Shown here piece after piece: positions 1 through 26,059 of a stretch of DNA of 26,059 nucleotides. The stretch is from NCBI GenBank assembly GCA_034530875.2, contig JAVRCJ020000066.1:1-26059 (forward strand), in the 5' to 3' direction. The number at the start of each line of letters is the position of its first letter. The stretch's first letter is position 1. Source of the stretch: Nostoc sp. DedSLP01 (GTDB lineage Bacteria; Cyanobacteriota; Cyanobacteriia; Cyanobacteriales; Nostocaceae). A program made the position numbers and the translations under genes. The notes beneath the pieces were generated by a model. That model was not told the DNA's origin and made no database searches. It saw only the letters and a list, made by a program, of their open reading frames with translations.

Positions 1-73
1 CGGTCTTGAGCAATTTGAGTCTACCTTTTTTGGCTGGAAACTCGCTCTGGGTCTACTTGTGTGTACACCGTAG
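1..73 (+). mobile_element. Right end of an IS4-family (IS50-group-like) insertion sequence: transposase C-terminus plus 19-bp terminal inverted repeat (partial, runs off the window)
   Basis: The frame from position 2 reads GLEQFESTFFGWKLALGLLVCTP* (TAG 71-73), resembling the '..WRGL..F....GW' tail of IS50/Tn5-type transposases. 55-73 ACTTGTGTGTACACCGTAG is the reverse complement of CTACGGTGTACACACAAGT, which shares CT...ACACAAGT and its 19-bp length with the IS50 outside end CTGACTCTTATACACAAGT. Confidence 0.65.
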
Positions 74-206
74 CCTTTATAAGGGGAGGGTTAGGGAGGG
101 GTAATTCGAGGACTGCTAGTGATTCGAGAACTTATGTGTACACCGTAGCCTTTACAAGGGGAGGGTTAGGGTGGGGTAAAATTCCAGACTTGTGTGTACG
201 CCCTAG
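74..206. repeat. Two nested MITE-like shells: half-hairpin (CCTTTAYAAGGGGAGGGTTAGGGWGGGGTAA) followed by further IS50-like terminal repeats
   Basis: TIR copies at 130-148 (ACTTATGTGTACACCGTAG) and 188-206 (ACTTGTGTGTACGCCCTAG). The TIRs at 55-73 and 130-148 are each followed by the same half of the hairpin repeat. Confidence 0.75.
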
Positions 207-321
207 AATTAAAACCAGGGAGAGGTTCGCAGAAATTACGTTAACCGAATACTATTATGTGTCAAAAACTGAAAGCATAAATTTGCCGTTGTGGCAAACT
301 TATGACTAAAGCCACATTTTG

Positions 322-2109
322 TTAAGATTTGGGTTTATACGTCGAAGCAACATGCAATTCTTTTAGTTGCTTCACATCCACACCGGAAGGCGCATCTGTT
401 AACAAACAACGGGCTTGTTGCGTCTTCGGAAAAGCAATGACATCCCGAATCGATTCTTCCCCAGCTAGCAACATTACCAAACGGTCTAAACCGTAGGCGA
501 TACCACCATGCGGCGGGGTACCGTATTCAAATGCTTCCAACAAAAAGCCAAATTTATTTTGTGCTTCTTCAGGAGACAAACCGATCGCATCAAATACCTG
601 TTGTTGAATTTCTCGCTGATAAATCCGCAGACTTCCGCCGCCAACTTCCACGCCGTTGAGTACCAAGTCATAAGCTTGGGCGCGGGCTGTTTTTAAATCG
701 CTCAAATCCTCAGGATGCGGTGCTGTAAACGGGTGGTGCAGTGCTTCTAGACGTTTTTCGTCGGCGTTCCACTCAAACATCGGGAAATCTGTTATCCACA
801 GCAAGTTAATTTTTTCTGGATCGATTAAACCAAATTCCCTTGCAATCACTTGCCGCAACCTATCTAAAGTTTTATTCACGGTAGCAGCATCGCCAGCCCC
901 AAACAATAACAAATGTCCGGCTTTAGCACCCGTGCGCCGCAGAATTTCTTCTTTTTGTTCGGCGCTGAGGTTGTCTTTAATTGCGCCAATGGTGTCGATT
1001 TCGCCATCGTCTCTCACCCGGATATAAGCTAAACCTTTAGCACCGGCTTCGCTGGCTTCTCTAAAGATATCTCCACCTGGTTTAATGCGGACATTAGAAA
1101 TTGCCTCGTTACCGTTGGGAATGGGGAGAATTTTGACAACGCCACCATTGATTACGGTGTCTCGAAAGACTTTGAAACCGGAGTCTTTGACGATATCCGA
1201 GACGTTGACTAATTCCAAACCATAACGAGTATCCGGCTTATCGCTACCGTACCGTTCCATTCCTTCAGCGTAGGTGAGACGCGGGAAAGGACGCTGTAAT
1301 TCAATGCCTTTAACGGTTTTGAAGATATGGCAAACTAACTTTTCGTTGAGTTCGATAATTTCCTCTTGGGACATGAAGCTCATTTCCATGTCCAACTGAG
1401 TGAATTCTGGTTGTCTGTCGGCGCGTAAATCTTCATCCCGGAAGCAACGGGCGATTTGATAATATCTATCCAAGCCGGACACCATCAGCAATTGTTTAAA
1501 TAGCTGCGGTGATTGGGGTAGAGCAAACCATTCACCAGGGTTAACGCGACTGGGTAGGATATAATCTCTGGCACCTTCGGGAGTGGAACGGGTAAGAATT
1601 GGCGTTTCCACTTCGATGAACCCTTCCAAATCTTCCAGGTAACGGCGCATGGCTTTGACTATTTGATGGCGCAGTTGTAAGTTTTGCGCCATGCGTTCGC
1701 GTCGCAAATCCAAATAACGATATTTCAGCCGCAAGTCTTCCCTTACCGTTTCGCTGTCGGCTACCGAAACTTGGAAAGGTAACTGTTTGCGAACAGCGTT
1801 GAGTAGTTCAATTTTATCTGCGTAAATTTCTACTTCGCCTGTAGGTAGACGGGGATTTAACGATTCTTGGGGGCGTTCGGTCACCCTACCAGTAATTTGG
1901 ACAACATATTCATTTCGCAGGGCATTTGCCTGTTGATATGAATCGGGGGTGCGTTGCGGATCGCTGACAATTTGGACGATGCCAGAGCGATCGCGTAAAT
2001 CTAAAAATATCACGCCCCCATGATCGCGGCGACGGTCTATCCATCCGTAAAAGGTAACAGTTTCTCCAATATGTTCTTTTCGGACTTCGCCGCAATAGTG
2101 AGTTCGCAT
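322..2109 (-). CDS. aspS: Aspartate--tRNA ligase
   Basis: 595 aa. N-terminal MRTHYCG and OB-fold ([15 protein letters not shown]), [34 protein letters not shown], motif 2 [19 protein letters not shown], motif 3 [13 protein letters not shown]. Confidence 0.99.
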
Positions 2110-2289
2110 AATTGTTAGTTCTTGTTTCTGGGGCTAGATTGGCAAATAAAAGACAAAGCTTCCCCATTATCTAGCATCAATAGTAATTGTAGTAATAAAC
2201 GTGGAATAATCTCACGGCAATTTGCCAGACCTGAGATTGCCAACTTTAGGGGAGTGGGTAAAATCCAAAAAGTCAAACAAGAGGCGATG

Positions 2290-2416
2290 CAATACTGCTC
2301 GGGTTTTGCATTTTTAACTCGGCATTGGGTTTGGGGAAAAGGTTAAAGGGTAAAGGTTAAAGGTTTTTTCTTTCTCCCTTTCCCCTTCCCCTTTTCCCCT
2401 TAACCGACAAGTATTG
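2290..2416. mobile_element. 127-bp MITE with CAATAC...GTATTG termini and a 10-bp target-site duplication (Nezha-like, IS4-derived)
   Basis: Left end CAATACTGCTCGG, right end (reverse complement) CAATACTTGTCGG. Perfect direct repeat AGAGGCGATG at 2280-2289 and 2417-2426. Interior carries GGTTAAA and TTCCCCT heptamer-like runs. Confidence 0.85.
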
Positions 2417-2520
2417 AGAGGCGATGAGGTAAAGAAACTATTAGATACTCTTACCGTGTCTTACCATCACCGTGTTTCATCATATACAAAATTTCTCCTA
2501 AGTAACCTAACTAGCAATTG

Positions 2521-2994
2521 TTAATCACTTTCTCCATAAAAATCTTCATCTAATAGTTGTTCAATAACAAAAGGACAATCTAGAGAATATTCTGCTTCGC
2601 TTGGTTTCCTGACTCCTAACTTAGCGTTTTTACTTTCTTTGATTGCCAGTTTACGAGCATCAGCATAAGCTTGAGAAATAACTTGAGTAAGATAATTTTT
2701 AAATGAGGGATTTTCTTCCAAATCTTTTTTGACTCGAAAACGATGTTCTGTAACAGAACTATACCAACTTTCTTTCATCATTTCTGGAGCATCAGCTTGA
2801 ACGGTTAATTTGAGTAAATGAGCAATCAAGATTGTTAAATTACTAATAAATGACCGTTTTTCTGACTTTCCCATGTCTTCTAATTCTAAAAGCAAATGCT
2901 CCCAGTCAATCTCATGAAAACGATGTTGTTTAATCTGTTCAATAATGCTTTCTCGCCAAAGATTAAAATCTTGTTCGTACAATTGATTGTTCAT
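2521..2994 (-). CDS. DUF29 family protein
   Basis: LYEQDFNLW, IDWEHLLLELEDMGKSEKR, LIAHLLK, SW..SVTEHR, NPSFKNYL, CPF..EQLLDEDFY: the typical DUF29 pattern. Confidence 0.93.
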   Translation of the reverse strand: MNNQLYEQDFNLWRESIIEQIKQHRFHEIDWEHLLLELEDMGKSEKRSFISNLTILIAHLLKLTVQADAPEMMKESWYSSVTEHRFRVKKDLEENPSFKNYLTQVISQAYADARKLAIKESKNAKLGVRKPSEAEYSLDCPFVIEQLLDEDFYGESD

Positions 2995-3093
2995 ATATCA
3001 TTTAATTGTTTGCACATCTGTAAATTGTGATTTACTCGAATAATTGAATTTTAAAGCAGATCGGTAGTTGCGATCGCCAGAAGAACTTAAGCT

Positions 3094-3264
3094 ATGACAC
3101 AAATATCAGCCATTACAGAAGCAATTACTAGCTTAACAGATGCGGAAACTCGATTTGGTTTAGTCCGAATTGAGAACGAGGAGTTTTTCCCAGAGTGGTT
3201 TGAGGAATTACCTAAAATTAGTGAAGCTGAAAAAGCTTCTTTGGATGTACTGCGGCGCAGATAA
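3094..3264 (+). pseudogene. 56-codon N-terminal fragment of a cyanobacterial family usually annotated 'restriction endonuclease subunit R'
   Basis: Hand translation: MTQISAITEAITSLTDAETRFGLVRIENEEFFPEWFEELPKISEAEKASLDVLRRR*. The 'L..AE.RFGL......FFPEW...LP.I...EK..LD' pattern matches my recollection of this roughly 200-aa family. No recognisable continuation follows the TAA. Not in the ORF track. Confidence 0.65.
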
Positions 3265-3481
3265 AAATTTATACGTCAATTCAGTAACATCTATTTTGTT
3301 TTATCCTAAAGAGCTAATAAGCTGTAAATGTAACGAAAAGAAAGAATTATGCATAGATTTACTGGGCAAAAAGCGCCTAAGATCCTCAAATTTTTACATT
3401 TTTCTGATTCTGCTAAAATTTCGGAATATTGTAGGCTAAAGTTTTATAAAATCTCTGTCAAAACCCCTTACTGATGGAATT

Positions 3482-5566
3482 ATGCCACCAGACTACTCCG
3501 GCCAAAATCTTCGAGGTTGTTCTTTTAAAGGTCAAAACCTGACTGGCGCAAACTTTAGGAATACGGATATTAGAGGAGCAAATTTTAGCAACACGATTCT
3601 GAAAGAGGCTGATTTCAGAGGAGCTAGGGCTGGACTACAGCAACGTTGGGTAATTCTTCTGTTAGCCACGTCATTATTTATATCAGCAATATCAGGATTA
3701 ATTTCAGCTTATAGCGGGCTTTGGTTAGTCTATTTATTGTATGGAGACAGCGCTAAATTGCACGGTATTCTTCCAGGTTGTCTAGTGTTAATACTGTACG
3801 CAATGTTTGCTATTTTTAGTTTTCCCCAAGGTTTAACAGTAGGTTTAGGAGTTTTTATAGGGGTTTTCGCCCTGGCTGTTGCCATAGCCGGAGCGATGTT
3901 TATGAGCCTTAATAATGGAATATGGGTAGCTATAGCTTTTTACGGTTGTAGTTTTGGATTTTTAGGAATTCCTTTTATTGTAGCTTTGGCTGTAGTTAAC
4001 AACAGAGTTGTAATTGATACTCCATTTATAGATATAGGTTTGGCTATAGTTGGATCTATTTGTGGAACTATAATTGGGGCTTTTATTTTAGGTAATAATG
4101 GGCGAATTGAAGGTTCTATAGCTATGGTTACAGTTGGATTGTTGCTAGGCTGTTACATGGCTAGACTTGCTTTAATTGGTCGTGAAAACTATACATCGTT
4201 AAAAATGAGTGCAGTGGCCTTTGCAGCTACAGGTGGAACCAGCTTTCGGAATGCTGATTTAACAAACGCTGACTTTACTGGCGCAACCCTGAAAAACACA
4301 GATTTTAGAAAGACAGACTTGACTCGCACTCGTTTTTATGAAACAAAAAAACTTGATTTTGCTAGAGTAGGTGGCTCGATATTAGGTAACCGAGATATTC
4401 TCAATTTACTCGTCACTGCCAATGGAATAGGAAAATCATATTTTGGTGCTAATCTCAAAGGAGCTAACCTGATAGGCGCAGATTTAAAAGAAGCTAATCT
4501 TAAACATGCTGATATTAGTGAAGCCACATTCGAGCAAGCTTGTTTAGAATGGGCAAATCTGACTCGTACTCAGGCTGTAGTTACTAATTTCACCAACGCT
4601 CGAATGACGGGTGCTTGTGTAGAAGCATGGAATATAGAAAGTACAACTAAGTTGGATAATGTAGATTGTCGTTTTGTCTACCTTCTAGAAAACCCTAAAC
4701 CTGGAACCGATGACCGCGAACGCCGTCCCAATAGCGGCGAATTTAAGCCAGGAGAATTTACCAAGCTATTTGAAGAGGTTTTAAATACTGTTGATTTAAT
4801 TTTTCGCAATGGTATCGATTGGAGAGCTTTTGTTAGTGCATTCAAACAAGTGCAAGTTGAAAATGAAGATACCGAATTAGCTATCCAAAGTATTGAAAAC
4901 AAAGGTGATGGTGTTATCGTCGTTAGGGTAGCCGTACCTGTTGATGCAGATAAAGAAAAAATTCATAGTAGTTTTACACAAAATTATCAATTGGCACTGC
5001 AAGCAGTAGAAGAAAAATATAAAGCACAATTACAAGCTAAAGATGAGCAAATAGTCATCTATCGCCAGCAAAGTGGAGAGATGGCAGAGATTGTAAGATT
5101 ATTAGCAAATAAGCCAATTAATGTTCAAATTGACAACACAGTAGAGAATAAAAATATGAGTAACAGCAATGACTCTAGTCGCAATATTAATGTTGGTAGA
5201 GATTTTAATGCAACCGGAACAATAAATTTAGGTAAAATTAGTGGTGCGGTGACAAATACTATCAACGAGTTACCACCCTCAACTGAACCAGAGAAGCCAG
5301 GAATTAAGGAATTATTGACGCAATTGCAAGTAGCAATTGAGGCTGATACAAACTTATCTAAAGAAGATAAAGCCGAGGCGTTAGAACAAGTCAAAGCCTT
5401 GGCAGAAGCAGGGAAAAATTCCCAAGAAGGGGGAATGCAAAAGGCAGCAAAAACGGCTATCAAGATTTTAAAAGGGACGATCGCCGGTTTACCGAGTGCC
5501 ACAAAGTTAGTTGAAGAATGTAGCAAACTGTTACCGCTGATTTCAAATTTTTTGGGTTTAGGATGA
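3482..5566 (+). CDS. Membrane-embedded pentapeptide-repeat protein with a C-terminal helical domain
   Basis: A(D/N)(L/F)xx repeats at the N-terminus and mid-protein, separated by about 6 hydrophobic helices. Then RERRP..GEFKPGEF..LF, a coiled coil, an N/G/S-rich linker and a helical tail. Confidence 0.9.
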   Translation: MPPDYSGQNLRGCSFKGQNLTGANFRNTDIRGANFSNTILKEADFRGARAGLQQRWVILLLATSLFISAISGLISAYSGLWLVYLLYGDSAKLHGILPGCLVLILYAMFAIFSFPQGLTVGLGVFIGVFALAVAIAGAMFMSLNNGIWVAIAFYGCSFGFLGIPFIVALAVVNNRVVIDTPFIDIGLAIVGSICGTIIGAFILGNNGRIEGSIAMVTVGLLLGCYMARLALIGRENYTSLKMSAVAFAATGGTSFRNADLTNADFTGATLKNTDFRKTDLTRTRFYETKKLDFARVGGSILGNRDILNLLVTANGIGKSYFGANLKGANLIGADLKEANLKHADISEATFEQACLEWANLTRTQAVVTNFTNARMTGACVEAWNIESTTKLDNVDCRFVYLLENPKPGTDDRERRPNSGEFKPGEFTKLFEEVLNTVDLIFRNGIDWRAFVSAFKQVQVENEDTELAIQSIENKGDGVIVVRVAVPVDADKEKIHSSFTQNYQLALQAVEEKYKAQLQAKDEQIVIYRQQSGEMAEIVRLLANKPINVQIDNTVENKNMSNSNDSSRNINVGRDFNATGTINLGKISGAVTNTINELPPSTEPEKPGIKELLTQLQVAIEADTNLSKEDKAEALEQVKALAEAGKNSQEGGMQKAAKTAIKILKGTIAGLPSATKLVEECSKLLPLISNFLGLG

Positions 5567-5592
5567 TTTCTTACAATTCAAATCACACCTTA

Positions 5593-5677
5593 TACCGTTT
5601 CACTTTAAGATTGATACATTTAGACAAGTAGGGGGAGCAAGAAGAATGATTTGTATCAATAATTTCGTGAAATAGTA
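5593..5677. mobile_element. 85-bp MITE-like element with imperfect terminal inverted repeats and flanking TTA
   Basis: Left TACCGTTTCACTTTAAGATTGATACA; right (reverse complement) TACTATTTCACGAAATTATTGATACA. TTA at 5590-5592 and 5678-5680. Confidence 0.6.
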
Positions 5678-5694
5678 TTAATATCAAAAATACC

Positions 5695-5725
5695 TGTAGA
5701 GACGTTGCATTGCAACGTCTCTACA
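5695..5725. repeat. GTAG-type REP-like perfect palindrome
   Basis: TGTAGAGACGTTGCA-T-TGCAACGTCTCTACA (15-bp arms), lying between convergent genes. Confidence 0.85.
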
Positions 5726-5809
5726 TTTAGATTCATACTTTTTATTTTATCTTTTTCAAGGTGCGATTTAATTACAGAACTATGAAACTGAAGTGTATAT
5801 ATACAAAGC

Positions 5810-5837
5810 AGGGTAGCACAGCTAACCGTGCTACCCT
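5810..5837 (-). terminator. Stem-loop, probable terminator of the 5860-6297 gene
   Basis: AGGGTAGCAC-8 nt-GTGCTACCCT, about 22 nt past the stop codon. Only a short T run follows on the minus strand. Confidence 0.5.
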
Positions 5838-5859
5838 ACTCTGCGATCGCATTAATTAT

Positions 5860-6297
5860 TTACTTTTGAGAATAAGGATGATTGAAGGCTTCCCAAGCGG
5901 CTTTGGCAGCTTTTTGTAAGCGATAATTAAACTCTACTAAATCTTTCATCATTAAGTACCAATTTCTTTGGGCTTCATCTTGAATTACCGCCCAAGCATT
6001 TTCTAAATGAACGCGATCGCTTGGCGTAATTTTCCTTCCTTCAATCGATTCTCTAACTCTACGCACAGCATTTAGATAATTTTCTTGTGTCAGAGTACCT
6101 GTTGAATCACCCTCAGCTTGGGCGCGTCTTTTTAATGCCTCAATCAGCGCTTTAGTTTCGCGCTTGACTTCATCACTTTCACCAGCCATTTCAACTTCCA
6201 CCAATTGGTCAGTTTGAGAACTAATTTCTACAATTACTGTGGTGTCAGGCGATTCAACAAAGATAGCTTCAACGGATTCAATGTTGTTAGGATTCAT
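5860..6297 (-). CDS. Hypothetical helical protein, probably co-transcribed with htpX
   Basis: 145-aa ORF with an AGGA RBS-like sequence upstream, an acidic N-terminus and amphipathic helices (EVKRETKALIEALKRRAQAE). Confidence 0.8.
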   Translation of the reverse strand: MNPNNIESVEAIFVESPDTTVIVEISSQTDQLVEVEMAGESDEVKRETKALIEALKRRAQAEGDSTGTLTQENYLNAVRRVRESIEGRKITPSDRVHLENAWAVIQDEAQRNWYLMMKDLVEFNYRLQKAAKAAWEAFNHPYSQK

Positions 6298-6392
6298 AGT
6301 TAAAACATCCTTAATTACAAAGTTTACTTACCGATGAAAACTGTACCCTTTACTAGATTAAGCATTCTTAACTTTCCAAACAACAACTTGCA

Positions 6393-7259
6393 TTAATAAG
6401 TCGTTGTCAGTTGTTGTTCTAATTTCAGTAATGCTGTAACTCGCGCTTCTGTAGCAGGATGACTAGAAAATAAGTTACCTAAAAATTGTCCAGAGATAGA
6501 ATTGATAATCAATAATGGCTCAAAAGCTGGATTGGCATTTAAAGGCATCTGTCTTGCTGTAGCTTCTAACCTTTGCAGCGCCCTTGCTAAAGCACGGGGA
6601 TTGCCTGTTAATTTAGCAGAACCGGCATCAGCAGAAAATTCTCGCGTGCGTGAAATTGCTAGCTGAATGATTGTTGCAGCTAATGGCGCAAGCATGACTG
6701 TTAAGAGAATACCTAAAGGATTTCCACCTCTGTCATCATCTCGCGAACCGCCGCCAAACCAAAGGCTATAACTAACCATTTGGGCTAAGAAGGAAATAGC
6801 ACCAGCCACGGTAGCAGCAACGGCTTGTGTGAGGGTGTCACGATTAATAATGTGGGTGAGTTCGTGGGCGATAACGCCTTCGAGTTCGTCTTCAGGTAAG
6901 ATATTTAAAATGCCTTCAGTAACAGCAACAGCAGCGTGTTCTGGATCGCGCCCTGTAGCAAAGGCGTTAGCAGTTTGACTAGGAACAATATAAACACTAG
7001 GTGTAGGAATATTTGCACGACGAGACAATTTTTCTACCATTCGATAAAGTCCCGGTGCTTCCCTTTCGCTTACAGGTTGTGCCTGATATACCGCAAGGGC
7101 AATTTTATCTGATTGATACCAAGAAAACAGGTTTGTTACTGCTGCTAAGCCAATTCCAATAATCAAGCCACTAGTACCACCAATTACCCAGTAACTAATT
7201 GCTATTAAAAGACCGCTAAGTGCAGCTAGCAAAGCAGCTGTTTTGAATTGATTTCCCAT
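6393..7259 (-). CDS. htpX: Zinc metalloprotease HtpX (peptidase M48)
   Basis: ANAFATGRDP, VAVTEGIL, ELEGVIAHELTH (HExxH), ISRTREFSADAG, FSSHP..R. Start placed at MGNQFKT (7259), which follows a GGAG RBS, rather than at 7307. Confidence 0.95.
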   Translation of the reverse strand: MGNQFKTAALLAALSGLLIAISYWVIGGTSGLIIGIGLAAVTNLFSWYQSDKIALAVYQAQPVSEREAPGLYRMVEKLSRRANIPTPSVYIVPSQTANAFATGRDPEHAAVAVTEGILNILPEDELEGVIAHELTHIINRDTLTQAVAATVAGAISFLAQMVSYSLWFGGGSRDDDRGGNPLGILLTVMLAPLAATIIQLAISRTREFSADAGSAKLTGNPRALARALQRLEATARQMPLNANPAFEPLLIINSISGQFLGNLFSSHPATEARVTALLKLEQQLTTTY

Positions 7260-7602
7260 ATTTTCGCTCTCCTGCTCATGCTGTATGGTTTTTCTAAAAA
7301 ACAGCATTCATTAAGCTACACTTCAATTTTATCTAGCTCAAATAAGACAGTCTGATGCAGAAAACCTATCCAATATGTACGGTTTTCCCTTCTTTTGGCG
7401 AGAATAAGTAGTTAGACATCATTAAATGTAAAATACAAAAGTTTAAAACCCTAATAAAACTTGGCTTTTCCCTTCTATTTATCATTCAATTAACGTCTTG
7501 CTTTTGAGATTTTCAATATTTATTTTAATAAATTAACAAAATATAGCCAAACATTACATCTATCTGTAGTCATAATTTTTCTAGTTAACTGACAAGATTA
7601 AT

Positions 7603-9678
7603 TTAAAAATCTACATCGTTAGAAAAGGGTTTCAACCGAGCTGTAACTCTTAATTTACTCAGCCTCCGAACTAGGCGCAAAGCTTGTTGTTTGTATAATG
7701 CTTTTGGTAGACATCCGGGTAAATTATCCATCAACTTTCTAGCTGTGCCGATGCTACATCCTGAGATAATACTTATTTCATTCGCACCATCAAAAATAGC
7801 ATCTTGAGCTAATGCTTTCTCGATTTCTACCTGCCAAGTTTGACGAAACATTTTGCCGCGTTCGATTCGCTGGAGGCTGTTACTATTTGCCAGAACGATG
7901 AGGCGATCGCCAATAGCAAGTTGTATATTATCAGAGGGTATTAATTTTACAGGCGATCGCTTCTGGCTTTGGTATAAAATTGGTACAACTCCATAACCAT
8001 AAGCAACTTCAGCCAATAATAATCCGTTAAGCGTATCCCCAGCTTCAATTGCGTACTCGACTACTAAAATAGTTTGGCTATCGAAGTTAAATAAACTCAG
8101 AATATTTTCTCCAAAAGCCGCAGCTGCAAAAACTTCTGCTGAAATAGCAGAGGTGCAAATAACTTGAGCGTAAGGAAACAAACGCGCAACATTATCACGA
8201 AAATATCGGTCATAACTCCGAATTACTACACGAGTTGTAGGGCTTTTGGCGCGTACCATCAAAGCTATTTCCAGATTTTCCATGTCATCGTCTGTAAGTA
8301 CAACGACACTTTTACTGTTAGCAAGATTTACTTTCTCTATAGCATCAGCAATATTATCAATAACTAGTGGGATTTTGTTAAAAAAATCTACGTTTAGTGC
8401 TGTACTACTAATACCTACGAAAGGTTGTTTGAATTCTTCTAATAAATCAGCAACTCGTTGACCGACTCTATTTAATCCAATCAGTATCACATGGTCTTTT
8501 TGAGGAATTGCTTGCTGGTAATTATGGAAAAAATGGAACCTGGCACTTAACAGAGCATCAGTTAATAATGCATACAATACCCCAACAAAACCTATACCTA
8601 TTAAAGTTAATGCAAGGCTAAACAATCGCAACCAACCTGGCATATTTTGAGCTTGCTCTGGTGGCGTTTTAAAATTAATGCTGCCAAAAACATCTCCGTA
8701 TCCTCCCAAAAGCAATACAGCAGTGGCATAAAATGCTTCTAAGATGTTACTTTCAGGATAATTTAAGATATAGATAACTGTACCAAACAACCAGAGAAAA
8801 AGTACTGTAACTCCACAAATTATTGCCACCCGTAAACTTTGATAACGGTAGAATGTGCGCGAGAAATATACAATTTTCTCTTGGAGGTTTTTCCATGTGA
8901 CTGATTGAATATGTTGCCATAACTGCTGCCAGTTGTATTTAGGCTGATTAGTAAGTTTTTTTGCACTTTTAATTTGGTCTGCAACTTCAATATAAATAAC
9001 CGTATCGTTGGAATGTAATATTGCTTCTGGTTCCCACTGATGAAATTCTTTCGGCAATGGAGATGAATCATCCGTATGGTTTAATACCCGACGTTGTAGC
9101 GTATTAAGTTCGTATATATTTAATTTGTTGCACCAGTTATCATTTATTTTTATCTGATGTTTAACTACCTTAAATTGATGTCCTTCTAATTGAAAATAAC
9201 CAATACTTTCATCTCCAAGGGCTGCAATAGCAAAGCCAGAAGCAGAGATTTGATTTGGTTCAAAGGCTATAAAATTACCAAGAGTCTGACTTAAAAGTTC
9301 ATTGAGTTTTTGTTTATCAGAACGAACAACTAAGCGGACTTGAGGATTTAACAACCTTGCTGCAAAGGCAGCTTCTATATTTACTCTCTCATTACTAGTG
9401 GCTAAGATGATAGTCCGGCATTGGCTAATGTTTGCCTGTTCTAAAACACTAGCCTGGCGGCAATCTCCGATGCATAAATTATCTAATAAATTTAATAAAT
9501 TTGGAATTTCTAAATCTTTGGGTTGTTCTCGATCTATAGCATTCACAACAACACCATATTCATTGAGAATCGCAACACAATGCTGGCCTAAACTTCCTAG
9601 CCCACAAACTATAAAACGATCTAGTTTTGTTTGAGAATTTTCAATAGGCTGGTAATTACTTTCTGATGGTGGCAGCAT
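7603..9678 (-). CDS. Potassium-channel-like protein with two TrkA-N (RCK) domains
   Basis: Rossmann motifs FIVCGLGSLG and VILIGLNRVG flank a 2-TM pore region containing AFYATAVLLLGGYGD. Start placed at MLPPSES (9678); the ORF track start is 9747. Confidence 0.88.
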   Translation of the reverse strand: MLPPSESNYQPIENSQTKLDRFIVCGLGSLGQHCVAILNEYGVVVNAIDREQPKDLEIPNLLNLLDNLCIGDCRQASVLEQANISQCRTIILATSNERVNIEAAFAARLLNPQVRLVVRSDKQKLNELLSQTLGNFIAFEPNQISASGFAIAALGDESIGYFQLEGHQFKVVKHQIKINDNWCNKLNIYELNTLQRRVLNHTDDSSPLPKEFHQWEPEAILHSNDTVIYIEVADQIKSAKKLTNQPKYNWQQLWQHIQSVTWKNLQEKIVYFSRTFYRYQSLRVAIICGVTVLFLWLFGTVIYILNYPESNILEAFYATAVLLLGGYGDVFGSINFKTPPEQAQNMPGWLRLFSLALTLIGIGFVGVLYALLTDALLSARFHFFHNYQQAIPQKDHVILIGLNRVGQRVADLLEEFKQPFVGISSTALNVDFFNKIPLVIDNIADAIEKVNLANSKSVVVLTDDDMENLEIALMVRAKSPTTRVVIRSYDRYFRDNVARLFPYAQVICTSAISAEVFAAAAFGENILSLFNFDSQTILVVEYAIEAGDTLNGLLLAEVAYGYGVVPILYQSQKRSPVKLIPSDNIQLAIGDRLIVLANSNSLQRIERGKMFRQTWQVEIEKALAQDAIFDGANEISIISGCSIGTARKLMDNLPGCLPKALYKQQALRLVRRLSKLRVTARLKPFSNDVDF

Positions 9679-9753
9679 ATAATTGCGCTGATGGTACACA
9701 CTTGGCTGAGGCGTATCATATACTGCTATTCTAATGGGTAAACACATGAAAGA

Positions 9754-9779
9754 TACAGACGCGATTCATCGCGTCTGTA
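9754..9779. repeat. REP/SDR-like palindrome between divergent genes
   Basis: TACAGACGCGAT-TC-ATCGCGTCTGTA, related to the 5695-5725 palindrome. Confidence 0.8.
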
Positions 9780-9811
9780 CAATTAAAGGATTTGTCAGAG
9801 AAACAAGAATT

Positions 9812-10999
9812 ATGCAATTAAAAAATAAATTCTTTCAGACAATTCCCCGTACTATTTGGGTGTTGGGATTTGTCAGTCTGCTGACAGATATTAGCTCCGA
9901 GATGATTAATTCTCTGCTGCCTTTGTTTTTGGTATCAGCTTTAAAGGCAAACGTGCTAACTGTAGGCATTATTGAAGGGGTTGCGGAAGCAACAGCTTCA
10001 ATTTTGAAAGTCTTTTCGGGAGTATTAAGCGATTATTTGGGACATCGCAAAGCTTTAGCGGTGTTTGGCTATGGGTTATCTACCTTTGTGAAACCTCTAT
10101 TTGCTGTAGCTAGCAGCCCGACAGGGGTGTTAATAGCTCGATTTGGCGATCGCGTCGGCAAAGGTATTCGAGTCGCACCCCGCGATGCTTTAGTTGCCGA
10201 TTCTAGTAACCCAGAGGTACGCGGTGCGGCCTACGGATTGCGTCAATCTCTCGATACTATCGGCGCATTCTTAGGGCCTTTGGCAGCATTTGCACTGATG
10301 GCTGCTTTTGCAAATAACTTCCGCCTGGTTTTTTGGCTGGCACTCATCCCTGGCTTTTTAGCAGTAGCTTTATTAACAGTAGGAGTCAAAGAACCGAGAA
10401 CAAATCAAACTCAACCAAAGCGAAGTAATCCTCTGCAATGGGAAGCTTTACGCAGTTTAGGCCATCAATATTGGGTACTTGTAGCAGTCGCGCTGCTATT
10501 CAATTTAGGCAACTCCAGCAATGCGTTTTTATTGCTAAGAGCAGAACAAACAGGTATTTCTGCTTCATTCATACCCTTAACATTAATGGTGATAAATATA
10601 GCTTATTCGTTGAGTGCCTACCCAATAGGAATACTTTCCGATCGCTTGGGCAGATTTTGGTTACTCGTAAGCGGATTTCTCCTTTACGCTGTAGTATATC
10701 TGGGCTTCGCCTTCGTACAAGCACCTTGGCAAGCTTGGGGATTGTTTGCCCTGTATGGTTTGCATCTGGGCATGAGTAAAGGATTGCTGCTGGCGTTAGT
10801 ATCGGATAGCATACCTGCAAATCTGCGTGGCACCGCTTTTGGATTTTTCAACTTGGCTATAGGAATAGCACTTTTACCTGCAAGTTTTCTAGCTGGTGGT
10901 TTGTGGGAAACGATGGGAGCAAAAGCAACATTTATCGCTGGGAGTTTATTTGCGATCGCATCTGTATTGTTGTTACTCTCTCAAAGAAACAAATATTAA
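9812..10999 (+). CDS. MFS transporter
   Basis: About 12 hydrophobic segments, MFS motif A (GVLSDYLGHRK and GILSDRLGR), RFGDRVGKGIRVAPRDAL. Start placed at MQLKNK (9812) because the longer ORF overlaps the divergent gene region and the palindrome. Confidence 0.93.
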   Translation: MQLKNKFFQTIPRTIWVLGFVSLLTDISSEMINSLLPLFLVSALKANVLTVGIIEGVAEATASILKVFSGVLSDYLGHRKALAVFGYGLSTFVKPLFAVASSPTGVLIARFGDRVGKGIRVAPRDALVADSSNPEVRGAAYGLRQSLDTIGAFLGPLAAFALMAAFANNFRLVFWLALIPGFLAVALLTVGVKEPRTNQTQPKRSNPLQWEALRSLGHQYWVLVAVALLFNLGNSSNAFLLLRAEQTGISASFIPLTLMVINIAYSLSAYPIGILSDRLGRFWLLVSGFLLYAVVYLGFAFVQAPWQAWGLFALYGLHLGMSKGLLLALVSDSIPANLRGTAFGFFNLAIGIALLPASFLAGGLWETMGAKATFIAGSLFAIASVLLLLSQRNKY

Positions 11000-11019
11000 A
11001 AAATGGTATCCTGAAATTA

Positions 11020-11250
11020 ATGTCAAAAGGATAAAGGAAAATCGTACATAAATTTGCTGGGCAAAAGGTTTCTGAAATCCTGAAGTACAAGAAGGGTAGT
11101 ATCAAGCAAGCTCCACTTCCGGAAGAATCACCAAGTTGGGATGAGTTTTGTGAAATGTTATGGGAAGAAATCGAAGCAGGAGCAGAATTAAATTATCCAG
11201 GTTTTAAAGTAGTTCGCAAGTTATTAAGTGATAAGAGGTTTGACAAATGA
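11020..11250 (+). pseudogene. Small toxin-like protein interrupted by an in-frame TAA at codon 5
   Basis: Hand translation: MSKG*RKIVHKFAGQKVSEILKYKKGSIKQAPLPEESPSWDEFCEMLWEEIEAGAELNYPGFKVVRKLLSDKRFDK*. Its TGA (11248-11250) overlaps the next ATG (11247-11249). Not in the ORF track. The toxin call is inference. Confidence 0.7.
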
Positions 11251-11543
11251 AGAGTTATGGATTTAGCAAACTAGTTACCTTTTTAAATCAATTGGAACAA
11301 GAGAAAATTAGTTATACTTTAGCCCATCATCGCGATGAAACTATTATGGTGAATGTAGCGGTGGCTGGAGAGCGATGGGAAGTCGAATTTTTTGAGGATG
11401 GTTCCGTTGAGGTAGAACGATTTATTAGTAGTGGAGAAATTAATGGGGAAGAGGTTTTTAGTGAATTATTTGCTATGTATGCAGAACCAGAAAGTAATTC
11501 TGTTAAACTTAGCCAAAATACTAACTTGGCAACTACGACATAA
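11247..11543 (+). CDS. Small acidic protein, putative immunity/antitoxin partner
   Basis: 98 aa, Glu-rich (GERWEVEFFEDGSVEVERF), translationally coupled to the upstream ORF by ATGA. Confidence 0.75.
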   Translation: MKSYGFSKLVTFLNQLEQEKISYTLAHHRDETIMVNVAVAGERWEVEFFEDGSVEVERFISSGEINGEEVFSELFAMYAEPESNSVKLSQNTNLATTT

Positions 11544-11604
11544 AGCGATCGCACTGCATCTTACCAGGAAAATCGAACCTTTAATTTAACTGCTCATCTT
11601 AAGG

Positions 11605-12546
11605 CTAATCATTATTTGTATATGTGATTACTGGGGAACGAAGTTCGTATCCGACTATGGCAGAGTAGAGACGGCGTATAACGTCTTCAATTTTATAACT
11701 TTTACGCTGTAAATCTGGATAGAAAGCCCCTTCATGTAGAATCTTGCTGCGGATTATATAAGCTTCTTCCAGAATTTCTAATGCCATTTTGTCCTCAGTT
11801 AAATGAGTTGTAATAAGGCGTTTAATAGCGTGTGATACAGATTCGCGCTTTAGATTCCTGATACTCCCTTCGAGCGATCGCTTTATATCATCAGGTAAAT
11901 CCACTGAATCTTGCACCTTATTTAAGGTATCTTTTATAATTTCTTTTAAATCTGGGTATTCAAATTTTTTTTGTTCAGCTAATGGCTCAAGTGCCGATAC
12001 AAGACCAACAAATCTTGCACGTTCTGTTGCCTCTAAACGAGCTGCGGCAAAAAGCTCCATTGAGACGAGCAGCCGTTTATTATTAATTGGTATGTTAGAA
12101 GTGAAACTTTCCTCCAGTACTTCAACAACTAGGCTTGCTCCATTAATAAGAGAGGACTTACTATGAGATGACATCACTATCCGTCCGTATGGAGTCCGAT
12201 CGTATACCACACATGGCAGTGGAGTGTGATATTCTAACCGTAGTGGACATCTTAATGAGACTGCTGCCCACAAAACTGACATTGCAAACTTTAAACCAGC
12301 TTCCTCTGCTTCGCTAGCAGTAGCAAAACCTTCTAAATAAGCTGTAAATTTCTGAAACTCAAACTTCTTGTTTTGCTGAGGAATGAGACGAACTATCAGC
12401 TCATTACCCAAAATCAAACAACTTTCTCCATCAAAACCAAACTGATTGTTGCCACCAAGAATAATATCAACCTTTGAGCCATAGGGTCTGAGTTGAGGTT
12501 TATCTGCTATTTCGTATCTTGTCTTTGGTAAATGATTATTTGGCAT
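11605..12546 (-). CDS. HEPN-domain protein (ApeA/MauJ-like), putative RNase
   Basis: C-terminal helical domain with LVSALE(P)L followed by YIIRSKILHEG (RxxxxH, 11734-11751). The N-terminal domain is predicted beta-rich. Confidence 0.72.
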   Translation of the reverse strand: MPNNHLPKTRYEIADKPQLRPYGSKVDIILGGNNQFGFDGESCLILGNELIVRLIPQQNKKFEFQKFTAYLEGFATASEAEEAGLKFAMSVLWAAVSLRCPLRLEYHTPLPCVVYDRTPYGRIVMSSHSKSSLINGASLVVEVLEESFTSNIPINNKRLLVSMELFAAARLEATERARFVGLVSALEPLAEQKKFEYPDLKEIIKDTLNKVQDSVDLPDDIKRSLEGSIRNLKRESVSHAIKRLITTHLTEDKMALEILEEAYIIRSKILHEGAFYPDLQRKSYKIEDVIRRLYSAIVGYELRSPVITYTNND

Positions 12547-12796
12547 TTGCTAATCTTACTCTTCTAAGTATTGCCTGTTGAGTAACTTTAACTATAACCT
12601 TTAAGATGCCAAAAGCGATGTCTAATAAACCTATGCCTTAAAGTTTTTTGTAATTTGCTTAATTCTTTAATTGCGGTTTATATCACTATTTACTGAAATG
12701 ACAACGCACCTTCTAATGCATTAATTTCTGGCGGCATAATTCCAATACTCAGATTAGAAAGCAACTTACAATCAGCAATCTCTACTCGCTCATTTA

Positions 12797-13435
12797 CTAA
12801 ATCATTGCTTCTAATTCTTGTAAAGCTTGAAAACTTCCTACTTGCCAACTACGTTCTACAGTTGCAGGAATAATTTGAGTAATAGCTATATCTTCAAAAT
12901 TAGGACTCGTGTCAGATTTTATATATTTCCCATCTTTGAGTAAATAAATCGAAAGACTTCCGCTATCGTAAAACCATAATTCTGGTAGTCTAATGGCTTC
13001 ATAAGCATTAAGAGTAGTTTTTGATGTGACATCAGTCTCAATCGCTAAATCTGGCGGCGGAGCGTCAGGTTGTAAGCGGCGACGACCAATCATTTGTTGA
13101 TAATTCTGAATATAAAAGCAAGCATCGGGTTCAACTCCTGCTAGACCTTGCTTTTTAAATGTGGTGGAACCAAAAGGTTGATATCTGATAGCTTTAGCTT
13201 TAAGTAATATTTTGACAATATCAGAAATTAAATCTTTGGGTATTTCATGTTCTGGTAAAGGAGCCATAATTTCTAAATTACCCTGGCTGTAGGAAATTCT
13301 TGTAGTTCTTTTGTTTCCCAATTCTTGCAAAATAGATTCAAATTCTTCCCAGCTAACATTAGGAACAGTTACGGTGCTACCAGGTGACAATTGCATCTGG
13401 CTAACAGGTTTGAAAACGGGAATGGCAGGAGTCAT
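12797..13435 (-). CDS. Uma2 family PD-(D/E)xK endonuclease
   Basis: VSWEEFE, LEIMAPLPEHE, FGSTTF, VEPDACFYI, PPPDLAIETD, Y....PELW. ATG at 13435; the ORF track uses TTG at 13441. Confidence 0.95.
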   Translation of the reverse strand: MTPAIPVFKPVSQMQLSPGSTVTVPNVSWEEFESILQELGNKRTTRISYSQGNLEIMAPLPEHEIPKDLISDIVKILLKAKAIRYQPFGSTTFKKQGLAGVEPDACFYIQNYQQMIGRRRLQPDAPPPDLAIETDVTSKTTLNAYEAIRLPELWFYDSGSLSIYLLKDGKYIKSDTSPNFEDIAITQIIPATVERSWQVGSFQALQELEAMI

Positions 13436-13477
13436 AACCAAAATATAAATAAGCTAAATCTCAAGAATTACCTATCG

Positions 13478-13509
13478 GGTTGCGGTGGCTAATATAGCCC
13501 ACCGTAACC
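13478..13509. terminator. Imperfect stem-loop downstream of dapL
   Basis: GGTTGCGGTGGCTA-ATA-TAGCCCACCGTAACC, about 50 nt past the dapL stop. Confidence 0.5.
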
Positions 13510-13557
13510 TTTAGACTAACAAAATGAGTTTAACAAAGGCAGCAAAAAGCGATCGCC

Positions 13558-14793
13558 CTACACTTTAAACTTCTCTGTAATCCGCTTCATTGCTTCTTCG
13601 ACATTCTCCCGGCTGTTAAATGCGGAAATTCTAAAGTAACCTTCACCCGCAGCGCCAAAGCCAGAACCTGGCGTTCCAACAACGTTGACGGTTTGCAGCA
13701 ATTTATCAAAGAATTCCCAACTAGATAAACCATTAGGCGTTTTCACCCAAACGTAAGGTGCATTCACGCCACCATAAACTGAGAGTCCGGCGGCTGTGAG
13801 TTTCTCGCGGATAATTTTGGCGTTTTCTAAATAGAAACTCACTAATTCTTTGATTTGGGCTTGTCCGGCTTCAGAATAAACTGCTTCGGCTCCCCGTTGG
13901 ACGATGTAAGAAACGCCATTAAATTTAGTAGACTGGCGACGGTTCCAGAGTTTCCACAATTCCACATCGGAACCATCGGCGGCTTTTGCTGTGAGTGTCT
14001 TCGGTACCACAGTTAAGGCACAGCGAGTTCCTGTAAAGCCTGCATTCTTGGAGAAAGACCGAAATTCGATCGCAACTTCTCTTGCACCTTCAATTTCATA
14101 AATTGAATGGGGAAGCGATGCATCGGTAATGTAAGCTTCGTAGGCGGCATCAAAGAAAATAATCGAGTTATTAGCTTTGGCATAGTCCACCCATCCCTTG
14201 AGATGTTCTTTGGTAGCAGTGGCACCGGTGGGGTTGTTGGGAAAGCAGAGATAAATTAAATCTACTTTCTGGGAGGGAATCTCAGCAGTAAAGTTGTTTT
14301 CAGCCGAAATCGGTAGATAAACTAAACCTTCAAACTCACCTTTCTCGTTAGCATTCCCTGTATTTCCCGCCATGACATTAGTATCTACATATACGGGATA
14401 AACGGGATCGGTAACGGCAATGGTGTTGTCATGACCGAAGATTTCTAGGATATTGCCTGTGTCACACTTAGAACCATCGGAGATAAAAATTTCCGAAGCA
14501 TCGATTTCAGCCCCCCGTGCTTGAAAATCTTGAGCAGCAATTTTCTCCCGCAACCAAGCATAGCCTTGCTCTGGGCCGTAGCCTTTGAAGGTATTGCGAT
14601 CGCCCATTTCTTCCACAGCTTTTATCATCGCTGTCCGACAAGCTTCTGGCAGAGGTTCGGTAACATCACCAATGCCCAACCTAATGATTTTCGCATCAGG
14701 ATTCGCTTCTGCAAAAGCATTCACCCGCCGAGCAATTTCTGGAAACAGATAACCCGCTTTCAGCTTCAAGTAGTTGTCGTTAATACTTGCCAT
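13558..14793 (-). CDS. dapL: LL-diaminopimelate aminotransferase
   Basis: [64 protein letters not shown] (PLP lysine), TPGSGFG. Confidence 0.98.
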
Positions 14794-14841
14794 AGTAAAT
14801 TATGAAAAACGCCCTAAAACAGCTTACTGCTATTCTGGGGC

Positions 14842-14917
14842 GGGGAGTGGGGAGTGGGGAGTGTGGGGAGTGTGGGGACTAGGGGGAAAGATTTCTTCCC
14901 AATGCCCAATGCCCAAT
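14842..14917. repeat. STRR heptamer/nonamer arrays (GGGGAGT)n and (CCCAATG)n
   Basis: Tandem repeats read directly between the NDH-2 stop and the dapL start. Confidence 0.85.
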
Positions 14918-16261
14918 TTAGACATTTACTGGCTGTTTATTCGCTTCTGATGTGTAAATTGCTAATTTTGTGACTGATTCTTGACCTGTAATTAGTCTGG
15001 CTCCACGATTGCGGGTGAAGTAGCTCCATGCCCATTGAAGCATCACTACCAATTTGTTGTTAAATTCAATCAAGAAATAGATGTGAATTAACAACCAAAA
15101 CGCCCATGCAAAGAAACCTTTGAGCTTGACAAAACCCAAATCTACCACAGCAGAATTGTGGCCAATCATCGCTAAACTACCGCGATCTACATAATTAAAG
15201 GCTGGCAAAGTTTCACCTACAAGGCGTTTTTGAATCAGTTCTGCAACGTATTCTCCTTGTTGGGTTGCTACAGGTGCAACACCGGGTAGTGGTTTTCCGT
15301 TTTGATGAGAAAAGTTCGCCAAGTCGCCAATTACAAAAATATTCGGATATCCTTTAATACTCAAGTCAGGTTCGACGATAACGCGTCCGGCGCGATCGCA
15401 TTCGGCACCTGTGCGTTCTGTTAGCACTTTTCCCATTGCCGAAGCTTTAACGCCTGCTGCCCATAATACAGTCTTTGAGGCAATCTCTTTTACTTCGTCC
15501 CCTTGTTTGAGGGTGACAATATCATTTTCAATATTAGTTACTAATGTTTTTGTCTGGACAACTACCCCTAACTGCGTCAGAGATGCTTCTGCTTCTTGGG
15601 ATAACTCTGGCGCAAAAGGTGGCAAAATCCGATCTAGTCCTTCTAAAAGTAAAATCTGCGCTTCTGAGGTGTCGATGTTGCGGAAATCTTCTCTCAGAGT
15701 TTGATTTGCGAGTTCTGCGATCGCCCCTGCTAACTCTACACCAGTAGGGCCGCCACCAACAATTACAAAAGTTAACCAGGCACGGCGTTTTACAGGGTCG
15801 GTTTCTTTTTCTGCGGCTTCAAATGCCATAAAAATCCGCCGACGCATTTCAATCGCATCTTCTACAGTTTTCAAACCAGGCGCGAATTCTTCCCAGTTAT
15901 CTTTACCAAAATACGAATGCTTCGCACCTGTGGCAACAATCAACGTGTCGTAAGGTATTGCTTCGTCGCCCACAATTACTTTTTGTGCTTCTGGATCGAT
16001 ATTATTCACCTCTCCCAGCAACACTTTTGTATTCTTGCTTTTGCTGAGTACAGAACGCAAAGGTGATGAGATATCAGCCGGAGATAAAGCACCCGTCGCG
16101 ACTTGGTACAACAACGGTTGAAATAGATGAAAGTTGCGTTTATCAATGAGAGTAACGTTTACTGCTGTCTTAGCAAGTGTTTTTGCTGCATAAAGTCCAC
16201 CAAAACCACCGCCAACAATGACAACTTGATGCGTTGGGTTATTGTCAAGTGAGTTCACCAT
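14918..16261 (-). CDS. Type II NADH dehydrogenase (NDH-2, FAD-dependent)
   Basis: VVIVGGGFGG, HLFQPLLYQVATG, VIVGGGPTGVELAG, IFVIGD, APVATQQG, C-terminal WAFWLLIHIYFL. Confidence 0.95.
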   Translation of the reverse strand: MVNSLDNNPTHQVVIVGGGFGGLYAAKTLAKTAVNVTLIDKRNFHLFQPLLYQVATGALSPADISSPLRSVLSKSKNTKVLLGEVNNIDPEAQKVIVGDEAIPYDTLIVATGAKHSYFGKDNWEEFAPGLKTVEDAIEMRRRIFMAFEAAEKETDPVKRRAWLTFVIVGGGPTGVELAGAIAELANQTLREDFRNIDTSEAQILLLEGLDRILPPFAPELSQEAEASLTQLGVVVQTKTLVTNIENDIVTLKQGDEVKEIASKTVLWAAGVKASAMGKVLTERTGAECDRAGRVIVEPDLSIKGYPNIFVIGDLANFSHQNGKPLPGVAPVATQQGEYVAELIQKRLVGETLPAFNYVDRGSLAMIGHNSAVVDLGFVKLKGFFAWAFWLLIHIYFLIEFNNKLVVMLQWAWSYFTRNRGARLITGQESVTKLAIYTSEANKQPVNV

Positions 16262-16555
16262 AAGAAATATTTCTCTGTGCGACGACTGCTGTAACTATTC
16301 TTAACAAATTTGTATCTAACTTGTCATCATAAATTTTGTATTGGTTTTTACATTTTCCAGATAATTAGTTAATCAAAACTTCATACGTATTGATAGAAAC
16401 TGAGGACTCAGTACTAAGGAATAGAAATAAATATTTAGTTATAAAAGTAACTTTTATACGCAAAAAATACTGAAAATATTTCTTGTGTAGATTTATCGGC
16501 GATCGATGGCCTATTTATGCAAAGAGACTGGAGACTAGACAAAACTTTCTCAATT

Positions 16556-16582
16556 CCCAGTCCCCAATCCCCAATCCCCAGT
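16556..16582. repeat. STRR1 array (CCCCART)n
   Basis: CCCAGT CCCCAAT CCCCAAT CCCCAGT upstream of ilvC. Confidence 0.85.
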
Positions 16583-16644
16583 CACCATTCCGTAGTTTTT
16601 CACTACACAATTTGAGGTACAATCAGAAGCCTGCCAATTAATGA

Positions 16645-17664
<1,020 letters not shown>

Positions 17665-17679
17665 ACAAAATAATGCGGC

Positions 17680-17842
17680 TAATTCGTAATTCGTAACCCT
17701 CCGACTTGTAAGTGGGGAGTAGGGAGTGGGGAGTAGGGAGTGGGGAAATACCACTTTCATACTTGGTGGTGAAACTTGTTTCATTGGGACTGCCTCCTGC
17801 TCCCTGCCTCCTGCCCCTTGCCTCCTCCTGCCTCCTGCCTTC
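17680..17842. repeat. Mixed heptamer arrays (AATTCGT), (GGGAGTR) and (CTGCCTC) between convergent ilvC and treH
   Basis: Tandem repeats read directly from the sequence. Confidence 0.85.
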
Positions 17843-17843
17843 G

Positions 17844-19367
17844 TTATGCCAACTGAAAATTTCCTCCACAGGTTGCTAAAAGTTCTAAAATCACTCCATT
17901 TGTCCAGCCGAAACCAACTTCGTTAGAACTGTATCCAAAGCAGATTTCATCGGAAACGTTGGCAGAACAGCGTTCAACATCGTATTTTTCAACTAAGGTG
18001 TTGTGACGCTCAAATTCTTTGAGCACCATAGCGAGGAATTTGTGAGCAATGCGATCGCCTTCTGTATGATATCCATAGCGGTGGAGTCCCTGAACGGCAA
18101 TTAAGGTCAGCGGTGCCCAACCAAAGGGAGCATCCCACTGGTTACCAGTGACACGAGTGCTGGTAAAAATTCCTCCTGGGGCTTCAAACAAAGATAGATT
18201 TTCTACCAAGCGCTTGGCTTGGGTTGGAGAGGCAATTCCCAGCCATAGGGGATAGAATGTCGTCGCAAATTCATAACGGCGACGTTGTTCGGTCTGCAAA
18301 TGATAATCCAGATACAGTCCCAGTTCTTCATCCCAAAGATACTGGTTGATACGTTCGCGGCGTATCTCTGCACGTTCGTGCCATTGTTGCACCAGTTCGA
18401 CATTACCGAAAATTTCCTGAATTTTGGCTAAATCTTGTTCCATCTGATACAGCAAACTGTTAAGGCACACAGGAGCGTAATGCAGGATATCAGCACTGAA
18501 GGGGCCAAATCGGTTTGTGATATCAAAACCCGATTCGCGCATGGTACGATCGCCTTTATAAAATAGGTTAGTCAGTTCGTCTTTTTCGCGATCGTAGTAA
18601 AGACTGACATCATAATCCTCAACCTCAAAGGTTTGGTAGTATTCCTTAACGCGATCGTAATGGCTTTTTCCCTCTTCATCTCGCTCGGAAAACAAAACTT
18701 CTGGTGCGGGGCCTTCGCCAAAGGCATAAAATCGGGATAAACCTGTCGCAGGATTGAGGTGCGGCGGAACTACCCAGTAATAATAAAACTGTTCTAGTAG
18801 CGGTACGGTTGACCTCAACCACTCTTCATCCTGGGTGCGCTCAAATAGCGCCATCACCATCATACTCAGGACGGGGGGCTGCGATCGCGACAGCATATAA
18901 GTCCGGTTGGAATTGAGGATCGTACCGTAATGCTGCACTTGGTAGAGTAATTGATCTACTTGGCTTTGGGCTAATTCCAATTCGCCATCGTGCAAAAGCC
19001 CCAATAATATAAAGTAGCTGTCCCAACCATACATTTCGTTAAACCGACCGCCAGGCACAACATAGGGCCCTGGCAGGTATAATAATCCATGCTCTCGAAT
19101 TGCTTCGACTTCGGGGGGCAAAGTGCGAATTTCAATTCTTTGCATGTCTTTGGGAGATAGCGATCGCTCTAACACAGTTTGAACGTTGGGGCAATCTTCC
19201 AAAGGTGAAATGTAGACAATCCACGGAGTTTCTGATTTGTGGTCTAGTTTAGTATCTTTGGCAGATTGTAGTAAGTGTTCGTGCGATCGGGTTAAGGTTT
19301 CCCAGGTTTTTTTGATATGAGTTTGCACGGCGCGAATTTGCGCGGTGGTGAGTGAGGTTGTAGTCAT
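17844..19367 (-). CDS. treH: Alpha,alpha-trehalase (GH37)
   Basis: YVVPGGRFNEMYGWDSYF, RSQPP, RESGFD, QWDAPFGWAP, EKYD, GFGWTNG. Confidence 0.95.
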   Translation of the reverse strand: MTTTSLTTAQIRAVQTHIKKTWETLTRSHEHLLQSAKDTKLDHKSETPWIVYISPLEDCPNVQTVLERSLSPKDMQRIEIRTLPPEVEAIREHGLLYLPGPYVVPGGRFNEMYGWDSYFILLGLLHDGELELAQSQVDQLLYQVQHYGTILNSNRTYMLSRSQPPVLSMMVMALFERTQDEEWLRSTVPLLEQFYYYWVVPPHLNPATGLSRFYAFGEGPAPEVLFSERDEEGKSHYDRVKEYYQTFEVEDYDVSLYYDREKDELTNLFYKGDRTMRESGFDITNRFGPFSADILHYAPVCLNSLLYQMEQDLAKIQEIFGNVELVQQWHERAEIRRERINQYLWDEELGLYLDYHLQTEQRRRYEFATTFYPLWLGIASPTQAKRLVENLSLFEAPGGIFTSTRVTGNQWDAPFGWAPLTLIAVQGLHRYGYHTEGDRIAHKFLAMVLKEFERHNTLVEKYDVERCSANVSDEICFGYSSNEVGFGWTNGVILELLATCGGNFQLA

Positions 19368-19391
19368 AGTTTGAACTCGGAATTCTTTTTA

Positions 19392-19512
19392 AACGCAAAG
19401 GAACGCAAAGGGAATCGCAGAGTCACGCAGAGTTTTCTCTCTCTCTGCGCGACGCCAGATGCTTCAAGTCGGGAAACCCGCCCAACGCACTGGCTCCTCC
19501 GCGCCTCTGCGT
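19392..19512. repeat. Composite intergenic repeat: (ACGCARAG)n/(CTCTGCG)n hairpin carrying an SDR-like 41-bp hairpin
   Basis: ACGCAAAG/CGCAGAG units on the left and CTCTGCG units on the right, interrupted by GCCAGATGC...GGGAAACCC...GCACTGGC (19454-19494). Confidence 0.7.
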
Positions 19513-19519
19513 GAGGTTT

Positions 19520-22318
19520 TTACTCAGCACTACTAACTAACAAAGCAACTGGAAAATGTGCGAGGGCATCTCCGATAGATAATGTTTCTTTAGTTTGTAA
19601 TGGCTGCTGAGTTAGGACATTCTTCCAAGACAAGGAACTTCCGTGAGGTACTTGCAGGTGGGTATCTTGCCACACTGACTCGCCTAAAGGATCTTCTCCA
19701 GGGTGGATGAGGCGAGTGAAAAAGCGAGGTGCGATGGCGATCGCTGTTTGGTGTCCGTGACGCCGGGCAAAGGCAATAATATGATGGGCGTGAGTTCCGT
19801 GAATTTGTAACGGCAGATAATCTCCGTCTTGGAATAGGGAGAGATAATCTTTTCTGGCTTGGAGTAATTGTGCCGTTAAAAATAGTTTAATTCTGCCGTC
19901 ATTTTTGTGTTTTAGTAAGTCTTGAGTCAATCCCAAAATGTCGGTTTTGATTTGCTCTTTAATGTTACTTAAGTAATTTCGTCGCTGTTGAAAATCTACA
20001 GGACGGCGGTTATCTGGATCGACTAAACTTAATTCCCAAAGTTCCGTTCCTTGATAAAAATCAGGTACGCCGGGTGCGGTAGCCTTGAGTAGAGTTTGGG
20101 AAAGAGAATTAAACATTCCGTAGTAGGCAACTCGCTGTTGCAGAGGGTGGAAGGCTTCAAGAAATTCCTCAGAAATTGAGGGATTTAGTATTTTTTCTAC
20201 AAAGGAAGTGCAAGCTTCTTCGTATTCGCTATCGGGCCGCAACCATGCAGTATGCACTTTCGCTTCTCGAATTGCTTTGATGGTGTATTCTTTCACCCGT
20301 TCCACGAATGATTCGCTCTCGTCTTCGGCAAAAGGAAATGCTCCTATTAGTGTTTGATAGATTAAATATTCGTCATTGCGATCGGGCATAGCAAATCCGT
20401 GGCGAATCTTGCGACATCCTTGATTATAATGACTCCAGATGTTGACTTTTTCTTCCCATTCTTCTGGTAATTCTGATAACACATTTAACCTTGCACGTAC
20501 ATCTTCACCGCGTTTAGTGTCGTGGGTAGCTGTAGCGTTCATGGTGTGAGGCCATTTTGCTTGATGCTGTTGGTTAAAAGTGTGGAAGTCGGCAACAGAA
20601 ACGCCAAAATGACCGGGATTTCCTCCCACTTCATTAAGCGACAACAAGCGATTGTAGACATATAATGTTGTGTCTTCGACCCCTTTAGCCATGAGGGGGC
20701 CGCTGTATTGCTGCATCCGCAAAACAAAATATATCCACTGTTCGCGTTCTGTTTGGGAAAGAGAATTATCAAATTCCAGCAGCATCAATTTTTCAATAAA
20801 AGTTAATTCATGCTGCAATAAAGGCGCTTGTTCTTTTGCTTGACTAATTACTTCTTGAATTGTGAGTTTATCGTCTTCACTAATTCCATCGGGAGTAATA
20901 TAAGTACGGTAAATTGGGAAGAGAGTTAAAACTTCAGCGATCGCTCTTTTGAGACCATTGATAGTAAAGTCATTGCCATAGCGATATTTGCTAGAAATAT
21001 TTTTTAACAGGCTGGCTAAGTTATCTATATCACCTGCCAAATTCTTTTCTAGTATCAGTTGCTTTTTCTCCTTTACCAGCGACGGATAATCTACTCTTGT
21101 GCTGATAAATGCTTGGTAAATTTTATCAAGCCAAAATTCAATATCTTGTTGACAGAATACACCATTTACGTAGTTTAAGAAATCGTATCCTGATGTGCCT
21201 TGAATGTCCCAATCATCTGGCAAATCTTCAGTGAGTTCGAGAATTTTTTCGACGGTGATATAAACATCTCCTGCCTTTTCTCGCAATCTTTCAAGATATT
21301 GATTCGGGTTATAAAGTCCATCAATATGGTCAATCCGCAAACCTGTAAATTTACCTTCTTCAACTAGCTTTTGAATCAGGCTATGGGTGTTATTAAAAAC
21401 CCGCAGTTCTTCAATTTTTACAGAAATTAATTCATTGACAGTAAAGAACCGACGATAATTCATTTCTTCGGCGCCAACCTTCCAGAACGCGAGACGATAA
21501 AATTGGTCTTTGAGTAAATCGTCTAGCAGATTAAAGCTTTCAGAATTGCCGGGTTCGCCGTTAAAAGTTTTGAGGTTTTCTGCGATGAATTCGCGGATTG
21601 AATCGTTGCTATTGTAGAGTTCCCAAACTAATCCTTTGATAAAGGCAATTTGGTCTTGTCGCTGTTTACCCGCAACTTCAGAAGGCACATTTTTAAGAAT
21701 GTAGAGAATGCCTAAGAGTTTGATAAAATCGGGATGATTGCGTCCCAGCGTCCGGGTGAGTTTGCCGAGATTGTAGGTAAGAAATTTTGTGTAAGATTCT
21801 AACCGCAGGGGTAGTTTTAAACTGTAATAATTGACAGTTAAACCATTTTGTTCGTATTGCAGTTGAATGTGTCCGTTTTCTAAGGATACACCATAGAAAT
21901 CTCCTAGTAGAGGAGCGAGAATTCGTTGTTCGCGATCGCCAAATGGCACATTCCAAGACAAGTCGAAGTAATCAGTATAGCTGGAATCTGGTCCGTGTTC
22001 CAAGATATCCATTAAATACTGATTTTCACTGCTATAGGCCATGTGGTTTGGCACAATATCCTGCAACCAACCCATTTCCAGAGATTGTATTTCACTAATT
22101 AATGCTTCAAAGGACTCATTAGTTCCCAGTTCCGGGTTGAGTTGAGTGGGGTCTACTATATCGTAGCCATGCGTACTACCAGACCGCGCTTTGAAAATCG
22201 GAGAAGCATACAAATCAGAAATACCTAAATCAGAAAGATAAGCAGCGATCGCTTTGGCATTTTCAAAGCCGAACTGAGGTGTAAACTGAATTCGATAAGT
22301 TGCTCTAGGAATTCGCAT
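19520..22318 (-). CDS. treY: Malto-oligosyltrehalose synthase (GH13)
   Basis: PRATYRIQF, LYASPIFKARSGSTHGYD, DIVPNHM, NYRRFF, GLRIDHIDGL, VEKIL, MAKGVED, ATHDTKRGED, LVDPDNRRPVD. Confidence 0.97.
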   Translation of the reverse strand: MRIPRATYRIQFTPQFGFENAKAIAAYLSDLGISDLYASPIFKARSGSTHGYDIVDPTQLNPELGTNESFEALISEIQSLEMGWLQDIVPNHMAYSSENQYLMDILEHGPDSSYTDYFDLSWNVPFGDREQRILAPLLGDFYGVSLENGHIQLQYEQNGLTVNYYSLKLPLRLESYTKFLTYNLGKLTRTLGRNHPDFIKLLGILYILKNVPSEVAGKQRQDQIAFIKGLVWELYNSNDSIREFIAENLKTFNGEPGNSESFNLLDDLLKDQFYRLAFWKVGAEEMNYRRFFTVNELISVKIEELRVFNNTHSLIQKLVEEGKFTGLRIDHIDGLYNPNQYLERLREKAGDVYITVEKILELTEDLPDDWDIQGTSGYDFLNYVNGVFCQQDIEFWLDKIYQAFISTRVDYPSLVKEKKQLILEKNLAGDIDNLASLLKNISSKYRYGNDFTINGLKRAIAEVLTLFPIYRTYITPDGISEDDKLTIQEVISQAKEQAPLLQHELTFIEKLMLLEFDNSLSQTEREQWIYFVLRMQQYSGPLMAKGVEDTTLYVYNRLLSLNEVGGNPGHFGVSVADFHTFNQQHQAKWPHTMNATATHDTKRGEDVRARLNVLSELPEEWEEKVNIWSHYNQGCRKIRHGFAMPDRNDEYLIYQTLIGAFPFAEDESESFVERVKEYTIKAIREAKVHTAWLRPDSEYEEACTSFVEKILNPSISEEFLEAFHPLQQRVAYYGMFNSLSQTLLKATAPGVPDFYQGTELWELSLVDPDNRRPVDFQQRRNYLSNIKEQIKTDILGLTQDLLKHKNDGRIKLFLTAQLLQARKDYLSLFQDGDYLPLQIHGTHAHHIIAFARRHGHQTAIAIAPRFFTRLIHPGEDPLGESVWQDTHLQVPHGSSLSWKNVLTQQPLQTKETLSIGDALAHFPVALLVSSAE

Positions 22319-22336
22319 ATTTGTTTCTTGTGGGAA

Positions 22337-22352
22337 TGTTGACTGTTGACTG
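22337..22352. repeat. Short STRR3-like (TGTTGAC)n tract
   Basis: TGTTGAC TGTTGAC TG just upstream of the treY start. Confidence 0.55.
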
Positions 22353-22426
22353 AGGAGTTGAGAGTTAGAAGTTTGACGTTTTTAAGCTTAATATTAAGCC
22401 TTAAAGTTTGAACGTTGAACCTTTAA

Positions 22427-22615
22427 GAGGGTGTTTGAAAAACCATAATTGATGTATCAAATATTTTTTACCCCACCCTAACCCTCCTCTTGTAAAGGGG
22501 CTACGGTGTACACACAAGTTATCGAATTACCCCACCCTAACCCTCCCCTTATAAAGGGGAGGGAACTAGATTTCTTATTTCCCCCCTTTACAAGGGGGGA
22601 TTAAGGGGGGTAAAA
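22427..22615. mobile_element. Composite MITE relic: IS5-like end, hairpin repeats and one IS50-like TIR
   Basis: TAA|GAGGGTGTTTGAAAA at 22427, half-hairpin CCCCACCCTAACCCTCCTCTTGTAAAGGGG, TIR CTACGGTGTACACACAAGT at 22501-22519 (exact reverse complement of 55-73), then intact CCCTCCCCTT-ATA-AAGGGGAGGG and TCCCCCCTT-TAC-AAGGGGGGA hairpins. No partner ends found. Confidence 0.7.
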
Positions 22616-22627
22616 ATTCGACTAAAA

Positions 22628-24478
22628 TCACAGCCACCTCTCATACAGTACTAAGCTAGTGGGTTGCAATGTCACTTCCTCACCCGCAGAAAGATGTTCA
22701 GACGCTTGTGAACCAGACCCAGACCATGATGTGTCTGCTGAATCTAATAGTTTGCGAGCTTTGTTTTCAATTGGCAAAGTTACTGTTACAGGAGAAGAAT
22801 TGAAATTCAATACAAATGTTAATTCGCTCGTTTCAGTCCAACGACGCACAATAACTATTTGTTTTTCTTCATCGCTAGTAGCTTGGATAGAGTTGCGGTC
22901 TTGATTGACAAGCGCAGGCAGCTTTTTGCGTAAATTAATTAATTCACGATACCAATTCCACAAAACTTTGTGATTACCTTCGTGGCGTAATTCCCAGTTG
23001 AGTTTAGACTTGAGGAATGTTTCTGCGGATTCGGGATCTGGCGGATCTTCTTCGTAGTGGAAGGCTTCAAATTCTTCTTTGCGTCCGGCTCGAACTGCTT
23101 GAATTAAATCTGAGTCGGAGTGGCTGACAAAGTAAATAAATGGTGCAGTTTCGCCGTATTCTTCACCCATGAATAATAAGGGCAAATTAGGTGATAGCAA
23201 CACAGCACCGGCAGCTAACTTTAATCCTTCAAAAGAGATGCGCGCTGTGAGGCGTTCTCCTTTCATTTGGTTGCCGATTTGGTCGTGATTTTGAATGCAA
23301 ACTAAAAACTGTGATAAAGGGCGATCGCGACAAGATACGCCATGATATCGTAGGCGATGTGGTGCGTATTTCCAATCATAAATAAAAGTGTCTTGATATG
23401 CTTTTGCTAAATCAGCACACTTGCCATAATCCTGATAATATCCTTGGCGATCGCCTGTTAAAAGTACATGCAATGCATGATGAAAATCATCGCTCCATTG
23501 AGCATCTAGCCCATATCCACCCAATTCTGCCGGACGAATTATTTGCGGATTATTTAAATCGCTTTCAGCAATTAAATGGCGTTTCCATCTTTGCCCTTGT
23601 TGGGAAAAATGATGAACTGCTTCGGCTAATTCCCATAAGAAATGCTTCGCTCCCAAGTCATAAATTGCTTGAATTGCATCTAGTCGCAATGCATCAATAT
23701 GGAATTCACCCAACCAATAAATCGCATTTTCGATGAAATAATTTCGCACGCCCATACTCAGGGCATGGTCGAAATTCATCGCATTGCCCCACGGCGTTTT
23801 ATAAACTGTCGTAAAGTAGGGCGCGAACTGACCCATATAATTCCCTTCCGGGCCAAAGTGGTTGTACACCACATCCAGCACTACAGCAATACCGTTTTCG
23901 TGGCAAGCATTCACCAATTGTTTCAAATCTGCTGGAGTACCGTAGGAATTTTGTACGGCATAAGGATAAACGCCGTCATAGCCCCAGTTACGGTATGCCA
24001 AAGCAGGTTCAATATGGGTATCTCCGGGAAACTGAGAAATCGGCATAATTTCAATCGCATTAATTCCCAGTTCTCGCAGTTCCGGTAAACGGGGAATAAT
24101 AGCGGTGAAAGTACCTTCAGGCGTGAATGTCCCGACATGAAGTTCGTAGAAAATCATTGACTCCACAGGAATGCCAGTCCATCCTGCATCAGTCCACTCA
24201 AACTGATGTTCGATAACTTGAGATGGCCCGTGTACCCCTTCAGGCTGATACTGCGAAGCTGGGTCAGGAAAAGCGTTTTCCCCATTCAGCACATACTTAT
24301 AAAGCGTACCTGGGTACACATCATTTACCTTCGTGTGCCAGTATCCCTCTGCTTGAGGTTTAAGCGCAATTACTTGCACTTGGGGCGTCAAAATTTGCAC
24401 GGCAACGCTATCTAACGTTGGAGACCAAACTGTAAATTCACACTCTCCGTTACCCAAATAATTAGCACCAATTCTCAC
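22628..24478 (-). CDS. treZ: Malto-oligosyltrehalose trehalohydrolase (GH13)
   Basis: PDPASQYQPEGVHGPS, YELHVGTFTPEGTF, RNWGYDGV, DVVYNHFGPEGNY, LRLDA, IAESD, WSDDFHH, QNHDQIGN, LFMGEEYG. GTG start with a GGGAG RBS. Confidence 0.97.
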   Translation of the reverse strand: MRIGANYLGNGECEFTVWSPTLDSVAVQILTPQVQVIALKPQAEGYWHTKVNDVYPGTLYKYVLNGENAFPDPASQYQPEGVHGPSQVIEHQFEWTDAGWTGIPVESMIFYELHVGTFTPEGTFTAIIPRLPELRELGINAIEIMPISQFPGDTHIEPALAYRNWGYDGVYPYAVQNSYGTPADLKQLVNACHENGIAVVLDVVYNHFGPEGNYMGQFAPYFTTVYKTPWGNAMNFDHALSMGVRNYFIENAIYWLGEFHIDALRLDAIQAIYDLGAKHFLWELAEAVHHFSQQGQRWKRHLIAESDLNNPQIIRPAELGGYGLDAQWSDDFHHALHVLLTGDRQGYYQDYGKCADLAKAYQDTFIYDWKYAPHRLRYHGVSCRDRPLSQFLVCIQNHDQIGNQMKGERLTARISFEGLKLAAGAVLLSPNLPLLFMGEEYGETAPFIYFVSHSDSDLIQAVRAGRKEEFEAFHYEEDPPDPESAETFLKSKLNWELRHEGNHKVLWNWYRELINLRKKLPALVNQDRNSIQATSDEEKQIVIVRRWTETSELTFVLNFNSSPVTVTLPIENKARKLLDSADTSWSGSGSQASEHLSAGEEVTLQPTSLVLYERWL

Positions 24479-24684
24479 GCAGATTCTCCCTTTGAATAAT
24501 GCTTAGTGCTGGATTTTGGCGCGAAAGTCAATTCATGTTGTTACAGAATTTTTACAAACACGCCAAATAAGATCGTGGGGGTTATACCAGACTTTTTACT
24601 AGTATCAAAGGGCTGAATTTATGACTACAATGCTCTGTCTAATGATTAGTATTAGTGACTTTGCGTGCCTCTTAAACTCCACTC

Positions 24685-25089
24685 CTACGGCTTGCAGCTG
24701 CCATCAACACAGTATGCTGATTGATATGTACTAGAACGCTTACCAAAGATAGTGTAGCGGTTATCGCGGATTTGTTCGTAAAAGCGATCGCCTGCCCATT
24801 TCACCCCCGGTAACGCCCGATAAGCGTCTACAAATATACTTCCTAATGGCAGTAACCGCCCAATTTCTTCTGCGGCATTACTACCTTGCCAACGTCTTGA
24901 TAAATCGTTGCCATCAATTAAAATCATTCCCTGTTCGCAATCTTGGGCTGTAATTCCCCACTGCAAAAGTTTCTCTTCGTCTTGCATGGAAGTGTATTGA
25001 AATAGCTGTCCTTTATCTAAGGTTTCTAGCAGTTGTACTAAGGTAACGCAGAGATTACAATTTCCGTCGTAGATTACGTAGTAAGTCAT
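24685..25089 (-). CDS. DCC1-like thiol-disulfide oxidoreductase (DUF393)
   Basis: N-terminal YDGNCNLC (DxxCxxC); C-terminal Y..IRDNRY.IFG..C....C. Confidence 0.92.
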   Translation of the reverse strand: MTYYVIYDGNCNLCVTLVQLLETLDKGQLFQYTSMQDEEKLLQWGITAQDCEQGMILIDGNDLSRRWQGSNAAEEIGRLLPLGSIFVDAYRALPGVKWAGDRFYEQIRDNRYTIFGKRSSTYQSAYCVDGSCKP

Positions 25090-25466
25090 GGAAATAAAGG
25101 TCGGTTTGCAATGATATCTTTAAGTTAACGCGAACTTTCAATCAAAGGTATCGCTTTTGACTAGAAAATTAAATACAACTTCTTGCCAAGAATATTCTAT
25201 CTAACAATATATTAAAGATTGAACTAAGACTAAATATTAGTACTAAATTAATAGGTATTCCCCTTGAAAATAATTAGAACAGGAGCTAAATATTGTGGCT
25301 ATTACCCAAATAATATAGCCATTTAATTTGAGTGCTGATTTTTTTAAGATAAAAACTTTGCTACATCAGCTTTTTTGACTTTTAGTATGAAACTACTTTG
25401 AGCCTAAGATTACACGCCTTTTGTCTATTCTATAAATTTCATTGCATAGCAAAGGAGTGAAAGCTC

Positions 25467-25793
25467 ATGAAGGATAAAATTTTTAAATATTTGGGTTTAT
25501 CTTGTGCTTTAGTTATGCTGAGTAATACAGCATCTCTGGCTGACAGTGCAAATGGAAAAATCAGGGAATACCATCTAAATAGTCAGATAGGAGACAGGGG
25601 TGTATGTATTCAATTGAACCCTACATTACCAAGTATTGGAGGTTGGCTATGTTTGTGGAAAGATAATGCTTTGTACAAAGAAATTACTGATTTACTTCTT
25701 GAGGCTTATTCCTCACAAAAAACTTGTGCAGTTACTTGGAATACTTATCGCGGCGGTTACGCAGCTATTGATTATATAAGCTGCTACAATTAA
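25467..25793 (+). CDS. Small secreted Cys-containing protein, possible OB-fold (toxin B-subunit-like)
   Basis: AAGGAG RBS, Sec-type signal peptide (MKDKIFKYLGLSCALVMLSNTASLA), 4 Cys in the roughly 83-aa mature part. Confidence 0.8.
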   Translation: MKDKIFKYLGLSCALVMLSNTASLADSANGKIREYHLNSQIGDRGVCIQLNPTLPSIGGWLCLWKDNALYKEITDLLLEAYSSQKTCAVTWNTYRGGYAAIDYISCYN

Positions 25794-25924
25794 GGATTTC
25801 TCCAGTTAAAACCAAATACAGGCTTTGAGTATTTCAACGACAGATTAACATCTCTCAAGATAAATTGATTGGCGTGAATAGTTACTTAGGTTAGTAGTTT
25901 GCTAAAGGAACGAATGCAGAGTAC

Positions 25925-25952
25925 GGGGAAAAGGTAATTTTATCTTTTCCCC
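25925..25952. terminator. Stem-loop, probable terminator
   Basis: GGGGAAAAGGTAA-TT-TTATCTTTTCCCC followed by TTT. Confidence 0.55.
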
Positions 25953-25966
25953 TTTAAAATTTTGAC

Positions 25967-26059
25967 CTACTCAAAGCGATCGCTCTGACGGGGTGACAAA
26001 GCGGCTGAAGCCAAGAAAATAGAGGACTGTGACAGTTTTGGGGTAAAAAAAGATAGGTC
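25967..26059 (-). CDS. Possible C-terminus of a gene entering from beyond the window
   Basis: The minus frame is open from the window edge (DLSFFTPKLSQSSIFLASAALSPRQSDRFE*), contains a HIP1 site and ends just before a hairpin. Too short to identify. Confidence 0.3.
   Translation of the reverse strand, partial: DLSFFTPKLSQSSIFLASAALSPRQSDRFE

Follow-up and report, generated by a model that had tools for sequence, protein, structure and literature searches.

Tn5 provides the model transposase of the IS4 family, and its workhorse, and shows only a weak target preference. The family is characterized by a D(60-110)D(100-150)E triad and a YREK motif, and within it the IS50 subgroup is delimited by element size, an end consensus and a direct repeat of 8-9 bp (De Palmenaer, 2008, PMC2266710). 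In Sinorhizobium meliloti, all copies of the IS4-family element ISRm22 lie at the palindrome axis of REPs of the C-tract/G-tract class, and hybrid copies with unlike direct repeats occur, as they do for the element considered here (Tobes and Pareja, 2006, PMC1525189). Frameshifting is listed for IS1, IS3, IS5 and IS630, a list that does not mention IS4 (PMC5009743).

Two kinds of repeat are also relevant to this locus. BoxC/PIT/TM motifs are intergenic and consist of a C tract, a short loop, a G tract, TTA and a second G tract; they are abundant in Anabaena, Nostoc and Microcystis and are tied to genome instability, while no transposon link was found for those of E. coli K-12 (Holder, 2015, PMC4666352). 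MITEs that insert into members of their own family are represented by Castaway and Gaijin of rice (reviewed in PMC5172404), and the cyanobacterial MITEs described in Nostoc and Anabaena (Nezha, Muzha; Wolk, 2010; Fewer, 2011) are hairpin-rich and 130-220 bp long (PMC3184786).

The stacked ends and the element behind them

The window, that is, the whole stretch of DNA that was analysed, comprises 26,059 nucleotides of Nostoc sp. DedSLP01 and is the entire contig C66 of the genome of this strain (G000; 8.57-Mb in 113 contigs), with base 1 at the contig start. C-numbers denote contigs and L-numbers fetched loci. Its first 206 bases, which adjoin aspS (322-2109), had been predicted to hold an IS50-like element inside two MITE shells, each entered at the apex of the same hairpin. 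The layout behind this prediction was confirmed: three 19-bp TIRs lie in the same orientation at 55-73, 130-148 and 188-206, the outermost being the most degenerate (0, 1 and 2 mismatches, respectively, to the commonest form); the half-hairpin CCTTTAYAAGGGGAGGG follows both inner TIRs, at 74-90 and 149-165; and the hairpin is intact at 22541-22563, with a 10-bp stem and a 3-nt loop. The stop codon of the transposase tail overlaps the innermost TIR, as proposed, since the frame 2 TAG forms the last three bases of that TIR. The predicted mirror half upstream is unreadable because the window starts at a contig end. The features are as follows.

1..73, + strand: right end of a 1,487-bp IS4-family, IS50-like IS, with the last 23 codons and the stop (TAG 71-73), truncated where the contig begins; its 73 bp recur with 100% identity at the right end of the full element at G000:C12:111887-113373
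55..73, - strand: right TIR of the IS, exact by TIR comparison
74..104, + strand: hairpin A half of the first shell, with a predicted copy of the 11-bp duplication (74-84), the outer arm and the third G tract
105..148, - strand: first MITE shell, a 25-nt spacer and a TIR (130-148, 1 mismatch)
149..179, + strand: hairpin A half of the second shell, its loop unlike that of the first
180..206, - strand: second shell, an 8-nt spacer and an eroded TIR (188-206, 2 mismatches)
207..228, - strand: remnant of another repeat family, of which G000 has 8 intact copies; likely an eroded fourth layer
22427..22500, + strand: left portion, ending in a half-hairpin, of a repeat whose terminal motif is different; host of the second insertion in the window
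22501..22613, + strand: solo TIR (22501-22519, exact), then an intact hairpin pair A+B (A at 22541-22563)

The 11-mer at 74-84 is the duplication seen at locus L242, and the first shell (74-148) equals the half-MITE of that locus at 71/75 bases, with 4 differences. The 8-nt spacer of the second shell is found in one of 127 genomes of the genus, namely G000. Intact copies of the repeat family represented at 207..228 carry a hairpin that is hit by the IS50-like element at other loci, L207 showing a TIR at that hairpin. The unit at 22501..22613 shares 88-92% identity with the left half of a DUF559 cassette of relatives, and its missing right TIR was likely lost via recombination with the hairpin pair of the host repeat. 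No Rfam match was found in the window. Short heptamer-type tandem repeats at 14843-14875 and 17708-17745 and a 30-bp inverted repeat at 2333-2399 were also observed; such repeats are typical of filamentous cyanobacteria.

A full IS4 transposase had been predicted upstream of the window, and the complete element with an identical right end is present elsewhere in G000, on C12. This is the one fully assembled copy; with the twelve further ends located at contig ends, the count comes to 7 on the left and 7 on the right, and all of them are 100% identical. In three runs, which are possible sources of the assembly and so not independent, the IS is covered about 9-10 times as deeply as its flanks. 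This ratio is not a copy number; set against the 7 ends assembled, it indicates that some ends are probably missing from the assembly. Reads of the three runs aligned to the full IS yielded no junction for the window locus.

The IS50-like identity assigned to the element from its tail is supported along several lines. Against NCBIfam NF033590 (cut-off 160) the transposase scores 377 bits, and Tn5 proteins account for all six of its matches in the PDB (E 2.8e-39, covering residues 22-454); the match to PF14706 is a fragment. The triad of the IS4 family is present as D77, D181 and E322 of the long frame, with spacers of 103 and 140, and the Y(2)R(3)E(6)K motif as YTWRWRIEQIFATLK. The length of 1,487 bp falls within the 1,350-1,550 bp of the IS50 subgroup, and both ends match its consensus, CW------Y---CA-A--W-. 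The duplication is of about one helix turn, as in the IS4 family (9-12 bp, with 10-11 bp in 48/57 targets); the 8-9 bp of the IS50 subgroup is matched by only 7/57 targets, all of 9 bp, in a set from which lengths below 9 were filtered out. The single ORF of the IS4 family is replaced by an N-terminal GDPRL stretch and a remainder in different frames in 17/17 distinct 5' ends. Because of this split frame the element is filed as IS4-type and ISSysp3-like rather than as a canonical IS4 member, and because longer duplications and a split reading frame depart from IS50, it is called IS50-like. The closest named relative is ISSysp3 (RefSeq 'IS4-like element ISSysp3 family transposase', NC_010474.1), with 64.8% amino-acid identity over the full protein. 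Close relatives occur in 12/126 other genomes of the genus (E 1e-100), and relatives in 12/200 genomes across the phylum (E 1e-40).

In each of the 17 distinct 5' ends that have GDPRL-type codons, these are followed by an A4-7G5 run, after which the homologous protein continues in the -1 frame. With slightly wider limits (A3-7G5-6), the run stands at the frame switch at L001:4234-4243 (IS positions 132-141) and in 19 other distinct 5' ends. It extends from cyanobacteria to rhizobia, with such a run in 6/7 alphaproteobacterial copies, and is missing in L268, L273 and L274. The run splits the Tn5-type DNA-binding domain: the downstream frame aligns to positions 23-58 of a 58-position profile of that domain (E 0.001, under the cut-off), and an in-frame relative to positions 1-58 of the same profile. 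Taken by itself, the upstream frame matches nothing in Pfam, and it aligns weakly with an in-frame relative (7/16, E 0.11). In four elements the downstream frame has a stop ahead of the A/G run, and RefSeq places the gene start after it. The frame change is a putative programmed recoding of the transposase.

Nesting and composite movement

Bases 1-206 are the right end of a recently active IS50-like element and two MITE halves, probably brought together by repeated cut-and-paste insertion at the centre of a C-rich/G-rich palindrome, whose two-fold symmetric sequence is likely what the transposase recognizes. In the mechanism proposed here, successive insertions at the centre of this palindromic repeat would stack the layers, and a transposase dimer would recognize pyrimidine (C-rich) tracts on both sides, the sequence at the cuts being about CYCY|CC...GG|RGRG. 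With a single TIR common to the inner and outer layers, any left end could pair with any right end, so that composites would move as units; recombination between repeated hairpin pairs would delete TIRs.

Nested arrangements were considered in 40 regions of four near-complete genomes where TIRs stand in tandem or in pairs; the regions were hand-picked and so show occurrence, not rates. The mirror-image dolls that the original prediction called for exist in complete form in relatives: L242 is a MITE in a MITE with 11-bp duplications at both levels, L246 is likewise symmetric with duplications at both levels, and L063 has the IS inside a MITE that itself lies in a repeat of a different family. 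In G000, joins between contig ends place an IS in a MITE twice, C3/C23 by the inner duplication and C47/C75 by the outer. Five further loci (L047, L064, L223, L224, and L245) are one-sided composites, in which the duplication links an outer TIR to the inner element's far TIR; judged by these repeats, a half shell moved together with its guest. L047 and L063, from one genome, share an identical 74-bp shell half and their IS bodies differ at one base; they are likely daughter and parent. Stacked TIRs thus need not imply a mirror half, contrary to the prediction.

The window stack itself may be a symmetric doll or a one-sided stack. The chance that it is one-sided, arising by a composite jump or by insertion followed by collapse between hairpin pairs and having no full mirror upstream, is put at slightly below even. 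The flank that a mirror would need was sought at all contig ends of G000 and not found, the one-sided composites of relatives carry outer duplications, three DUF559 cassette loci (L342, L347, and L358) have partnerless stacked same-direction TIRs like those of the window, and the TIR at 22501 is solo. Against this, symmetric dolls are also common, and read depth indicates that ends are missing from the assembly. No empty site is available for the window locus, the 3' flank of aspS being non-syntenic in 19 relatives; the DNA 3' of aspS differs in nearly all of these (L007-L025) and often bears repeats.

Rearrangement at such sites is common. Unlike loops flank 15/49 pairs with a half-hairpin on both sides, which hides their history. 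Full IS copies with flanks from different targets were found at C12:111887-113373 (L001), L054, L062, L065 and L232; as these include near-complete genomes, they indicate recombination or adjacent deletion, beyond misassembly alone. A same-direction TIR lies outside 6/75 ends in G000 and 5/144 in a wider sample. Four elements (C14:93279-93433, L071, L225, and L222) have mirror-image loops on both flanks and no direct repeat, possibly from conversion between long inverted arms. The starts of C28 and C23 carry identical 73-bp MITE halves with different outer flanks, and this half is possibly a composite daughter. The same TIR also bounds other cargo: a 56-bp minimal form at C12:89135-89190, a 19-bp tandem array at C18:86028-86264 and another palindrome at C10:241408-241568.

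Target choice

G000 has 75 copies of the TIR at up to 3 mismatches. A half-hairpin of the form CTT-NNN-AAG(G) precedes 12/14 IS ends and 39/75 TIR ends, compared with 0.052% of random positions, so the flanks are non-random and the hairpin enrichment that a genome-wide tabulation was predicted to reveal is present. The hairpin loop in G000 is 3 nt in 156 cases and of other lengths in 6, and its sequence varies freely, even within one MITE subfamily. A scan of a wider collection returned at least 124 loci, and all but one of the 80 titled were cyanobacterial. At 146 ends of the listed loci, positions -16 to -9 are C-rich and -4 to -1 G/A-rich, with the exact half-hairpin in 36.

Targets were rebuilt from 117 TIR pairs drawn from the collection loci, the loci around related transposases and G000; the target set consists of the 57 with a duplication of at least 9 bases at no more than 1 mismatch, the other 60 being set aside. 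Duplications are of 10 bp in 25 targets, 11 bp in 23, 9 bp in 7 and 12 bp in 2, so the expected 9 bp was not borne out. The targets pair at 6 or more of 8 positions in 42/57 cases (7.4% at random), and in 34/42 of these pairing targets no more than 1 bp separates the palindrome axis from the middle of the duplication. Nesting by repeated entry at the hairpin centre is supported; several duplications lie 1-3 bp off the hairpin apex.

The target preference extends beyond cyanobacteria. Seven copies from alphaproteobacterial plasmids, a hand selection from 64 matching records, all have perfect 9-11-bp duplications, and 6/7 lie between a C tract and a G tract. The same placement holds for 7/9 copies of a distant clade that is 30% identical and has another TIR. 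L271 is a copy inside a hairpin of opposite polarity, and no element ends could be placed at L273 and L274. A second, distant IS50-like family with another TIR was also seen on C-tract/G-tract hairpins in G000 (the C35 end, C11, C24, C33, and C68) and at L035-L046, including an AT-rich genome in which the targets resemble terminators.

The simplest account of the target is a symmetric sequence read by a transposase dimer. Both arms are pyrimidine-rich in 49/57 targets (5.3% at random). Recognition of an extruded structure, a cruciform or an intrastrand triplex cut around its loop, is unlikely, and targeting directed by structure is unsupported in the form originally proposed. This reading would explain the strong pairing and centring of the targets; in addition, real arms match each other more than shuffled arms (5.89 vs 5.15, 0/2,000 shuffles), and the repeat resembles BoxC/TM motifs, which fold as triplexes when they are oligonucleotides (PMC4666352). 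However, in each of the 21 targets whose 7-bp stem is perfect the left arm is the C-rich one, although C-left hairpins are only 222/3,533 of perfect hairpins in G000 and 198/828 of the GC-rich ones, and 36/57 targets have no perfect 7-bp stem. The displacement of several duplications from the apex also speaks against cutting around a loop. When genome sites were matched to targets by score, with a background from one genome and targets from many, pairing was equal in the top score bin (7.39 for sites vs 7.25 for targets, of 9), so that the strongest sites show no pairing excess. In the three lower bins the targets exceed the matched sites in pairing by 0.3-0.75, a small difference in favour of structure, much of which is accounted for by strong sites being mostly palindromic repeats anyway, and structure may contribute to the choice; 8/57 targets score below 4 bits. 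By a crude test the third tract is present in 23/57 targets vs 107/177 intact hairpins, which leaves a need for that tract unsupported and counts against a triplex.

In G000, 22 TIR pairs 45-300 bp apart are short, share their TIRs with the autonomous element and encode no transposase, which makes them MITEs; 9 pairs have a duplication, and the window shells show one end each. The proposal that these MITEs carry the hairpin that their own transposase targets is upheld by a strong site in 17/22 of them. The 'self-renewing landing pad' derived from it is not borne out as stated: self-nesting is real, but own-family MITEs hold a minor share of the strong sites in G000 (46/196, or 43/177 by plain pattern) and are not preferred. 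Enrichment of the IS in its own MITEs is not significant (3 of 8-10 sites, p 0.28-0.43). The other strong sites lie mostly in repeats with at least 5 other terminal motifs, one of which is present at 78/109 loci in G000. Self-nesting is therefore a real but minor part of use of a shared target pool.

Selection contributes as well, with the target acting as a safe haven: long ORFs cover 72% of the genome and contain 2/75 TIR flanks, so selection surely adds to the distribution. That it is the whole explanation, near-random insertion being followed by survival only of copies in intergenic repeats, is very improbable, as selection can neither bring cuts to within 1 bp of a palindrome axis nor put one motif at 12/14 identical recent ends given 196 strong sites. 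Simple tandem duplication as the source of units 74-148 and 149-206 can be given hardly any weight, for although the units have 29/31 bases in common on the hairpin side and 16/19 in the TIR, their loops differ, unit 1 is closer to the half-MITE of another genome, and their spacers (25 vs 8 nt) are unrelated in sequence and start like two different MITE subfamilies.

Origin of the hairpin and comparison with known systems

The hairpin is not an invention of the MITE; it is a repeat resembling BoxC/triplex motifs, found on the flanks of DUF559 nuclease genes and in at least 5 other repeat families. It has the three-tract layout of BoxC/PIT/TM motifs but differs at 4 positions from the E. coli BoxC/TM(ECO) consensus, which has no match at up to 2 mismatches in G000, so that the repeat is BoxC-like only. 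Folding calculations, with a program that models hairpins and not triplexes, gave hairpins, and a DNA search of E. coli genomes with the hairpin pair found no match.

Both DUF559 genes of G000 (C14:84426-85158 and C19:145856-146653) lie between hairpin pairs and TIRs. A hairpin lies within 350 bp of DUF559 at 29/30 of the best-scoring loci of the genus and at 26/28 loci of the phylum, two truncated loci being dropped, compared with 0.43% of random windows and 2/19 aspS flanks; a stricter test gave 13/30 and 21/30. The TIR of the element is absent from all 60 of those loci, so the pairing of gene and hairpin is older and independent. A further 20 DUF559 loci (L339-L358) were chosen because they score close to the G000 genes. 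Fifteen of them, at 87-91% identity, occupy a complete or incomplete cassette of the order TIR-pair-gene-pair-TIR; both TIRs are present in 7 and a 10-bp duplication with one mismatch in 3. Most of these loci share flanks and count as one event.

The cassette, of 626-706 bp, is a non-autonomous element with a passenger. Without the gene and one hairpin pair it would measure 125-141 bp, and its halves match MITE halves at 76-92%. By these lengths and identities, the MITE likely descends from, or exchanges with, the cassette of TIR, dimer, DUF559, dimer and TIR; collapse of a cassette into a MITE and entry of the gene into a MITE both fit. A wider scenario, in which DUF559 nucleases spread the hairpins, a clade of Tn5 relatives spanning cyanobacteria and rhizobia became site-specific and self-throttled by the conserved frame change in its DNA-binding domain, and a DUF559 cassette captured whole in Nostoc collapsed into the MITE that seeds further sites, is offered only tentatively as a possible but rather doubtful history. 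If true, such a three-party system would provide a naturally site-specific Tn5 homologue and a mechanism for instability at BoxC/TM repeats.

Several names have been considered for the MITE. Nezha was rejected on indirect grounds: its partner ISNpu3 belongs to subgroup IS4, not IS50, and the end consensus of subgroup IS4 differs. The MITE may already have a name, and could be Muzha (about 154 bp, A. variabilis). For IS186, targeting of BoxC is unconfirmed, since the one copy read, IS186A of E. coli, lies in a GC palindrome whose polarity is opposite, and the literature search returned nothing on it.

Of the named elements, ISSysp3 is most like the one described here, with 1,485 bp, a near-identical TIR, a 10-bp duplication and the same A/G run after the GDPRL codons; the literature searches yielded no account of how it selects targets, of its MITEs or of a frame change. 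IS50/Tn5 is alike in size, end consensus, DDE spacing, YREK motif and full-length similarity of the transposase, whereas the present element has a duplication mostly of 10-11 rather than 8-9 bp, a strong target preference and a DNA-binding domain spread over two frames. ISRm22 shares the IS4 family, the repeat class, axis insertion and hybrid copies, and differs in its subgroup (IS4Sa), its ends and a reported repeat of 6 bp (PMC1525189). Targeting of this kind, which had been thought unusual for the IS group, is therefore already published for the IS4 family; the passages of PMC1525189 on ISRm22 describe no target-carrying MITEs or composites.

The window hairpin resembles BoxC/PIT/TM motifs in layout, and is unlike them in its mismatches to the E. 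coli consensus and in being a transposon target. Castaway and Gaijin, like the MITEs of the window, nest in their own family but are eukaryotic; compared with these plant MITEs, self-nesting in the window is a by-product of a defined target common to other repeat families. No report was found on hairpin targeting by IS50-like elements or on target-carrying cyanobacterial MITEs, in a search that ISfinder and several key papers lay outside.

Target capture in this group becomes directly testable with a Tn5 relative whose target is sharp and symmetric and whose cut stagger is longer, and such a relative may serve as a tool. IS insertion offers a concrete explanation for some of the instability reported at BoxC/TM repeats, nesting explains the stacked, mosaic repeats that break cyanobacterial assemblies, and the cargo of the MITE is tied to the DUF559 cassette. 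Landing of an IS on a REP axis and nesting of MITEs were already known; what is new is an IS50-like clade at the palindrome axis, MITEs that carry the target, movement of composites and a conserved frame change in the transposase.

Follow-up and report, generated by a model that had tools for sequence, protein, structure and literature searches.

The window, i.e. the whole stretch of 26,059 nucleotides from Nostoc sp. DedSLP01 that was analysed, contains two small overlapping genes on the forward strand, here referred to as A and B, which are flanked upstream by a gene for an MFS transporter (positions 9734-10999, + strand) and downstream by an unnamed ORF of 313 aa (11605-12546, - strand). 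Gene A (11041-11250, + strand) encodes a predicted toxin of 69 aa, for which the start codon is predicted to be ATC (AUC in the mRNA; 11041-11043) and the stop codon is TGA (11248-11250). The Shine-Dalgarno (SD) motif AAGGA (11027-11031, + strand) lies 9 nt 5' of this ATC, in register with that of relatives, and a TAA (11032-11034, + strand) lies in the spacer between the SD motif and the start, outside the predicted coding sequence. Gene B (11247-11543, + strand) has an ATG start codon that overlaps the stop codon of A (ATGA) and an SD motif, GAGGT (11235-11239, + strand), inside the last codons of A; it encodes a protein of 98 aa, the predicted immunity protein or antitoxin.

The initial annotation had described a frame that begins with ATG at 11020-11022, contains the in-frame TAA and is otherwise open to the TGA at 11248-11250, followed with an ATGA overlap by an acidic partner; the sequence agrees with all of this, and the pI of B is 4.5. 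The ATG and the TAA delimit a strain-specific mini-frame of four codons (11020-11034, + strand), the ATG of which arose at the point where, compared with the colinear locus L011, 11 nt are deleted. This mini-frame is probably incidental; it may have an effect on initiation at the ATC at 11041. No promoter-like site was found on the + strand upstream of A, and the promoter scan gave two sites, both on the opposite strand and at chance level. Moreover, the region upstream of A in the window is unlike that of most relatives. For these two reasons, expression of A in the window strain is uncertain. Elsewhere in the window (17844-24478, - strand), three genes look, by eye, like one for a trehalase and the treY/treZ pair for trehalose synthesis.

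The closest loci are from Nostoc. Among these relatives, the pair mostly lies just 5' of a shared set of downstream genes (a Uma2 gene and the one that follows); the genes adjoining the pair vary. The slot between gene B and the Uma2 gene (11545-12790 in the window) differs in its contents by strain across the loci L001-L025 and holds genes for an AIPR/AbiU-like protein (L011), an HTH protein, DUF559, GrpB or unknown ORFs. We conclude that this slot is a small integration hot spot. The 313-aa ORF occupies the same slot in only three of 25 Nostoc-type loci (L004, L006, L010) and has no above-threshold match in Pfam, NCBIfam or PADLOC; it contains an RxxxxH stretch near the C terminus, which may correspond to the motif of HEPN RNases. 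With respect to defence context, one slot gene among 20 scanned Nostoc neighbours matches AIPR/AbiU, while A and B have no match in PADLOC.

A search with A among longer proteins gave 71 matches, 67 of which end at most 5 residues from the domain. A profile search of cluster representatives gave 302 matches, and 150 of these 302 entered the count. In the two sets together, the A domain was C-terminal (at most 5 residues from the end) in 121 of the 126 proteins of at least 150 aa. The carriers of the A tip, 21 of which were scanned, contain RHS repeats, PT-HINT, PT-TG, a T7SS signal or an eCIS core. Polymorphic-toxin tips are defined, in terms of architecture, by a C-terminal place on varied carriers (PMC3482391). 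The resemblance to RHS/polymorphic-toxin tips that had been proposed in the initial annotation is therefore borne out and, judged by its homologues, A is a predicted toxin, namely an unnamed C-terminal tip of polymorphic toxins in stand-alone form.

The structural model of A is all-helical (pLDDT 90). K60 and L62 do not vary among the 121 fused tips, in which G19, S20, A24, L26, P31, W33, G54, D64, R66 and F67 are 89-98% conserved. The Lys/Arg-rich ends pointed out previously are real, but the window copy is neutral overall (12 K+R, 12 D+E), compared to a median net charge of +5 in the family. Because of the conserved basic residues (K17, K60 and R66, with D64), our guess is that A may target nucleic acid or the ribosome. 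A has no match in Pfam (best E-value 0.055, 40 members), NCBIfam or PADLOC, and neither A nor B gave a significant sequence match in the PDB; a match to CcdA in the PDB sequence search was rejected (E-value 0.22). Foldseek searches with A in PDB and BFVD gave no match, the best Z of A in a separate fold search was 3.6, and the ESM Atlas gave no usable match for A and unnamed clusters for B; this lack of fold matches does not show that the folds are new. A had no match in plasmid or phage collections, and B had none in viral contigs. A single weak match of A in viral contigs, L150, was not confirmed by profile.

In a tree of A homologues, which is a quick version based on 69 columns and omits four frameshift-like long rows, gapped tips, near-duplicates and nine of 79 eligible fused tips, 27 stand-alone rows with an ATC, ATT or ATA (ATH) start lie among fused tips on one side of a branch with a support of 80. 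Short proteins starting with Met are scattered over the tree. The branch support of 80 is too weak to prove a single origin of the stand-alone ATH-type copies.

Gene B has 452 homologues and a dN/dS ratio of 0.16 (37 pairs). It gave only sub-threshold matches in Pfam and NCBIfam, none of them to an HTH or RHH family above threshold, and no PADLOC match. The model of B (pLDDT 81) has an alpha-beta4-alpha core (residues 1-80) and a tail of low confidence. The best fold match was a Mediator subunit (Z 7.5, rmsd 2.1, 58 aligned residues); the Rhs immunity protein TriTu also matched (Z 5.2, rmsd 2.5, 54 aligned residues), but because TriTu is one of many ties, these matches reflect only a common helix-plus-sheet arrangement. 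No shared operator-like repeat was seen upstream of the pair, and any 6-bp inverted repeat was present in nine of 63 upstream regions.

The link between B and fused tips comes from one readable fused locus, L176 in the Chloroflexota genome G842, in which an RHS core (TIGR03696, E-value 2.6e-15) ends in an A tip that is followed by a B homologue (profile E-value 1.5e-23, hhalign 99.3%, 40% identity) and then by further RHS-like fragments. Because the B homologue follows the RHS-fused A tip, B is likely the cognate immunity protein of A. No further fused loci were found among 300 Acidobacteriota, 349 further Gammaproteobacteria (where one further genome was not scored) and 15 further genomes of the order of G842. 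In the same genome, L225 (G842:C3:515000-527461), at the end of a contig, is an array of RHS cassettes that contains, in addition to A/B, several ORFs resembling tips and immunity genes; other unnamed toxin-immunity pairs may be present there. In co-folding, A and B reached a score of 0.60 versus 0.00 for the best control, the runs agreed in at least 73% of contacts, and the pLDDT of the partners was at least 85. Of 157 solved complexes, 116 reached the co-folding mark, as did two of 215 mismatches; only 18 of the 157 solved complexes reached it at 0.60 or below, yet both passing mismatches did. Of the structural checks suggested in the initial annotation, the fold search gave no match for A, while the predicted complex weakly favours binding.

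B is located directly 3' of A in 121 of the 123 loci with room for it. The pairing of the tip with a likely immunity gene, as well as the occurrence of homologues both ahead of the 98-aa gene and as RHS tips, is accordingly as had been anticipated, and the pairing is conserved. The initial annotation was also right that there is no delivery domain: the A frame of 69 aa is closed upstream by a stop codon and contains no trafficking or delivery domain. When the N-terminal parts of the fused proteins were compared by tblastn to L001-L150 and the window, there were 0 matches, many of the metagenome loci having short flanks. Of the 94 nearest neighbours, 83 were scanned, leaving out 11 mostly short ORFs, and 0 of the 83 were RHS, HINT, WXG or PAAR carriers. 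The neighbours scanned include TA-type genes (DUF433, HigB, DUF4258 twice, BrnA) as well as one RTX-repeat protein, one C39 peptidase, three transposases and three DUF6079 proteins; the A/B pair lies directly 3' of a DUF6079 gene in three unrelated loci (L045, L094, L113). In the genome of the window strain, carrier parts of the RHS, PT-HINT, PT-TG and T7SS types gave no match, and three eCIS-core-like genes are present.

The distribution of the module is patchy. It was detected in 5 of 36 congeners, 15 of 400 cyanobacteria, 3 of 350 Chloroflexota (the fused locus included) and one further Gammaproteobacterium among 349, and in 0 of 300 Acidobacteriota besides the seed. Two Chloroflexota loci, L175 (G1006) and L177 (G1086), represent a separate stand-alone lineage directly 3' of a gene that by eye resembles a 2-oxoacid oxidoreductase gene; L175 has B, while L177 is frameshifted and B was not detected there.

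The order of gene loss was followed in 136 hand-curated loci with room for both genes. Both genes were intact in 109 loci, A was damaged and B intact in 20, both were damaged in four, and three were flagged as having an intact A and a damaged B. In the flagged loci, B is destroyed and A is changed at the invariant G54 (L022), B has a frameshift after residue 66 (L092), or B is shortened to 76 aa with an intact core (L094). Thus, damage to A alone was observed in 20 of 136 loci versus 2-3 of 136 for the reverse, counts that are inflated by kin and assembly errors. Similarly, next to the 30 best B matches in the genus, A was intact in 22, damaged in three and absent in five cases; and in ten genomes chosen for a damaged B, A was undetected in nine and carried a nonsense codon in one, so that none of the ten had an intact A. 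In total, the toxin gene is usually lost first, the pattern expected if A harms the cell without B. Loss of the toxin with retention of immunity, which the initial annotation had proposed, therefore does occur in other strains (20 of 136 loci), but most likely not in the window strain. In L194, L196, L200, L202, L206 and L208, B is kept together with a remnant of the last codons of A or nothing of A; the ribosome-binding site of B sits in these last codons.

The 5' end of A was compared across 62 genome loci, the best 80 of 149 metagenome loci and the loci from whole-genome searches. A + strand match was present in 146 loci, four were set aside (three on the other strand and one without a match), and 128 were full length. 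At the position of window 11041, the full-length loci have ATC (88), ATT (14), ATA (11) or another codon (15), and ATG in none. After removal of loci more than 90% alike over residues 10-69, disregarding codon 1, 63 non-redundant loci remained, of which 54 have ATC, ATT or ATA and 0 have ATG at codon 1; the other nine have an ATH codon one step away (four), TTG (one), ATG (one) or a different 5' end (three). Copies of A with an ATH start are present in six named phyla. SD enrichment is specific to codon 1: a match of at least 5 nt at an aligned spacing of 3-9 nt precedes codon 1 in 42 of 63 loci, as compared to 0/63 at codon 10, 1/63 at Met39 and 0/63 at -60 nt, while the start of gene B, for comparison, has such a match in 47/63. 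The dN/dS ratio is 0.25 for codons 2-9 (44 pairs), 0.17 for codons 10-69 and 0.79 for the nine codons upstream. A ratio of about 0.17 indicates that the A frame is under purifying selection, and both conservation and codon-level selection start at the ATC at 11041.

An in-frame stop codon is present at most 15 codons upstream of codon 1 in 49 of 63 loci; from that stop through codon 14, ATG, GTG and TTG are absent in 25 of 63 and, counting upstream only, no such codon precedes a stop in 47 of 63. In total, these observations support that A is very likely intact, i.e. an open frame of 69 codons for which the likely start is AUC, a conserved non-AUG codon separated from the TAA by two codons. 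Moreover, an in-frame ATG at most 15 codons upstream is present in 10 of the 63 loci, and all ten are closed by a stop codon before codon 1, compared to 5.2 expected (nominal P ~7e-4, which is overstated because the ten cases include kin). Upstream GTG (1/4 closed, 1.5 expected) and TTG (5/13 closed, 4.3 expected) show no such excess. The TAA in the window is one of the ten stops, and closure of upstream ATGs is apparently a sign of selection against AUG. In four loci, an ATG that no stop closes is present at a greater distance upstream (16 to 66 codons). The weak start is not universal, because stand-alone copies in six loci appear to be ATG-started: L124-126 and L133 have an ATG at codon 2 without an SD match, and L175 and L177, of the separate Chloroflexota lineage, begin with ATG.

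Altogether, we favour, with a probability of about 0.65, the reading that A and B form a toxin-first, type II toxin-antitoxin (TA)-like operon, in which A would be translated from a non-AUG start codon and B would be the likely immunity protein. Initiation from AUA, AUC or AUU in E. coli reaches 1-2% of that from AUG (10.1101/063800). A good SD motif combined with a poor start codon would give a trickle of A; by contrast, B, with an AUG and its own SD motif inside the last codons of A, would be made in large excess, and would bind and neutralise A. Shortage of B, or relaxed start-codon checking under translation stress, would leave free A, which would arrest growth. Ribosome assembly defects relax the start-codon check by IF3 (PMC6868393) and are therefore a possible trigger for A. 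In the genome of the window strain, infC, the gene for IF3, appears to start with ATG rather than ATT.

In one alternative, A is an untranslated spare tip kept for recombination in an orphan cassette, and B guards against the RHS toxins of neighbours. Orphan CdiA-CT genes without an initiation codon, accompanied by expressed immunity genes, are described in PMC9086364; B lacks an intact A in 8 of the 30 best genus matches, and A is damaged in 24 of the 136 loci, all as would be expected for such a cassette. However, no carrier is nearby (0 carrier-part matches in the loci, 0/83 neighbours and no RHS match in the window genome), there is no conserved upstream homology arm, and purifying selection, a conserved SD motif and a fixed ATH codon would be needless for an untranslated spare. 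The pair fits an orphan cassette poorly, and we consider this alternative unlikely.

We regard it as similarly improbable that A is a low-level weapon acting outside the producer, either released by lysis or injected by a separate machine such as an eCIS, with B as plain self-immunity and no stress-triggered self-poisoning. The A domain is a weapon tip by ancestry, the window genome does contain the three eCIS-core-like genes, and B is without a recognisable DNA-binding domain of the kind typical of many antitoxins. On the other hand, the 69 residues of A include no carrier or targeting segment, the variable neighbours include classical TA genes (DUF433, HigB, DUF4258 twice, BrnA) and not export genes, and a start codon of 1-2% strength would presumably gain a weapon little.

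The initial annotation had A starting at the ATG at 11020 and recently silenced by the TAA as codon 5. The ATG and the TAA are real and in frame, and A copies broken by nonsense codons are common in other strains. The TAA is also not an assembly slip: three contigs with a depth of 190-467 show no difference from the window letters at the TAA, which excludes such a slip, yet these contigs may be the source of the window DNA and are then not independent. However, the ATG results from the deletion junction and is absent in all ten aligned relatives; the TAA is present at the same place in L002, L013 and L063, from which the window differs mostly by silent codons (silent/replacement 7/3, 7/4 and 5/1, respectively); 47 of 63 loci have no ATG, GTG or TTG upstream before a stop; and the TAA precedes the predicted ATC start at 11041, where selection begins. 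This start with a silencing TAA is largely refuted and very improbable: the hidden gene pointed out in the initial annotation is real and the ancestry guessed for it is right, but a leader TAA had been taken for a lesion. Finally, although many database entries are 60-aa forms beginning at a GTG at codon 10 and close Nostoc relatives carry this GTG, a true start there that was lost in the window strain (GTT) is highly improbable, since only 18 of 63 loci have GTG as codon 10 (GTA 22, GTT 11, GTC 7), none of the 63 has an SD match of at least 5 nt there, and codons 2-9 evolve as coding sequence.

The reading of A/B as a TA-like operon with a non-AUG toxin start would have several implications. 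It would add a toxin domain and an immunity family without a match in Pfam, NCBIfam, PADLOC or the PDB, and a comparative case of the conversion of a weapon tip into a free-standing TA-like pair that retained the original immunity gene. A non-AUG start kept across phyla, and apparently selected against AUG, would be a way to hold down a toxin, and would explain why annotation misses or shortens gene A. Since gene callers do not see A-type toxins, many hypothetical genes that seem solitary may encode the antitoxin to an overlooked partner, and an SD motif followed by an ATH frame that overlaps a lone small gene provides a search rule for hidden toxins. More speculatively, and with clearly less confidence than in the operon itself, an unnamed toxin-immunity family might have left the polymorphic-toxin arsenal for a TA-like operon in at least six phyla, with toxin dosage set by AUC, AUU or AUA and not by a DNA-binding antitoxin; the output of such an operon would rise when start-codon checking fails, e.g. 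during ribosome stress or phage takeover, making it a sensor of initiation fidelity. In the literature searched, mostly outside subscription papers, we found no mention of the A/B family, or of a conserved AUC start in a TA toxin; searches with A/B motif strings gave no relevant paper, and no real match in the available parts of the supplements of PMC13483458, PMC9424270 and PMC3482391.

A/B resembles polymorphic toxin systems in that A is a tip on five carrier types and that a B homologue follows the tip in the RHS locus. By contrast, the tip in the window is a separate gene that has a ribosome-binding site of its own, no carrier is encoded in the vicinity, and the domain matches no Pfam or NCBIfam toxin family. 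In terms of homology, we conclude that the A/B pair descends from a polymorphic toxin-immunity pair and is not a full polymorphic toxin. Tox-RES and Ntox24 are toxin domains common to polymorphic toxins and TA systems (PMC3482391). As in those cases, a single domain is used both as the tip of exported proteins and in a free-standing two-gene module; however, A/B uses a different domain, the same immunity family is present in both settings (in one fused locus), and the non-AUG start is conserved in stand-alone A. Orphan CdiA-CT/CdiI and Rhs modules (PMC9086364) similarly have a tip and an immunity gene, no carrier and no ordinary start, and the immunity gene outlives the toxin gene. Unlike these modules, A/B lies outside a cdi or rhs locus and lacks a recombination arm, and the conserved SD motif, the ATH codon and purifying selection point to translation of A.

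The operons higBA, mqsRA and hicAB are toxin-first type II TA operons. A/B shares with them a small toxin gene in first position, an overlapping antitoxin gene, a patchy spread and TA-rich neighbours. It differs from them in having no sequence or fold match, in that B has no recognisable HTH or RHH domain or evident operator, and in that the start codon seemingly determines the dosage of A. [quoted passage not shown] As in these genes, a near-cognate Ile start codon would lower the output of A; while infC, pcnB and ebpA are single genes, AUC, AUU and AUA interchange at one position of A across six named phyla, and do so in a predicted toxin gene.
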